Virus record (IMG/VR): IMGVR_UViG_3300028392_000041
Span: 32,001 to 96,000 of that record
DNA: 64,000 bases
DNA from: a virus
Direction: 5' to 3' (one strand)
Shown here: positions 1 through 64,000 of the stretch, piece after piece
Layout: each line of letters begins with the position of its first letter
How positions within the stretch are numbered: the first letter of the stretch is position 1
The notes under the pieces: model-generated
What the model saw: the letters and a program-made list of their open reading frames with translations, nothing else
What the model was told of the DNA's origin: nothing
Databases searched by the model: none
Program-made: the position numbers and the translations under genes

Positions 1-1817
1 GAATTATCGTAGTAAATTCCTTTAACATTACGCTTAAAGTCATAACCACTGGTCATTTTTATATCAAATAAACCAAGTTTATATTGAGCAGAGGTTGAAC
101 CGATTGTTCCAGTATCCCACTCAATAAAACGAATACGAGCAGTACCGATAAGTCTTGAAGAAATATAAGAGATACCAGTGTTAGCTGATGCAGCATTGGC
201 AGTCAATGTTAAAGAAGTATCAGAAGCAATGCTTAGTACAGTTCCAATCGCAGTACCATCAGTTTTACGGATAATACTACCAACAACATGCTGCGTTGAG
301 AACTTCGTAGAAGTTCCAGTAATTGTTGCTGAACTTGTAGTTGTTGTAATAGTTCCTGGCTGAACTCCTGAAGGTGGAATACCTGGAAGGGCAGTTGCTA
401 ATCCTGTAGTTGTAAAATTTGAATATAATCCAACAGTTGGAAATGTATCAACAAAAGGAACTGAGTTTACAGAATTTACTAAAACATAGTTACCAACTGT
501 TGCTGGTTGGAATGCCCCAGCCACTTGAACTGTATGGGCATCATTTCGACATTTATTAATGTATACATATTCAGTTGCAACTTTTTCTAACTCGTAACCA
601 CTGACATATGCTTTTCCTGGATCGAGCGCAATTGCTAACTGACCATCAGATCCAGTTTTACTAATTCCACGATTAAACGAAGGAACAAGAGTATATTCCC
701 AATTGATACCACCAGCGCCATCATAAGCCGAACCAGTAGTATGTGACGGAGCAGTACCAGCAGATGTTCCAGTATTTTTGGCAGTATAGTAATTTCCATT
801 TACTAAAATTACATCACCAATTATATAAGAAACACCAGTGGTCGTCCATGTTCCACGATTATTATCTCTTGCTTCGCGAACATCAACATTAAAAGGACGA
901 ACAGTGTAGTTACCAGACTCATCATAGGTACGACGAGCCATTGTTTTTTCTAACTCTGAGTATTGTGTTGTATTAACAATGCGAATAATCGTTCCATTAG
1001 AAACTTGCAGTAATTCAATAAATGTATCGTCTGCAGCACTGTTTAATGGTAGTTTTGATAAAATTAAATCTATGTGATAACGATGTGCGCCAGGAGCAGC
1101 ATAGTTATAAGAAGTCTGAGCATTATCTAATAATGTAGAATCTTGTTCTGGTGTAATTTCTGCTTCAATAACACTTAAACCAACACGATATGAAGGTGTG
1201 TTAGTATATTTGTCAAGAACAATAACCTGTTCTTTAGTTGTATGTGGATCAGCGCAAAGAACAAAGAAACCATTAACATAGTAAACACCACGCTCGACAG
1301 TTGCTAAAGAACCAGTACCAGTTGCTGAACTCGATGCTGCCTGAACAGTTCCCGAAGCATCATCTAAAGTAATTACTTCACCATCAGCAAAAACTTTTTG
1401 AGTTCCAGTTGCACTAGTTCCTGATGGAGTTCCAGATGTATTATAACGAACATAAATCGTTGTTGGATCTGTAGAAGTTGCAGACACAACTTTAATAATT
1501 TGTGCTTTTAATCCACTTGATCCAGTAATATACTTACCAGCAGTTCCTTGAATGAATGATTCTGTTGTAACAGTACCATAATCTTTTGTTAATTTTACAT
1601 ATTGAGCATTACAATCAATAGAAATTTGACCAGGAATAACCATTGCGCCCTGTTTGTAAATTGCGCTGCCATGTCTCTGAATCTGATTCTGTAGAATGGT
1701 TTGTAATTGGGTTAATTCTCTGGCTTGAACAGCAAACGATGGACGAAACAAAATACGATAGAATTTACTATCTTCGCTGTAGTCATCATTATACGGTTCG
1801 GTATTGAAATCTAGCAT
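1..1817 (-). CDS. Large virion structural protein (DUF4815-like), truncated at window edge
   Basis: Not in the ORF track because it runs off the window. ATG at 1817 gives MLDFNTEPYNDDYSEDSKFYRILFRPSFAVQARELTQLQTILQNQ, the N-terminus typical of this T4-like family; also contains APGAHRY. Confidence 0.8.
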   Translation of the reverse strand, partial: MLDFNTEPYNDDYSEDSKFYRILFRPSFAVQARELTQLQTILQNQIQRHGSAIYKQGAMVIPGQISIDCNAQYVKLTKDYGTVTTESFIQGTAGKYITGSSGLKAQIIKVVSATSTDPTTIYVRYNTSGTPSGTSATGTQKVFADGEVITLDDASGTVQAASSSATGTGSLATVERGVYYVNGFFVLCADPHTTKEQVIVLDKYTNTPSYRVGLSVIEAEITPEQDSTLLDNAQTSYNYAAPGAHRYHIDLILSKLPLNSAADDTFIELLQVSNGTIIRIVNTTQYSELEKTMARRTYDESGNYTVRPFNVDVREARDNNRGTWTTTGVSYIIGDVILVNGNYYTAKNTGTSAGTAPSHTTGSAYDGAGGINWEYTLVPSFNRGISKTGSDGQLAIALDPGKAYVSGYELEKVATEYVYINKCRNDAHTVQVAGAFQPATVGNYVLVNSVNSVPFVDTFPTVGLYSNFTTTGLATALPGIPPSGVQPGTITTTTSSATITGTSTKFSTQHVVGSIIRKTDGTAIGTVLSIASDTSLTLTANAASANTGISYISSRLIGTARIRFIEWDTGTIGSTSAQYKLGLFDIKMTSGYDFKRNVKGIYYDN

Positions 1818-1850
1818 GTTTTACTCTTCTTTTATGATTCAACTATTTAG

Positions 1851-4800
1851 TTAGAATGTTATGATAGTTCTAAGGGTAACTGTTTCGTCGGCTGATGGCG
1901 TAAATCCAGCTTTGTTATCAATAAACAACATATCACCTGAATATTTATCAAGCGTTGGATTACCAACTGCAGCAACACTAACAAATTGATTGTTTATATT
2001 GGTCATTTGATCTCCAACTTGTGGAGTATCTCCATCTAAAGACGACACCAACAAACTTGTTCCTGTATCATTTGTTGCTATAATAATATATCTTTTTTGT
2101 TCTGAATTACCATCAACTGTTCTTGGAATGGTTAAAACCATATCCCTTTTAAAGTTTGTTGTTAAGTAAGTTCCAGAAATAGTAAAACAACCAGAACCAA
2201 GTGGATCGGCAAATCTATTAGTTGTGTTATAATATCTTGGGTTCTTTATGATACCAACTTGACGATAATCGTTCGCTACATCAAATCCTTGGTTTTTATC
2301 TCTAGAAACATTACTGTAGAACATTAATGTCTTTGAATACAATTCATCAAACGCATCTTTTCCATGGCCAGCTGCTGGAGAAATAATTGCTCTTGCTGTT
2401 GCCCCCTGAGCTCCAGTATTAGCAGTAATTACAACATCAGCATAAGTGTAATTTGATCCTTGATTTGTAATTGTAATTTTACTTATTACACCACCAACAG
2501 TTGTAGCAGTTGCTGTTGCTCCAGTACCATCTCCAACAATATTAACAGTTGCGACTCCATAATTATAACCACCGCTAATTATTTGAATATTATTAATTGT
2601 TCCAGGAACAGTAAGCAATTCATTATTTGCTTGTAATGTATTAATATTACCAATAGAAATGTCAGGAGAAAGTTTACATCCAGTTCCATCACCTGTTGCA
2701 GTAATGGTAGCAGAACTGTAACCAACTCCTGGATCATCAACTTGCACTCCAACTAATTGTCCATTCTCAAGAAGTGGAATTAGTTTCGCATTAGTTTGAG
2801 ATGATTGAAAAGATGCCGAAAATCCTGTTCCAGTTGTCGTATTGATAACAACTGATGGGTTTCCTGAATAACCAAACCCATATCGCAACACTGCTGTTCC
2901 ACTTGCAGAATAACCAACCCACTGTAGAGAAGCTGTTCCATCAGTAACAATTTGACCAAGTGTTGTAGATGTTGGAGAAGAAGAACCAGTTGTTCCTGCA
3001 GTTGTTACTGTGTATAATTTTGTTCCTACAGCAAACTGTTGACCCAATGTTACGACAGTAGATGATGTCCAAACAGTTCCGATTGTTACTGTTGGTACAG
3101 ATGTATAGTTGGCGCCAGCATCAAGAATTTTAATTCTTTGAACAACCCCAGCTGGAGAAAGAACAGTAGTTGCTGATGGTAAATTGAGCGAATTGGCCAG
3201 AGTATGAGAAGAACCAACTCCTGTTCCTGTTAAATTAATTGCTGTTCCTGCGATTGCGTTCGCATAAGTTGAAGCCAATTTAACAGCAGTCGAAGAAGAT
3301 TTAATAACATAATAAACTGTGTTATTAACTAATCCAGGAATTGTTGTTCCGCCACCATTTGAGTAAATTACTTTATCTCCAGAAGAAAACCAATGAGATC
3401 CAATGGTAATAACTTCAGATGTTGTATTAACGATACTACCATCAAATGTTTTTGTAGGAGCAGTAAAAGTAATGGTTGGGTTTGATGTATACCCAGAACC
3501 ATATGAAGTTAAGTTTACTTCTCTGATACCACCCAATGTATTTACTGATGTAATTGCACCTGCAGTAAATGTTAATCCTGTTAATGTTCCAGCAGTTGTC
3601 GCAAGAGCAGTCCCAGTTGTAGTTGTTAGTGTGAACCCAGTAACACTAGGAGATGTTCCAGTTACAGCAGAAACTTTATATAAGTTTCCTGTTGTATATC
3701 CAGTAAAGGTTGCAGTTCCACCCTTTGTTCCAGTAATTTTAATCACATCTCCAACAGCAAGAGAAGAAGCTCCACAAGTAAATTGCCCAGCAGTTCCTGA
3801 AATTGCGATAGTAGAAGCAACAGTAAATGAGTTAAATGTTGGATATGCTTTAGCAGTTTCGCCAATAAAAGTTAAGGCGCAAGTCCCATCAGAAACTGTT
3901 CCATCTCTAAATGCTGGTTCAGAAACTCCTGTAGTTCCAGCCTGAGCAACTTTATAAATTTTACCTGTTGAGGTACCAATAAGATTTCCAAGATAAACAG
4001 CAGTACTTGCTGCCCATGTGCTTGTAACTGTATATGGAGGAGCAATAGAAATAGTATCTCCATCAACATATCCATAACCACCTGTTGTAATTGAATTGCT
4101 TCCAAGATAAACAGGATCATTGGCTAAGTAACCATCGCCATTAACTGTTAATGTCATAGAAGTATATCCACTACCACGAGAATCAATTTTTACTGCTTCA
4201 ACACCACCATTGGAATAAAATTGTTGACTTAACGCAGTAACAACAGGGAAATATTGGTCATTTAAAAATTTAGTTCTTAATGCCAACGGCACATTAAACA
4301 TATATTTCCAAACATACCCATCTGATAGAGAGATAGGAAGAACTTGTGTTCCAATTGGTTTTGCTGTGGATTTTGCTCCATTATTATTGTCAAGACATTT
4401 ATATACATTATACTCATCTGTCATAACATAAAATTTTGCATCTTCTATGGTAAACGCACCAGTTGAAGAAACACCAATAACACCATTAGCAACTGCTCCA
4501 AGACCAACTCCAGTTGAATCAGTAATCGTAACCTTTGGAGGATTTGTGTAACCAGAACCAAAGTTGGTCATGGTAATAGCAACCACCTCGTTATTATATG
4601 TTGAAGCATACGCTGTCGCCTGTGTACCACCAGCAAGATCAGGCGGATCAATAGTTACTGTAGGAACAGTAAGATAATTTGAACCACCTGCTGTAATGTT
4701 TACACCAAGAACTTGTGTTGAATATTGATCATCGTAAATATCATAAACAGTATTAAATACCCAATCAATTCTTGGAACAATAAATGCAACATCATTTGAT

Positions 4801-5012
4801 TGGATTTGTTTTAATGTTATAATATTATTACGAGTATCTCTTTCATATCTTAAATCGTCGATTGGATATGGTGGCGAAGTTTCATCTGTCCACGCTAATG
4901 TCTTACCCAAGAAGTAATAATATCTTGATGAGTTTGACAGAATCTCTTTGTACACACCCTCCGCAATGGTTTTATGTAAAAGAGACTTAATGAGAGAAGA
5001 TGTTGTCGCCAT
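1851..5012 (-). CDS. Baseplate wedge protein gp8-like with large internal Gly/Thr-rich insertions
   Basis: YYYFLGK, PRIDW, FYVMTDEYNVYKCLDN, DGYVWKYM and YRQVGIIKNP motifs; position in the wedge cluster. Confidence 0.8.
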   Translation of the reverse strand: MATTSSLIKSLLHKTIAEGVYKEILSNSSRYYYFLGKTLAWTDETSPPYPIDDLRYERDTRNNIITLKQIQSNDVAFIVPRIDWVFNTVYDIYDDQYSTQVLGVNITAGGSNYLTVPTVTIDPPDLAGGTQATAYASTYNNEVVAITMTNFGSGYTNPPKVTITDSTGVGLGAVANGVIGVSSTGAFTIEDAKFYVMTDEYNVYKCLDNNNGAKSTAKPIGTQVLPISLSDGYVWKYMFNVPLALRTKFLNDQYFPVVTALSQQFYSNGGVEAVKIDSRGSGYTSMTLTVNGDGYLANDPVYLGSNSITTGGYGYVDGDTISIAPPYTVTSTWAASTAVYLGNLIGTSTGKIYKVAQAGTTGVSEPAFRDGTVSDGTCALTFIGETAKAYPTFNSFTVASTIAISGTAGQFTCGASSLAVGDVIKITGTKGGTATFTGYTTGNLYKVSAVTGTSPSVTGFTLTTTTGTALATTAGTLTGLTFTAGAITSVNTLGGIREVNLTSYGSGYTSNPTITFTAPTKTFDGSIVNTTSEVITIGSHWFSSGDKVIYSNGGGTTIPGLVNNTVYYVIKSSSTAVKLASTYANAIAGTAINLTGTGVGSSHTLANSLNLPSATTVLSPAGVVQRIKILDAGANYTSVPTVTIGTVWTSSTVVTLGQQFAVGTKLYTVTTAGTTGSSSPTSTTLGQIVTDGTASLQWVGYSASGTAVLRYGFGYSGNPSVVINTTTGTGFSASFQSSQTNAKLIPLLENGQLVGVQVDDPGVGYSSATITATGDGTGCKLSPDISIGNINTLQANNELLTVPGTINNIQIISGGYNYGVATVNIVGDGTGATATATTVGGVISKITITNQGSNYTYADVVITANTGAQGATARAIISPAAGHGKDAFDELYSKTLMFYSNVSRDKNQGFDVANDYRQVGIIKNPRYYNTTNRFADPLGSGCFTISGTYLTTNFKRDMVLTIPRTVDGNSEQKRYIIIATNDTGTSLLVSSLDGDTPQVGDQMTNINNQFVSVAAVGNPTLDKYSGDMLFIDNKAGFTPSADETVTLRTIITF

Positions 5013-5026
5013 TTTTTATCCGAAAA

Positions 5027-5479
5027 TTAAGATACTGTTACAACCCAAGTAATTGCGATTGAATCACCAGCTGCTTTAGCAACTGATGGGAATACTGTAC
5101 GGCAAAGTAAAGTACCACCAGAAGATGCATTTAAAATACCAGCTTCTTGCACACCTGGAGATGTTGAAGTTCCAGTACCTGCAGGGAAAGTGGCAGTGTA
5201 AGTAACTGTATTAGTAGAAACAGTTGTTGCTGAGAGAGTTACGCGACCACCCTCTGCAACTAAAGTTGAATCGCTTGCTGAAGCAGCAGTTGAAGATGTT
5301 CCAATTGCCATATGAGTCATAGCAGTATAAGTTGTGTCTTTCATTCTTGATGCGATATATGCTTTACCAGAAGTAACAACTAAATTTGGAACTTCAAATT
5401 TATTGAGTAGTTCGCCTTCAGAATTAAAGTGGGATACACTAACCATCCCAGTTGGTTTTAAATTTTCTTGAATATTCAT
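5027..5479 (-). CDS. Virion structural protein (baseplate/tail-fibre associated)
   Basis: NLVV..G and EAGI motifs common in small phage structural proteins; context. Confidence 0.5.
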   Translation of the reverse strand: MNIQENLKPTGMVSVSHFNSEGELLNKFEVPNLVVTSGKAYIASRMKDTTYTAMTHMAIGTSSTAASASDSTLVAEGGRVTLSATTVSTNTVTYTATFPAGTGTSTSPGVQEAGILNASSGGTLLCRTVFPSVAKAAGDSIAITWVVTVS

Positions 5480-5513
5480 TTGAATAAGATCTCCTATTGA
5501 GGTTTAATTAATA

Positions 5514-7634
5514 CTATGTCTGAGGATTGGTGTCAACAGTTGAACCAAATTTTGAGTCCACAGTATTGTCGTAAATAATCGGATGGATACTAAAATAGCC
5601 ACCCTGACTATATGGATTCTTTGCTACATAACCATCATCTGCCGATGACATTGTTTCTGTATCTGTAAGATATTTAGTGACATCTCTGACGATAGAATCG
5701 CTTGGGGTACTGATTGAATCAGATAAAGATGTTCCAATATCAAAAGTTATTGTTGAGTCGCTTTGGGTACTGATTGAATCGGTTAGCGATTTTCCAGTCA
5801 ATAAAACCGCACTATCGCTTGGGGTGCTGATTGAATCGGATAATGATTTTCCAGTCAATAACGACGCACTATCGCTTGGGGTACTGATTGAATCGGTTAG
5901 CGATTTTTCAACGCTGAATGCTTGCGTTTCTGTTATTAACGCTGATTCTGTTAATGCTTTTGCTATATTAAATATTAAGCCACCTGCAGTATCTCCTGCA
6001 TCTATCGTTCCAACAGAGTCTTTTAAACTCAATGCTAAAATTCTTACAAGAGATTGTAAAGCAGCACCGATATTAAAATTATTTGATATCTGATATTCAC
6101 CAAACAATGCTGTTCCTGCAGGATGAACCATAGTTCTTACAGCAGTTTTATATGAAGATAATCTTTCATCAATTTGTAAAACATAAGAGAATGCTTGGTA
6201 GTATTTACTATCTTGAATGAAGATAGAGTCGCTTAAGAACCCTGCGTTTGATGTATAATACCCTGGATAATTAGCAAGAGAACCCAATTCAATTTTTAAA
6301 ATTGCTTGATTTTTACTTACTGAAGAAACAACTTGACTAATTGCTTGTGTAGTAAATGTTCCAAGAACTGAACCAGAATATGTACCATCTACCCAAAACT
6401 GTTGATCAACAGCAGTAATTGTAACAGTAGGAGGAGATGTATATCCTGATCCAGCATTAGTTACAGTTATAGCAGTAATAACACCATTTACAACTGTGGC
6501 AGATCCAAGTGCCGTTACACCAGAAGTTGGTGGTGAAAATGTAACAGTAACAACATTACCATAGTTAGATCCACCAGAACTAACATCAACAGTATTTACA
6601 GTACCAGAAGAAAGTGTAGCAGTTGCTACCGCACCACTACCAAAGGTATAAGCATAATCGAATTTGTTGATATATCCCTGCTCTGCGCTACCATTTGTTG
6701 TTTCTGTAATATTTACAATGTTACCATTAACAAGAACAGTAGAAAGTAAGGGTTGAATTGCAGTTGTAAAATAATCTTGAGAAGAATTAATTGATATTGT
6801 AAAATCTGTAGAATACCCAATACCGAATTTAATAAATTCGCAAGAAAGAATACTTCCAGCAGTAGCATCTCCAACATATTGCGCTGTTGTTACACGAGTT
6901 ACTTTTAAAATTGATCGTACACCATTTCCGTTTTTAAGTTCAAAAAGTTGACCAGCTTTAAACCCAGAACCACCTTCAAGAATTGAAACTTTAGATGTAG
7001 TTGCTACAATCGTACCAGCAAAAATTGTTTGATAACGAATAACATCTCCAACTTCAATGTTACCGAAAAACCTTCTATCAATAAAAATTTCATAAGTGTT
7101 GTTACTTAATTGAACAACACGATCAACTTCAACTTCAACATATTGGCGACGATCAACTAGAACTTTGAATGTTGTATTCGGTTTAATAACATCAACCAGT
7201 TTACCTTCAATTAAATCAGGTGTTCCAGTGGAAACTTTAATAAAAAGTGAAACATCTTTCTGCCACCTACCATCAGATGCGCGAAGCATCTGTGTTCCAG
7301 GGTATTTTACTTGAACATCTTTATTATAGAGAAGTTTAAACAATAATTTAAAAGATTGTTCGCTTCCTTTTGCCAAATAATGATTTTTAATATTTTCAAG
7401 TAAAAATGAATCACTAACTTGTAAATCTGCTGGCATATTAATTGCCAACTCATTTTTAAAATATTTAATAAAATCGTCTAGTGTTGTGTCTAGATCTCTT
7501 AGCGATGTAAGATCAACGCCACTGTTGTCCAAATACTCATAATATGCCTCAATAAAGGCAACGAATGTTGGATAGTCTTCCCTAACAAACTCAGGAACTT
7601 GTGTTGGGATTAAAGATGGTGAAGATATACGCAT
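5514..7634 (-). CDS. Baseplate wedge protein gp7-like
   Basis: PEFVREDYPTFVAFIEAYYEYL, KGSEQSFKLLFKLLY, QDSKYYQAFSY and HPAG motifs; follows gp6. Confidence 0.7.
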   Translation of the reverse strand: MRISSPSLIPTQVPEFVREDYPTFVAFIEAYYEYLDNSGVDLTSLRDLDTTLDDFIKYFKNELAINMPADLQVSDSFLLENIKNHYLAKGSEQSFKLLFKLLYNKDVQVKYPGTQMLRASDGRWQKDVSLFIKVSTGTPDLIEGKLVDVIKPNTTFKVLVDRRQYVEVEVDRVVQLSNNTYEIFIDRRFFGNIEVGDVIRYQTIFAGTIVATTSKVSILEGGSGFKAGQLFELKNGNGVRSILKVTRVTTAQYVGDATAGSILSCEFIKFGIGYSTDFTISINSSQDYFTTAIQPLLSTVLVNGNIVNITETTNGSAEQGYINKFDYAYTFGSGAVATATLSSGTVNTVDVSSGGSNYGNVVTVTFSPPTSGVTALGSATVVNGVITAITVTNAGSGYTSPPTVTITAVDQQFWVDGTYSGSVLGTFTTQAISQVVSSVSKNQAILKIELGSLANYPGYYTSNAGFLSDSIFIQDSKYYQAFSYVLQIDERLSSYKTAVRTMVHPAGTALFGEYQISNNFNIGAALQSLVRILALSLKDSVGTIDAGDTAGGLIFNIAKALTESALITETQAFSVEKSLTDSISTPSDSASLLTGKSLSDSISTPSDSAVLLTGKSLTDSISTQSDSTITFDIGTSLSDSISTPSDSIVRDVTKYLTDTETMSSADDGYVAKNPYSQGGYFSIHPIIYDNTVDSKFGSTVDTNPQT
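5690..5910 (-). repeat. Four ~57-60 bp tandem coding repeats (SL[T/S]DSIST[P/Q]SDS...) in the gp7-like C-terminus
   Basis: gggt(a/g)ctgattgaatc recurs at about 5705, 5765, 5822 and 5879. Confidence 0.85.
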
Positions 7635-7635
7635 A

Positions 7636-9474
7636 TTATGCTGGTCTTAAGTCAGTAAATTCATAGTTGAAGCCTGCGCTTAAATCGCCAGATGCAGTTT
7701 GGTCAGCAATCATATTAACAGTTAAGTGATCTAAACCAAGTTCAGCAACTTGATGTAATGCTGAAACGACATCGTTAGATCTTGGTTTCATTGAAATTTC
7801 AAAGTCAACATCTGCTAAAGCAGTAATATAAAGATTACTAATTTGTAAATATCCAGCGTCGTAATCAACTGAACCAATTGCTGGGTCAACGATAATTTTC
7901 TGGAAATTATTATCCAATGTGTAAAGACGAATTGATCCCAAACCATCATCGTCAATATAGTGAACATCAGTACTGCCTTTGATAAAGAATCCAGTAGAAT
8001 AGATACTACCATCTGGTTGACCAGAAGCATATAATGGATTAATAATGTTTAAAACATATTGAGCAGAGATATTATATTTTACTATAAGTTTTCTTCTCAA
8101 TAAAACTGTGATATTACTATTTACAATAGATGTGTCTGCTGTATCTATTAAACGAGAAAGTTTAGAGTGTCTAAATACACCATCGAATCTTCTTAAATCA
8201 GAATTGTTATAATTAACGATAGTATCAGTTACAATTTGTTGCAACTGATTAACTGTTTTTTTAGTCCTAGTTTGATCGTAATATGCAGTAACATCTATTG
8301 CGATATTAATATATTCTGGATCAATAATTTCTGGTGTTACAGAAACCATATTTCGTTTAGAAAGAATTTGATTGAGAATATATGTTTTTTGTAAATTTGT
8401 TAATTTATCAGCATCAGTAGGAAGAACACAAATATAAACTTTACCGTATACTGCTGGATAATTTACTTCCCCACCCCAAACAGATACGGATCTTGCTTGC
8501 GGAAACCCTGATAAAATTAGTGTTTTATAATCATCAGGTGTTACCGCACGATTTTGTGCAGCATAAGATCTTGGAGCATTATAACGAATGCTTTCAATAT
8601 CTTCTGGACTACCACCACCAGTAGCAATTACTTTAGTTGAAATATTTGATGACCCACCAAGTAAACTAATACCACTATAATTGAATAATCTTGCGCCATT
8701 CGGAGCATCTAAACTTGAAACAAAATAATCAATAGTAACCACATTACCATTTACGAGTTGTGTTCCAAGAACTCCATCTCCGAAATATATTTCAAATAAA
8801 TTCCCCTCTATTTCTTTTACAAAAAATACTTTACTTGCTGAAGTTAAAGCAGATAAAATATTATTAGCAAAGGTATATGTTGTAAAATTACCAACGCTTG
8901 CTGAATCTTGAACAGTAACACGAACAGTCGTTAAATCTACATTACTATTTGGTATAATATATCTTGATCCATCGGTAACAGTATAACTATAAGAAAGTGG
9001 TGTTCCTTCCACTAATGTGACACCAGAAAAAACATATCCGTTGGCGCCATTAATAGTTGTATAATCTCCAAGATTATAAAAGGTATATGTTTGTCCATCT
9101 ACTGATGTAGTAAATGGTTGATATGTTGGTAGAGTTGTAACAGTTGGTGTTGATGTTGGATTTACAATTCTAAGATCAACAGTTGCTTTTGCGCAACTTG
9201 CTGAACGAGGAAGGTAACCAAGCATCTTAGCAAGAGAAACTACACTAGAACGCTTTGCTGCTGAATCTAAAAACATCTCATTGACAGCAAGGTTCGTATA
9301 AAGATTATTATAGTGAGTATTATAGGCAAGAACATCGATCAAAATATTAAGACCAGCGCCATCGAAGTCATAGTCTTTAAATTGGTCTTGACCACGAAGA
9401 AAGTTTTTTAAATTTTCTTTGATATTATCGAAATCTAATTCCGCTACATTAATTCGGTTGCTGGTTAGTGCCAT
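7636..9474 (-). CDS. Baseplate wedge subunit gp6
   Basis: LDFDNIK..L..FL, DYDFDG..L..L.DVLAYNTHY, FLDSA, QNRAVT..DY motifs. Confidence 0.92.
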   Translation of the reverse strand: MALTSNRINVAELDFDNIKENLKNFLRGQDQFKDYDFDGAGLNILIDVLAYNTHYNNLYTNLAVNEMFLDSAAKRSSVVSLAKMLGYLPRSASCAKATVDLRIVNPTSTPTVTTLPTYQPFTTSVDGQTYTFYNLGDYTTINGANGYVFSGVTLVEGTPLSYSYTVTDGSRYIIPNSNVDLTTVRVTVQDSASVGNFTTYTFANNILSALTSASKVFFVKEIEGNLFEIYFGDGVLGTQLVNGNVVTIDYFVSSLDAPNGARLFNYSGISLLGGSSNISTKVIATGGGSPEDIESIRYNAPRSYAAQNRAVTPDDYKTLILSGFPQARSVSVWGGEVNYPAVYGKVYICVLPTDADKLTNLQKTYILNQILSKRNMVSVTPEIIDPEYINIAIDVTAYYDQTRTKKTVNQLQQIVTDTIVNYNNSDLRRFDGVFRHSKLSRLIDTADTSIVNSNITVLLRRKLIVKYNISAQYVLNIINPLYASGQPDGSIYSTGFFIKGSTDVHYIDDDGLGSIRLYTLDNNFQKIIVDPAIGSVDYDAGYLQISNLYITALADVDFEISMKPRSNDVVSALHQVAELGLDHLTVNMIADQTASGDLSAGFNYEFTDLRPA

Positions 9475-10271
9475 TATCGTGTTCTCTCTAATACAAGATT
9501 AAGAAATTGAGGTGTTTGAGTGTTTAATATAGTAAAGTAAATTGAAACATCAACGCTATTATTATCAGGATTTACCTTACAATCAACTTGATCTAGCGAC
9601 ACTCTTGGCTCAAAATTATCTATTGTTTGCCTAATTGATCGTTCAAGCACAGCGCCGAGCATTGGTGTTGCTGGCTCAAATAATAATCCTCTTATCTGAG
9701 ATCCAATCTCAGGATGAAATTTTCGTTCATAATTTGTTGTTAAAATTAAATTTTTAACGGATGCTTTAATCGCATTTTCATCATAACGCTTTACAATATC
9801 TGCTGGGTTTGAATAAGTAAATCCCTGTAAAGTAACATTTTGCCTAGCAGGAGTATATAATTCTAGAGTATATGTGTCAATAGTAGATTTAACTTTACCA
9901 AGAAAAACACCATTCGAAAATATATTGCGATAGAGCATATCATATCGTTCAAAATTTGTTACAGCAGCGTCAGTTGGTCTGGCAGCACTAAATGCTAATC
10001 TTGCTGTTCCGTTCAATGCTGAACCACTTGTATGAGATGGACCAGAAGATCCAGTTATCCCAGTTAAAGTACAGGTGTATAAGTTATAATTCCAGAAAAA
10101 TGTTTGGCCAATATAGATAGGAACTCCAGCAGCCCAAAGTCTAGTTCCACGAATTAAGTTGCTGGATGTTGAAGATGAAACGACCCCTATCCCTGTATTA
10201 ATTACCAATGACATTGGTGATGGGATAAAATTTAAATCTATATCAGAGAATATTCTTGTATTTCTTGCCAT
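9474..10271 (-). CDS. Baseplate wedge protein gp25 with an internal insertion
   Basis: FSDIDLNF N-terminus; C-terminal AIKASVKNLILT..ER.FHPEIGS...FEPRV gp25 domain. Confidence 0.85.
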   Translation of the reverse strand: MARNTRIFSDIDLNFIPSPMSLVINTGIGVVSSSTSSNLIRGTRLWAAGVPIYIGQTFFWNYNLYTCTLTGITGSSGPSHTSGSALNGTARLAFSAARPTDAAVTNFERYDMLYRNIFSNGVFLGKVKSTIDTYTLELYTPARQNVTLQGFTYSNPADIVKRYDENAIKASVKNLILTTNYERKFHPEIGSQIRGLLFEPATPMLGAVLERSIRQTIDNFEPRVSLDQVDCKVNPDNNSVDVSIYFTILNTQTPQFLNLVLERTR

Positions 10272-10277
10272 ATGTAT

Positions 10278-10285
10278 TATTTATA
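10278..10285 (-). promoter_or_regulatory. T4-type late promoter
   Basis: TATAAATA just upstream of gp25. Confidence 0.75.
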
Positions 10286-10289
10286 AGGG

Positions 10290-10592
10290 TTATCCAAAAG
10301 AAGTATTACCAGCCAAAACAGCGATTGTATCATTATCATCTAACAGATCTCCCTCAAATGCCACAGGATGTCCTTCCATAAAGAAAGTGGAAGGAGTGCT
10401 TTGAGTTGCTTTTACTGTTCTAGACCCATGGTGGGTAACTAAATCAGGATGATCGTTATAAACTGTTGTTCCACGCCATTGTATTTTTCTACCAGCAAAA
10501 GTAACTGTTGAGGTAAATGGACCAATTGGCAGGGTAGGTGTTTTACCACAAGCCCCAGTCGATTTATTATTTTCAGTTGCTATTGCTGGCAT
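10290..10592 (-). CDS. PAAR-like spike tip protein (gp5.4-like)
   Basis: Small gene after gp5; H/C residues and a PVAFEGD PAAR-like segment. Confidence 0.6.
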   Translation of the reverse strand: MPAIATENNKSTGACGKTPTLPIGPFTSTVTFAGRKIQWRGTTVYNDHPDLVTHHGSRTVKATQSTPSTFFMEGHPVAFEGDLLDDNDTIAVLAGNTSFG

Positions 10593-13513
10593 TATGCTTT
10601 ACTCGGTCTATAAATTGCTACCAAAGATCCATTTCCTGGAACATTATATCCAGATGGCCAAGAGTTATTAACTGTACCACCTGATGGATTATTTGCTGCT
10701 TTGTCTGCTTGGTTTCCACCAACGAATGTTAGTTTACCTCCGACATTACTGTATACAAAATTAACATGTCGATATTTCCAGAAAGCAATATCTCCTGGCT
10801 GAGCATCGGCAAGGTTTTCAATTTTTGTCGCATTCCAACGAGCAGTGTTAGTTGTAATTTCAGCAGCAGAAGCTGTCTGAACATAACGATAACCACACTG
10901 CTTCAGTGTCCAGTTTACGAATCCCATACACCAAGCAGTTTGGTCAGTTACCCACAATCCTGACTTAGGATATCCAAGGTCTGCCCAAATACGAGTAATA
11001 TTAGCATTTGATACTGCGCCACCCATGCCTGTTTCTGACCAATATCCAGATTGAGCCAACTGAAGTTGTTTCTGTAAGAAAAGATAAATGTCTCCAGTTG
11101 TGTTTGTGGCAATTAAACTCTTACCTTGTCCATCGTCTTTTGGAGTTCCTGCGTAATTTTCTTTTACGCCACCTTCTGCTGCTTCAGGATTTTTATATTT
11201 TGCAGGATTGGCAATATAATCTGCAACTAATGCGTTATTCTCTTCATCGATAGCATATTTTAATTGAATAGGAGGAGAAGGTCTAACAGGAGTTGTTAGA
11301 TAGTTGAACTGATTGCTTCTTCCTTCAGAAAAATCAAGATATGTAAGAGCAACTGTATTTGCTTCTACTGCTGGTGCGCCAGTAGCAGTTCCCGCAGCAC
11401 CTTCTTGTCCATGGAACTGTGTTCCATCAACATTAATATTTCCACCAGCACGGATATGATTATCTCCACCAGCAGTATTATAAACTGCGCCAGATGCATT
11501 AATATGCGTATCGCCAGCAGAGTCGGCATAAAATTTACCAGATGCTTTCATACTAACATCAACACCAGAAGTTACGCCAAAAGATTTTCCAGTATTTTGT
11601 GTAATATTATCTGCAGCAGTTACGCCAAATTTTGCTTCAGTTTTAAAATCAATACTACCACCTGCTTGAACTTTAAAGTTTCCACCGACAGCAAGATTTA
11701 AGTCGCCACCGACACCAATGTCAGCATTATTCTGCAAATTAACAGTGGCATAACCATCTACCTGAATATCGGCTGTTCCTTGAACAAGAATATTAACACC
11801 ATTACCAACAGTTAGGTTTGCTTTACCAGCAATAAAGATTGAACCATTACGATCTATAATCGTATATCCATCGCCGACAATCTTATTAACTTGTGTTCCA
11901 TTAGCATCTATATCAAGGAATGTTCCTTGTTTATGATATAAACTTAGTGTTTCATTTTCAGGTGTATCGTCAAGAACAAATAAATGTCCTGATTCTGTTT
12001 CTAAAACTTTTGCATATGGATACATACCACCGAACGGAGCAAGAGGTTGATCCCATGAGTCATCGCCATTCGCAGCAGGAATGGCAATAGTTCTTACTGA
12101 GTCTTTAAACTCAATCGCTGTTTCTTTAATAACACCACGAGCCAAACGATTAGTATCTGGTTCATCTAATAAATTACGAAGTGGATATTTACCCTTCGGA
12201 TCTCTGAACCCAAGGATATTTGAATCTGATCGATCTTCAAGCAATGCTGCTTGTTTAGCAGGTGGAAGATCTGCCACTTCTGCTGCTGTATAAACTCTTT
12301 GGTCATCGGCAGAAGGTTTATTTGTTGAATCAACTGCGACAACAGCACCAAGGAAATACTCATAGAACTTTTGTTTCTTTGCGTAACCAGTTCCATTAGC
12401 ATCTGCACCTGTTCGTTTTAAAGCAGCAACGAAATACCCTGGATCATTTTGATCATGTTTAACATTAATAGCATAAAATGCAGCTGTAGCCAAAGCGGAA
12501 GTAGCAGGATCGTCAACTAAAGATCCTGGATTATTTGTAAAATCAACAACAACACCCTTTGTTGCTAGATATTTTTGTAACTGTATATAAAGCGATTTAC
12601 CTGTAATCTGATTAAATCCACGACCATAATATTTACCACCATCATCTGGATCTTTGTGTCCAAGTAATTTACCATTACCTTCTGGTGAATATATTTTCTT
12701 AAAGAAGTCAAATTTTGTACCAGCCCATTTAGTATATTCCTGCGCATCAGCTTCTGTTGGAAATGTTCTTTTAAAAATTGCGGAAAGGGAACTTGCTTTT
12801 GAGTAATAAGAACCTTCTTCAACACACAACCATGATGATTCACCACCACAAATTCCAAGAATTGCACATTTAGCATACTTACTTGTTAATCCAACTTTGT
12901 CGCAAGCATCTAGCAGATACTGAATATTTTGTTTAGCAACAGTTGGGTTAGCAGTTGATCCTTTTGGTGGATCTGTTGTAATATCTTGTTTAAGAACAGT
13001 ATCCGATGGTTTATTTGGTGTCTTCTGTTCTGTTAGATTTGGAACATCGGCAGCTGTTGTTGGCTTAGAAGTTGAGGGTGGATTTGCTCGAGAATCAGAA
13101 GTTCCAACAGTAACAGGAATACCAGAAGCATTAGTGACTTCAGTTCCTGATGAGTCAACTAAAATTCCACCATCGGTAACAATCATATCGCTGTCTGATT
13201 CTTCAATCGCAATTTCCGCTGATTTACTTTGCGGAATACCACCAATCGTACCAAGCATAATAGGTTTCTGCTGGTCTTGATCTGTGAAAGTAACAAGAAC
13301 CCATGTTCCATTTACTGGACCAACAGGTGACCAACCAATACCATTCATTGAAGCAGAATTGATTGGAGACACAGGAACTGCCCAAGGCAAATCGGCAGTT
13401 GGTAGTAGTGATTTATTTTCTGTATGTAAACCAACAATACGAACTTGGCAGCGACCAATCTTTAATGGGTCATCTCTGTTCTCAACTACACCTGTATAAA
13501 ATGGCTGGTTCAT
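10592..13513 (-). CDS. Baseplate hub/spike gp5 with GH19-like lysozyme and C-terminal CHAP/NlpC-like domain
   Basis: GVVENRDDPLKIGRCQVRIVGLH OB-fold; YYGRGFNQITG (GH19); ESGH..DDTP; beta-helix repeats; TAWCMGFV...HVNFV...GGNQ. Confidence 0.88.
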   Translation of the reverse strand: MNQPFYTGVVENRDDPLKIGRCQVRIVGLHTENKSLLPTADLPWAVPVSPINSASMNGIGWSPVGPVNGTWVLVTFTDQDQQKPIMLGTIGGIPQSKSAEIAIEESDSDMIVTDGGILVDSSGTEVTNASGIPVTVGTSDSRANPPSTSKPTTAADVPNLTEQKTPNKPSDTVLKQDITTDPPKGSTANPTVAKQNIQYLLDACDKVGLTSKYAKCAILGICGGESSWLCVEEGSYYSKASSLSAIFKRTFPTEADAQEYTKWAGTKFDFFKKIYSPEGNGKLLGHKDPDDGGKYYGRGFNQITGKSLYIQLQKYLATKGVVVDFTNNPGSLVDDPATSALATAAFYAINVKHDQNDPGYFVAALKRTGADANGTGYAKKQKFYEYFLGAVVAVDSTNKPSADDQRVYTAAEVADLPPAKQAALLEDRSDSNILGFRDPKGKYPLRNLLDEPDTNRLARGVIKETAIEFKDSVRTIAIPAANGDDSWDQPLAPFGGMYPYAKVLETESGHLFVLDDTPENETLSLYHKQGTFLDIDANGTQVNKIVGDGYTIIDRNGSIFIAGKANLTVGNGVNILVQGTADIQVDGYATVNLQNNADIGVGGDLNLAVGGNFKVQAGGSIDFKTEAKFGVTAADNITQNTGKSFGVTSGVDVSMKASGKFYADSAGDTHINASGAVYNTAGGDNHIRAGGNINVDGTQFHGQEGAAGTATGAPAVEANTVALTYLDFSEGRSNQFNYLTTPVRPSPPIQLKYAIDEENNALVADYIANPAKYKNPEAAEGGVKENYAGTPKDDGQGKSLIATNTTGDIYLFLQKQLQLAQSGYWSETGMGGAVSNANITRIWADLGYPKSGLWVTDQTAWCMGFVNWTLKQCGYRYVQTASAAEITTNTARWNATKIENLADAQPGDIAFWKYRHVNFVYSNVGGKLTFVGGNQADKAANNPSGGTVNNSWPSGYNVPGNGSLVAIYRPSKA

Positions 13514-14844
13514 GATGTTTTACCTGTCTTCAAATCAAATATTAAACTGTCTTTAATTGCTTCTATGTAAGAATGATGCGCTTCTCTATCAATGTAGTGA
13601 TTAATTGCCGAGATTAAATAATTTCCACTGTACATTTTATCTTTTGTATCTTCTGGTGTATCTTCGCTAGATGTTGGTTCTGCTTTATTAATATCTAGAT
13701 AAATTTTCTGCCCAACAGTATAATCTGTTCTACCCTTTACCTTCAATGATACTTTAAATGCTTCTGCCTGTTTCATTCTGGAGATACGATCTTGAATGGC
13801 ACGGGACTGAGAAATATCACCAAATCCAGTAAACAATTGATTTTCGGTTTCTGTTACAATAATTTTCGCACCAATTCTTGCTGAAACCTCATCAGTAGTG
13901 ATTGGAAATTTATTCAATCGAGTTTCTTTACCTTCATTAAATTTGGCAAGGTAATCATAGTTGATAGTTTTGTATCTTTTAGTTGTTGAATCATGAACAA
14001 TTTGTCTTGATGCGTATGTCGCATTTCTAACTCTATCAATATAATCAAATCCAGAAGAAATATGAATTTCTAAAATCTTTTGAAATTCCTTATCTATAAC
14101 GCGAGTAGATCCACCCGATGGACTTACGATTGTTGTTGGAACACCATACTTAAACATTTGATGGGGTTCTTTGTCGTTTAAGTAATCTAAACTTACAAAA
14201 TTAAAACCTTGTCTATTTTCAAAAAACAAATAAGTTGTACTACCATTAGGATTAGTTGCTTGTTGAAGAATATAATTTATACACTTAGTTGGTGCCCAAT
14301 AATTTGAAACAAATTTTGTTTCATTTTTTGTATTTTCAAGAACTAATTGTTTATCAGATGCCAAAAAGTTTTTATCTTTTATGATTGAAGCTGCGATATC
14401 TGAAATTTTACCTTTAAATGGTCTACTCAAAGATAAATTTAAATCGGCAACTGCTTCGGCAGAAATAAAGTGAAGCTGATAAACAACACTCTTATCTGCA
14501 ACATATTCTCTATCTGTTATTTTGTAAATATAAAATCTATCTTCAATAATACCAGCACCACCCAATGATTGATCAAGGGTAGGTGTAAAGATTTTTAAAT
14601 CCACAAACTCTTGTCCAACATATGGTAAGTTGTTTACCAAATCTAAAGAATCTTTGATGATAATTGACCCAGTTGTAAAAGGACTGAATAAGTCTTCAAA
14701 TATTTGAATAGTAAGAACTTGGTTTTTAATGTCAAATGATGCCCCACTGGCAAGAGAAACGATCTCTACCTTTTCAATATTTACATCACCAGCTTGTCTT
14801 AACTCTGCAGATGATATGTCAATAATTTCTTTTTGTTCAGTCAT
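13510..14844 (-). CDS. Baseplate hub/tail protein (gp27-like)
   Basis: IFEDLFSPFTTG, YLFFENRQGFNF, SGNYLISAINH motifs; lies between gp53 and gp5. Confidence 0.6.
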   Translation of the reverse strand: MTEQKEIIDISSAELRQAGDVNIEKVEIVSLASGASFDIKNQVLTIQIFEDLFSPFTTGSIIIKDSLDLVNNLPYVGQEFVDLKIFTPTLDQSLGGAGIIEDRFYIYKITDREYVADKSVVYQLHFISAEAVADLNLSLSRPFKGKISDIAASIIKDKNFLASDKQLVLENTKNETKFVSNYWAPTKCINYILQQATNPNGSTTYLFFENRQGFNFVSLDYLNDKEPHQMFKYGVPTTIVSPSGGSTRVIDKEFQKILEIHISSGFDYIDRVRNATYASRQIVHDSTTKRYKTINYDYLAKFNEGKETRLNKFPITTDEVSARIGAKIIVTETENQLFTGFGDISQSRAIQDRISRMKQAEAFKVSLKVKGRTDYTVGQKIYLDINKAEPTSSEDTPEDTKDKMYSGNYLISAINHYIDREAHHSYIEAIKDSLIFDLKTGKTS

Positions 14845-15374
14845 TATGAGAACGATGTAGAATATTGTTTAACGATAGAATCTATAACATCTTTAGACAG
14901 TAATTTAATTCTTCGTTTTGATTCGTTTATCCTATTTTCGTAGTCGAAATTATCGACAGGACTGGCTCCTGGAAATGATGGCATTACAACATGTGTTGTG
15001 GCAATTCCTGAGTTTGTCGTAGCATCAACTGTAGCTTCATAGTGATGAGTATGGTATTCATTACCTGCGCCATATTTGTCTGTTACATATTTTCCAAGTG
15101 TATTATAATTTAATGGGAAATCGCTTCTATAATCATAGAGTCCATTAAAAATCATAATAATCCAATGGTATTTTGGTGTACCATAAACTTTTGTGGAAAT
15201 TATTTCAGGAGTTTCGTCATCTAGAATATCATAATAATCATACATGGTATAATTTTCAAGATCTTTTGTAAGAAACCTGACATTTGTTGTAATGTCTTTG
15301 ACAATTTTTAACGATGGGTTTCCTTCTTTATCTAGAAAGTCGTAGTAAATATTTGGCATTAAAGCGAAGTACAT
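14844..15374 (-). CDS. Baseplate wedge protein gp53
   Basis: MYF..MPNIYY, ETPEIISTKVYG...HWII, YENRINESKRRIKL. Confidence 0.88.
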   Translation of the reverse strand: MYFALMPNIYYDFLDKEGNPSLKIVKDITTNVRFLTKDLENYTMYDYYDILDDETPEIISTKVYGTPKYHWIIMIFNGLYDYRSDFPLNYNTLGKYVTDKYGAGNEYHTHHYEATVDATTNSGIATTHVVMPSFPGASPVDNFDYENRINESKRRIKLLSKDVIDSIVKQYSTSFS

Positions 15375-15375
15375 T

Positions 15376-16587
15376 TTAGTAGTTTTCCTCGATTTGTTTC
15401 TTAGTAAGAATAGCCAGTTCTTTAAAGGATAATGTTATATCGATTTGAGTAGGCATACCATCTTCGAACGCATTAAACATACCATTTGGCGTATAATTCA
15501 CATTCATATCTGTAAGCACACAGGATGTATGACGATGTAGATTCAAATTTTCTTTACCATTATTATAGTAGAAAATATCAAATTCAGATGGATAGATAAA
15601 CACAAAGTTATTTGAATCTTTGTATTCAGGATGCATATGAATTTTAAATTCTTTAATGATGTTTAACACATTTTTTGCTTCATTGGAATTTCTTGGAAAA
15701 AACTTATAATCTAAACTAAATGTTCTAAACTCAACTGATTTGAATAAATTTTCTTTCTTTGGGTTTGCTGCTAAACCAGACTGAGCAGAAAGAGCTGCTG
15801 CTTGTGGACCTTTAGATAATGCTAAAGATGCGACAATAGCATTGACAGTTCCAGTAGCATTTGTTAAATTGCCAGTTGTCATTGCTTTAACTAATTCAGT
15901 ACCACCTGTTGCTGCCATTTGATACGCAGCAGTATCTTCAGCAGACCAGTCCATTTGATAACGAATACTTAACTGATTTGGAACATGAAGCGCAATTGCT
16001 TTCTTTAGTCGTTTCTGTTGTTTAGTTAATTTTCCACCTGATAGTGCGCCAACAGCAGTTGCGCCAATACCACCAGCAATTAATGGACCAGCTGCACCAG
16101 CCATCGCTCCACCAACAACACTTTTAGTTGCTACACTGGCAGCTGTAAATATACGAGAACTTCTTGATACATTTTTGATTCCACCAGCCATCTTTGCTTT
16201 TTCTGCTAACGATGATGCAATTTTTCCAGGAGCAGCTACTGCTCCAGCAGCAGCACCTGCAGCGCCAAGGGCAATGGCTGATGGACCAGCTGTTCCAGCA
16301 ATCGTTTGAGCGAGGTTATAATTATTTGACGCAAGATCACCCTGCATTCTGGCAGGAACTAAAGAAGCATCAACAGTTGGTTCTTTATTGACTTTTAAAA
16401 CTCTTGAATCTTCAGCTACATTAATGTAGAAAATAACATAATTTCCACCATAAACTTGGTTATTAGAATATAAATCGCTTGGATATGAATATTGTTTAAT
16501 ATCATACTGCGATGGAGTAAATTCTGTTGGTACTCCAGCTGCTCTTGGTGGGGCACTCTTAGTTGGTGTTGCTTGGGTATCTGCCAT
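15376..16587 (-). CDS. Baseplate tail-tube cap gp48
   Basis: NPKKENLFKSVEFRTFS.DYKFFPRN..EA, CVLTDMNVNYTP, LSFKEL. Confidence 0.85.
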   Translation of the reverse strand: MADTQATPTKSAPPRAAGVPTEFTPSQYDIKQYSYPSDLYSNNQVYGGNYVIFYINVAEDSRVLKVNKEPTVDASLVPARMQGDLASNNYNLAQTIAGTAGPSAIALGAAGAAAGAVAAPGKIASSLAEKAKMAGGIKNVSRSSRIFTAASVATKSVVGGAMAGAAGPLIAGGIGATAVGALSGGKLTKQQKRLKKAIALHVPNQLSIRYQMDWSAEDTAAYQMAATGGTELVKAMTTGNLTNATGTVNAIVASLALSKGPQAAALSAQSGLAANPKKENLFKSVEFRTFSLDYKFFPRNSNEAKNVLNIIKEFKIHMHPEYKDSNNFVFIYPSEFDIFYYNNGKENLNLHRHTSCVLTDMNVNYTPNGMFNAFEDGMPTQIDITLSFKELAILTKKQIEENY

Positions 16588-16628
16588 GTTTTTCTCTAAA
16601 TAGTAGATTAGATCGTTATAGTATATTT

Positions 16629-17063
16629 ATGTTCCACAAAAGAAAGTTTACACCAACAAACCCACAAAAATACTCTGGGGATCCAACAAACATAATTATG
16701 AGATCCAGCTGGGAAACCAAGTTTGCTAACTGGTGTGATGTAAATCCAAGTATAGTTAAGTGGGTTTCAGAGGAAACTATTATCCCTTATCGTTGTGGCA
16801 CAGATAACAAAATACATCGTTATTTCGTTGACTTTAAGATCGTTGTAAAAGAGTCAACTGGTAATCTTAAAACATATCTGGTTGAAATTAAACCATACAA
16901 ACAGACAATTCCTCCTGTGTTTCCTGGACGCCAAACTCAGCGTTATCTTCAAGAATCATTCGCTTATATCAAGAACCAGTCTAAATGGTCTGCAGCGACA
17001 CAGTATGCAAAAGAGCGAGGTTGGGAGTTTATTAAACTGACGGAACATGAACTGGGACTATAA
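16629..17063 (+). CDS. Head completion nuclease gp4
   Basis: KY.GDP.NI.MRSSWE, IPY, HRYFVDF, EIKPYKQT; likely start ATG at 16629. Confidence 0.9.
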   Translation: MFHKRKFTPTNPQKYSGDPTNIIMRSSWETKFANWCDVNPSIVKWVSEETIIPYRCGTDNKIHRYFVDFKIVVKESTGNLKTYLVEIKPYKQTIPPVFPGRQTQRYLQESFAYIKNQSKWSAATQYAKERGWEFIKLTEHELGL

Positions 17064-17066
17064 ATA
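17059..17066 (+). promoter_or_regulatory. T4-type late promoter
   Basis: TATAAATA just upstream of gp2. Confidence 0.75.
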
Positions 17067-17071
17067 TACTT

Positions 17072-17668
17072 ATGGCTACTAAATCTCAAATGCAGGATAT
17101 CTTTGATAAGTATCGCTACGATCCTTCGATAGTGAAAAAGTCTAAGACTTGGTTCGAACAACAAGCACTGTTGTTGAGTAAGAAACGCATCACACCACAA
17201 ATGGTGATTAATAATGACCCAGCAAATGTAAAAAGCCCAAATGCTATTATGCCTGGAAAAATGTATATGTTTTTCTATGATCCAAAGCTGAAGGCAGAAT
17301 TACCATACTACGATAAGTTTCCACTAGTGTTCCCATTTAGAAGAATGGAAGATGGGTTTATCGGTTTAAACATGCACTACCTTCCACATAGATTAAGAAT
17401 TATGCTTATGGACAGGTTGATGATATTTGCAAACAATGACAAAATGGACGCTACAACAAAATTGCGTTACTCTTGGGCATTGATTGATGGTGTGGCTAAG
17501 TTTAATTTGGCCAAGCCATGTGTTAAAAGATATTTAACAAACCACTTAAAATCTCAGTTGGTAAATGTGCCAGCAGATGATTGGACAACAGCATTGATGC
17601 TTCCTGTAGAGAGATTTACTAAAGCATCTAAAGAATATGTCTGGTCAGAATCTAGGAAAAAGATATGA
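17072..17668 (+). CDS. DNA end protector gp2
   Basis: PGKMYMFFYDPK.K..LPYYDKFPL, GLNMHYLP. Confidence 0.9.
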   Translation: MATKSQMQDIFDKYRYDPSIVKKSKTWFEQQALLLSKKRITPQMVINNDPANVKSPNAIMPGKMYMFFYDPKLKAELPYYDKFPLVFPFRRMEDGFIGLNMHYLPHRLRIMLMDRLMIFANNDKMDATTKLRYSWALIDGVAKFNLAKPCVKRYLTNHLKSQLVNVPADDWTTALMLPVERFTKASKEYVWSESRKKI

Positions 17669-18411
17669 AGATTAGCGATTTCGTTTCGTCTATGGGTAAA
17701 GGAATGGCAAGAACAAACAGATTTTCTGTTATTTTATCTATGCCAACTGTAGTTACTGGAGACGCAACTCCTGGAAGAACAGAATTAAAAAATTTACTAC
17801 TGTTCTGCGACCAAGCCCAATTACCTGGACTTACAGTAAATGCAACACCAATTAGAATATTTGGCGAAGTAAGAGAAACACCTACAGAATATAATTACGA
17901 ACCAATTACTCTTTCTTTTTATGTTGACAGAAAAATGCACCTTAAAGCATGGTTCGATGATTGGATTAAAATGATTCAAAATGGAAGTCAAAGAACATTC
18001 AGATACTATGATGAATATATTTGCCCACAAATGCAGATTCTAGTTCAAGATACAAAAGACAGATCAACATATCAAGTAAATCTGTATGAAGTTTGGCCAA
18101 AAAGTATTGGAGCAATTCAATTAGATTATGCTTCTAAAGATATTATGAAGCTGTCTGTAACTCTACAGTATAAGTATTGGAGATATATTACAGTTGATGA
18201 CACAAGAGAAAATATTAAAGAACAGTCTGAATTAAGTAAACTTACAGGAATTCCTGAAGAATATTTCTCTAAGTTTAATTCATTCCAAAATGATTTGTCT
18301 GGAGCAATTTCTTCTAGACTTAATAGTACCGCACTGTTGGGTTGGATGAAAGGAACAGGTGGTGGTGTTAGTGCTGATCAATCATTAAGTGCTGGCGAAG
18401 AAATAGTTTAA
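17665..18411 (+). CDS. Tail tube-like protein (gp19/gp54 family)
   Basis: ARTNRF, C.QAQLPG, WPKSIGAIQLDY, LSVTLQYKYW. Confidence 0.75.
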   Translation: MKISDFVSSMGKGMARTNRFSVILSMPTVVTGDATPGRTELKNLLLFCDQAQLPGLTVNATPIRIFGEVRETPTEYNYEPITLSFYVDRKMHLKAWFDDWIKMIQNGSQRTFRYYDEYICPQMQILVQDTKDRSTYQVNLYEVWPKSIGAIQLDYASKDIMKLSVTLQYKYWRYITVDDTRENIKEQSELSKLTGIPEEYFSKFNSFQNDLSGAISSRLNSTALLGWMKGTGGGVSADQSLSAGEEIV

Positions 18412-18426
18412 TTAAGGAGTATTAAA

Positions 18427-18945
18427 ATGGCAGAAGAAAAGAAAAAAGACGAAGATTGGATGCAAAAGAAATGGCGTCCAGCCATGGGGTGGATGTACAT
18501 GGTTGTTTGTTTCTTTGATATGGTTATCTTCCCAATTCTTTGGGCATTAGTACAAACAATTCAACACCAACAATTGGTTCAGTGGAATCCTTTAACACTT
18601 CAAGGTGCTGGTTTATTCCATGTCGCCATGGGTGCTGTTTTAGGTATTGCTGCTTTTGGTCGTACTCAAGAGAAAATTGCAGGGAGCGCAACAAATGCCA
18701 CACCAAGTACTACCCCAACACCAACGCCATCCTTTGGAGCAGGCATGCCTTCAGCACCTAGCCCAACGCAATCAGCAGGATTCGGTTCAGGTTTTAATTC
18801 CCCAACTCCAACAACAGCAGGTGGTTTCGGTGGAGCAGGAGTATCAACAACAACAGTAGCAAATGGTGGTGCTGGAACAGGATTTAATTTCGGAGCAGGA
18901 TTACATCCTGATGATCCACCAACTCGTAATACTAGAAACGACTAA
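18427..18945 (+). CDS. Holin-like membrane protein (3TM/GTA holin-like)
   Basis: WRPAMGW motif, two hydrophobic helices, GRTQEK. Confidence 0.55.
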   Translation: MAEEKKKDEDWMQKKWRPAMGWMYMVVCFFDMVIFPILWALVQTIQHQQLVQWNPLTLQGAGLFHVAMGAVLGIAAFGRTQEKIAGSATNATPSTTPTPTPSFGAGMPSAPSPTQSAGFGSGFNSPTPTTAGGFGGAGVSTTTVANGGAGTGFNFGAGLHPDDPPTRNTRND

Positions 18946-18947
18946 TA

Positions 18948-19364
18948 ATGAAAATTGATGATAATTTGAGCGAAATCTTTAATATGACTCCGATTGAAAA
19001 GGTAACAGGTGAATTAATCGTTGCTGAAACTGGAGAAATTATAGAATCACAAGACCAAAAGATTGAATCTGATTATGATAAAACCAGAGCAAATCTTTTG
19101 GACTTATTGACCAAAGGTCAAGACGCATTAACAACTGCTCTTGCTGTTGCAAAACAGTCTGAACATCCAAGAGCATTTGAAGTCGTTGGGAATTTAATGA
19201 AACAGGTTGCAGATATTAATAGTCAGCTTATGGAATTACATCAACAGAAACAGAAAATTGATGAACCAAAAGGTGGCGCAAAAACTGTAAATAATAATGC
19301 TATCTTTGTAGGTAGCACAAGCGAATTGAACAAATTGATTGATAAGATGAATAAGGGGAATTGA
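18948..19364 (+). CDS. Terminase small subunit gp16-like
   Basis: DY...R.NL, SEHPRAFEV, NNAIFVGSTSEL as in T4-like cyanophage small terminases. Confidence 0.75.
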   Translation: MKIDDNLSEIFNMTPIEKVTGELIVAETGEIIESQDQKIESDYDKTRANLLDLLTKGQDALTTALAVAKQSEHPRAFEVVGNLMKQVADINSQLMELHQQKQKIDEPKGGAKTVNNNAIFVGSTSELNKLIDKMNKGN

Positions 19365-19367
19365 GTT

Positions 19368-20078
19368 ATGTCATTACCGATGATGAAGACACCATTATAT
19401 TCTGTGAAGATTCCTTCTACAGAACAAAAAGTAACATTTAGACCATTTTTGGTCAGAGAAGAAAAAGCATTGTTGCTGGCACAGCAAAGCGAGAGTGTTG
19501 AGGTTATGACCAATACACTGAAAGAAATTATTACAAACTGCGTTAGAGAAAAAATTAATATTGATTCTTTGGCAGTTTTTGATGTTGAATATTTGTTTAC
19601 ACAAATAAGAGCAAAGTCTGTGGGTGAAACTGTTGACTTAGTGTTTAATTGTCAGCACTGCGAACAAGAAAAAAATAAAGTTAAATTGTCTATTGATTTA
19701 ACAACTATTGAAATAGTTAAAGATCCTAACCATACAAATAGAATACATCTATTTGATGAGTGTGGTGTAATGATGAGATATCCAAATCTAGAAACATTCA
19801 GAAAAGCGGATGGTAAAGAAGAAGATATTAATGCTGTTATGGAGTTGGTTATTGACTGTATTGAGTCAATCTATAATGGCGATGAAGTATTTTATGCCAA
19901 AGAACAAACTAAAAAAGAATTAGAAGATTTTGTAATGAATCTTACCAAAGAACAATTCGATAAAATTGAAGAATTTTTTGTTAGTATTCCAAAGTTTAAA
20001 AAAGTAATAGAATTTGACTGCCCAGCGTGTGGCGCACATAACGAAACAGCTCTGGAGGGAACAGCCAGTTTTTTTTAA
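19368..20078 (+). CDS. Baseplate hub assembly protein gp26
   Basis: FRPFLVREEKALL, FDVEYLF..IRAKSVGE, two CxxC motifs, ends LEG.ASFF. Confidence 0.88.
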   Translation: MSLPMMKTPLYSVKIPSTEQKVTFRPFLVREEKALLLAQQSESVEVMTNTLKEIITNCVREKINIDSLAVFDVEYLFTQIRAKSVGETVDLVFNCQHCEQEKNKVKLSIDLTTIEIVKDPNHTNRIHLFDECGVMMRYPNLETFRKADGKEEDINAVMELVIDCIESIYNGDEVFYAKEQTKKELEDFVMNLTKEQFDKIEEFFVSIPKFKKVIEFDCPACGAHNETALEGTASFF

Positions 20079-20257
20079 TAAATCTCAGTCATGAGTCGTT
20101 GGCCAATTACTATAAAACCAACTTCGCTCTGATGCAATATCACAAATATTCTCTGACTGAGATTGAAGATATGATTCCTTTCGAAAGAGAGATCTATGTT
20201 GCTATGCTGGTTGAATTCTTACAAGAAGAAAAACAAAGATTAGAGAGAAACAAGTAA
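20072..20257 (+). CDS. gp51-like baseplate hub assembly domain in the -1 frame of gp26
   Basis: Read by hand: FLINLSHESLANYYKTNFALMQYHKYSLTEIEDMIPFEREIYVAMLVEFLQEEKQRLERNK*; below the ORF-track cut-off. Confidence 0.8.
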   Translation, partial: FLINLSHESLANYYKTNFALMQYHKYSLTEIEDMIPFEREIYVAMLVEFLQEEKQRLERNK

Positions 20258-20258
20258 A

Positions 20259-21839
20259 ATGACAATGCAAGAACTTCTTAAGTTGCAAGCTGCGATGACA
20301 GAGAAAAACACTCTGTCCATCAATTTAAACACGCATGCAGCAAACGATCTAAAGGTTGATGTTAAGAAGTTATCTGAAGCGCAGGTCAAAGCAGCAAATG
20401 ATGAAGAATACAAAAAGAAACGCGAAGAGCAAGTAACTGATAGTCTAAAGCAATTAAATGCGACAATTAAAGAAGCAATCAAAAATGGTCTTGGCGCAGC
20501 AACTGCATCAAGAATTGGTGAAAATGATGAATCTAGACAAAATGTCGCTGGAGCAAATAGTAAATTAAGAGAATTAATGCTTGGTGGTAAAAAAGGCGAC
20601 GAACAAGTACAAAGTATAACTGGTATTCGTGGTGCAATTGATAAGTGGCTTGGTAAAAGAGAAGAAAAAGCAGCACTTAAACAAGAGAAAAAAGAATTCG
20701 TTCAAGGTGCTCTTGGTAATGATAAGCGAGCAATTGCGTTAAAGAATCTAAAAGGCGAAGATTATGCTAAGGCTGACGCTGAGAAGAGATTCGAAGAAAT
20801 TAAAGCAAAAGAAAAAGAAATAGCAGAAGCACAAAGAAGAGTTGATGCTTCTAAAGCAGCTGGATATGCTCCAAAGAAAAAAGATCTAGAAGCAGTGGAC
20901 AAGGGAACAAAAGAACTTGCCACTATGGATCCAAGAATGAAGTCAACTCTAACTAGAACTGCTCAAGAAGAAGCGCAAGAGTTTGATAAGAAAGCGAAAT
21001 TAGATACAGTAAAAGCACAAGGTGACGAAGTAACAATCGAGCGTGGTATTGGCAAGTCATTAATAGACTCGCTTGATGTTCAGAAACAACAGCTCGCAGC
21101 ATTACAACAACTTGTTGAACTTGGTGGTTCTGGTGGAGGAAGTGGTAGTGCTTCTTCTGTTGCTGCAGATTTAGCAGAAGCTGCTGTAGACAGTGCTGGT
21201 AATGGTAAAGGTGGCAAAGGTAAAATGCTTGGTAAGGCAGGTAAATTTTTGGCCAGAAATGCTGGTAAGATAGGTGCTATCGGAGCAGTTGGTATGGGTG
21301 CTTATGAAGCATATAGTGGGTATAATGATGCTGAGGAAGCAGTTCAGCGTGGTGAAATAACCAAAGAAGAAGGACAGGTTAAAAAAGGTGAGGCAGTTGG
21401 AGGTGGTGTTGGTGGCGCAGGTGGTGCACTTGCTGGTGCTGCTGCAGGTGCTGCAATTGGTTCTGTCGTTCCTGTGGTTGGAACTGCCATCGGTGGTTTA
21501 ATCGGTGGTGCTCTAGGATATTATGGTGGTTCAAAAGTTGGTACTGCTGTTGGTGGCGCAGGTGTTAAAGCAGCACAAGGATTCCAAGCTGGAGATACAG
21601 TTGCTTATGATGAGATGGGTAATCCTATTGGATCTGCTCCTACATCCTCGGAGAAAATAGAAACTGGTTCTAAAACAAATGAATCATTAAAAGTTAAAAC
21701 AAGCTCTGCTCCAACTGTTGTTAATGCTCCAACAACAATTAATAATAACGGTAGTAAGGGTGGTTCAGTTGACATTAGATCACCACTCCGTAATCAAGAA
21801 TCAAGCGTAAATAGTTACATTTCCAATCGCTACGCATAA
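20259..21839 (+). CDS. Probable tape-measure/hub protein (gp29-like)
   Basis: Long coiled coil plus Gly-zipper hydrophobic segment; VVNAPTTINN tail; follows gp26/gp51. Confidence 0.55.
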   Translation: MTMQELLKLQAAMTEKNTLSINLNTHAANDLKVDVKKLSEAQVKAANDEEYKKKREEQVTDSLKQLNATIKEAIKNGLGAATASRIGENDESRQNVAGANSKLRELMLGGKKGDEQVQSITGIRGAIDKWLGKREEKAALKQEKKEFVQGALGNDKRAIALKNLKGEDYAKADAEKRFEEIKAKEKEIAEAQRRVDASKAAGYAPKKKDLEAVDKGTKELATMDPRMKSTLTRTAQEEAQEFDKKAKLDTVKAQGDEVTIERGIGKSLIDSLDVQKQQLAALQQLVELGGSGGGSGSASSVAADLAEAAVDSAGNGKGGKGKMLGKAGKFLARNAGKIGAIGAVGMGAYEAYSGYNDAEEAVQRGEITKEEGQVKKGEAVGGGVGGAGGALAGAAAGAAIGSVVPVVGTAIGGLIGGALGYYGGSKVGTAVGGAGVKAAQGFQAGDTVAYDEMGNPIGSAPTSSEKIETGSKTNESLKVKTSSAPTVVNAPTTINNNGSKGGSVDIRSPLRNQESSVNSYISNRYA

Positions 21840-21865
21840 AAAAAGGGATCCGAAGATCCCTTTTT
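21838..21865. terminator. Bidirectional intrinsic terminator with C(UUCG)G loop on the minus strand
   Basis: A7-GGGATC-CGAA-GATCCC-T5 between convergent genes. Confidence 0.9.
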
Positions 21866-21868
21866 CAT

Positions 21869-21940
21869 TTACTTGTTCATTACATACATTGTAACTTCGA
21901 ACCCAAATCTCATTTCTGTAGCAGCTGGTTTAGTCCACAT
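21869..21940 (-). CDS. pqqA: PQQ precursor peptide PqqA
   Basis: MWTKPAATEMRFGFEVTMYVMNK*; ExxxY core (EVTMY); GGAGA Shine-Dalgarno just upstream. Confidence 0.93.
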   Translation of the reverse strand: MWTKPAATEMRFGFEVTMYVMNK

Positions 21941-22039
21941 AACAATCTCCAAAAGATTGACAGCAAATCCTGTCACATTTACTTATAATATAAGAGCAGG
22001 ATTTGCCTAAGTGAATCTATTAAACTCTACTAATGAAAA

Positions 22040-22969
22040 TTATGCTTCGTCAGCGATTTTCTGGAAGTAAGACATGACATCTTCGTCATCGTCATTAATC
22101 TCAGGTGCTTTAGAAACTGTTACTGGCTTAGATGCTACAGTAGTGGCAGTTGACTTTGGAGCAACATAATCATCATCTTCAGACAAGGCTGCAGCTGACT
22201 TAATAGGTGTTCCTTCACCATCTAACACATCTGACAGTTTCTTAGTCAGTTCTTCAAAAGATTTGAAGTTTTTACGATCTAAGAACTCAGACAACTTGTA
22301 AGATTTGTTTAGAATCTCAACCATCTTTTCTTCATCACCAGATGCCAACTCAGTTGGATCCATAAAAGTGGATTGGTCATAATTAGCATAACCATCTACC
22401 TTACGCATACGCAACTTAAAGTCTGCGCCTTCGAATGGATCGAAGACATTAACTGGCTTCTCATCTTCAAAAGTCGGACGAGCTTTATCCATGATTTTAT
22501 CAAAGATTTTCTTACCAAACTTAAACAAGCGAACTTGTCCTTCATTCTCTGGATGCTTTGGATCAGAAACGATCAAAACATTACAGATGTAAGATAACTT
22601 ACGCTTTTGTTTACGAGCAATTTCCTTGTTGGCATCAGAACCAGAATTCCACAATTTAGAATTCAATTCACCGACAGGATCTTTCTCACCAAGAGTGGTA
22701 AGAGAGTTCTCGATATACCACTTACCAGTTGGACCCTGGAAGGAGTGGTTAAAGATACGAACCCATGGGAGTTCGTCACCTTCTACGCGAGGTAGAAAAC
22801 GCAGTGTGGCTGTACCATTACCAGCCTTATCGGCTTCTAGTTTCCACATTCTGTCGTCTTGGTAGGATTTTTTGCCACCGCCAGATTCGGGGTTAGCAAT
22901 TTTTTCGAATTCGGAAGTGATTTTACCGAAATCTGTGTTACGCATTTTGCGAAGTGCTTGAATGTCCAT
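22040..22969 (-). CDS. Single-stranded DNA-binding protein gp32
   Basis: DKAGNG.A.LRFLP, GKWYIENSLTTLG..DPV, FKFGKKIFDKI, acidic tail. Confidence 0.95.
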   Translation of the reverse strand: MDIQALRKMRNTDFGKITSEFEKIANPESGGGKKSYQDDRMWKLEADKAGNGTATLRFLPRVEGDELPWVRIFNHSFQGPTGKWYIENSLTTLGEKDPVGELNSKLWNSGSDANKEIARKQKRKLSYICNVLIVSDPKHPENEGQVRLFKFGKKIFDKIMDKARPTFEDEKPVNVFDPFEGADFKLRMRKVDGYANYDQSTFMDPTELASGDEEKMVEILNKSYKLSEFLDRKNFKSFEELTKKLSDVLDGEGTPIKSAAALSEDDDYVAPKSTATTVASKPVTVSKAPEINDDDEDVMSYFQKIADEA

Positions 22970-22992
22970 CGTATTTCCTTTGTATAAATGTA

Positions 22993-23196
22993 TTAATATG
23001 TTTTTGTATTAGTATTATCGTCTTCATCGTATGTTTCAAAATCATAATCTAAGTCTTGCTCATCATAATATTCTTCAACATAACTATTTAGTACTTTCAT
23101 ACCTTTACCTTTTTGGTTCTTGGAATGTTTAGTTTTTTTAAACTTACCAGTAACCTCTACTTCATCTTCGAAGTGAAGATCTATCTTGCGATTCAT
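22993..23196 (-). CDS. Hypothetical protein
   Basis: Packed ORF between gp59 and gp32. Confidence 0.5.
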   Translation of the reverse strand: MNRKIDLHFEDEVEVTGKFKKTKHSKNQKGKGMKVLNSYVEEYYDEQDLDYDFETYDEDDNTNTKTY

Positions 23197-23197
23197 A

Positions 23198-23809
23198 TCA
23201 GTGCAACTCTAAAATTTCCTGTTTAAAATTCTCATAGACACGCAAGAGTCGTTCGGTATTAAACTTCACGAAACCCTTACATTTATCTATTCTACGGCAT
23301 TCTTCTCCCAAAAGCAAATTTAATTGCGAAGGTATTCTTGCAATGTAATTCGTATAAGAATCTAAAATTACCATAGTTTCTATTGTGATATAACCACCGA
23401 GATATAATTTAAATAACTCAGGGAAATCACTACCACTCTTTTCATATAGATGATTCTCAGATAAACCCTCTTTCTCTAGATGCAAGCAGATTGCATGTAA
23501 GTCGTTTTCAAAAACTTGTGACATACTTTCTTTTCGTTTATTCCAAGTACTTAAATTACGCTCACCCTCTCCTGGGTCATAGACAACTTCATTATTTCCG
23601 TAAGCAAAATTAGCAACAAAATATTGAATCACATCCCTTTCGGTTGGAAACTTTCTTGCCAATTTTTCAAAGATAAACCTATCATTACGATTATAAAAAG
23701 TGTCTCGAGCACCTTTTACATGACCACGATTGTTAAACACATTATACGCATTCGTAGTAAAGTGTAACTTCACAGCCATATAAAGTTTCCATACCTTATA
23801 TCCGTCCAC
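23198..23809 (-). CDS. Helicase loader gp59
   Basis: Y.AVKLHF....Y, RNDRFIFEKLARK, ITIETMVILD. Confidence 0.85.
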   Translation of the reverse strand: MDGYKVWKLYMAVKLHFTTNAYNVFNNRGHVKGARDTFYNRNDRFIFEKLARKFPTERDVIQYFVANFAYGNNEVVYDPGEGERNLSTWNKRKESMSQVFENDLHAICLHLEKEGLSENHLYEKSGSDFPELFKLYLGGYITIETMVILDSYTNYIARIPSQLNLLLGEECRRIDKCKGFVKFNTERLLRVYENFKQEILELH

Positions 23810-23970
23810 GATTTAATTTCCTACAATCAGTTCTCACTTCAATTGGGAAATCTGGAGAGATTTCCGCCAATCTACAATCATAAACTACTACGCCATGTTT
23901 AGGGATTGCTAAGAACATAGTTCCCCAAACCAGCGTAAAAGCAAAAATAACAGCAAGCGTCAATTTCAAA

Positions 23971-24210
23971 TTAAACATCAAGTTGTGCCGTTTTCGGTAG
24001 GTGTCCACTCTGTTGAAAATCCATCTTCATTTTTTCTTTGAGGGACTTGTTAATCAAAGATTTAATTTCTTCAGGGTCAATGAAGTTTTCCTTACAATAT
24101 TCCAAGATAGCATCGACATGGGTACACTTCTTGTCTCTTGCCAATTGTTCTATATAAAGAGAAAACGACTTTGAATCTTCAAATACTTTTAAGTTTGTTG
24201 ATGTAGGCAT
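23971..24210 (-). CDS. Late transcription coactivator gp33
   Basis: FSLYIE, DAILEYC.EN.IDPE, LKEK. Confidence 0.85.
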   Translation of the reverse strand: MPTSTNLKVFEDSKSFSLYIEQLARDKKCTHVDAILEYCKENFIDPEEIKSLINKSLKEKMKMDFQQSGHLPKTAQLDV

Positions 24211-24948
24211 TTGCTGTTGTGATTACCTCGTTTAGTTCGCTATACTCTCGCGATTTTGATTTATAGAGTTTCCAAACTGGGGTATCAGTTTCTTCAGGAT
24301 TCATTTTTCGGTCAAACATATCAAGATACTTGTCAAACCAACGATCCATTACTTTTCGTTGCTTAATCAAAGAAAGATGAATTTTCTCTAATGCTACGAT
24401 ATCTCTATCCATTGCGCAAAGGGAAAACTTCTCTTGATACTCATATTTACTCAACTCCATCACAGGCTCCTTTTCTATAGTCCTAAGACTATTATACCCT
24501 ATTTACGAATTAATGTCAAGCATTATTTTCGACCTGTAGGAGAGTCTCCATGCTTGGTTGCAGCGTATAGCATACACATAGTGCCTTGAGAGTCGTAGGC
24601 GCATTTAATTGCAACTGGGTCAACACCCTTTACAATACCATTTTCAATATTTGCAGACATGAGTCGGTCTTTTTGCAAATTATAGTATGCAATAGAACTA
24701 ATCGCTGTCATCAAAACCACAGTCGTACAAATTACAAATAAGTTTCTTTCAGTCATAATAAAACATCCTTTTATTTTGTTAATAAGATCCATCATCGATA
24801 ACTATCCTTACTGTTAGTGGACCAACAGTGGCACAAATTACATGCCTTGCTGGATCCATATCATCTGGACCACGCACATCAAAATCAATTCTCCAGTGAT
24901 ATGGGTTTACCGCAAGCGAAATCCAAACACCTGAATATTTTAACCAAT

Positions 24949-25527
24949 TCATTTTAAATCCTTTACTAAGTCGCATAGTCCAAGTTTCTGTGCTTCCTGA
25001 GCAGATAACCAAATATCCTGCGGAGGAAGAAGTGTTTCTCTAATTTTTGGTTCAGTTAAACCTGTCACTTTTTTATAGTGAGCAATCATTCGTTTTGTTG
25101 TCAAATCGAATTCTTTAACTGTCGCAAATAACTCATGCTCTTTGCCAAACGCACCCCAAGAATATTGGTGCGATAAAATTGAAGTGTTCGGTGTAAGAAT
25201 TCGTTGTCCTTTAGTTCCTGAAGCAAAGATCAATAGACCTGCCGAAGAAACCTGCCCCAAACCGATTGTTCGAATTGGAATAGAAGAACCACGCATCGTG
25301 TCAATAACTGCGAACGCAGCATTCAAATCGCCACCTGGAGAGCAGATAATTAAATTTAACAACTCTGGTGTTTCAGCAGTGAAGTTTGATTCAAGTATCC
25401 ATTCTACCAATGGTTTTACCGAAGAAAGGGAAACTTCTTCCATAAGAAGAAAGAATCCGTGAGTAGATTTATCACCCTCTTTGAGAAAATCTAAATTCAA
25501 TTTTTGCATCATACTATTTGCCATCAA
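24949..25527 (-). CDS. ClpP-like protease subunit
   Basis: I.SPGG, G.VSSAG (catalytic Ser), SHQ (His), D.WLSA.EA...GL.D. Confidence 0.85.
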   Translation of the reverse strand: MMANSMMQKLNLDFLKEGDKSTHGFFLLMEEVSLSSVKPLVEWILESNFTAETPELLNLIICSPGGDLNAAFAVIDTMRGSSIPIRTIGLGQVSSAGLLIFASGTKGQRILTPNTSILSHQYSWGAFGKEHELFATVKEFDLTTKRMIAHYKKVTGLTEPKIRETLLPPQDIWLSAQEAQKLGLCDLVKDLK

Positions 25528-25535
25528 TTACTCCA

Positions 25536-26075
25536 TTAGGGTTTATAAAAAATATGTCTACCAATCGTTACTGTTTTCTCTAATTTCCATCTAGGATTAA
25601 CATAATCCGCATGATAAAATAAAGCACCTTGAGTGTTATCTATCATATTACCATAGTTCATGTAAACATAAACTGCCACATCTTGCGCTTCTTTATAGAC
25701 TTCTTTTTGTCTATCATTAAAATAATTAGTTTTATATAGCGATGTCATTTGCAATTTAGCATTACACCACCAAGAGAACTGACAAGTGTTTTGAGTTTTT
25801 TGTTTCACAACACTGCAAACAGAATCTTCAAATCCTTTATTAACTCTGTTCATTGTAACCAGCCCTACCGCAATCTTTCCATCTTTTGGTTCATAGGCTG
25901 ATTCAAAATATATGTTGTCTGCCAAGCATTCGACTTCTTTTTTAGCCGATGGGGTCAGATCTGAATAATCAATTCCACTTAACGGAATTACATTTTTACC
26001 ATTTAAAGCAATCACTGGAGCAATAATAATCAAACTTAGTATAGTTAATGTCGTATATAATATTTTCTTATGCAT
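25536..26075 (-). CDS. Cell wall hydrolase SleB-like (Hydrolase_2)
   Basis: CLA.NIYFE, AVG.VT.NRV, CQFSW, GALFYHADYVNPRW, IGRHIFY. Confidence 0.9.
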   Translation of the reverse strand: MHKKILYTTLTILSLIIIAPVIALNGKNVIPLSGIDYSDLTPSAKKEVECLADNIYFESAYEPKDGKIAVGLVTMNRVNKGFEDSVCSVVKQKTQNTCQFSWWCNAKLQMTSLYKTNYFNDRQKEVYKEAQDVAVYVYMNYGNMIDNTQGALFYHADYVNPRWKLEKTVTIGRHIFYKP

Positions 26076-26095
26076 TACATCTCCTTAATGTGCAG

Positions 26096-26119
26096 AAGAA
26101 AGGTGTGCGAACACACCTT
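26096..26119 (-). terminator. UUCG hairpin terminator
   Basis: AAGGTGTG-CGAA-CACACCTT with a pyrimidine tail on the minus strand. Confidence 0.65.
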
Positions 26120-26132
26120 CCAATCCCATTTA

Positions 26133-26405
26133 TCAGGTGGACTTTTTCGTAGTCTTAGTATCTAGGGGAATATTTGAAACAAAACCATTTAGGGTTTGAG
26201 CCTTTGCAATGATTTCAGTTTCTGATGGATAAGCTGGAAATCCTGGATGAACAGGCAACTCCCCACCATTGATTTTAGCAACTTCTAGTTGAGCATGCCA
26301 ACTATTGCTAATTACTTCACGCTTACCGTAGTATTCATCGTTAAGCATGTCTTTCGCCATTTTTAAAAGTTCAAGGCGAATCTCGAACGGAGTCATGTTA
26401 CTCAT
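26133..26405 (-). CDS. Conserved hypothetical phage protein
   Basis: TPFEIRLELLKMAK...EIIAKA..LN.FVS. Confidence 0.6.
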   Translation of the reverse strand: MSNMTPFEIRLELLKMAKDMLNDEYYGKREVISNSWHAQLEVAKINGGELPVHPGFPAYPSETEIIAKAQTLNGFVSNIPLDTKTTKKST

Positions 26406-26493
26406 ATTAATTCCTTTGTGTGTTAATGAGTTGTGTGTAATGACAGTTTTTTATATGGTTACTGCCACCATATCCCATCCCTGGGACATAATA

Positions 26494-26667
26494 TTATTTA
26501 GGTGCTTCTGCTTTTTTCTTTGGAGTTGGTTTAGGACTCTTTGGAGCAGCAGGACAATTACCTTTCTTGTCCTTTGTTACACAGTTCGTTTCTTCTTTCT
26601 TTGCTGGTTCAGCAGCAAAAGTTGAGAAAGAAAATGCTAAAGCAGTAAGTAAGATAATTGTCTTCAT
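26494..26667 (-). CDS. Small secreted Lys/Pro-rich protein (57 aa)
   Basis: Read by hand: MKTIILLTALAFSFSTFA-AEPAKKEETNCVTKDKKGNCPAAPKSPKPTPKKKAEAPK*; signal peptide; AAGGA RBS. Confidence 0.7.
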   Translation of the reverse strand: MKTIILLTALAFSFSTFAAEPAKKEETNCVTKDKKGNCPAAPKSPKPTPKKKAEAPK

Positions 26668-26676
26668 AGTAATTCC

Positions 26677-27120
26677 TTAGAATGAATATTTCAAGCCAGC
26701 AATAACAGTACTACCATCTAAAGAACTAACTTTAGATTGTCCTGCTTGATAACGATAATCAGCAGTGAGAGCAACTTGTTTGCTTAATGGATAAGAAACA
26801 CCAGCACCAACTAATGCAGCATAGCCATCAGTTGTATTCTTTTGATCCAAGTAAGCAACTCCACCTTTAACTGCGATGGTCGCTGCACCAACTGTTGCAA
26901 CATCATACGAACCAACTAAAGTGTACTTGTTCATGTCAGTTCCAGTTTTGTATTGATCAAATCCAGCAGTGATGCCTACTTTATCAAACTTCTGTCCAAC
27001 AGTAATACCTACACCAGTACGATCTGTATTGGCAGTATCGCGACTTGCGTTGATACCTAGTTCAACTGCTTGAACACCCATAGATGCCAATAATGCTGCG
27101 ATTAAAATAACTTTTTTCAT
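26677..27120 (-). CDS. Outer-membrane beta-barrel protein (8-stranded, OmpA/Ail-like)
   Basis: Signal peptide, alternating amphipathic strands, C-terminal AGLKYSF beta-signal. Confidence 0.8.
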   Translation of the reverse strand: MKKVILIAALLASMGVQAVELGINASRDTANTDRTGVGITVGQKFDKVGITAGFDQYKTGTDMNKYTLVGSYDVATVGAATIAVKGGVAYLDQKNTTDGYAALVGAGVSYPLSKQVALTADYRYQAGQSKVSSLDGSTVIAGLKYSF

Positions 27121-27140
27121 TTAATTCCCTTTTTAAAAAA

Positions 27141-27433
27141 TATGGTAACTTATTCTGTTACGAGGAAAGTTACCGAAACCCTAGTCAGCGATTAAGCTGC
27201 CAATGCGAACTGTGAGTCGTTTGCGTTTACTTTTGTTTAGTTTTAACATCTACTCTGATGGGTTGTCCACTTCTATACTTGTTACCCTGTCGAAACCTAG
27301 TCACCCCCATCAGAAGCACACCCATTAGAGCCCATAAAATGGTTTCTTTCATCTAACACATGCACTTCTGGTGGAGGTGGGGAGAATCGAACTCCCGTCC
27401 AGAATACTTTTCTAGTTGCTTCACACAACCATT
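27141..27433 (-). ncRNA. ssrA: Circularly permuted (two-piece) tmRNA, tag (A)ANDSQFALAA
   Basis: Acceptor piece ending TTCGATTCTCCCCACCTCCACCA (3' end 27369) lies upstream of the coding piece starting GGGGGTGACTAGGTTTCGAC (27308); G3.U70 pair; tag ORF 27224-27192; outer limits approximate. Confidence 0.92.
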
Positions 27434-27468
27434 CACCTATTATACATTATATATTTATTATAGTCAAA

Positions 27469-28119
27469 TTAAATACCTTTTAATTGCAAATATTCTTTGC
27501 GAAGATCTTTAAAATGTCCAATCCATTCATTCCTACGCTCTTCAAACACTTGTGGGGTATAATTATCAACCCCAACTATAATTACAAGTCTATTAACAGG
27601 AATTCCTGTCAACTCCTCAAACATAACTGCATATGCAGAAGTCTGCATAAAGTAACCATGAATCCAATCACGATTTTTAAGTTTAGATGATGTTTTAAAA
27701 TCAATGATAGATAACCTACCTTTATACTCAGCAATACAGTCAACAGTTCCTGCAACTTGTAGATGGTGAGAATAAAGCGGACTCTCTAACGCATGTATAT
27801 TATCTATATTATTTAATTCTGGGACGAGACTTTTAAATAGGTGCGAATCAAAGAAATCTGGTTGAGTAGGTTCTCCACGCAAATAGGATTCGCAGAGGGA
27901 GTGAATTTTGGTTCCTCTTGATGCTGCTCTGGTGGAGATTTTGTTTGCTTCTTCTTCTCCGACTCTTTTTCGCCAATCAAGGATTCCCTGTTTTGAGTGC
28001 AATCCAGTAACTGTGGTAACGGAGGGATAGGATTTACCCGAAGGTGTGCGGTATAACCTGCCTTCGGGACTATCGATACGCTCCAGTTTCGCAAATTCAT
28101 GATCAATAAATGTTTTCAT
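27469..28119 (-). CDS. PD-(D/E)XK exonuclease
   Basis: YPSVTTV, RGT.IH, AGTVDC, IIDFKTS, Q.SAYA. Confidence 0.85.
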   Translation of the reverse strand: MKTFIDHEFAKLERIDSPEGRLYRTPSGKSYPSVTTVTGLHSKQGILDWRKRVGEEEANKISTRAASRGTKIHSLCESYLRGEPTQPDFFDSHLFKSLVPELNNIDNIHALESPLYSHHLQVAGTVDCIAEYKGRLSIIDFKTSSKLKNRDWIHGYFMQTSAYAVMFEELTGIPVNRLVIIVGVDNYTPQVFEERRNEWIGHFKDLRKEYLQLKGI

Positions 28120-28739
28120 TATGTAAGTAAATTAATGCATTCCTCATAGTGTTTAATACGATCTTCAAGACCAATGTATCCACCATTAATCTTTTTAGTC
28201 ATTAACTTAATATCACCATTGTCAGCTTGAACATTTAACTTGTTCGCATTCCAAAACCAAATTGCTGACATAAGAGCAAAGTCGCGATCAGCAGTTACCC
28301 AGTCAGGATTATCAACAACATTCTGCCAGTCATCAAACATCTCTTGAGCAAATTTAGTATAGTTCGCACGACCAGTCAACTGAATTGGTCCACGACCACG
28401 ATATCTATATCCATCACCAGATTCTGGACCACCATTACCCATGCGATTAGCATAGATCTTATTAGCAATCATTTCTGGATGACGAGCATAAGGTGTTGCA
28501 GATTCAATAGTAGGGAAATACTTCTTGAAAATACTGTTTAATCCTTGTGCGGAATAGTTTAGGTTTTCTTCAAACACAGTCCAACCACCAGACTCATGCC
28601 CACACTGAGCAAGAAATGCTGCGACACGATGTGGTGTATTAATATCGTAAGTTGGAAACACATTATTCATTGCCTCAGCCCAGCCATCTGGATCTTGCGC
28701 TCTTGGAAATAAGTGTTTAAATTGATCTCCTGTAATCAT
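28119..28739 (-). CDS. GH19 (chitinase-class) endolysin
   Basis: FLAQCGHESG, EENLNYS, YRGRGPIQLTG, INGG..GLEDR. Confidence 0.92.
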   Translation of the reverse strand: MITGDQFKHLFPRAQDPDGWAEAMNNVFPTYDINTPHRVAAFLAQCGHESGGWTVFEENLNYSAQGLNSIFKKYFPTIESATPYARHPEMIANKIYANRMGNGGPESGDGYRYRGRGPIQLTGRANYTKFAQEMFDDWQNVVDNPDWVTADRDFALMSAIWFWNANKLNVQADNGDIKLMTKKINGGYIGLEDRIKHYEECINLLT

Positions 28740-29503
28740 TTTCTGTCCTCGTAATCTTCGTATTTTAATTTAGCCAAGATATAATCTTTGACTAACGATG
28801 AGCGAACAATATCATTTACAGTAAATTCAATTCGAGTAAATGCCGACATATGTTGGGCAATATCAAAGAATTTAAGAATACCAGTAACATCGTTCTTTCT
28901 TTTATTTAGATCAGTTTGGCGATAGTCTCCACACCAAATAATCTTAGACATATGACCAACACGAGTCATAACTGTGTCAATTTCTTCATATGTCAAATTC
29001 TGCATCTCGTCAACAATAATAATAGCATTGTCGAAAGACATACCACGGATGAAGGATGTAGAAATAAATTGAATATAACCTTGTTCTTCCAAACGATCCC
29101 AAGCATCCTTGCGGTCAAATAACTGATGACAAATCTGACGATAAGGTTGTTCGTAGATTTCCATTTTCTCACCAACATCTCCTGGAAGATGACCAATCTC
29201 TCTAGATTGAACTGCTGAACGAACAACAATAATCTTATTGAATGGATTTGATTTATCAAGCACTTCTTCTATTGCTTTATAAAGTGCGATAAAAGTTTTA
29301 CCTGTTCCTGCTACACCATGAAGTGCTACAAAATAATCACCACGCTTATACGCATCATAAAATAACTTTTGATTTTCAGTTAATGGTTGAAAAGTTTTTA
29401 AATTATCTAATCTTACTTTTAACTGATTGCTTGCTATTGGCTTTGACTCACGAATTTCATTATTATCTTTTTCTACTACTGAAAGTGGCGATTTACGAGC
29501 CAT
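28736..29503 (-). CDS. phoH: PhoH-like ATPase
   Basis: GVAGTGKT, GHLPG, RGMSF, DEMQN, GDYRQTDL, DIVRS. Confidence 0.93.
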   Translation of the reverse strand: MARKSPLSVVEKDNNEIRESKPIASNQLKVRLDNLKTFQPLTENQKLFYDAYKRGDYFVALHGVAGTGKTFIALYKAIEEVLDKSNPFNKIIVVRSAVQSREIGHLPGDVGEKMEIYEQPYRQICHQLFDRKDAWDRLEEQGYIQFISTSFIRGMSFDNAIIIVDEMQNLTYEEIDTVMTRVGHMSKIIWCGDYRQTDLNKRKNDVTGILKFFDIAQHMSAFTRIEFTVNDIVRSSLVKDYILAKLKYEDYEDRK

Positions 29504-29512
29504 TTAAATTCC

Positions 29513-29761
29513 TTAAATTTGTGAAGATGTTTTATCGAAATCTGCGTAGGTAGTTTTCTCTTTAATTTTTTGTAGCACCTCCTTGAATCCTGAATCTTTT
29601 TTACGGACACCTAGTCGGACAGGATCACCCATAGGAATAGGGGTGTCGTGGTATCTTTCGTGGGTTGGATTTGTTTCTTTGTACTGATCGTACTCTGAAA
29701 TTTTCATAATAACATCAAAAATCTCGTCAGTTTCCGTATTACGGAATCTATATGTTGGCAT
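29513..29761 (-). CDS. FmdB-like small protein
   Basis: MPTY.F start, GFKEVL.KIK; zinc-binding cysteines absent. Confidence 0.55.
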   Translation of the reverse strand: MPTYRFRNTETDEIFDVIMKISEYDQYKETNPTHERYHDTPIPMGDPVRLGVRKKDSGFKEVLQKIKEKTTYADFDKTSSQI

Positions 29762-29784
29762 CGTAAAACTCCTTATAATTCTAT

Positions 29785-30327
29785 TTATGAAACCCAAGAT
29801 GGGGTTTCACGATTTTTCCAAGAGAACATGCGAGTTTTGTCGCCAAGGTAGTAGTTTTTGTAAGACTGGATAGAATCTCCAGCAACTTTGTAGTGGTCAG
29901 GCATGGCTGGAGTTGGTTCAGTCCAGTTTCCTTCAGGTAAATTCTTAGGAAAGTTATTTTTGAGGATCTGCATCAAACCAATCGATTCAACTTTATGAAT
30001 TTTCCCATAACGATAGGAATACTCTTTACAGAGTTCTTCAAGCATTTCTGCTAGCCACATATAATTAGCAGCAGATTGTCTTACCCAAATAGCAGAGGGA
30101 TGATTAATATGAGTAGCACTGTACAGTAAATGCTCACGATCGTCTTCGATAATGTATTGCTTCCGTTTGCGACCAGACTGAGATAAACCAGTAACAAGAA
30201 TGCCGTCAAGATAGCGGTGGGCAGTAGAAAGTAATTGTGCATATTCTAAAATCATCTTTACGCAATGTTTGTCGACATGCATTTTAGCGCATGCCGACGG
30301 ATCGTTATGTAAGTAAAAAATATTCAT
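29785..30327 (-). CDS. Pyrimidine-dimer glycosylase (DenV)-related protein
   Basis: MNIFYL, DKHCVKMILEYAQLLSTAH, HINHPSAIWVR. Confidence 0.65.
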   Translation of the reverse strand: MNIFYLHNDPSACAKMHVDKHCVKMILEYAQLLSTAHRYLDGILVTGLSQSGRKRKQYIIEDDREHLLYSATHINHPSAIWVRQSAANYMWLAEMLEELCKEYSYRYGKIHKVESIGLMQILKNNFPKNLPEGNWTEPTPAMPDHYKVAGDSIQSYKNYYLGDKTRMFSWKNRETPSWVS

Positions 30328-30800
30328 GATAAAAGTTTTATCGTTGAATCCAGTAATCGAATCGTTTCAGAAGAAGTAGTGTGTAAAATACCATGACCAC
30401 CTGCTTCAACAAACGGACTAATACATCCAACAGAATCATCAATCAAAATTGAAGTAGGTGTTGCCCACTTCGCTTTTTCATCTTTACTTCTAGAAAAGTT
30501 TGCTCGGTAAGGAATGTTTTTCTCATTCAACCATTTAAGTTTCTGTGATTTCGCAGCCTCACCTTGTTCAGTTCGAAAAGTTCCCATTGATGTAAGAATC
30601 TCAATGTTGATTCCTTTCAGTTTTGCAACATGGTTCAGCAATTCTTGAGTGTCACACATAAAGTCTAACTTCTCAAAAATACGATGTTCCATAACAGCTG
30701 ATTGAAATTTCTTTCGATCTTCTTTCAATGGGTCATATTTGGTGTATTCCTTGTTGAAATCAGCAAGGACACCATCCATATCTAAGTATAATGTAATCAT
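30324..30800 (-). CDS. HAD-family 5'(3')-nucleotidase-like
   Basis: DMDGVLADF, ILIDD. Confidence 0.8.
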   Translation of the reverse strand: MITLYLDMDGVLADFNKEYTKYDPLKEDRKKFQSAVMEHRIFEKLDFMCDTQELLNHVAKLKGINIEILTSMGTFRTEQGEAAKSQKLKWLNEKNIPYRANFSRSKDEKAKWATPTSILIDDSVGCISPFVEAGGHGILHTTSSETIRLLDSTIKLLS

Positions 30801-30831
30801 AATATAATTATACCCTAACATTGAATTAATG

Positions 30832-31191
30832 TCAAGACTTTTTAATAAATTTGCTCAAATCAGGTTGAGTCCAGCCCTCTGGCTTCAAAATCTTACCATC
30901 TTCGCGACGAGTAACCTTACGAGTAGTAGGGTCAACTTTTGCCATATTGCTTCGAAGAACTTCATCCCACGCTTTTTGTACATCATAACCCTTCATGTGA
31001 CAGAATCCAAGCGTAACCCAAATTAAGTCCATACAACCATCAAGCATTTCTACTTCATCACGATTCCAATGAGCATCAATAAACTCTTTGAATTCTTCTT
31101 CCATCAAAGACTTATATAATGCAGCATTTTCAGGCGATGCTTTTTGATCGCATGCTTGTTGAAACATTAATACATCAAGTGGCATTCCCAT
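30832..31191 (-). CDS. MazG/PRA-PH-like NTP pyrophosphohydrolase
   Basis: EEFKE, DG.MDL, SNMAK, DGKILKP. Confidence 0.8.
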   Translation of the reverse strand: MGMPLDVLMFQQACDQKASPENAALYKSLMEEEFKEFIDAHWNRDEVEMLDGCMDLIWVTLGFCHMKGYDVQKAWDEVLRSNMAKVDPTTRKVTRREDGKILKPEGWTQPDLSKFIKKS

Positions 31192-31470
31192 TATTTGTTC
31201 CTTTCGGTGTCAAAGAAAAACTCTGAATGACTGATATCATCTTGTGGTGTTTCCCACTCTGGTACTCGCCACTCAGGTGCTTCACCATAATTTTCATCAG
31301 GAACATAATCTAGCGTTCCTTCTGGGAAATAACCTACTCCACGAATAAACAGATCAGTATTCTGAAGTACATCAGATATACCATCAGCTTCAAATTCATA
31401 GGTAACTTTAGATTCAACTTTACCAGTGTACCAATTTGTATGTTCAGCAATTAGTGTAAATTTTGGCATA

Positions 31471-31908
31471 TTAAAAACCTCTTCCTTCGCCTTCTTTTGT
31501 GAAAAATGCTCTTACCTTTTGTTCTTCAGTCCAACCATTAGTATAGTCATTATCTTCGTCGCATAATTTTAATGCGTCATCATGAGAAATTACACGATGA
31601 GAAACAATTGTCTCACCAATATCTAACTGTGAAAACTCTTTAGCGTCTTGACAAGTTACATCATCAAGCGCATATTCAGGATGGTCAGCTGGTGCTTGAA
31701 CCATGTAACGCATACGATACTGTTGAACACACTCAACAAGAACCCAAACTTTATCTGATTTACTCAAAGTCCAACTCCCATCTCCATTATCTTTCCAATT
31801 AAGATCATCACCGATTTTCCAACCAGTGCCTTCAAGAATTTCGTCATTCAATTCAATAAAGAACTCTCCATCTTCATTTTCTTGAACTTCCAATGTATAC
31901 TTACTCAT
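31471..31908 (-). CDS. Hypothetical protein with AbrB-like N-terminus
   Basis: GEFFIEL.DEIL...GWKIGDDL.W pattern. Confidence 0.45.
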   Translation of the reverse strand: MSKYTLEVQENEDGEFFIELNDEILEGTGWKIGDDLNWKDNGDGSWTLSKSDKVWVLVECVQQYRMRYMVQAPADHPEYALDDVTCQDAKEFSQLDIGETIVSHRVISHDDALKLCDEDNDYTNGWTEEQKVRAFFTKEGEGRGF

Positions 31909-32232
31909 AATTAATCTCCAACCAATTTGTTTCTTCAGGTAGAATCTCAATTTTTCCACCTACTTTATAAAGTCTATCACTCATATTTTGAAGAATTCCA
32001 GTACCAAATCCACTGGCACCATATAATCCTTTATTACATTCATAAACTGAACCACTGGATCCTTCAAAGAAGAAGCAATCTTCTTTTTCGGTTACCTTAG
32101 TAATACCTGAATTTAATTTCCAAGAATCGCCTTCAAGATAACCACCATACCAACAAGCAAAAACTTTATAGACAGGTGGTGTATCTTTTCCAGTAATTTT
32201 GACAACCATCCATTTGTCAGGATTGTAATCAC

Positions 32233-33111
32233 TCATACTTCAACTACCTTTAACTCAAAACGATCAGCACGATCTTCGTAGTTGATGTAACCACGAGGAT
32301 TACAAACAACACGACATTGTTTAATCATGTAGTCAAAATCTTCATGAGTATGACCATGAGTCCACAATTTAATTCCTGGACGATCCATGATAAACTGATC
32401 CAACTGAGAATTATACGCACCATTCATCAATTGATCATGTTTATAACGAGGATGCTCAGAACCTTTGCTTGGAGCATGATGAGTACAAACTACAACAGTC
32501 ATCCAAGGTGGAGTCTCAGCGTAGGTGTCCTCAATAACTTTAAGCATTGCCTTGTGGTCTTCAACAACATGACGAGGTGAAAGAGTTGCTGGACGAATTT
32601 TAAACTTTGTAGTTTTATCGCCATTATCGTTCTCACCCCAAACTCTGTAGTTGACCATTTCATTACTGTTCTCACAGATTTGAAAGTCATTCATGCGACG
32701 AGCAACATGATTCATGGTCATCTCATTTTCGCCATTCATGTCAGTCCAAAGAGTTCCACCAATAAAACGATAGTCGCCATGATCCCATACTTCTTTGTCC
32801 AAAACATGAATGTTCGGAAGGTAAGCAAGATTTTCTTTTAGAATACCCAGAGATTTTGCATAATCACCATGGTAGTGTTCATGATTGCCAGCGATATAAA
32901 CAATATCATTAAACCGACTGCTACAAAGGCTGAAAAACTCGTGATAACGATTAGACTTAGCAGAGCCAACAAGGGTATCCCCAGTATTGGGAAGCAAATC
33001 ACAAGCAGTGCAAATATCGCCAGATAGAATAAGGACTTCGGCATTTTGTGTGTTCTCAAGGTTAAGTTGTCCAAACTCTAAGTGGACATCGGAGCAAATA
33101 GCAATTTTCAT
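32233..33111 (-). CDS. Calcineurin-like metallophosphoesterase
   Basis: SDVHLE, GDI, GNHE, THH, GHTH. Confidence 0.9.
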   Translation of the reverse strand: MKIAICSDVHLEFGQLNLENTQNAEVLILSGDICTACDLLPNTGDTLVGSAKSNRYHEFFSLCSSRFNDIVYIAGNHEHYHGDYAKSLGILKENLAYLPNIHVLDKEVWDHGDYRFIGGTLWTDMNGENEMTMNHVARRMNDFQICENSNEMVNYRVWGENDNGDKTTKFKIRPATLSPRHVVEDHKAMLKVIEDTYAETPPWMTVVVCTHHAPSKGSEHPRYKHDQLMNGAYNSQLDQFIMDRPGIKLWTHGHTHEDFDYMIKQCRVVCNPRGYINYEDRADRFELKVVEV

Positions 33112-33166
33112 AGTAATTTCCTAACTTCATAACTCAATTATACTTGATATTTGAATTAATGTCAAG

Positions 33167-33772
33167 TTATTTAAATGGGACTCCACCAACCCAAGCTACA
33201 AGACTGTAGCGAGTTCCTGCAGTTACAGGTTTGACACGATGCATAACATAACTAGGAAAGAAGAAAACAGAACCACGAGTTTTTTCCATGTTAAGTTCAT
33301 CTCTGCCACCAGTCCAAATTTGCAACTCTCCGCCAGTGTATTGAGCTGGATCAGTCAGCTGAACAACCATCGAAAGTTTACGAACAGTTCCATAGAGAAT
33401 TTTATCAATATGAAAGTCGTATTTACCACCAGGAGGTTTATACTCAGTAAACTGCATGTTTTCCGTAAATCCAAACAAATCGAAATTGAAAAATTTAGAA
33501 TTTACTTCTTGAACAACTCCAGCCAATTTATCATATGCCCAACCCATATCATCTTGAGAACCGAGCCATGTAATATTACTATCACGAATAGTTGTGTCAA
33601 CAACCCCATTACCATTACCACCAATTAAAGCTGGTTTAATGATTTTATTCAATCCAATCTGAATAATTTTATCACATTCTTCAGGCGTAAAAACATTATT
33701 GGCATATGCCCAGTTTTCAACATTATCAGGTTTAAAAGCCCATAGAGCTGAGCCAGTTGGTGTTTTATCCAT
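33167..33772 (-). CDS. 2OG-Fe(II) oxygenase (PKHD/prolyl hydroxylase type)
   Basis: HID, RKLS, YTGGEL, HRVKPV..GTRYSLV.W. Confidence 0.9.
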   Translation of the reverse strand: MDKTPTGSALWAFKPDNVENWAYANNVFTPEECDKIIQIGLNKIIKPALIGGNGNGVVDTTIRDSNITWLGSQDDMGWAYDKLAGVVQEVNSKFFNFDLFGFTENMQFTEYKPPGGKYDFHIDKILYGTVRKLSMVVQLTDPAQYTGGELQIWTGGRDELNMEKTRGSVFFFPSYVMHRVKPVTAGTRYSLVAWVGGVPFK

Positions 33773-34055
33773 GTAACATCCTTAGTAGTCCAATCATATC
33801 AATAGTAGTTAGTAACAGGTAGTTAGCCAGCATCCCAAAAGATTTCCGAGTATAAGCGCACCAAGCATAGATTGCACAACCAGTAATCCACACAGGATAA
33901 AGAGCAAGCAACGGAGGATTGGGTACTGTGATTGCCATTGTAAGAGAGCAAAAAATGCTAATAGCCCAAGCAAGCAACTCGAGAACGAAACGAAAACGAT
34001 TTGAAGTCCAGTCATCTTTTATCCATTTTAGTGTAGGTCCAAAAATATCTAACAT
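33765..34055 (-). CDS. Small membrane protein
   Basis: Three hydrophobic helices. Confidence 0.6.
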   Translation of the reverse strand: MLDIFGPTLKWIKDDWTSNRFRFVLELLAWAISIFCSLTMAITVPNPPLLALYPVWITGCAIYAWCAYTRKSFGMLANYLLLTTIDMIGLLRMLHG

Positions 34056-34058
34056 ATA

Positions 34059-34640
34059 TTATCCAAAATTAAATGCCATTGAAATTCTTTCATCATCTTC
34101 ATCTTCAGTCAAATTTTGTTCAACATGATGAGACAAGTAAGACGGAAATACAACAGTATTAATAACTGTCGGATCTATGTAGTAAGCCGACCAATTTCTA
34201 TCATTTTGTACTCCTGGAAGCACAAACTTAGAATTATCAGGTCGTTCAAACACAATATTTCCACTATTTTTTGGAACTTTAAAGTATACAGCTCCAGAGA
34301 AGAATGAAAATTGATGTGTATGACTTACATTGTAATTATACCTCTTATTTACATTGAACCAAAAATTCAGCAAGTTCACTGGACGATCAATTCCATACAC
34401 TTCATACAGTTTAACCATCTCATTACCAATTACATCAAAAATTGGGTTTACTACAGCCAGTTCACTACTTAGCGACTCAAACTTATAGGTCGGACTCTGC
34501 CATCCACCACGATTGCTAAATTCCAGAGATGGAGTTGAATCCTGTATTTCTTTGATTTTGGAAATTATTGGAGCAGGGTCAAATTCAATGTTCGTTGAAA
34601 ATATAGATGTTCTAAAGGGAACATGTTCTTCAAATAACAT
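34059..34640 (-). CDS. 2OG-Fe(II) oxygenase (TIGR02466-like)
   Basis: HTH, SGAVY, FPSYLSHHV, RISMAFN. Confidence 0.85.
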   Translation of the reverse strand: MLFEEHVPFRTSIFSTNIEFDPAPIISKIKEIQDSTPSLEFSNRGGWQSPTYKFESLSSELAVVNPIFDVIGNEMVKLYEVYGIDRPVNLLNFWFNVNKRYNYNVSHTHQFSFFSGAVYFKVPKNSGNIVFERPDNSKFVLPGVQNDRNWSAYYIDPTVINTVVFPSYLSHHVEQNLTEDEDDERISMAFNFG

Positions 34641-37302
34641 TAGCGACCTCGACCAGTTGTCCTACGCACTTTTTTCTGTAGATTCTGAACAGCGGTCTTT
34701 ACCAACTTCTTAGCCATCTTCACATTACCAAATTTAACAGTCATTTCCTTCACTGCTTTCTTCTTTTCAGCTTTCAATGCCCTTGCTTCCTTTAGTCTAG
34801 TAAGAGAGTCCTTAAACTCACCCTCGACTTCGCTGGATTTTTCTAAATCTGGATTTTTATCAGTTTCATTTGTCATTTCTTTTTCCTTTGTAGACACCCG
34901 ACATCCTATTATACCATAAATCGGTCTTGCAAGTCAAGTTTATTTTTCCGACTTCTTGTAAGGGTTTTGTGGATCGCGAATTAGTACCACTGGAGTGACT
35001 TTTTCTACTAAAATGGTGTTTTCCGAGTTGATTTTCGTGTTGTAAGTCGTTGTACAGCCAAAAAGTACTACAAGAAGCATAAAAATCATAAAATATCGTA
35101 TCAAAACCACTTTCCACCTCCGTAAACACCGAATTTTCGCATGAAGCAAGTAAAAATGAGACCAAAAACGATCTCAAAAGTAAATAACCCCACTATGATA
35201 TATAGAGCAATCATTACTCGCCACCATAGTAGTCAATAATGAGGGATAGTGCTCTAATAAGTTTACCATTATTCACTACATCATCGGGATGTAACCAATA
35301 ACCATCAGGATTCAGTTCATCCTTGGGATTTTCAGCCCACGCATCTAATTCTGACTGTAGATAACGCTTGGCATCAATCAAATTTGCCCGAGTAAGTCCG
35401 TCTGCCACCTCATGAGGAATGACTAAACCTCCAGAGGGATATAAGTGTTCGTTCTCAGTTTTAACTAATTTGTTCATGATAGTAAATCCACAATCGCTTT
35501 TATAGTGTTAATGTCAATATGCAGCTTAGATGCTATCTCAGCCACATCCCAATGCCGTTCCAGTAGTTCTTTCACAGCCATAACCAAATCATGTCGTGTA
35601 TACATAGTGTAGTCCTTTTAGTAATTATACACTAATAACGCTTTAAAGTCAAGTAAGCTGACAGGGTTTGCAGGTAAATTTTTGCAGGGCGATTTTTGAG
35701 ACGGATTCGTTTGAAATCGGCTGAGGTATGCAGTTGTATCTTGGAGATGTTAATTAAAGTTTCCTTTTGACTTGCATCGCCATAAGGTACTTAAAGGGGA
35801 CCCGATCTCTAAAGCGAAAAGTCCACCCCAGCACAACAATCAATCTTGACTTTAATCTCCGATCCTAGTATAATTACCCCTTGACTTTCACAAATGTTCG
35901 GTGTCGCTTGTCGAACTGAATTCTGTTCTTAAACAACTTAACATCACGACCACTCTTGCCATAGGGAATAAACCCATAGAGCCACTGCTTATCAGGACTC
36001 AGGATATATGTGCCGTTCTTTATATAAGAATCGTCCCAAACAGTGGTCTCACGAAATACTACCATATCTTTAGTCATAGGTATCCTAGTGTATATAGAGC
36101 GAGCCATCAGCGTCGACTCGGTAGTTCAATGGTGTATCCTCAGGCCAATCCTTAGTCTGAAGCAGGACATCTCCCTTGACGACTTGGATATAGGTAGTGT
36201 CCTCGGTACATATAACGACCCCTGCATAGACGACCTTTGCCTTGGCGACCTCACGACGAAACTGCTTCACTGACATATAACGACCTTTCTCAACTGGGTA
36301 TAATACAATTATACCCCGAAATACCTATTAAAGTAAAGGGAAATAATTTGGCAAAAGAGCGAGAAATTACTTGACTTTAATTCGTTTTTAGTGTCTGTCT
36401 GGACTGCGAATTTTTGCGGCGAGTTTCTGAATCGCAATAGGATTCTGATTTAGGTCAACGCAAGAGACCGAAATTTGCCGAGTGCGATCACTACTCACAA
36501 TAGTAGACTTTCAGTTCATTCCCCTGATAATCGGTTATCCTGATTAATCCCTTACCCATGTAGCGGAGAAATTTCTCTATAAACCAACTAGGAATAGCGT
36601 GTTTAAATTCTATTCTTGGCGTAGTGCTTATAGCGATTGTTCCCTTATTGCTGTAGGTAATCATTCTGACACCAGCTTTCTCTGAACAATATCATAGGTA
36701 ACGAAGTCGCTGAATTCATCATCTATGTCTGCATCAGCGACCTCTTCCTCTGAGACATCATAGAAGTCACGGATTATGGCTATTTTCTCAGCCAAAGCCA
36801 GTGCGTGTGTTTCATATACACCGACTACCGTAGTTCCGTCATCGGTTTCTTCAGTTAGAACATAGACATATTTCATTTTCCGTCATCCCTTTGCTTTTCT
36901 TCTAAGCGATTAATCCTATATTTCAGTTCTTCCACCTGCATTGTGAGGTCTTTGATTGACTTCAGGAGAATTGTTTGTAGGTCAATTTCCACTGTGTCTG
37001 TGAACCTGTCATGGCTCATTGCCTTTTTTGATTGGAAACCTGTCATTTTAACCCCAGTCTTTCTTGTCGCCGAATCGTTCGTTGAACTCATAACCCATTG
37101 CATAGGCACGAAGCTGAATCCCATGCATATCTGTGGCTTCTACGCGATCACCATTATAGCTACCCTCAGGATACCAGTGTGGATCCATTGGGCGATGATA
37201 GTAGGAGTCAGCTGAACCCCTGTCGAATGGTGAGCCATGTGAGCGATCAAAGATTTCGCCTTTGTACTCAATTGTGTTTCCGTCTTCAATAATTGCGTTC
37301 AT
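34640..37302 (-). other. Cluster of small hypothetical early ORFs (34640-34876, 35214-35477, 35474-35605, 35874-36107, 36085-36276, 36661-36876, 36873-37046, 37048-37302) with two non-coding gaps
   Basis: Short minus-strand ORFs behind sigma70-like promoters; no recognisable motifs. Confidence 0.55.
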
Positions 37303-37452
37303 AAAAATCCTTCTCAAAAATCCAGTAAAAAAGGTCACAGCCCCATCAAGCGCAAGCGCAAGAGCTGTCCCAGAGTTGGTTTCAAACCCAACTTTTTGCG
37401 GAGCAATTGCCCCAGTGTTTTCTTTTGTTTCATACTACCTCCCTTGTTCTTA

Positions 37453-38379
37453 TTAAGCAGTCAACATGTAAGTAGCAAGATCTTTGTAGTCTTTGTTAGA
37501 CGCACGGATTTTGCAGACAGCGATAAGGGTACGGAGGGAAATTTCCTTACACTCATCTTTGATTTCCTTAATCAAAGCAAGGGCATCTGCCTTAACAGAA
37601 GCATCGTACTCAGGCATGAATTCAGGGCTGGTAGCGATAAAGGACATGCGGTCTAACTTTTGGTCAGCAGTCATAGTCAGGTCAATCATCATTGAACGAC
37701 TACGAATCGCTTGGTCGATGCCGTCCTGAGTCATGTTAGAAATAAAAATCACACGACCTGTGAATTCAAACGAACGAGGTAAGTCCTCATCACGCATGTC
37801 AGCATTCCAAGAGATAATACGCTTGCCGTAGGAATCTAGCGCACCCTTAAGAATATTCAAAGCAACAGGATCTTTGAGCACAGAGTCACAGTCGTCAAAC
37901 ACGATAATGCTGTTGTTGTTTTCAAACAGCGAACGATACAAACCCTTAGCAGTTGAATAACCCTTGATTTGGGTGAAGCACTTGCGAGTGTTAATCACTG
38001 AACCGACTTGAAAGTCAGCGAGATTAGAGATGTCGGTGTAGCCAGCATCGTTAAGAGTTTTGGTTACGGTAAAAGTTTTACCGAGACCACCTTCACCTGT
38101 GATAACAGCGGATGGCTGTACGCCAGACGCAACCATTTTCACAAGTTTCTCAACGAACTCAAAGCGAGTATTGATGCCAAACTTTTCGTCACGAGCAGTT
38201 TGTACTTCAACATCGGCAGCAACGATCTGGTCGTAGGTCAAATCCATACCTGTTTCCTGTTTATATCTCCACTCAATGTGGGATTTCTTAGTAGTTTTGA
38301 AGGGTTTAGCAGAACCGATTTGGCACACATACTTACCAGAGGTTTTGTCGAATTTCACAGAGGTACGGATAGTAGTCAT
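37453..38379 (-). CDS. P-loop (AAA-like) ATPase
   Basis: GEGGLGKT Walker A, IIVFDDCD Walker B. Confidence 0.8.
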   Translation of the reverse strand: MTTIRTSVKFDKTSGKYVCQIGSAKPFKTTKKSHIEWRYKQETGMDLTYDQIVAADVEVQTARDEKFGINTRFEFVEKLVKMVASGVQPSAVITGEGGLGKTFTVTKTLNDAGYTDISNLADFQVGSVINTRKCFTQIKGYSTAKGLYRSLFENNNSIIVFDDCDSVLKDPVALNILKGALDSYGKRIISWNADMRDEDLPRSFEFTGRVIFISNMTQDGIDQAIRSRSMMIDLTMTADQKLDRMSFIATSPEFMPEYDASVKADALALIKEIKDECKEISLRTLIAVCKIRASNKDYKDLATYMLTA

Positions 38380-38409
38380 TTGGTTTCCTTTTTTATTCAT
38401 CATAGATCA

Positions 38410-38438
38410 ATTATACACGAGGTACGAATTAAAGTAAA
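38410..38438 (-). promoter_or_regulatory. Representative early sigma70-like promoter of a repeated family TT(G/T)AC(A/T)TTAATTC-N-TATAAT
   Basis: TTTACT-17-TATAAT here; similar copies near 24491, 30807, 33137, 35623, 36308, 38658, 39257, 40472, 40711, 50541, 55945, 58478, 61504 and 63770. Confidence 0.85.
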
Positions 38439-38454
38439 GCACTTTATTCCATAC

Positions 38455-38471
38455 CCCTACGACCTGTAGGG
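38455..38471. repeat. Dispersed palindrome CCCTAC-N5/6-GTAGGG upstream of early promoters
   Basis: Copies at 38455, 38702, 39301, 53676 and 55990; one- or two-mismatch copies at 40508 and 63846. Confidence 0.85.
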
Positions 38472-39317
38472 TTATTCATGGCTGTCACACCAGAGTATGC
38501 AAGGGCGATAGCCAGACCAGCGATCACTACCAAGGGTAGCAACTGTGCGTCTGTGGCATTGTCCAAACCACCTGCAACACCCATTAACACAAACAAACCA
38601 ACGAAAGTACGGATAGATCCACGCATTTTAAAACCCTTTTTTATCATCAATACAGTAAGTATACCTGTTTTCTGAATTAATGTAAAGCATTATTTTCATA
38701 CCCCTACGACTGGTAGGGTTATTCCATACCCAGATTTGAGAACGAATCTTCGTTGCCTTCACGAGCATCGTACCTGCCGTTGCCAAGGTCAAGGGCATAG
38801 GACAACTCACGAATGTCCTCACATGTGTCAACGACCTCAAGGGACTCAACATCAACGACCTCACAATAGCAACCATCGATCACTACCGTATACTTGTCCT
38901 GATATTCAGCGATCAAGGGTACTGGGCTGGATACGCCAGCGAAGCCCATGCGGTCAAATTTTGTCATAACAGAAAATTCCAAGCCAGCCAAAAAGTCACG
39001 AGTAATCATATATTTTCCTATTAAGCGATTGTTGTTTTGCGTGGGAAGCCAGTAGCGAAACCACTGGTACCTGTTGATGCTGTGCGAGTAACTTTGCCAC
39101 GCATAACCTGTTTGCGAGGGCGAATCTGGCGATCGCTGACTTCAACGACACCACCACGACGCAGGAATTCAGCCATCTGTACTTCAGACTCGGCACGGAG
39201 TTGGGATTTGGTTTTTGCTATAATCATTTTTCTTCCTTTTTTCAAGTTTACAAGTAATTATACATCCAAAGCGAATTAAAGTAAAGGACTATTTTAGTAC
39301 CCCTACCACTGGTAGGG

Positions 39318-40058
39318 TTATGCTGCCATCATCATTACAGTGGGATATTTCACAAACCCACTGGTGTCCTTCTTGGCTTTGCCTTTGGCATACAACCCAA
39401 CGATCACTCCCTTTGGGTCAAGGAAACGCAGGTCAGACTCATCGCCATTAAATACTGTGCGACCATTATAGGTTTCAGGCATGGGCTGTGTTTTCTTCAT
39501 ACCAAAAACAGTAGCGACATTATAACCCTGCGCGATCGCTCCCAAAACATCAGCATCGTTGCCATCGGCAGCAGAGAAAGTCAGGTGGTAGTTATCGATG
39601 TGAGCAACTTTACGACCGAGGATTTTTGTGTAGTCATAAAATTGAACCTGCGGAAACAGTTGAAAAATATTTTTGCCTGTACCCATGATGCTATACTTTT
39701 CAAAAGACAGGTCACTGGTGCCGTTGAGACGAAACACTGGTGTCAAACCGAGTCGGGCTGACTGTTTGATTGCCAACTCAATGTCGTTGATGAGTTGGTG
39801 GAAAAATTCATCACGATTGCTGAAAAACAACTGAGTCTTACGGATCCGTGCTTTCTGAATCGTGTTTGTCGTTTCGCCTTTCTTGAACATACCACCACGA
39901 CCAGCTGTGTTCAAACAAGCAGAGGTGCAACCAGCAGTGCGCTTGGGGCAGGTTTCGTGACCTGACAGATTCGCAGGGGCGAGGTGAAGGATGTAGGTAT
40001 TATAACCCTGCTTCATGCCTTTGAGGATTTTTGGGTTTCCAGTGCTCAATAATTTCAT
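39318..40058 (-). CDS. Cys-motif phage protein (Gp88-like family)
   Basis: CPKRTAGCTSACL, FRLNGTSD, FYDYTK, GDESDLRFLD. Confidence 0.6.
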   Translation of the reverse strand: MKLLSTGNPKILKGMKQGYNTYILHLAPANLSGHETCPKRTAGCTSACLNTAGRGGMFKKGETTNTIQKARIRKTQLFFSNRDEFFHQLINDIELAIKQSARLGLTPVFRLNGTSDLSFEKYSIMGTGKNIFQLFPQVQFYDYTKILGRKVAHIDNYHLTFSAADGNDADVLGAIAQGYNVATVFGMKKTQPMPETYNGRTVFNGDESDLRFLDPKGVIVGLYAKGKAKKDTSGFVKYPTVMMMAA

Positions 40059-40075
40059 AATATATCCCTCTTCAA

Positions 40076-42106
40076 TTAAACAGTTGCGGTATCAAGATAA
40101 CCATAAGGCAAACCAAACAAGAAGCAAGCGTAGTCACGATCGCCATTTGCATCAGCAGAGTCCATGAGCCAAGCGATTACTCGCTCACGATTGGTGCCTG
40201 TATGCATCAGGTTTAATACTTTGTCCTCAAACTTCGCGATCGCTACTTTCTCGTCTGCGATTCGCTGAGTTTCTTCACGCATGATGACTTCAGCCAAGAA
40301 CTCAAATTCCTTCTCAAAGTCAGCCAGCGTCCACATGCTGGTGTCAATGCCACGAGGACGACTGCCGTAGGCATCTTTGTACATATCCCAGTACTGACAT
40401 TGGGCTTGCTCAAGAGGGGACATTTCGTTCCAAGATTGCATTTTCATTTCCTTTTCTGATTCAATAGAGTAATTATACAAGTATTTTGAATTAAAGTAAA
40501 GGGAAAACCCTTCACTCAGTAGGGTTATTCAGTAGGAACGCCAGCCAAGCCAAAAATCTCAAGAACCCCACCAGTAGGGTAGTCAGAGGGCACAGTCACG
40601 GTAGCCAGATTATCATAAGCCAAACCCCAATTAGCAAAGGGACCAGCCACAACCATTTTATTAGCAGTATCAATAATATAAAACATTCATTTCTCCTATT
40701 CAATAATACAATTATACCTCGACTGTGAATTAATGTAAAGGTCTTTTTATCGCTTGTAAGTCGTTGATTTCAAATGAGAAAAACCCACTGAAAAGTGGGT
40801 TTGAGGAAAAAACGGACTCTGTAGCGAGTTAAGCTACTTCATGGGGGTTTGCCTAGAAAGGCATGTTACCATCGATTTTGGTGATGCGTAGCGATAACTC
40901 TCGGCTGTCTGATACTTGTCTGCTCTCTAGTCGGTCTAGCCTGTGTTGTAGTGAGATTGTGCGAACAGCCAACAGAACCAAAGCGATCACTACCAGCGTA
41001 AAGGTCAAACCCCAGCCAGCGATAATGCCGTAGGTCAACATCCACAAATTATCTACTGTGTCTGTTAATAATCTAATTGTGTTCATCGTGTGAACTTTCT
41101 AATGATTGTGTGCCAATAGTAGCGGAAACTACGAATAACTATCCAATCAAAAATGTCATTGGACCATCCGACTTCTTTTGGCATGTTACCGTATGCCTTT
41201 TCGATTGTGTCCTTTTGTGTCATTGTCCGTCTTTCGTTTCCCAGATTGCGTTGTCCGCAACGAATTGGTTGTTTGGTAGTGATCGTTCAGGAATAACATT
41301 ATAGTCATCCCAATTCTTTTCTTTCATTGCTGGTTCAGCTCTTGCCTTTGACGCAAACTTACCCATCTCTGATATAATCCATCTGCTCTGTTCAGCTACA
41401 GGGCTGTCGGACTTCAAAAATTCTGTTTGTTTCTTTGACTTTTCCATGCGTTCTTTTTGTGAGAACACACGATGGTTGCCGCAACTACGACAACAATATG
41501 GACCACGCTTCTTATGTAGTGTTCCGCAGTGAGGACACTGCTTTTCGCGATAGCCAGCCATTACACAATGTCCTTTGTTGCTTTCCAATCATCCCATGGA
41601 CATTTCTCTGGATTCCAAAATTCACACTCACAAACATATCTACCTGCGTTATGACTTTCGTTACGCATAAACCCATGTGGCGCATCAGGATGTGGGTTAC
41701 ACTTTGATGCTTCTTCTCTGTCCTCAGTTGTGAAAGTAGTCATAGTGGATAATTTCTTTTTTTGGCAAATTCTTCTGCTTCTTCATGCGAGCAAAGTTTA
41801 TCTTCTTTAGCCCATGTTAGCGCTTGTTCTTCGCTATCGAAATATGGGCTGATAACACCACTGCCTTCTTCGCGAACCCAGAAGTAGGTATATGTGCTCA
41901 TGCCAGCATCTCTATACTTTATCAGCTTCACCTTGTGTTCCTGTTACACGCATTCGGTCTTCAACTATTTTAAATGCTTCATCTTCAAGTTCAGCATCCT
42001 GAATTTCTTTAGGACTTTTCTTAAAGATGTTGTCCCAACGATTATCAAATTCTTCTTTGCTTATACTATATGGTCTTGGCGTAGACCCTTTACCACCATC
42101 AGACAT
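40076..42106 (-). other. Small hypothetical early ORFs (40076-40447, 40525-40686, 40853-41086, 41220-41588, 41561-41743, 41740-41931, 41912-42106)
   Basis: Packed minus-strand ORFs; 41220 has CxxC zinc-finger motifs. Confidence 0.55.
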
Positions 42107-42373
42107 TTAATCCTCCAATACAGCTACAATATTGTCTTCGTCAACGATAACCCTTTGGGCATCACCAATCTTTACTACCTGTGCTTTGCTCCACTCAAGC
42201 ATAATAACATCACCTACTTTTACCAGTGTTACTTTTGGTCCGATTGCGAGTACTGTTCCCTGCTTTGAGTCTCGGTTGCTTGTCGTTCCGTCCAGAATGA
42301 TTCCGCTTTCCGTTGTCTGTTCCGCTTTGTTTTCTGCTACTAGGACTTTCTTTTTCAGTGGTGTCACTATCAT
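42107..42373 (-). CDS. GroES-like co-chaperonin
   Basis: PL..KVLV, TTESGIIL, GTVLAIGP, VKVGD, EDNIVAV. Confidence 0.88.
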   Translation of the reverse strand: MIVTPLKKKVLVAENKAEQTTESGIILDGTTSNRDSKQGTVLAIGPKVTLVKVGDVIMLEWSKAQVVKIGDAQRVIVDEDNIVAVLED

Positions 42374-43121
42374 ATGCTTGCGCCTTATTATATTGTTGTT
42401 GAGTAATTTCTTTATACTTATATGATTCAATCCAGAATATGCTGGCTTGAAAGTCTAGCATTGATTTTAAATTGTAACCACGACAATTAATCTTGTGTTT
42501 GAATCCATCTTTCCAAACAACATCAATCTGATAGTAGTTATCTCTTACCAACTATCTACTCCTGTTATCTCAGTAGTAAATGTTCCATTCAAATCATCTT
42601 GACTGAATGGAACAGCAGCAGTCAGTCTATAACCGATACCATTTCCTGTGTCTCGTGTTAGTGTGACCATCGTTGCTTCAGGAAATTTCTCAAGGATCTC
42701 TTTGAGTTTATCAATTTCATCAGTGAATAGGGGGATAGTTACTGTTGTCATGCCATAATCCATGCGTATATGATTTCAAATAATACATCAACAGGAAGAT
42801 TTTCTTGTGGGATTGGATGTACCATATTAATCTTCGTCAGTTGCAGGTGTGTTCTTACAGTGTCGCACAAAGGCAGTAGCTGCAACAACTGCTCCAAGTA
42901 TAACACCGATAAGTAATGCGATTAGAATTTCTTGAGTCATATCATTTCCTTATATTATATCATTATATCTTAAGACTGCGGGATTGTCAACTCCCGTGAT
43001 TTGTAATATTTGTACATTCTTACAAAAGATGCGAATCGAAGTGGCTCATGCTCGAAATTTGGCAACTCACCAAAATGTTCGAGCATCGCATTATAAAATT
43101 GGATTGCTTCTTCGTCTGTCA

Positions 43122-43289
43122 CTAATACTTATACCCATTCTGGTCAGCCCAATCATATGCTTCTTGTTTTGAATTGAAGTATGGTGGACCAACTCGTTGT
43201 GTCGGATCATTAATTTGAACCCAATAAAAAATTAAAATTTTTGGACCTGGATCTTTGTATGTTACGAGTTTAATCGTTGCAACAGCCAT
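43122..43289 (-). CDS. Small hypothetical protein, paralog of 41740-41931
   Basis: MAVATIKLVTYKDPGPKILIFYWVQINDPTQRVGPPYFNSKQEAYDWADQNGYKY* shares KL..Y.D.G, [FY]WV and PYF.S...A..WA. Confidence 0.6.
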   Translation of the reverse strand: MAVATIKLVTYKDPGPKILIFYWVQINDPTQRVGPPYFNSKQEAYDWADQNGYKY

Positions 43290-43290
43290 G

Positions 43291-43542
43291 TTATTCTCCT
43301 AACCATTCTAACAATTCTTTTTCTTGTAGCATACCAGAGATTCGTTTAATTTCTTTTTCTTCTTTATCAACCATAATCAGTGTTGGTACTGATCTAACAT
43401 TAAAGTTTGCTGACATGAACACATTATTATCAATATCAACTTCTTCAATTGGCATTGTGATTTTATCACCAGCACCTTTGATTACCATTGATAAACCTTG
43501 ACATGGACCACACCATGCTGCTTGAAATTTTAATACTTTCAT
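43291..43542 (-). CDS. Thioredoxin
   Basis: WCGPC, VRSVPTL. Confidence 0.92.
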   Translation of the reverse strand: MKVLKFQAAWCGPCQGLSMVIKGAGDKITMPIEEVDIDNNVFMSANFNVRSVPTLIMVDKEEKEIKRISGMLQEKELLEWLGE

Positions 43543-44141
43543 AGTTTTCCTTTAAATGTAAAATTCATTGATATACTTATTCTATTTTCAGTACTCATGT
43601 TTGTGTCAACCATGTGTTGCAAATTAGATCTAAAAATTACTAAATTGCATTCTTCTGGTACAATATGATATGTGCTATAAGAAGCATCAGTAGCTGTAAC
43701 AACAGGTAGTGGAAACATATTACTAAATGCTTCATGACTTTTGAATCTAATACTACCACAATTTTTTGGTGCTTTCACATAATAAGCACAACTAAAGTGG
43801 CTCGAGTCGTGGTTATGATACTCTTGAAAATTTCCTTTCTCCGAGACATTTACCCATCCATTTACTCTCTCAAAGATTTCGGTTTCAACTCCAAATAATT
43901 TTGAAAATTTAATTACTTCAGATTTACACGCAGAAACAAAAGAAGATGCCATTGGGTCTTTAGTGATATCATACTTATTTACAGTTGAATATGTGTTACA
44001 GTTCCATACATCATCAGCTTTGATTGTGTTTTTTAATTCAATTGATTTTGTTTCAACTTTTCTGTTAAATTCAGAAAATTGAGATAATCTCGCAACATGA
44101 ATCAATGTTGGAAACAATGGTATAATTGATGACTGTGTCAT
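43539..44141 (-). CDS. 2OG-Fe(II) oxygenase (TIGR02466-like)
   Basis: HNH, LQHMV, RISISMN. Confidence 0.85.
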   Translation of the reverse strand: MTQSSIIPLFPTLIHVARLSQFSEFNRKVETKSIELKNTIKADDVWNCNTYSTVNKYDITKDPMASSFVSACKSEVIKFSKLFGVETEIFERVNGWVNVSEKGNFQEYHNHDSSHFSCAYYVKAPKNCGSIRFKSHEAFSNMFPLPVVTATDASYSTYHIVPEECNLVIFRSNLQHMVDTNMSTENRISISMNFTFKGKL

Positions 44142-44896
44142 TTTTTAAAACCAAATGGACATTTCTTCGGAAAGAACTTATCTTTGAAGAATTTAACTGT
44201 GGCTTGCGCCATTGTGTAGTTTTGTTCCATATTATTATTGCTCACAAAATGTTTTAATGCAACGCAAGATTCAACAGTTTTACGCATATCATCAGTAAAC
44301 TCTGTTCTTATCATGTTTACTTTTTTATTGTTGTGTGGAGTAAACCTTAGATACATGAGCGGATCTCCTCTCTTGAACACAATAGGTTTAGATGGATCTT
44401 TGATTTCGCCACCAAAGTGTACTGGTCTGATCCACTTTGAAATATCAAACTGCCCTGTCAGTATTCTCATGTTATCAATATTGTCTTCAGTACCAACTTC
44501 CATGTTTGGTACTAACATTTCCATAAGACAAGACTCTTTTGTAACAAACAAATAGTTATACCCAAGAGTAAACATATAAAATGTTTTATTGTCTTCTTCT
44601 TTAAAATGTACGAAATTGTCATAGAATTTCTGCCCCATTCTATTCGTCTGAATGAATTTCTTTCCATGAACATCAACACCAGTTGTAATTGTTACATCAA
44701 CAGGAGATTTTATGACAAATGTATTTTTATAATAATCTTGAACAACTGGACACTTTAAAAATGTGCTATCCCTTTGAGAAGCAATTCTTTTAAATGCTGG
44801 CTCTGGTTCAAACCAAGCAAGGTTTTCCCATGTTGGGTCATTTCCATCCTTGTTCATGACTGGTGTCCAGTAAATATCAACAGGTTTGTTAAACAT
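44138..44896 (-). CDS. Hypothetical protein of phage oxygenase arrays
   Basis: KCP, GQFDISKWIRP, FKRGDPL. Confidence 0.55.
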   Translation of the reverse strand: MFNKPVDIYWTPVMNKDGNDPTWENLAWFEPEPAFKRIASQRDSTFLKCPVVQDYYKNTFVIKSPVDVTITTGVDVHGKKFIQTNRMGQKFYDNFVHFKEEDNKTFYMFTLGYNYLFVTKESCLMEMLVPNMEVGTEDNIDNMRILTGQFDISKWIRPVHFGGEIKDPSKPIVFKRGDPLMYLRFTPHNNKKVNMIRTEFTDDMRKTVESCVALKHFVSNNNMEQNYTMAQATVKFFKDKFFPKKCPFGFKK

Positions 44897-45482
44897 TCGA
44901 TAATCCAAGTATAGGTCTTTTATCAAATTTAAAATCAGCGTAAATTCCATTGGCATCAACATAGTGCAGAAACACCTGTATTTGTTTCTTACCATTATAT
45001 TGGTTTCTCCAATGTTTTAGTTTATCTCCACTATAAACAACCATTGTTCCAACTGGTAATACTAAAGCACTTGTCGCACCAGCAAGATTTTCCATCCAAA
45101 TTTCCCATGGTCCAGTTTCATCAACTTCTATGGTAATGGTAGCTGAGTATTGGCAAGATGGTCTGTCAGTGTGTGCTGCCATCGTTGCTTCATTATAGTA
45201 AATTCTACTATAAGAATAGGCTGGGTATAATGTTTTACCTGTTACTTGTTCAATGATTGGCTGTAGTTGAATTAACAGTGCTTCAGTTGCAATGGCGCCA
45301 TACCAAGCAAAAGATTTATCCACTTGTCTGTCTCCGAATGCATATTTATTATTTTGATCTGCGTTTTTTGTGAAATATACTAAATCTTTTACCAACTCCA
45401 ATTCAATTGCCAAATGTTCAGCTGTTTGTTTACTGAGTGCTTCATGAACAACTTCGTAACCAAGTTCATCAAATGTTTTCAT
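44889..45482 (-). CDS. 2OG-Fe(II) oxygenase
   Basis: HTDRPSC, HWR, QVFLHY. Confidence 0.85.
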   Translation of the reverse strand: MKTFDELGYEVVHEALSKQTAEHLAIELELVKDLVYFTKNADQNNKYAFGDRQVDKSFAWYGAIATEALLIQLQPIIEQVTGKTLYPAYSYSRIYYNEATMAAHTDRPSCQYSATITIEVDETGPWEIWMENLAGATSALVLPVGTMVVYSGDKLKHWRNQYNGKKQIQVFLHYVDANGIYADFKFDKRPILGLSNV

Positions 45483-46093
45483 TTTGTTTTTTCAATAAAA
45501 TTAAAATTAATGACAACTCTTCTATCAGTATCCACTGGATTGGTGCTAGAGTGATATTGCCAACCATCAAAAATAACCATCTTATTTGCTTTTGGTGTTA
45601 CTGTTTCTTTTACAGTTACATTTTTGTTTAACACAGTATTATAATATATTTGAGATTGATTTTCAGTCAAATCGCCACCAATATCTTTAAACATCTCATT
45701 ATAAAACAATGTGTCGCCATCGCTGTCATTTACATAAATCAATCCAGTTTTATGTGGAAATGGCCAATCAACATGTGGTGTATCGATATGATATTTTTCT
45801 TTTGATGTTATCATCCCAAGTCTAATTCTAATTAATGTTTCAACTTCAATATTTTGTGCGTCAAGAGCAGTTAAAATTGCTGTAAATAGTGGAGAGCATA
45901 AGTCCGATGTTGGCTTACCATCATGAACAGCATGCATAAAACTGTAATTATATTTGTCGTATTTTTCTCCATTTTCGTAGGCAGTTTTTCCATAGTACCA
46001 AGGAAGATATCGATCCATAATTTTATCTTCAAGATATTTAAATGTTGAAGGACTAAAAGCATTCTCAACAATAATCATTTTATACTCTTTCAA
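45479..46093 (-). CDS. 2OG-Fe(II) oxygenase
   Basis: PHVD, YVNDSDGDT, FDG..YHSS, RVVINFN. Confidence 0.85.
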   Translation of the reverse strand: MKEYKMIIVENAFSPSTFKYLEDKIMDRYLPWYYGKTAYENGEKYDKYNYSFMHAVHDGKPTSDLCSPLFTAILTALDAQNIEVETLIRIRLGMITSKEKYHIDTPHVDWPFPHKTGLIYVNDSDGDTLFYNEMFKDIGGDLTENQSQIYYNTVLNKNVTVKETVTPKANKMVIFDGWQYHSSTNPVDTDRRVVINFNFIEKTK

Positions 46094-46625
46094 ATTTAAT
46101 GTTAAACTCTAGAGCAACTTTATCTGTTTCTGATTTATTTTCTTCTTCCCCACGAGGTAACCAAGCAGGAAACAAAATAAGTTTACCAACTTCTGGAGTG
46201 AATCCAACATCATACTGATAAGAAGTTGGGTACCAGTTTCTTGAATTCACGAATGGATTTTCAACAAAAAACATTCCGTCGTTTCCTGTTGTTTTAAAAT
46301 AATAAACACCAGAAATATCTGCTTCTTGTTCAGAAGAATATGACTCAACCTTTTCTCCTGGTTTAACTACACGGAATGAACTCATGTATCCAAAACTTAA
46401 TGGCTTTTCTGGTTTAAATCCAATGTCAGATTTTATTTCTTTTAAATAGGAAAAAACATGCGTCATAGCATGTAATCTAAAATTATTAAGAGAATGTTGA
46501 TCAATAATATTACCAGAAAAATCGTTTGAGTCGTACGCATCAGAAAGTTCTTTCTGAACAACACCAAGGAACTCATTATCAATTCTTGATGTATATATTT
46601 GTGTACCAAACCAATTGTCAATCAT
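46080..46625 (-). CDS. Degenerate 2OG-Fe(II) oxygenase-like protein
   Basis: ISGVYY and LILFPAWL scaffold present, but both iron-binding His positions are replaced. Confidence 0.65.
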   Translation of the reverse strand: MIDNWFGTQIYTSRIDNEFLGVVQKELSDAYDSNDFSGNIIDQHSLNNFRLHAMTHVFSYLKEIKSDIGFKPEKPLSFGYMSSFRVVKPGEKVESYSSEQEADISGVYYFKTTGNDGMFFVENPFVNSRNWYPTSYQYDVGFTPEVGKLILFPAWLPRGEEENKSETDKVALEFNIKFERV

Positions 46626-46633
46626 AGCATTTC

Positions 46634-47827
46634 CTATTTAAAATAATTATATCCGAAGTTTGTATCTAATGTTACCAGATGTCTAGGCGACCAACCCCAT
46701 GTTGGTTCAAGTGCCCAAAGTTTGTTTCTTGTATATCTCTGCATAACAGGGCGAATCTCTAAAAATTCTTTACACTTAAACAATTTCTCTGACTCTGATT
46801 TAATAACTCTCTGCCAAAATGGTGTATCATAAACAGAACCACCATGGTAATGATATGATATCATGTTAGCAATTCCCTCTGCTGTTCTAACAAAATCTGC
46901 GTTGGCTTTCTCTTTATTGGTGTTACCCAATATGTAGTCGAATGCCAATCGATTGATTCTGTCGTATAGGAATCCAGAGTTTGCAAACAATGGTTCCATA
47001 AACGCAGCAGAGTTGCCATTCTTAATTATTCTTTTGCCAATAAACTCTTTTTTCCAGTAGAAGTTAAAAGTATACTCTATTTTCTGTAGTTCGTCAAGTG
47101 GAACATCAATTTCTTTTGCAAAATTTTCTCTGGCTTGTTCAACTGTTGTATCATTGTCATTAAACAAGTAACCATAACTGGTTCTGCTCAGAAGAGGAAT
47201 AGTAAACATCCAGCCATCCTTGGTTGCTGTATGTCCAGTCCATGTTGGTTCATATTTTGTTGCGATAACAGTTTTCTTGTTGTGCACCAAAGCATGGTTC
47301 ACTGGCGCATCAGTTATAACAGTATATCCTTCATAAGATTTCGGAAATCCAGTACAATCAATAACATACTCAAATTGATGTTCAACTCCATTGATTTTCA
47401 TAGTAACATAATCATCACTATCAACCATGTCTGTTACAGTTCCAGTAATTTCTTTAAATTTTTGACCCCAAAGTTTAGGGAATCGCTCAAACGCAAATTC
47501 TTTTAATTTAAATGTATTAAGGTGTATTGCTGCTGTTCCATTTAATAGTGGATTCTTAAACTCATTACCACGCCAGTTCTTATAGTGTGTTCCATATTTT
47601 AATGTTCCATCTAACAATTCTGAATCGCGAATTAAATCAAAATCTAAACCCCATTCTATCGCATTCGTAAATGTTGGGTTGGTGCTTTCACCAATCCCGA
47701 CGATGGGAATATTATTATCGTAGATTGAAGTAATTTCCCAGTCTTCGTTTAACCAAGAAAGAAAATGACATAGTGCCTGAATACCTGCGGTGCCAATCCC
47801 AATTACTGCCAGTTTTCTGTTATACAT
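46634..47827 (-). CDS. Flavin-dependent tryptophan-halogenase-like protein
   Basis: GIGTAG, GIGEST, IDCTGF, GWMFTIPL, FMEPL. Confidence 0.8.
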   Translation of the reverse strand: MYNRKLAVIGIGTAGIQALCHFLSWLNEDWEITSIYDNNIPIVGIGESTNPTFTNAIEWGLDFDLIRDSELLDGTLKYGTHYKNWRGNEFKNPLLNGTAAIHLNTFKLKEFAFERFPKLWGQKFKEITGTVTDMVDSDDYVTMKINGVEHQFEYVIDCTGFPKSYEGYTVITDAPVNHALVHNKKTVIATKYEPTWTGHTATKDGWMFTIPLLSRTSYGYLFNDNDTTVEQARENFAKEIDVPLDELQKIEYTFNFYWKKEFIGKRIIKNGNSAAFMEPLFANSGFLYDRINRLAFDYILGNTNKEKANADFVRTAEGIANMISYHYHGGSVYDTPFWQRVIKSESEKLFKCKEFLEIRPVMQRYTRNKLWALEPTWGWSPRHLVTLDTNFGYNYFK

Positions 47828-48413
47828 GTAATCCCTTAATTGTCATTACATCGATGTTTATAATACATCGAACATTATTTTTAGGTTGTTCCGCTGTATG
47901 ATACATACTACCATCAAACAAAACAACCCTACCTTGTTTCGGTGTTATTCTTTGAACTAAATCGTGATCTTCTATACTACATCCAGTTTCTAAAACACCA
48001 TTCTCTTTATACTTAGATGAAATTAAAGTATCACCATCAGAATCAAACACATAGTATAAAATAACTAGATGATCGATATGCGTGTCTATGTGTAAATCGT
48101 CCAGCTTCTTTGGAAGAAAATCTTGATTTAATGGGAGTTGAAGAAACGATCTTGCCCTTAGAACGGAAGATGTTTGAATTCCTGCTTGCTCGCAACCATA
48201 ATGCACCAGAGGAGCAAAGAAATTCCAATGTGGACTACAGACAGTACCATTTTCGGCAACAAAAACATGCCTAAATCCAGGAGAATTATTGATAACTTTC
48301 GTTGGGTCAGTTATGTCGTGAGTATAGTACCAACCAAACTCATTACTTCTTACGAGCTGTTTTATGTGCTCTTGATACGATACTGGGATAAAATTGTCAA
48401 TTATTTTAATCAT
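47820..48413 (-). CDS. 2OG-Fe(II) oxygenase
   Basis: HID, YYVFDSDGDT, FDGSMYH, R.IIN. Confidence 0.85.
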   Translation of the reverse strand: MIKIIDNFIPVSYQEHIKQLVRSNEFGWYYTHDITDPTKVINNSPGFRHVFVAENGTVCSPHWNFFAPLVHYGCEQAGIQTSSVLRARSFLQLPLNQDFLPKKLDDLHIDTHIDHLVILYYVFDSDGDTLISSKYKENGVLETGCSIEDHDLVQRITPKQGRVVLFDGSMYHTAEQPKNNVRCIINIDVMTIKGLHV

Positions 48414-48416
48414 TAG

Positions 48417-48983
48417 TCATTCAACATAATTAAGCCAACCAGTAATTATATATTTTTCCTGAGTTGGTGAAGTAATTCCTCTGTGAGTAAATGTCCAATC
48501 TGCTGGCCAAATCAATGTTAAACCTTTTTCTGGTTTAATTTTTATTTTTTGATGGAAAAATTCTGTTTCTCCTCCATCAGTAACAGTATTTAGATATGTC
48601 ATAAAGACCAAATGTCTTGAACAATGTGGTTCTTTAGTTTTTGCTCGTTCAGTATGCCAAGCAACGAACCCTTCATTTGGTTTATAGTGTTGTACATTTG
48701 CTGCTTGTATAACTTTGAACGGAGAATAGTGATTACAAAATGGATATTCTTTTATATACTCATCAATAGATTTTTGTAAATAATTACTATATTCTTTTAT
48801 TATATCACCACTGAGCATTACATCAGTGCTTTGTTTAATCGACTTGTCAACACCAGCAGTAACTTTTCCAGGTAACTTATCTGGACTGTCTTTATGAAAT
48901 TTAATAAGTTGGTCTATAAGAGTAGTATCGTTGTACCAGCCACCAATAAAATTATAAAGTTGATTTACTGAATGTGAAAGCAT
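48417..48983 (-). CDS. 2OG-Fe(II) oxygenase (prolyl-4-hydroxylase-like)
   Basis: WHTE, YLN.V.DGGETEF, WPA..T.THRG, KYIITGW. Confidence 0.88.
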   Translation of the reverse strand: MLSHSVNQLYNFIGGWYNDTTLIDQLIKFHKDSPDKLPGKVTAGVDKSIKQSTDVMLSGDIIKEYSNYLQKSIDEYIKEYPFCNHYSPFKVIQAANVQHYKPNEGFVAWHTERAKTKEPHCSRHLVFMTYLNTVTDGGETEFFHQKIKIKPEKGLTLIWPADWTFTHRGITSPTQEKYIITGWLNYVE

Positions 48984-48991
48984 AATATATT

Positions 48992-49065
48992 TGGTTGCGG
49001 AGGGCGGAATCGAACCACCAACTGAAGCATATGAAACTTCTGAGATACCGTTTCTCTACTCCGCG
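48992..49065 (-). tRNA. tRNA-Met(CAT), initiator-like
   Basis: Cloverleaf, C1:A72 mismatch, encoded CCA. Confidence 0.85.
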
Positions 49066-49070
49066 ATTGT

Positions 49071-49343
49071 TTAATATAATTTTTCAGGTAATTGTTGAGA
49101 ACGAATCTGCTTGCGCCATCTTGCCTTTGCTCTACCCTTTGCCAACTTTCTTTGAATAGATGGTTTAAGATATTCCTGACGATCGCGAAGTTCTTGCAAT
49201 AGACCATTCGCTTCAATCTTACGCTTGAACAGACGCAGTGCTTGTTCAAATCTACCATCTTGAACTTCTACCTTACTGCCATCGTAGCGTTTCTCTCGAT
49301 GTTTACCTCTGCCGTATTCTTTTTGCCTTTGCGGTATTGTCAA
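49071..49343 (-). CDS. rpsU: Ribosomal protein bS21
   Basis: FEQALRLFKRKIE..GLLQELRDRQEYLKPS..RK, C-terminal QQLPEKLY; AGGAGA RBS before TTG. Confidence 0.9.
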   Translation of the reverse strand: MTIPQRQKEYGRGKHREKRYDGSKVEVQDGRFEQALRLFKRKIEANGLLQELRDRQEYLKPSIQRKLAKGRAKARWRKQIRSQQLPEKLY

Positions 49344-49361
49344 ACTATTCTCCTAAAATTT

Positions 49362-49437
49362 TGGTGCCCCTCGACAGATTCGAACTGCCGACCTTCGCAT
49401 TACTAATGCGCTGCTCTACCAACTGAGCCAGAGGGGC
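49362..49437 (-). tRNA. tRNA-Thr(AGT)
   Basis: Cloverleaf, anticodon loop TT-AGT-AA, CCA. Confidence 0.88.
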
Positions 49438-49448
49438 GAGTAAAGTAT

Positions 49449-50078
49449 TTATACGATTCTCATTGTGTTTATTGAACACTTAGTAAGCGCATAATTAAAA
49501 CTTAATGAAATCCTACACTCATCTGTATCTGTTGTAAATCTATCAGTACAATGTTCTAACCAACTGGGAAACAGAAGCATCAAAGCGAACTCTGGTTTGT
49601 ATTTCCATGCCCTGTATGAGATTGGGGATTCTTTTATAAAATTTCCATGCTGCATCATTTTTGCTGGTCTTGGATCTATAAAAGATATATCGCCTATATC
49701 TTTGTCAGCTGGAACATTTAAGTAAACAACACCTGATAAAAATGAATTTGGGTGTTGATGTGTTCTGTGTCCATTTCCAGTATTTCCAATTTGAGAATTA
49801 CTCCACATACAAGAAAGACTCAAAGAATTTTGTTCTAGTCCCAATGCTTCTGTTGAGAATGATTGAACTTCATTATCAATGTGTTTAACTAATTCTTTAA
49901 ATTGTGATAGTGTGTTTAGATTATCTTTGGTGCTTCCTGATAAACTTTTAGAAAGAGATTCTTTATCAAGAAGTTTTTGAACTTCTTGTTTTGCAGTTGA
50001 ACATACACTATGATCTAGATTCGAGATCCCAATAGGTGTAGCAAATAAATTATCAACTCTTCTATGCATAATATTCAA
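49449..50078 (-). CDS. 2OG-Fe(II) oxygenase (TIGR02466-like)
   Basis: HQHPNS.LSGVVY, FPSWLEH, RISLSFN. Confidence 0.88.
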   Translation of the reverse strand: MNIMHRRVDNLFATPIGISNLDHSVCSTAKQEVQKLLDKESLSKSLSGSTKDNLNTLSQFKELVKHIDNEVQSFSTEALGLEQNSLSLSCMWSNSQIGNTGNGHRTHQHPNSFLSGVVYLNVPADKDIGDISFIDPRPAKMMQHGNFIKESPISYRAWKYKPEFALMLLFPSWLEHCTDRFTTDTDECRISLSFNYALTKCSINTMRIV

Positions 50079-50224
50079 TTAGTTTAGTGCTATCGTGCCG
50101 ATTTGCCAAAAATGTAGCTAACACTGGCGAGCGAGTGGCAGTTATATCAGACAGTGTCAGTCGCACCCTAACTGTCGAGTAGTCATAGCGTCCTATGACG
50201 ATTACCTTGATAACACTAAACTAA
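50079..50224 (-). ncRNA. Candidate structured RNA A
   Basis: 16-bp closing stem with one G.U pair on the minus strand; internal hairpins; directly follows the CCA of tRNA-Gly. Confidence 0.55.
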
Positions 50225-50298
50225 TGGAGCGGGATATCAGAATCGAACTGATGACGAAAGATTGGAAATCTCTAGTTTTGCCATTAAACTAATCCCGC
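50225..50298 (-). tRNA. tRNA-Gly(TCC)
   Basis: Cloverleaf, U73, CCA. Confidence 0.92.
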
Positions 50299-50300
50299 AA

Positions 50301-50535
50301 ATGCTTCCTGTCCGTCGTGGTAATTATAGTACATCAGGATTTAGTTGGTTGTCTCTCATATCCATCACGCATACCCTCCACCCACTCGCCACGGACAGAA
50401 CTCTCGTGTTGCCAACGCTGGTTAGGTCGACCCATGATTTTACTCATGCCCTATTCAAAGGGAGAACCATCCTACTGATAGCCAATCAGTTTCTCTCATG
50501 CGGATCACATTAGCAGTGGTTAGCTGCGAGCCCAT
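50301..50535 (-). ncRNA. Candidate structured RNA B
   Basis: GC-rich non-coding segment behind its own promoter; TTCTGTCCGTGG pairs with CCACGACGGACAGGA. Confidence 0.45.
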
Positions 50536-50586
50536 ATAGTAATTATACCCGACTTATACTAAAATGTCAAATCGAATGCAATTATT

Positions 50587-50662
50587 TGGAGTAGGTGACA
50601 GGAATCGAACCTGCATTATTCAGATTTGCAATCTGCTGCCTAGCCATTCAGCGCACACCTAC
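50587..50662 (-). tRNA. tRNA-Cys(GCA)
   Basis: Cloverleaf, U73, CCA. Confidence 0.9.
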
Positions 50663-51213
50663 ATTAACCTTACTCTGCTGTGTTTAGGAACACCCGATAA
50701 CAAGTAATCCATTTGATCAGCAAGAATTTGTCTGTTTTCTAAAATCATTCTTTCGTAGTGGTTTGGTTCGTACGGAACATATAAAAGTTCCATATTTGCT
50801 TTCTCTAGTGACTTGCTACCTTTTTTGGCATTGCACTTCAAACAAGCAGTAACCACATTCATCCAGATATTCAGACCACCCTTTGAAACAGGATGAATAT
50901 GATCTCTAGACAAATGACCAGAACCATGTACATCACCGCAGTAAGCGCACATGTGTCTGTCTCTACCGAACAATGTTTTGTTTGTTAGAACAACTTTACC
51001 AATTCTTTCGATAGAGGTATTACCTTTTACGGCAATGATTGATTTAGTTTCTAGTACTGACTGTGTCCCATCGTTACGGTAGCCACCACGGTATGTCGCG
51101 ATAGTTTCACCAAGCGACCAAACAACTTGGTCTTTGGCGTGGTAACAAATTGCATCATCAAAATTTACCCATGCTCTTGGTAAACCTGATGAGTCCAGTG
51201 CTAGAACATTCAT
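50659..51213 (-). CDS. HNH endonuclease
   Basis: RD.HMCAYCG, DHIHPVSKGG, NVVTAC..CN..K. Confidence 0.9.
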   Translation of the reverse strand: MNVLALDSSGLPRAWVNFDDAICYHAKDQVVWSLGETIATYRGGYRNDGTQSVLETKSIIAVKGNTSIERIGKVVLTNKTLFGRDRHMCAYCGDVHGSGHLSRDHIHPVSKGGLNIWMNVVTACLKCNAKKGSKSLEKANMELLYVPYEPNHYERMILENRQILADQMDYLLSGVPKHSRVRLM

Positions 51214-51244
51214 ATCATTCCCTTTCTTGTTCTACTATTTAGAT

Positions 51245-51321
51245 TGGTGTCCCCCAAGGGATTCGAACCCTCATCTTATCAATTATGAGTTGACAGCATT
51301 GACCAGTTATGCTAAAGGAAC
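51245..51321 (-). tRNA. tRNA-CAT (Met or Ile2)
   Basis: Cloverleaf, loop CT-CAT-AA. Confidence 0.85.
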
Positions 51322-51323
51322 AT

Positions 51324-51400
51324 TGGTGCGGATACCGAGACTCGAACTCGGAGAACTCAGATTTTAAGTCTGATATGTATACCAATTCCATCATATCCGC
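51324..51400 (-). tRNA. tRNA-Leu(TAA), short variable loop
   Basis: Loop CT-TAA-AA, A73. Confidence 0.85.
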
Positions 51401-51405
51401 AAACT

Positions 51406-51480
51406 TGGTGCCCCGAGAGGGAATTGAACCCCCATAATGACTTTAGAAGAATCATGTCCTATCCATTGAACGATCGGGGC
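51406..51480 (-). tRNA. tRNA-Arg(TCT)
   Basis: Cloverleaf, CCA. Confidence 0.9.
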
Positions 51481-51487
51481 AATACAC

Positions 51488-51577
51488 TGGTGGAAGATCA
51501 GGGAGTCGAACCCTGTGAGCGTATTACTACACTCTACGGATTAGCAATCCGCTGCATTACCATCCTGCCCATCTTCC
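51488..51577 (-). tRNA. tRNA-Ser(GCT)
   Basis: Long variable arm, CCA. Confidence 0.9.
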
Positions 51578-51582
51578 TAACT

Positions 51583-51656
51583 TGGCATCCCAGCAGGGAC
51601 TTGAACCCCGACTAATAGTTTTGGAGACTATCGTGCTGCCATTACACTACTGAGAT
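51583..51656 (-). tRNA. tRNA-Trp(CCA)
   Basis: Cloverleaf, G73. Confidence 0.9.
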
Positions 51657-51661
51657 ATATT

Positions 51662-51735
51662 TGGTGCCCCATGACAGAATCGAACTGCCGTAACCTGATT
51701 ACAAAACAGGTGTAATACCATTATACTAATAGGGC
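51662..51735 (-). tRNA. tRNA-Thr(TGT)
   Basis: Cloverleaf, CCA. Confidence 0.9.
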
Positions 51736-51743
51736 AAAAATTT

Positions 51744-51818
51744 TGGTGGAGGATGGGAGGATCGAACTCCCACTTCATGCTTGCAAAGCACATGTGCTCC
51801 CATTATCACTAATCCCCC
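51744..51818 (-). tRNA. tRNA-Ala(TGC)
   Basis: G3.U70, CCA. Confidence 0.92.
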
Positions 51819-51824
51819 AAAACA

Positions 51825-51901
<77 letters not shown>

Positions 51902-51909
51902 AATAAAAC

Positions 51910-51984
51910 TGGCTCCGAAGGCAGGGATCGAACCTGCGACCAATTGATTAACAGTCAACTGCACTACCGCTGTGCTACTTCGGA
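51910..51984 (-). tRNA. tRNA-Asn(GTT)
   Basis: Cloverleaf, G73. Confidence 0.93.
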
Positions 51985-51990
51985 ATATAC

Positions 51991-52065
51991 TGGAGCAGGA
52001 TATCGGATTTGAACCGATGACATTTTCGTTGGCAACGAAACATTCTACCACTGAATTAATCCTGC
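51991..52065 (-). tRNA. tRNA-Gly(GCC)
   Basis: Cloverleaf, U73. Confidence 0.92.
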
Positions 52066-52074
52066 ATAAAAACT

Positions 52075-52149
52075 TGGTACCTTGTGACAGATTCGAACTG
52101 CCGACCTTCTCCGTGTAAAAGAGACATTCTACCACTGAAATAACAAGGC
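52075..52149 (-). tRNA. tRNA-Val(TAC)
   Basis: Cloverleaf, CCA. Confidence 0.9.
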
Positions 52150-52152
52150 ATT

Positions 52153-52229
52153 TGGTACCGAGGGTGGGACTCGAACCCACAAGATTTAGTTTCTAAGACT
52201 AACATGTATACCAATTCCATCACCTCGGC
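52153..52229 (-). tRNA. tRNA-Leu(TAG), short variable loop
   Basis: Loop CT-TAG-AA. Confidence 0.85.
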
Positions 52230-52237
52230 ATTAACTA

Positions 52238-52315
52238 TGGTACCCCACCCCTGATTCGAACAGGGATACCTCTTCCTTTTGAGAGAAGCGACTTTACCAA
52301 TTTGTCCAGTGGGGC
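52238..52315 (-). tRNA. tRNA-Leu(CAA), short variable loop
   Basis: Loop CT-CAA-AA. Confidence 0.85.
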
Positions 52316-52317
52316 AC

Positions 52318-52392
52318 TGGTACTCGGTGATGGTTACGATCCATCTACAGCTGCCTTATCAAGACAGTACCTCACCATTCGGTCTACCGAGT
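52318..52392 (-). tRNA. tRNA-Ile(GAT)
   Basis: Cloverleaf with atypical T-loop ATCGTAA. Confidence 0.8.
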
Positions 52393-52398
52393 ATAATA

Positions 52399-52487
52399 TG
52401 GAGGAAGGATGGTAGAATCGAACTCCATGCGCTTTCGCACACCTTCTGCTTTCAAAACAGAGTCCAGCCCAGCTGAATTAACCTTCC
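52399..52487 (-). tRNA. tRNA-Ser(TGA), non-canonical fold
   Basis: Long variable arm, extended D-stem, bulged T-stem, U73. Confidence 0.75.
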
Positions 52488-52492
52488 GTATC

Positions 52493-52567
52493 TGGTAGTG
52501 ATAGTAGGATTCGAACCTACGATAACTTGCGTATGAAGCAAGCGCATTACCACTTTGCTATATCACT
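52493..52567 (-). tRNA. tRNA-Met(CAT)
   Basis: Loop TT-CAT-AC. Confidence 0.88.
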
Positions 52568-52577
52568 AAAAACTTTT

Positions 52578-52651
52578 TGGGGTGACTAGTGGGAGTTGAA
52601 CCCACACGAAGAGAATCACAATCTCTGATGCTACCATTACATCATAGTCAC
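52578..52651 (-). tRNA. tRNA-His(GTG)
   Basis: Cloverleaf, C73. Confidence 0.9.
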
Positions 52652-52664
52652 ACCAAAAAGTTCT

Positions 52665-52738
52665 TGGTAGGGGCACAGAGAATCGAACTCTGATTTGTTG
52701 GTTAAAAGCCGACTACTTTTCCGTTAAGTTATACCCCC
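52665..52738 (-). tRNA. tRNA-Lys(TTT)
   Basis: Cloverleaf, one anticodon-stem mismatch. Confidence 0.88.
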
Positions 52739-52853
52739 GAATCTTATCTAACCTGCGCAATGCTTTGTTTGTTTTGCGATGCGCACCAGCTTTTCTAAAC
52801 AATGCCAGAACAACGAACTGGTTGCGTTGCTTGGCGATCATCTTTCGCTTCAT
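52713..52853 (-). CDS. Small basic protein (46 aa) reading into tRNA-Lys
   Basis: AGGAGA RBS; MKRKMIAKQRNQFVVLALFRKAGAHRKTNKALRRLDKIRGYNLTEK*. Confidence 0.7.
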   Translation of the reverse strand: MKRKMIAKQRNQFVVLALFRKAGAHRKTNKALRRLDKIRGYNLTEK

Positions 52854-52871
52854 CGTTCTTCTCCTAAAAAT

Positions 52872-52947
52872 TGGTACCCCATAAAGGAATCGAACCTCTA
52901 CCTCTGCGTTCGTAGCACAGTATGATTATCCATTTCACCAATGGGGC
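52872..52947 (-). tRNA. tRNA-Arg(ACG)
   Basis: Cloverleaf, CCA. Confidence 0.9.
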
Positions 52948-52953
52948 ATAATA

Positions 52954-53029
52954 TGGTACCGAGAGTAGGACTTGAACCTACCACACCTTGTGCTTCAAAC
53001 AAGTGCTCTACCAGATGAGCTACCTCGGC
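52954..53029 (-). tRNA. tRNA-Phe(GAA)
   Basis: Cloverleaf, CCA. Confidence 0.9.
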
Positions 53030-53037
53030 AAAAATTT

Positions 53038-53112
53038 TGGCGACTCGTAGGGGAATCGAACCCCTGTATCCTGTTAGACAGACAGGTATAATGACCATTA
53101 TATGAACGAGCC
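53038..53112 (-). tRNA. tRNA-Asp(GTC)
   Basis: Cloverleaf, G73. Confidence 0.9.
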
Positions 53113-53119
53113 AAAAAAC

Positions 53120-53208
53120 TGGTGGAAGTGGTAGGATTCGAACCTACAGCGTTTCTTATGTGGCGGATTTACAGTCCGTTGCCTTCAACCAATTCAGCAC
53201 ACACTTCC
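53120..53208 (-). tRNA. tRNA-Tyr(GTA)
   Basis: Long variable region, CCA. Confidence 0.9.
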
Positions 53209-53215
53209 AAAACTT

Positions 53216-53291
53216 TGGTACACCATGGGGGAATCGAACCCCTCCTTTTGTCTGTGAAAGAGACATGTCCTAACCGATAGACGAATGGTGC
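53216..53291 (-). tRNA. tRNA-Glu(TTC)
   Basis: Cloverleaf, CCA. Confidence 0.9.
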
Positions 53292-53296
53292 ATATA

Positions 53297-53533
53297 CCAA
53301 ACTAAAATACACTGGGATGATCAGCAACAACCATCACCCGATGGCTAACCACGCTGTCGTCCAGCGATTGGTCGCTTCTCACATTACATTCCAACTTTCT
53401 CCAGCGTGACCACCGTATCCGTCTTACGACTTCGTTTCCATCTTTCGTGTAATCTAGCGAGCGATACTCCGTCGAGTATCCTGAACTCCTAGATCACCTA
53501 CTGGTTTTGGTAACCCAATGTATTTTAGTTTGG
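53297..53533 (-). ncRNA. Candidate structured RNA C
   Basis: 20-bp closing stem (one G.U on the minus strand) enclosing ~200 nt of GC-rich hairpins between tRNA-Gln and tRNA-Glu. Confidence 0.6.
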
Positions 53534-53604
53534 CAGGGGTACTTGGAATCGAACCAAGAACGACGGAATCAAAATCCGTTGTGATACCACTTCACTATAC
53601 CCCA
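53531..53604 (-). tRNA. tRNA-Gln(TTG)
   Basis: Cloverleaf, G73. Confidence 0.9.
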
Positions 53605-53620
53605 ACAACTATCGCGAAAT

Positions 53621-53668
53621 TTTTAAAGAGCAGGATTGAATTATACATCGAAACGAAATATAAGTCAA
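53621..53668 (-). promoter_or_regulatory. tRNA-operon proximal promoter followed by a boxA-like element
   Basis: TTGACT(53668-63)-17-TATAAT(53645-40), then TGCTCTTTAAAA (53632-21). Confidence 0.8.
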
Positions 53669-53701
53669 TCAATAACCCTACAAATTAGTAGGGTATAAAA
53701 C

Positions 53702-53732
53702 AAAAAACCCTCGGGACTTTCATCTCCGAGGG
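53702..53732 (-). terminator. Intrinsic terminator (attenuator candidate)
   Basis: CCCTCGG-A-GAT-GAAA-GTC-CCGAGGG-TTTTTT. Confidence 0.88.
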
Positions 53733-53761
53733 TTTTGGTAAATAAATTTGTAGTCTAAGAC

Positions 53762-53887
53762 TTACTTACCAAAACCCCCTGAATCATTCTCAATCGCATA
53801 TCCTAATGATGATACTGTGCGTGAGCATGTCCAGCCACTAAACAGTGGGAGCGGATGCTTCTGCATGGATATCGATCTTAGTAACAT
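53762..53887 (-). CDS. Putative leader peptide containing all 20 amino acids
   Basis: MLLRSISMQKHPLPLFSGWTCSRTVSSLGYAIENDSGGFGK*; its 3' end is complementary to the terminator 5' arm. Confidence 0.7.
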   Translation of the reverse strand: MLLRSISMQKHPLPLFSGWTCSRTVSSLGYAIENDSGGFGK

Positions 53888-53937
53888 TTGAAAATTTATT
53901 CCTTGAAAATTTGATAAGAACCTAAGTCCTTATCGTT

Positions 53938-53977
53938 TATTTATAGTAATTATACACTCAATTTGATTAAATGTCAA
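53938..53977 (-). promoter_or_regulatory. Tandem sigma70 consensus promoter and T4 late promoter driving the leader
   Basis: TTGACA(53977-72)-17-TATAAT(53954-49); TATAAATA at 53945-38. Confidence 0.85.
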
Positions 53978-54401
53978 TCTTTTTTACATTTATTTTGCAA
54001 CTATTCAGAAAATTAATTCCGTCTTCATCACGATACGCATCACGATAATAGACTGTGTTTATTCCTGCGCCATGAACCAACTTAGCGCAATGAATACAGG
54101 GAGCATGGGTGCAGAATAGAGTACTACCATTGCCACTTTCTCCATCACGAGCCAACTTGAGTATAGCATTTGCTTCAGCATGAATAACCTCATCTTTCGT
54201 TTTCAAAACAACAGTATCATCAGACAACTGAACCACATTCTCGCATTCATTTGTCCAACCAGCTGGCATACCATTGTAACCAATCGAGATAATACGATTA
54301 TCCTTGACTACGACAGCCCCAACTTTCAATCGCTTCGCTGAAGACAACTGAGCAAATCGTTCAGCTGTATCCATGAAGGCATCAACCCACTTCTGTTTCA
54401 A
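53967..54401 (-). CDS. dCMP deaminase
   Basis: GYNG, HAEANAI, PCIHC. Confidence 0.9.
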   Translation of the reverse strand: MKQKWVDAFMDTAERFAQLSSAKRLKVGAVVVKDNRIISIGYNGMPAGWTNECENVVQLSDDTVVLKTKDEVIHAEANAILKLARDGESGNGSTLFCTHAPCIHCAKLVHGAGINTVYYRDAYRDEDGINFLNSCKINVKKIDI

Positions 54402-54612
54402 TGTACTACCTCTTCAGTTTTCTTCATTGGTTGGTTAGAAATCTCAGAACACAATGTTCTAAAATCTTCACCAGCACCAAGTGAGTCACAAAGCAACATC
54501 ATTCGAGCCAACATCACTGCGCTCATGCTCAAGGCACTCATCTTATGTTGTTCTGCCCATGTAATCATTGTTCCGTCAATTTTCATTGACAATGCAATCA
54601 AATCTTCATCAG

Positions 54613-54762
54613 TCATTTGTGTTTTCCCATCCACTGCATTAGTATATCTCGTGCTTGGTGTTTAGTCAAACCAAACTCTTGCTGAAGATAAGGTGCTGCG
54701 CCAAACATGTTGGTGACACCACTCTTACGCAATTGTTCCAAATAATCAAAATACTGTTTCAT
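54613..54762 (-). CDS. Small conserved hypothetical protein
   Basis: MKQYFDYLEQLRKSGVTNMFGAAPYLQQEFGL... read by hand. Confidence 0.6.
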   Translation of the reverse strand: MKQYFDYLEQLRKSGVTNMFGAAPYLQQEFGLTKHQARDILMQWMGKHK

Positions 54763-55012
54763 TTCGCCATTACCTTTCCAAGTAAAGATTTTGCTTCATC
54801 AAAATTATCCAACTTTGCTTCAATCTCAAGCATCTCTGCTTTCAGTTTCAATTCACGAGAGTATGCGTCAAGCAATTGCTGAGCATAAACTCTGTCGTCT
54901 TCATCAGACTGTTCCCAGAATGCAGTAAAGTCATCGCCTTTGGTATTCAACAGAAACTCTAAATTATCGCGATCCCAATCGCTGGTAATAAACCCTTTGA
55001 ATCCTGACTGTA

Positions 55013-55297
55013 TCATACTGTTTCCTTAAAAATGTTAGACCATGTCAACAACTTATTCAGCTTCTCATTTTTCGCTGTCATTACAGCTGACTCACGGACA
55101 ATCCCATTGTCAATAAGCAAGTCAATCATGCACATTAAATCGCCAACTTCTTCTTCAAGATGTTCCCGATTTGTCAAACCCTTGTATTTGTCTGCGGTAC
55201 CAAACCGAAACACTTTACTAATCGCCTGAGTTACCTCGGCACATTCTTCTTGCGTAATCAGAAGGATTTCCTTCTGCACTTCATTCATTTCATTCAT
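55013..55297 (-). CDS. MazG-like NTP pyrophosphohydrolase
   Basis: EECAEV..AISK..RFG, LEEEVGDL. Confidence 0.75.
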   Translation of the reverse strand: MNEMNEVQKEILLITQEECAEVTQAISKVFRFGTADKYKGLTNREHLEEEVGDLMCMIDLLIDNGIVRESAVMTAKNEKLNKLLTWSNIFKETV

Positions 55298-56040
55298 CAA
55301 TACCATATTCACTTTCTTCATCATAAACTACAAAAACATCATCTTCAAATTCGTCATTCTGTTCGACTGCATCATAAACCATTTCCAATGGAACATCAAG
55401 GATCGCCGAGACGGAGATAGGTTTCAACCCTTCGTCAAGTAAATCCATAATTTTCGCATGTAAATCTGCAACTTGCTCTTGTGTCATACTGGTTCCTCAA
55501 TTTTTACAAGATTACCAACTCGCTCATCCCAGCGTTGTTGAACAATTTCGTTCACCCATTCAACTGGACAACCCAAGTCATCGGCAATTTCTTGACAAGA
55601 TTTGTAGTTGTGTGGACCACGAAATGTGTCAAGCGAGTAGTGGATATTTTCCCAAAGATCTTTCATCGCAGCCATGATTAAACCCTTTCTTCCATTTTTG
55701 CTTCCATAATTTCACCAAGGATAAACTTCGCAACATTCATCTGTTTACGAATATCTTCCTTGCTGAACCCATACTCAAGCATATGCTGGCAGTCAGACAT
55801 TATACCCATCACAACCATTTCAAGACCAGACAACTTAGCAGTGATGCTATTCATGTACTGTTCGCGAATGTCAGACTCAGGCATGCCGTAGCAGTTCTTT
55901 TCAAATTCAGTCATTTTCAGTTCCTTTTTAATCATCATAAGATAATTATACTTGATTTCTGAATTAATGTAAAGCACTATCGTGAAAAACCCTACACTCG
56001 GTAGGGTTAATAAAAATGGTTTAAAAACAAAGACTTAGGA

Positions 56041-56463
56041 CTACTTTTTGGCTGGTTTTTCCGTTTTTGGGATGAAACCATTGTCCTCAGCCCACTTTTT
56101 AGTGAGTTTTGGGTAAAGTTTGTTGAGTTTTTGGTCTTTGATTGCAATAAGCATTCTGGCTTCGTCTTCATGGATACCTTCCATAAGTCCAACGAACATC
56201 TGCTCACGCTGAAGTTGTTTCAAGTCAGCACGACAAAACACATAGAATCTACGCAATTCTGTGTATAGGTTTGTTGGTGTCATACCCAATGGCTCAGCTG
56301 ATGTTTTGTATGGTGGTTCACCATCAGGCAACAACCATTTTTTATCGGGCATATACGCATACTCAAAAATAATTTTAAGTGCTGGGATACGATCCTTGAA
56401 CTTGTCAAGATTCTTTGGGTCTGCATTCATAGCAGACAAAATTTCTGTTAGTGGCTGTGCCAT
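56041..56463 (-). CDS. Conserved T4-like hypothetical protein
   Basis: LPDGEPPY, REQMF..L.EG.H..EA. Confidence 0.65.
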   Translation of the reverse strand: MAQPLTEILSAMNADPKNLDKFKDRIPALKIIFEYAYMPDKKWLLPDGEPPYKTSAEPLGMTPTNLYTELRRFYVFCRADLKQLQREQMFVGLMEGIHEDEARMLIAIKDQKLNKLYPKLTKKWAEDNGFIPKTEKPAKK

Positions 56464-56464
56464 T

Positions 56465-57337
56465 TTAAAACTCCTCTATTTCGTCAAGTAACAACCGACA
56501 TCTGTTGGCAATGAGATAATTCATAATTGCCATCTTGTCGCCTTTTGGTTTAATACTTAGGTATGTATCAAGGATCACTTTCTTAATGTCATCAGGAATG
56601 TGATCAAAGTTTACCAAAATCTGATTGCGTTGCCAGTTGCGTCTTTCTTCATCATTGCGACAAGCAATAAATCCATCAGCCATAAACTCAGCCAATCGTT
56701 TAGAGGACACAGGTGTCTGCCGACTACCAACAACAAAACAATCATCTTTACTCAGAATATTTGGAATACCATCACCAGTATCACCCTTAACAATGTGAGT
56801 AATATAGTTTTCATGAATCTCAGACTTCTTGGCAGTAATCATCTTACGCAAGAGAGGGCTGTACTGTTTAACATTGTCAAACTTATGCAACTGTTTAAAG
56901 TCTTTGTCGCTTGAAACAATCATCACATTTTCATTGAACCCAAACTCTTGAGTCTGTTGTGTCAGAACCGCAATGATGTCATCAGCTTCGCACTGGTCAA
57001 GATGCATAACTTTGTATGGAAAGAACTCAATCAGTTCCTCACGAATTTTACTTAGCGTGTCAAAAATCATGCCCCAATCTAGATCGGATGCGTCACGATT
57101 TTTCTTGCGACTTGCTTTGTAGTGTTCAAAGTACTGACGACGCCAGTAGTTACGCCCATCACAAGCAATGACAATATCACCATAGTCTTTACCATACTTT
57201 TTCTTGTATGATTTGATGGTTGATAGAGTCGCATGGCGAATCAAGTCAGTTGTTTGTTTAGCATCGCCTGACATCAGTTCCTTCTTGAAGGATAGGATGT
57301 TAGCAAGGGAAACCTGCGAATAGTCAATTAGAATCAT
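56465..57337 (-). CDS. rnh: T4-type RNase H (5'-3' exonuclease)
   Basis: MILIDYSQ, YWR...F..YKASR, EADDIIA, SSDKDF.QL, GD.GDGIPN. Confidence 0.93.
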   Translation of the reverse strand: MILIDYSQVSLANILSFKKELMSGDAKQTTDLIRHATLSTIKSYKKKYGKDYGDIVIACDGRNYWRRQYFEHYKASRKKNRDASDLDWGMIFDTLSKIREELIEFFPYKVMHLDQCEADDIIAVLTQQTQEFGFNENVMIVSSDKDFKQLHKFDNVKQYSPLLRKMITAKKSEIHENYITHIVKGDTGDGIPNILSKDDCFVVGSRQTPVSSKRLAEFMADGFIACRNDEERRNWQRNQILVNFDHIPDDIKKVILDTYLSIKPKGDKMAIMNYLIANRCRLLLDEIEEF

Positions 57338-57338
57338 T

Positions 57339-58451
57339 TTAAAATACTTTCAACAGGATACATTCTTCATTCACACGACCATTAACAGCAGCCTGTTTAG
57401 TGGTCAACGCTTTAAAAGCAGCAGACAGTGGACGCTTGCCCATCGCAGCATAATCTTTTACCAACTCTGGCTTACGCAATGTTTTGCTACCAGAAGTCGT
57501 TACTTCATAACCAATAATCGTAGTGCCCTTAACACTCAAACCCTTCGCATCGTTGGCACGATAGACCTGAAGTTTCTTGTACTTAGTATTATACACCCAC
57601 AGTTCTTGACTGTTGATGATAGTCGTCGCAAGCACAGACTTGATGCCAAACTCAGGGAATTCCTTCATGAACTTCATCTTCTCAACCAACTTACCAGCTG
57701 GTTTCTCTTTACGAAGTCTTGGTGCTCGAGTTGCTTTGGCAACCTGAACTTGAAGACCACACGCTTCGCCGATAGACTTATACAAAGCAAGCATGTTTTT
57801 GATCTTTGTTTTCTTGAGGTGACTATAACCTTCGTTGAGTTGTTCGTCATTACCTTCAAGGACTTCTTCCAACTCAGCAATCGTTTTGTCAAACAGAGGT
57901 GCGATAAGTTTAGCAACTGGTCCACTGATTTGATAGTGTTTCAATTCTTTGACAGCATCGAACTTTTTATCCTCAAGGACAAAGTCGTCAATCATACCTT
58001 CGAATTCACCTGCCATCTCGCGAGCCTTTTCCATCATGCGCTCTTGAATAGAGATGACATTGCTTGCTGCTTTCTCAGCCTTTTCTTCATCAGACACAAC
58101 AACCACTGCTGGCGCAACTGTGTCTGTCAGTTTCTTGATGGCATTGGTAAGATATAATTCCTCTTTCTCTTCCAACTCTGAACCACCATCTTTAAGACGA
58201 GCAAGGATACCAGCGTGACGGAAAAGTTTCTCGTCAAGTTTGTTCAACTGCACAGCCAGTTTCTTGTCGGTCTTAGCAATGTGACTTAGTAGCCATTTCT
58301 TTTTATCTTTGTCATCATGACTCGAGTTGTAAAAATTCAAGGCAATAATGAGATCACGCTTGTATGATTCAGGTCGGAGTTGTTGCTCCGACCCTTTCGC
58401 CATGCGTTCTGCTTTAGCAATAATCTCGTTTCGTTTAGCTGTTGTAGCCAT
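57339..58451 (-). CDS. Conserved T4-like hypothetical protein
   Basis: QL.EGYS.L, LWVYNTK, SVKGTTI.G, KTLRKP, NGRVN. Confidence 0.65.
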   Translation of the reverse strand: MATTAKRNEIIAKAERMAKGSEQQLRPESYKRDLIIALNFYNSSHDDKDKKKWLLSHIAKTDKKLAVQLNKLDEKLFRHAGILARLKDGGSELEEKEELYLTNAIKKLTDTVAPAVVVVSDEEKAEKAASNVISIQERMMEKAREMAGEFEGMIDDFVLEDKKFDAVKELKHYQISGPVAKLIAPLFDKTIAELEEVLEGNDEQLNEGYSHLKKTKIKNMLALYKSIGEACGLQVQVAKATRAPRLRKEKPAGKLVEKMKFMKEFPEFGIKSVLATTIINSQELWVYNTKYKKLQVYRANDAKGLSVKGTTIIGYEVTTSGSKTLRKPELVKDYAAMGKRPLSAAFKALTTKQAAVNGRVNEECILLKVF

Positions 58452-58690
58452 AGGGTATTCTCCTCAGTTAAGTATTAATTATACCCTATTTACGAATTAA
58501 TGTCAAGCATTATTTTTTGAACGACAACCCAGTGGATCCACCGACTACACCACCGAGGATCAGCGCAGCCATCCAAGTGTCTAGTGTCAGTGGAATATTC
58601 AACACAGGGAATAATGTGTTCAATGACCAAATTGTTGCAACTGGGGCAAGAATTATTAGAGCAACAATAACTACAAGTGCGATTCCGATT

Positions 58691-58960
58691 TTACCCATTG
58701 TTTTTCTCCTGAACGATTGTTTCATACAAGTCTTCAAACTCTTCATGCTCCGCTACTTCTTGAGTGTAGTTTTGCTTATGATATACCCTTGCCATACGAG
58801 CAAGGGTTTTCTTTGGAAGTAAAAATTTCTCTGACATATCCTTGATTGTTTCGCGAATCAAATCACGCTCTGCTTCAATGCGAGTCATTGATCCACTAAT
58901 TTCAGCAAGTAATTTCTTAATCTTTAAACGATCTTCTGGACTAGATACTGATTGTGTCAT
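58691..58960 (-). CDS. dsDNA-binding protein (T4 DsbA-like)
   Basis: EIS.SMTRIEAERDLI, MARVYHKQN. Confidence 0.6.
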   Translation of the reverse strand: MTQSVSSPEDRLKIKKLLAEISGSMTRIEAERDLIRETIKDMSEKFLLPKKTLARMARVYHKQNYTQEVAEHEEFEDLYETIVQEKNNG

Positions 58961-59289
58961 ACTGTTCCCCATTCAATGCGAGTAATATTACCAGTGTTAA
59001 AAGAACGCCACTCTTGTTTCTCTAAATCAAATGCAGCAACTGCATCACCTGTCGGTGTTGAACCAGTACCCTTCGGTTGCTTGTCAGCAGGAATCAAGTC
59101 ATATTGTTTAGTACACTTCATAACACGACTCGTACCATCTTTCTTGGTGAAGGTTACAGTAATTGTGCTTTCGCTGAGATAACCACGCAGATATTCAGCG
59201 AACTCTGGTTCTTTCATAATTGCTTCTGGATCTACACCAGATGCTTTTGCTAGTTGAATAAAATCAATCCCACTGTTACTTGATACCAT
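58957..59289 (-). CDS. WYL-like/SH3-fold protein
   Basis: VTFTKKDG..R.M.CT, FDLEKQEWRSF. Confidence 0.7.
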   Translation of the reverse strand: MVSSNSGIDFIQLAKASGVDPEAIMKEPEFAEYLRGYLSESTITVTFTKKDGTSRVMKCTKQYDLIPADKQPKGTGSTPTGDAVAAFDLEKQEWRSFNTGNITRIEWGTV

Positions 59290-60998
59290 AACGAACCTCA
59301 CCTATGTTTTGAAAAAATTTACAAAATTGTAGAAACATTGCTGTATCTAAATTAAATCGAATATCAGATAGCATTTCTGTATCTTGTTTTGTTTCTGAAT
59401 CTAGAATTTTACGCTTGATAAGAATTTCATGAAGATCATATTTCTTATCATGCATATGTTCTATTCTAATTTGATAGTCTTCGCTGATATCTAACTCAGC
59501 ATAAGACTTTACGCTTTGACTAATCGGCATCACAGGGTATCACTTTCACTTTAATAAAATCACCATCACCATTCTCTACTGGTTCAGCAGATACTAGGAT
59601 TGGGTGGTTGGTTCCATAGGCTGGCCAGTTCTTTTTAAGAACATAACCTTCGATAAATTCTCTCTTCACTGTCAGTGTCAGTGTATCTGTTACTGGTTGT
59701 TTAGATTGTAGCAAAGCTGGCACCTTTCTATCATAAGCCATTATTCAATTTTCCTGTTCAAATTCGGTAAGAGATTTTTCTAATGACTTTCGGGCAACTC
59801 TAAGACCATATTCCATTTCATAAAGTCTTCGATTTTGCCGATCCATTTTCTTTCGTTGATCAGACATATCGTCCATCATCTGCTCAAGATCTTTCTTGAA
59901 CACATCCCAAACTGCTTGTACAGGTTTTACTGTATACCACTCACCATCGATAAGGGTATATCCATTTTTCTCACGCAACTCATCGGTCCAATTTTTACCC
60001 ATGATATATGATGGAGCAGATTCTTTGTATGATTTGAATCCTGAGCCAACGATAAGGTCGTCAATCTTTTGGAAGATATCTGGTAATTGGTCTTTACTAT
60101 ACAACATCTTCATCCCCTTCATCAGATTCGTACTGTTCTTCTTTACCCATCATTGCTGCGTGAATATCACACAGAGTTGTATGCCAACCATCAGTATATG
60201 TTTTTCCTGGAGAACCACACTGTTCACAAGTACGATAACTCATTGACTCTGCAAAACTAATGTAGCTGTAGTGTTTATCAGTTGCAGCTTGAACATAGAA
60301 TCGAAGTCCACCGAATTTCTCTTTTACTTGAACAGCAACTGGAACTTTCAATGTTTCTTCATCGAGTTTAGTTTTGGCTGTATCAATAGATTCTTGTGTT
60401 ACTGTTTTTGTTCCATAAAGAACATTACCAACACCAACTTCTACAAGATGGTCGTAACGACTTTTTGCTCCACGATATTCAGAAGTCAATAAACCACAAA
60501 GAGTATCAATAATATTATACCAGCCATCACCATGTGAGAATCCCCAACACATAGCTGTGTTCTGCATGTTCTCATTACGATCTTTAAAGATCAGCGGATA
60601 CTTTGCACAGAGTGCTTCATCTAATTCTTTTCTCATGACCAAGTCCTATGATCTTCAGCTACATGTTCAAGTCCATCGTACTCATGGATGTGCCATTTGA
60701 CATCATCTGGAATATCCAAGATTGCTAGTTCTGATGCCCAACCCCATGAGTCTTTGCCCAACTCTTCAATCACAGCAATCAAATCTGGATCATTGCGCTG
60801 TTCATAGAACTCATACTCACTTAGGTATGTCGCATCAGATTGTGGACTACCTGCTTTGTAGTAGTCTGAATCATTTCCACGAATTGGATACTTGGCTGGC
60901 ACTTTATCAAATGCAATACCCTTGCGTTCAAGCAATTTCTCGAATGCGATATTTGAGATACCGAATCCACCAAAACATCTATTAATTACTACTTTCAT
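59276..60998 (-). other. Hypothetical ORFs 59276-59533, 59520-59741, 59745-60107, 60097-60636, 60633-60998
   Basis: Overlapping packed minus-strand ORFs; 60097 has the common QVKEKFGGLRFY motif. Confidence 0.6.
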
Positions 60999-61474
60999 AC
61001 TTCATCCTTGTTTTCTTCAACCCACTCTTCATGCCATGTCATTAGATCTGCATAGTCAACAACATCTTCAGGCAACGATTCGATGCTTTCGCGATCGCTG
61101 ATGTCATAGTCATAATAGTCATCGTAGCCATCTTCGAATTTACCAACGAATCCCATACCACTTTCCCAGTAGTATGCTCTAACATCATAGCCACCTTCTT
61201 CAACCATGAATTCATACAAAATTGTAGGAGGTGCCCAAGCAGAGTCAAAGGAAATCCAAATAGTGTTATCGTCTTCACGATTCCAGTCATGAACCGATGC
61301 ATCCCATTTGGTGCCCCAATTATTAACCGACCATTCATATTGCCACTCACCACTAGGATTTGGGCGAATAGCATTAAACAATTGTTTCGAGTCAGAGTTT
61401 AGAGCAGCTTCGATAACATCGATCTTCTCTTTATCGGCAGTAATCGTCACAGAATTATCACACCAGTTTGGCAT
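60995..61474 (-). CDS. DUF1281/YubB-like protein
   Basis: MPNWC.N, NWGTKW, FDSAWAPP. Confidence 0.7.
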   Translation of the reverse strand: MPNWCDNSVTITADKEKIDVIEAALNSDSKQLFNAIRPNPSGEWQYEWSVNNWGTKWDASVHDWNREDDNTIWISFDSAWAPPTILYEFMVEEGGYDVRAYYWESGMGFVGKFEDGYDDYYDYDISDRESIESLPEDVVDYADLMTWHEEWVEENKDEV

Positions 61475-61534
61475 AGCATTTCCTTTTAATTAATCTATAG
61501 AACTATTATACTTGAAGTTTGAATTTTCGTCAAA

Positions 61535-62074
61535 TCAGTTTGCAAATAATAGGTCAAGTCCTTTTGGTTTTGCATTTTCTTTCATCAGTTTTATCTCTTC
61601 AACAAAATGCTCATTCTCCAACAAAACTCTTGCGTTCATTAGAAACTCATTTCTTGTCCACTCACCCTTACTAATATTAACATCTGTACGACAAAGAACA
61701 ATGTTATCATATACATAACCCTTTGAAGAATCTATACGATCAACTGATACATTTGTTTTACAAGGAACATTGTTTTCGTCGTTTTGAAATAATGTCATGG
61801 GTTGTTTTGTATAAGCACATAATCCTTTTTGAATTATCCAAAGATTTCTAATCATTTTTGCTTCAAGATCAAACTCAATACCCTCACCCTTTCTACGCTG
61901 TTTCGCAGAACTTTTCATAGAAGGCAATCTTTCTTGTGAGAAAAACCTTTCAATCTCATCAGCACTGGGGAATGCTCCAACATAGTAAGAAGATCTTCGT
62001 TGTGCATTATGATCACGCTTATACAGCTGTCTATCTGTTAATTCTACAACTTCATCATCAAACAATGTGTTCAT
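61535..62074 (-). CDS. Putative HNH-like (homing) endonuclease
   Basis: Q.GLCAYT..PM, SVDRIDSSKGY..DNI.L. Confidence 0.7.
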   Translation of the reverse strand: MNTLFDDEVVELTDRQLYKRDHNAQRRSSYYVGAFPSADEIERFFSQERLPSMKSSAKQRRKGEGIEFDLEAKMIRNLWIIQKGLCAYTKQPMTLFQNDENNVPCKTNVSVDRIDSSKGYVYDNIVLCRTDVNISKGEWTRNEFLMNARVLLENEHFVEEIKLMKENAKPKGLDLLFAN

Positions 62075-63381
62075 TTTATTTCCTTAGAATTATCCGCACG
62101 ATCTTTGTCTTCCCGTAGTTCGACAAATACTGGGAGGAACAAACTTTCTTCGCCAGTTTTATTTTTAATCCTAGCATTGTATTTGATAGCGACAATCTTC
62201 CCAAGAAGATTTTTCTCTTTATACGATTTGCGATGCGTGTCATTGAATCCACTTCCTACATTAACTTTAACGATACCATCGGCAGACTCACATATTATTG
62301 CACCCAGCCAATCAGGTTTCTTTTTGTGTGGCTCAGTTCCAACAATTTTCAAATCACATTCGAGTTCGCCTTTGAACTTAATTTGGTGTTTTGCTCGTTT
62401 ATCTTCCCAAACACCTGAGCCATCTTTCAAGATAATACCTTCTAAACCCTGCGCAAGATATCCCTCAAAAATTTCTGTTGCTTCTTCAAGCGTATTTACA
62501 ACATCACTGGTAACTATCCAGATTTTCTTTTCGGTTTTAAATGGAACAACATCTAGAATTGCTTTCAATTTAGAAAACCTACGAGAGTAGGGTGTATCGC
62601 AGTATGAATCTTCAAACAAAACATAGGGAACAGCATCCCATACTGAAGCATGAACCATGTCTGCTTCTTTCGCTGAGATAGTTCCCTTAACAGCCTTGTT
62701 TAAAATTCCATTACCTGTTTGACGATCCATAAATTGACAACCATCAGGATCCATTACCATTAACTCACCATCAAATACCATGTCTGATCCAGCAGCAATG
62801 GCAATAAACTGATCTTTCAAGTCTGTATCTAACAAGATTTCTTTACCATTACGACTGCGGAATTCACAAGTTTCGTTTTTGACGATAGCATTAAATCTCA
62901 TACCATCCATCTTCAACTGCGCATAGGCAGGGAATTTGATTTTATCAACCAACTTCTGCTCGTATCCTGAACACAACATAACAGGATATTCTTTGATGAG
63001 TCCTGGCCAAACAGCATTCGCTGTCGAGATAGAAACACCACACATCAAATCTTTCTTAATGATACGCTCAAGCACCTTTGCGTCATCAGCTGAAACCAAC
63101 TCAAGCACTTCGGTCAGCTTATCAATGGCAGCATTGCCAGTGACCAAACGATTACACAACTGATAGAGATACGGAAACGCATCTTTCAAATTAAGATTTA
63201 CGCTTGTATGATTTGGTTTATATGCAGGAATCTTACGCTGATAAAAATTCGTGAAGGGATCTAACGCCAAAGAAATAACTTGACGCAGAACAACATCGTT
63301 GACATTTGTTTTCAGTGTGTCAAGTTTAAAGTTGCGAGAATTATCCGCAGCCAACTCATTAAAAAATTTGTTTAGATTCAC
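62071..63381 (-). CDS. ATP-dependent DNA ligase gp30
   Basis: KMDGMR motif I, FDGEL, EGIILK, VGSGF. Confidence 0.95.
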   Translation of the reverse strand: MNLNKFFNELAADNSRNFKLDTLKTNVNDVVLRQVISLALDPFTNFYQRKIPAYKPNHTSVNLNLKDAFPYLYQLCNRLVTGNAAIDKLTEVLELVSADDAKVLERIIKKDLMCGVSISTANAVWPGLIKEYPVMLCSGYEQKLVDKIKFPAYAQLKMDGMRFNAIVKNETCEFRSRNGKEILLDTDLKDQFIAIAAGSDMVFDGELMVMDPDGCQFMDRQTGNGILNKAVKGTISAKEADMVHASVWDAVPYVLFEDSYCDTPYSRRFSKLKAILDVVPFKTEKKIWIVTSDVVNTLEEATEIFEGYLAQGLEGIILKDGSGVWEDKRAKHQIKFKGELECDLKIVGTEPHKKKPDWLGAIICESADGIVKVNVGSGFNDTHRKSYKEKNLLGKIVAIKYNARIKNKTGEESLFLPVFVELREDKDRADNSKEIK

Positions 63382-63382
63382 A

Positions 63383-63736
63383 TTAACCCCTTCTCATTGT
63401 CGCAATCGCAACTGCTTCTTCATCACTAAAAATTGGAACGGCATTGCTTTTATGCATGGTACCGATACCTTTTACCTTTGTACCTGTATAAACAGGGTTT
63501 GGCTTTTTGAAACATGGTGCGCCAGTAAAAGGAAGACTCGGAATCTTAGGTGTCTCACGACAAGCAGGTTTCCCGAGGAAGTCTGACTCACTGAGTTTCT
63601 GGTGCTTTTGTGGAGCAGTCGAAGTCTTTGTGGCATACTTCTTTAACATGTTTTCCCAGTCCTCACGCAACTTGCGTGCTTTGGCATCTGGCTTACGCTT
63701 TTTTGATTTTCCTAAATTTGTATGAAGCATTTGCAT
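63383..63736 (-). CDS. Conserved T4-like hypothetical protein
   Basis: YTG..VKGIGTMHKSNAVP. Confidence 0.65.
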   Translation of the reverse strand: MQMLHTNLGKSKKRKPDAKARKLREDWENMLKKYATKTSTAPQKHQKLSESDFLGKPACRETPKIPSLPFTGAPCFKKPNPVYTGTKVKGIGTMHKSNAVPIFSDEEAVAIATMRRG

Positions 63737-64000
63737 AAAAATTCCTTACTTTTTCAAGTCGATAGAATAATTATACCGCATTTATGAATTAATAGCAAGC
63801 AAAAAAATGCCCCACGCTGGGTGGGGCTTGCAGGATGATAGATAACCCTTTACTCTGTAGGGGTATCCCTTTTTGATCCTTTTTCGTGTCTTGGTGGTGC
63901 CTTTTTAGACTCCATCTCAGCATCTACCATAAGACGCAAGAATGCTCCACGGACATGTGGGTCAACAAAACTTGCAGCCATACGCTTTGCAGTTTTGCTT

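Follow-up and report, generated by a model that had tools for sequence, protein, structure and literature searches.

A putative leader-peptide attenuator carrying a near-complete set of amino acids precedes the tRNA array of an uncultured T4-like phage

Introduction

What governs the transcription of a complete set of tRNA genes carried by a virus, and why would a short open reading frame (ORF) containing all 20 amino acids stand between those genes and a promoter? Both questions are raised by a locus on the minus strand of a 64,000-nucleotide stretch of viral DNA (hereafter the window, to which all coordinates refer), which comes from an IMG/VR virus record of 111.8 kb. In classical attenuation, one or a few amino acids control the genes for their own biosynthesis. 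A preliminary description of the locus, made from its sequence alone, had proposed that the ORF is the leader of an attenuator of much wider scope, in which a ribosome completing the leader would mask an antiterminator strand and thereby stop transcription, and a ribosome stalled at any missing, uncharged or cleaved tRNA would allow read-through into the tRNA genes. In full-text searches of the literature, we found no description of a leader-peptide attenuator ahead of tRNA genes, nor of a leader holding all 20 amino acids. Here, we examine the locus and its homologues in metagenomic phages, and weigh the proposed attenuator against other explanations of the same anatomy.

Source phage and its tRNA array

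The phage represented by the window encodes a T4-type baseplate, and its closest isolate, as judged by the baseplate wedge protein, was Methylophilales phage Melnitz at 41% identity; among cultured phages, no relative with the leader was found by DNA and peptide searches. The window also encodes a phage tmRNA (27134–27487, minus strand), which matched the Rfam model beta_tmRNA (139 bits; threshold 84) as well as tmRNA_permuted (123.8 bits), and which ARAGORN classified as permuted, with the tag peptide ANDSQFALAA. A tmRNA of betaproteobacterial type points to a betaproteobacterial host, and this uncultured T4-like phage probably infects a freshwater betaproteobacterium. A gene for ribosomal protein bS21 (49071–49343, minus strand; Pfam PF01165, 54.7 bits), with an AGGAG Shine–Dalgarno sequence and a TTG start, sits between tRNA-Thr(AGU) and the last tRNA-Met, and a promoter-like match at 49343–49316 falls within it. 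With its tRNA array, tmRNA and bS21, this phage invests heavily in translation.

The array itself (48992–53604, minus strand) comprises 28 tRNAs serving all 20 amino acids and opens with tRNA-Gln(UUG). ARAGORN called 27 of them; the other, tRNA-Ser(UGA) at 52403–52487 on the minus strand, has a long variable arm, a UGA anticodon loop and a cloverleaf-like fold, and matched Rfam solely through the tRNA-Sec model (40.6 bits). A tRNA array lay behind every homologous leader for which downstream sequence was available, nearly all opening with tRNA-Gln(UUG), and relatives with enough downstream sequence carried 26–29 tRNAs. Several unusual anticodons were seen in these arrays, namely CUA in L102 (amber-suppressor-like, called Pyl by ARAGORN), Tyr(AUA) in L107, Leu(AAG) in L192 and Ser(AGA) in several relatives.

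The leader ORF and its homologues

Upstream of the array, the leader ORF (53762–53887, minus strand) consists of 41 codons and a TAA stop codon. It uses 32 distinct codons and contains 20 amino acids, all of which are already present within residues 8–35 (M8 to D35), as the preliminary description had it. That description had also pointed to rare codons near the start; codon usage in the phage bore this out for CTA (0.10) and ATA (0.15), but not for AGA, which accounts for 0.42 of Arg codons. No Pfam family matched the leader peptide, and its homologues in protein databases bore no functional name, being at most labelled ‘hypothetical protein’. By strict wobble, 34/41 leader codons are readable by the phage tRNAs, or 39/41 when tRNA-Ser(UGA) is counted; a special matching of leader codons to phage tRNAs was nevertheless rejected, as ordinary genes reach 83% and the measure does not discriminate.

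How improbable is a complete set in so short a peptide? With the amino-acid usage of the phage, the probability of 20/20 in 41 residues is ~0.005 and that of 19 or more is 0.05, and real 41-residue windows of phage proteins hold all 20 at a frequency of 0.005. Among 111 small ORFs (32–46 codons) in the window, the leader ORF was the only one with 20 amino acids. The complete set emphasised in the preliminary description is weak evidence when it comes from a single window, and because 20/20 there is not rare enough alone, the significance of completeness has to be drawn from relatives.

Searching IMG/VR with the neighbouring deaminase and the terminator pattern yielded 49 non-redundant homologous leaders, and a profile search of a 5.8-billion-protein collection added 41 further clusters. 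The protein collection contributed 32 new peptides, with the start set at the aligned Met of the family, and a divergent clade, found solely through its hairpin and terminator, contributed 34–35-codon leaders ahead of arrays opening with tRNA-Trp. All 34 peptides obtained from these two sources, beyond the 48 aligned relatives, have 19–20 amino acids. Overall, the 82 distinct leaders from metagenomic phages (32–47 residues) comprise 57 with 20/20 amino acids, 25 with 19/20 and none with fewer. The amino acids absent from leaders are mostly Val, then Cys, Asp and Gln, and are not mirrored by missing tRNAs; the idea that gaps in the leader mirror gaps in the array was discarded, as Val-less leaders precede arrays carrying tRNA-Val.

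Column shuffling lowered the mean number of distinct amino acids from the 19.65 observed to 18.22 ± 0.12. Of complete peptides there were 30 before shuffling but 5.2 after it, and never more than 13 in any of 5,000 shuffles. To control for ancestry, disjoint and phylogenetically independent pairs of leaders were formed and their differing columns swapped at random; if sites evolved independently, the resulting hybrids should be as rich in amino-acid types as the real sequences. In a first test, the observed count was 904 against 883.0 ± 3.6 (z = 5.8). With all 82 peptides and substitution columns only, z rose to 6.4 and 7.6, and none of 20,000 hybrid sets scored as high, whereas the same procedure applied as a control to the dCMP deaminase (41-column windows from the same loci) gave z between −2.9 and +1.7. 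Individual residues illustrate the pattern: across leaders, the single Cys is seen at five or more distinct positions, mostly after the invariant Trp, and where lost from there it turns up before the Trp, following the Leu-Pro motif or at residues 3–8; a similar shift in position is seen when Tyr or His is lost. These tests show that correlated substitutions maintain completeness to a degree that common descent does not account for, and that the amino-acid set is under selection.

The reading frame has been preserved along with the composition. Frame 0 is open in all 48 aligned sequences (32–46 codons) and the other frames are closed, indel lengths are divisible by three, and all relatives share an aligned ATG. 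Diversity at codon positions 1, 2 and 3 is nearly equal (0.36, 0.32 and 0.39), and within the peptide only Met1, Leu13 and Trp19 are invariant, with Pro14, Arg23, Asp35 and Gly38 nearly so. By the evidence of these comparisons, the leader sequence is weakly constrained, its frame and composition being retained more than its sequence, and translation of the leader is inferred from the same data.

Two further features lie within the ORF. RNAalifold predicted a small hairpin (CCACU-GUUU-AGUGG; 53835–53848, minus strand) with compensatory changes in four pairs, which covaries although the encoded residues change, and which is a candidate transcription pause hairpin; its pausing role is inferred. 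In alignment A1, columns 55–72 (~53833–53816, minus strand) contain the TGG codon of the Trp and the word CACGC.CA, invariant or nearly invariant in 48 leaders, and this invariance extends to third codon positions. Such constraint at the nucleotide level could reflect a pause site or a pairing partner.

Promoter and 5′ layout of the leader

Upstream of the leader, promoter P1 (53949–53977, minus strand; TTGACA-17-TATAAT) matches the consensus at 12/12 positions, and the dCMP deaminase gene (53967–54401, minus strand; Pfam PF00383) runs into it. A promoter of this type was present in all relatives (9–12/12 matches, with a spacer of 17 nt). The sigma70 promoter of the preliminary description is in place. 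The word given there as a late promoter, TATAAATA (53938–53945, minus strand), overlaps the P1 start region and remains a possible T4-type late promoter. It was found where described, and a (T/C)TAAATA-like word is retained at this position in relatives having a 5′ untranslated region (UTR), but it is not enriched in the window (4 occurrences vs 5.5 expected). The search pattern YTAAATA did not include the window’s own TATAAATA motif.

Between P1 and the leader, the window has a 5′ UTR hairpin (GAUAAG...CUUAUC; 53913–53934, minus strand), the stem of which shows A-U to G-C exchanges in relatives having a 5′ UTR, and a Shine–Dalgarno-like AAGGA (53900–53904, minus strand) located 12 nt 5′ of the ATG, matching the long spacing that had been flagged as a caveat. 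AAGGA is kept in the 8 relatives whose 5′ UTR is long and missing from the 40 with no leader or one of 3–5 nt. This long layout, with a 5′ UTR of 36–62 nt and AAGGA, is restricted to eight relatives including the window, and a leader of 3–5 nt occurs in six. In the other 34/48, the −10 hexamer ends 6–7 nt before the ATG, so that the A of the ATG is the expected transcript start and the mRNA would be leaderless. Predicted from promoter spacing, this layout points to leaderless mRNA with a dedicated start in 34/48 relatives. A similar arrangement was observed elsewhere in the window, where a second promoter with 12/12 matches (50570–50542, minus strand) stands ahead of tRNA-Gly(UCC) (region 50455–50570). 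Its −10 hexamer ends 6 nt before the ATG (50535) of a 26-codon ORF, giving a leaderless layout like that of the relatives’ leaders; no terminator was apparent by eye.

Two mutually exclusive RNA structures

The 3′ end of the leader folds into hairpin A, the putative antiterminator (53728–53779, minus strand), a helix of 19–20 bp with a predicted free energy of −24.6 kcal/mol (z = −6.09; none of 200 shuffles was as good). Its 5′ arm contains the final five sense codons of the leader together with the stop codon. Immediately overlapping it is an intrinsic terminator (53697–53736, minus strand) comprising an A-run, CCCUCGG, a loop and CCGAGGG, with its stem at 53732–53708 and a T-run at 53707–53697. 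The 3′ arm of hairpin A ends in nine bases that double as the A-run and CCCUC of the terminator, in its 5′ arm. A simple promoter and terminator scan missed this main terminator, the loop and bulge of which fall outside the rule, and folding recovered it. Both elements of the preliminary description, a helix at the leader end (53779–53728) and its overlap with the 5′ arm of a terminator stem (53732–53708), are thus in place.

Hairpin A is present in 48/48 aligned sequences with a mean of −22.7 kcal/mol, compared with a mean of −17.7 kcal/mol for the terminator, and in combined folds hairpin A wins in most sequences, as it does in the window’s full leader. According to these folding models, formation of either structure precludes the other, and hairpin A has the greater stability. 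Covariation lends it support: pairing holds in 88.5% of cells, compensatory changes occur in five pairs, and hairpin A covariation exceeds that of all 500 shuffles, with slid controls reaching at most 57%; the covariation expected of a real helix was therefore found. Two inner stem pairs of the terminator also covary (UA/GC/AU and GC/AU/GU). The strand common to the two structures is nearly invariant, as expected of a strand that must pair with two partners. Across all 48 sequences, the stop codon lies 11–24 nt into the 5′ arm of hairpin A and 48–57 nt before the T-run. Had relatives kept the terminator and lost the composition or the complementarity, the attenuator would have been refuted; no such case was seen, and 48/48 keep the frame, a near-complete set, hairpin A and the terminator.

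Taken as a whole, the 191-nt stretch has a better fold than its shuffles (z = −3.57). Within the ORF, no strand was found that pairs with the 5′ arm of hairpin A to serve as an anti-antiterminator, and in the absence of such a strand the default state would be read-through. Three other candidate elements lacked covariation support and are not proposed here: a long-range helix between AUAUCC near the ORF start and GGAUAU before the conserved GCG, a helix of CUCACGC with GCGAUUGAG seen in the full-leader fold, and the invariant CACGC as a consensus pause signal. An Rfam scan of the region returned only a match to His_leader (RF00514) at 25.3 bits, below the gathering threshold of 49 (E = 0.59).

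This geometry limits which codons could be sensed. The conserved Asp codon begins only 6 nt upstream of hairpin A, and a codon for Glu, Asn, Tyr or Phe is frequently located within 12 nt of it; where a codon is too near, a ribosome stalled there may itself open the hairpin. Judged from these distances, some 18 amino acids on average, rather than 20, would be clearly placed for sensing.

Routes of transcription into the array

Downstream of the terminator, the window has a hairpin of the form ACCCUAC...GUAGGGU (53675–53694, minus strand) just before promoter P2 (53640–53668, minus strand; TTGACT-17-TATAAT), which lies between the terminator and the tRNAs and matches the consensus at 11/12 positions, in agreement with the second promoter noted in the preliminary description. 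In most relatives (e.g. L003, L005 and L036), a hairpin of the ACCCUAC...GUAGGGU type is located a few bases before the −35 element of the leader promoter, and these hairpins may insulate promoters from upstream transcription. A P2-like promoter occurs in 23/47 relatives including the window, of which L142 is borderline (9/12, in a gap of 46 nt). None was found in the other 24/47, where at most 49 nt separate the T-run from the first tRNA, a gap containing only a small hairpin and boxA, with no promoter above 8/12; in one relative, boxA follows the terminator directly. Without a promoter in the gap, the array of these 24 phages is reachable only by read-through, and the terminator must therefore be conditional. 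For the window and other phages with P2, which bypasses the gate, the switch only adds to a constitutive level of transcription.

An rrn-type boxA (UGCUCUUUAAAAA; 53620–53632, minus strand) precedes the first tRNA, and a boxA-like word stands in this place in most relatives; with the 27 tRNAs called by ARAGORN and tRNA-Ser(UGA), the boxA and 28 tRNAs earlier assigned to this region are complete. The boxA of rrn operons has an established role in antitermination. By analogy, its presence here suggests that the phage makes use of borrowed NusB/NusE antitermination to transcribe a long untranslated operon.

Proposed mechanism and alternative explanations

Considering these results together, we regard a ribosome-mediated leader-peptide transcription attenuator ahead of a complete tRNA array as the probable identity of this locus. 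A leader ORF between P1 and the array, an intrinsic terminator and an antiterminator hairpin sharing a strand with it are all present, as expected of an attenuator. The expected position of the stop codon in the antiterminator 5′ arm is met by geometry only, the effect of a ribosome there being inferred, and the leader codons (19–20 amino acids in 82/82 leaders) fit near-complete arrays, albeit not strictly case by case. The attenuator proposed in the preliminary description is accordingly supported by relatives that keep frame, composition, hairpin A and terminator, about half of them with no other promoter; to this observed anatomy, conservation and covariation is added the selection for a complete set.

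In the mechanism we propose, RNA polymerase would start at P1 and transcribe the 41-codon leader. Hairpin A, made first and more stable, would form as long as no ribosome occupies its 5′ arm, and transcription would read through past boxA into the tRNAs. A ribosome that completes the leader and sits on the stop codon would cover the 5′ arm, leaving the shared strand free to form the terminator, and transcription would stop. If a ribosome were instead held upstream for lack of any charged tRNA, hairpin A would remain intact and read-through would follow. A leader with all amino acids, or all but one, would in this way report the decoding capacity of the whole tRNA pool. Because enough tRNA would turn off the inducible transcription of the array, the circuit would amount to negative feedback, a gauge of the phage’s own supply. 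Translation of the leader, the effect of ribosome geometry and regulated read-through all remain inferences. We are somewhat inclined, with less assurance than for the attenuator itself, to the fuller interpretation that this is a natural all-amino-acid sensor of translation capacity, setting the transcription of a virus-encoded complete tRNA set and operating mostly on leaderless mRNA. Such a sensor could restore decoding if host tRNAs were scarce, uncharged or cut by anticodon nucleases; an anti-defence purpose is untested.

Part of the same evidence would also suit a switch that senses only overall translation, or initiation on leaderless mRNA, with the complete set arising from another cause. 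Leaderless initiation responds to the state of the translation apparatus, and 34/48 leaders look leaderless; the folds moreover imply read-through by default when no ribosome is present, and Asp, often with one more amino acid, is too near hairpin A to be sensed. What such a switch leaves unaccounted for is the presence of 19–20 amino acids in 82/82 leaders and the reappearance of single-copy residues at new positions, and we consider it unlikely. More doubtful still is the view of the ORF as nothing more than a small protein gene that has a terminator of its own and a peptide with its own function, hairpin A merely stabilising the 3′ end of the mRNA. The conserved positions of the peptide, from Met1, Leu13 and Trp19 to the nearly fixed Pro14, Arg23, Asp35 and Gly38, could be those of a functional protein, and P2 alone could serve the tRNAs in the window. 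A stronger, mutually exclusive hairpin A would, however, defeat a simple terminator, and the tRNAs have no promoter of their own in 24/47 relatives; nor does a small protein sit well with near-equal diversity at the three codon positions, with a sequence constraint that is weak next to the strong constraint on composition, or with a peptide that matches no known family.

Some of the conserved residues are also reminiscent of nascent-peptide arrest of the TnaC or SecM type, in which Trp, Arg-Pro and Asp would stall the ribosome near the stop codon in a ligand-dependent manner and so set the fold. Conserved Trp, Asp or Pro residues are a feature of known arrest peptides, and Trp19, Arg23 (commonly followed by Pro) and Asp35 are near-invariant here, with the stop codon fixed in the hairpin. 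Their spacing is unlike that of TnaC or SecM, though, many other positions vary freely, and arrest offers no account of the complete amino-acid set, leaving this explanation with very little weight. We give the least credence to a non-coding structured RNA in which the ORF is incidental, for all that the 191-nt stretch outdoes its shuffles in folding (z = −3.57), invariance reaches some third codon positions and His_leader gave a sub-threshold match (25.3 bits vs 49): the frame is open in 48/48 with indels in threes and an aligned ATG, that ATG is at the predicted +1 of a consensus promoter in 34/48, and the signal in composition exists only at the protein level.

Comparison with known regulatory systems

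The proposed attenuator resembles trpL, hisL, leuL, pheL and the multivalent leaders of thrL and ilvGMEDA in placing a short leader ORF between a promoter and the genes it controls. It also shares with attenuators of biosynthetic operons an intrinsic terminator opposed by an overlapping antiterminator, and a stop codon positioned to let the terminating ribosome mask the antiterminator strand. From the stop codon to the end of the U-run, the phage leader measures ~60–70 nt, and the corresponding distance in the trp leader is similar. Unlike those of biosynthetic operons, this leader is phage-encoded and stands before tRNA genes rather than genes for biosynthetic enzymes, and most members of its family look leaderless. 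In place of the runs of regulatory codons found in classical attenuators, each of 19–20 amino acids is represented in it by one or a few codons. This leader further differs from the trp leader in having no pairing of the 1:2 type (segment 1), so that untranslated RNA would read through.

T-box riboswitches likewise make a choice between terminator and antiterminator upstream of translation-related genes with tRNA status as the cue; they do so, however, by directly binding one specific uncharged tRNA and without a leader ORF, and no T-box model matched the region in the Rfam scan. The nearest published work concerns the long tRNA operon of Anabaena sp. PCC 7120 (trn, or L-array), described as a silent array induced by translational stress and controlled by the ribbon–helix–helix protein repressor TrcR (PMC8421152; PMC10272220). 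Like the phage array, it is an accessory and near-complete set of tRNAs, and its expression rises when translation is impaired, but it is cellular rather than viral and controlled by a protein repressor. The words leader, attenuator and terminator are absent from the 2021 paper on the Anabaena trn operon.

Conclusion

In conclusion, we propose that the phage leader represents leader-peptide attenuation that keeps the logic of trp and his while covering all amino acids and controlling tRNA genes, a proposal that is experimentally unproven. The same device would apparently have been generalised to the whole genetic code and aimed at tRNA genes, and selection on the amino-acid inventory of a peptide rather than on its sequence is unusual in itself. 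If true, the proposal would provide the first description of phage tRNA arrays under cis-acting control, as well as a compact natural gauge of overall decoding capacity, and the module of ~190 nt could double as a reporter of translation stress. The finding bears on why large phages carry complete sets of tRNAs and on how these are timed and dosed, and also on how phages might answer host defences that target tRNAs (for background, see PMC11555353 and PMC11464382).
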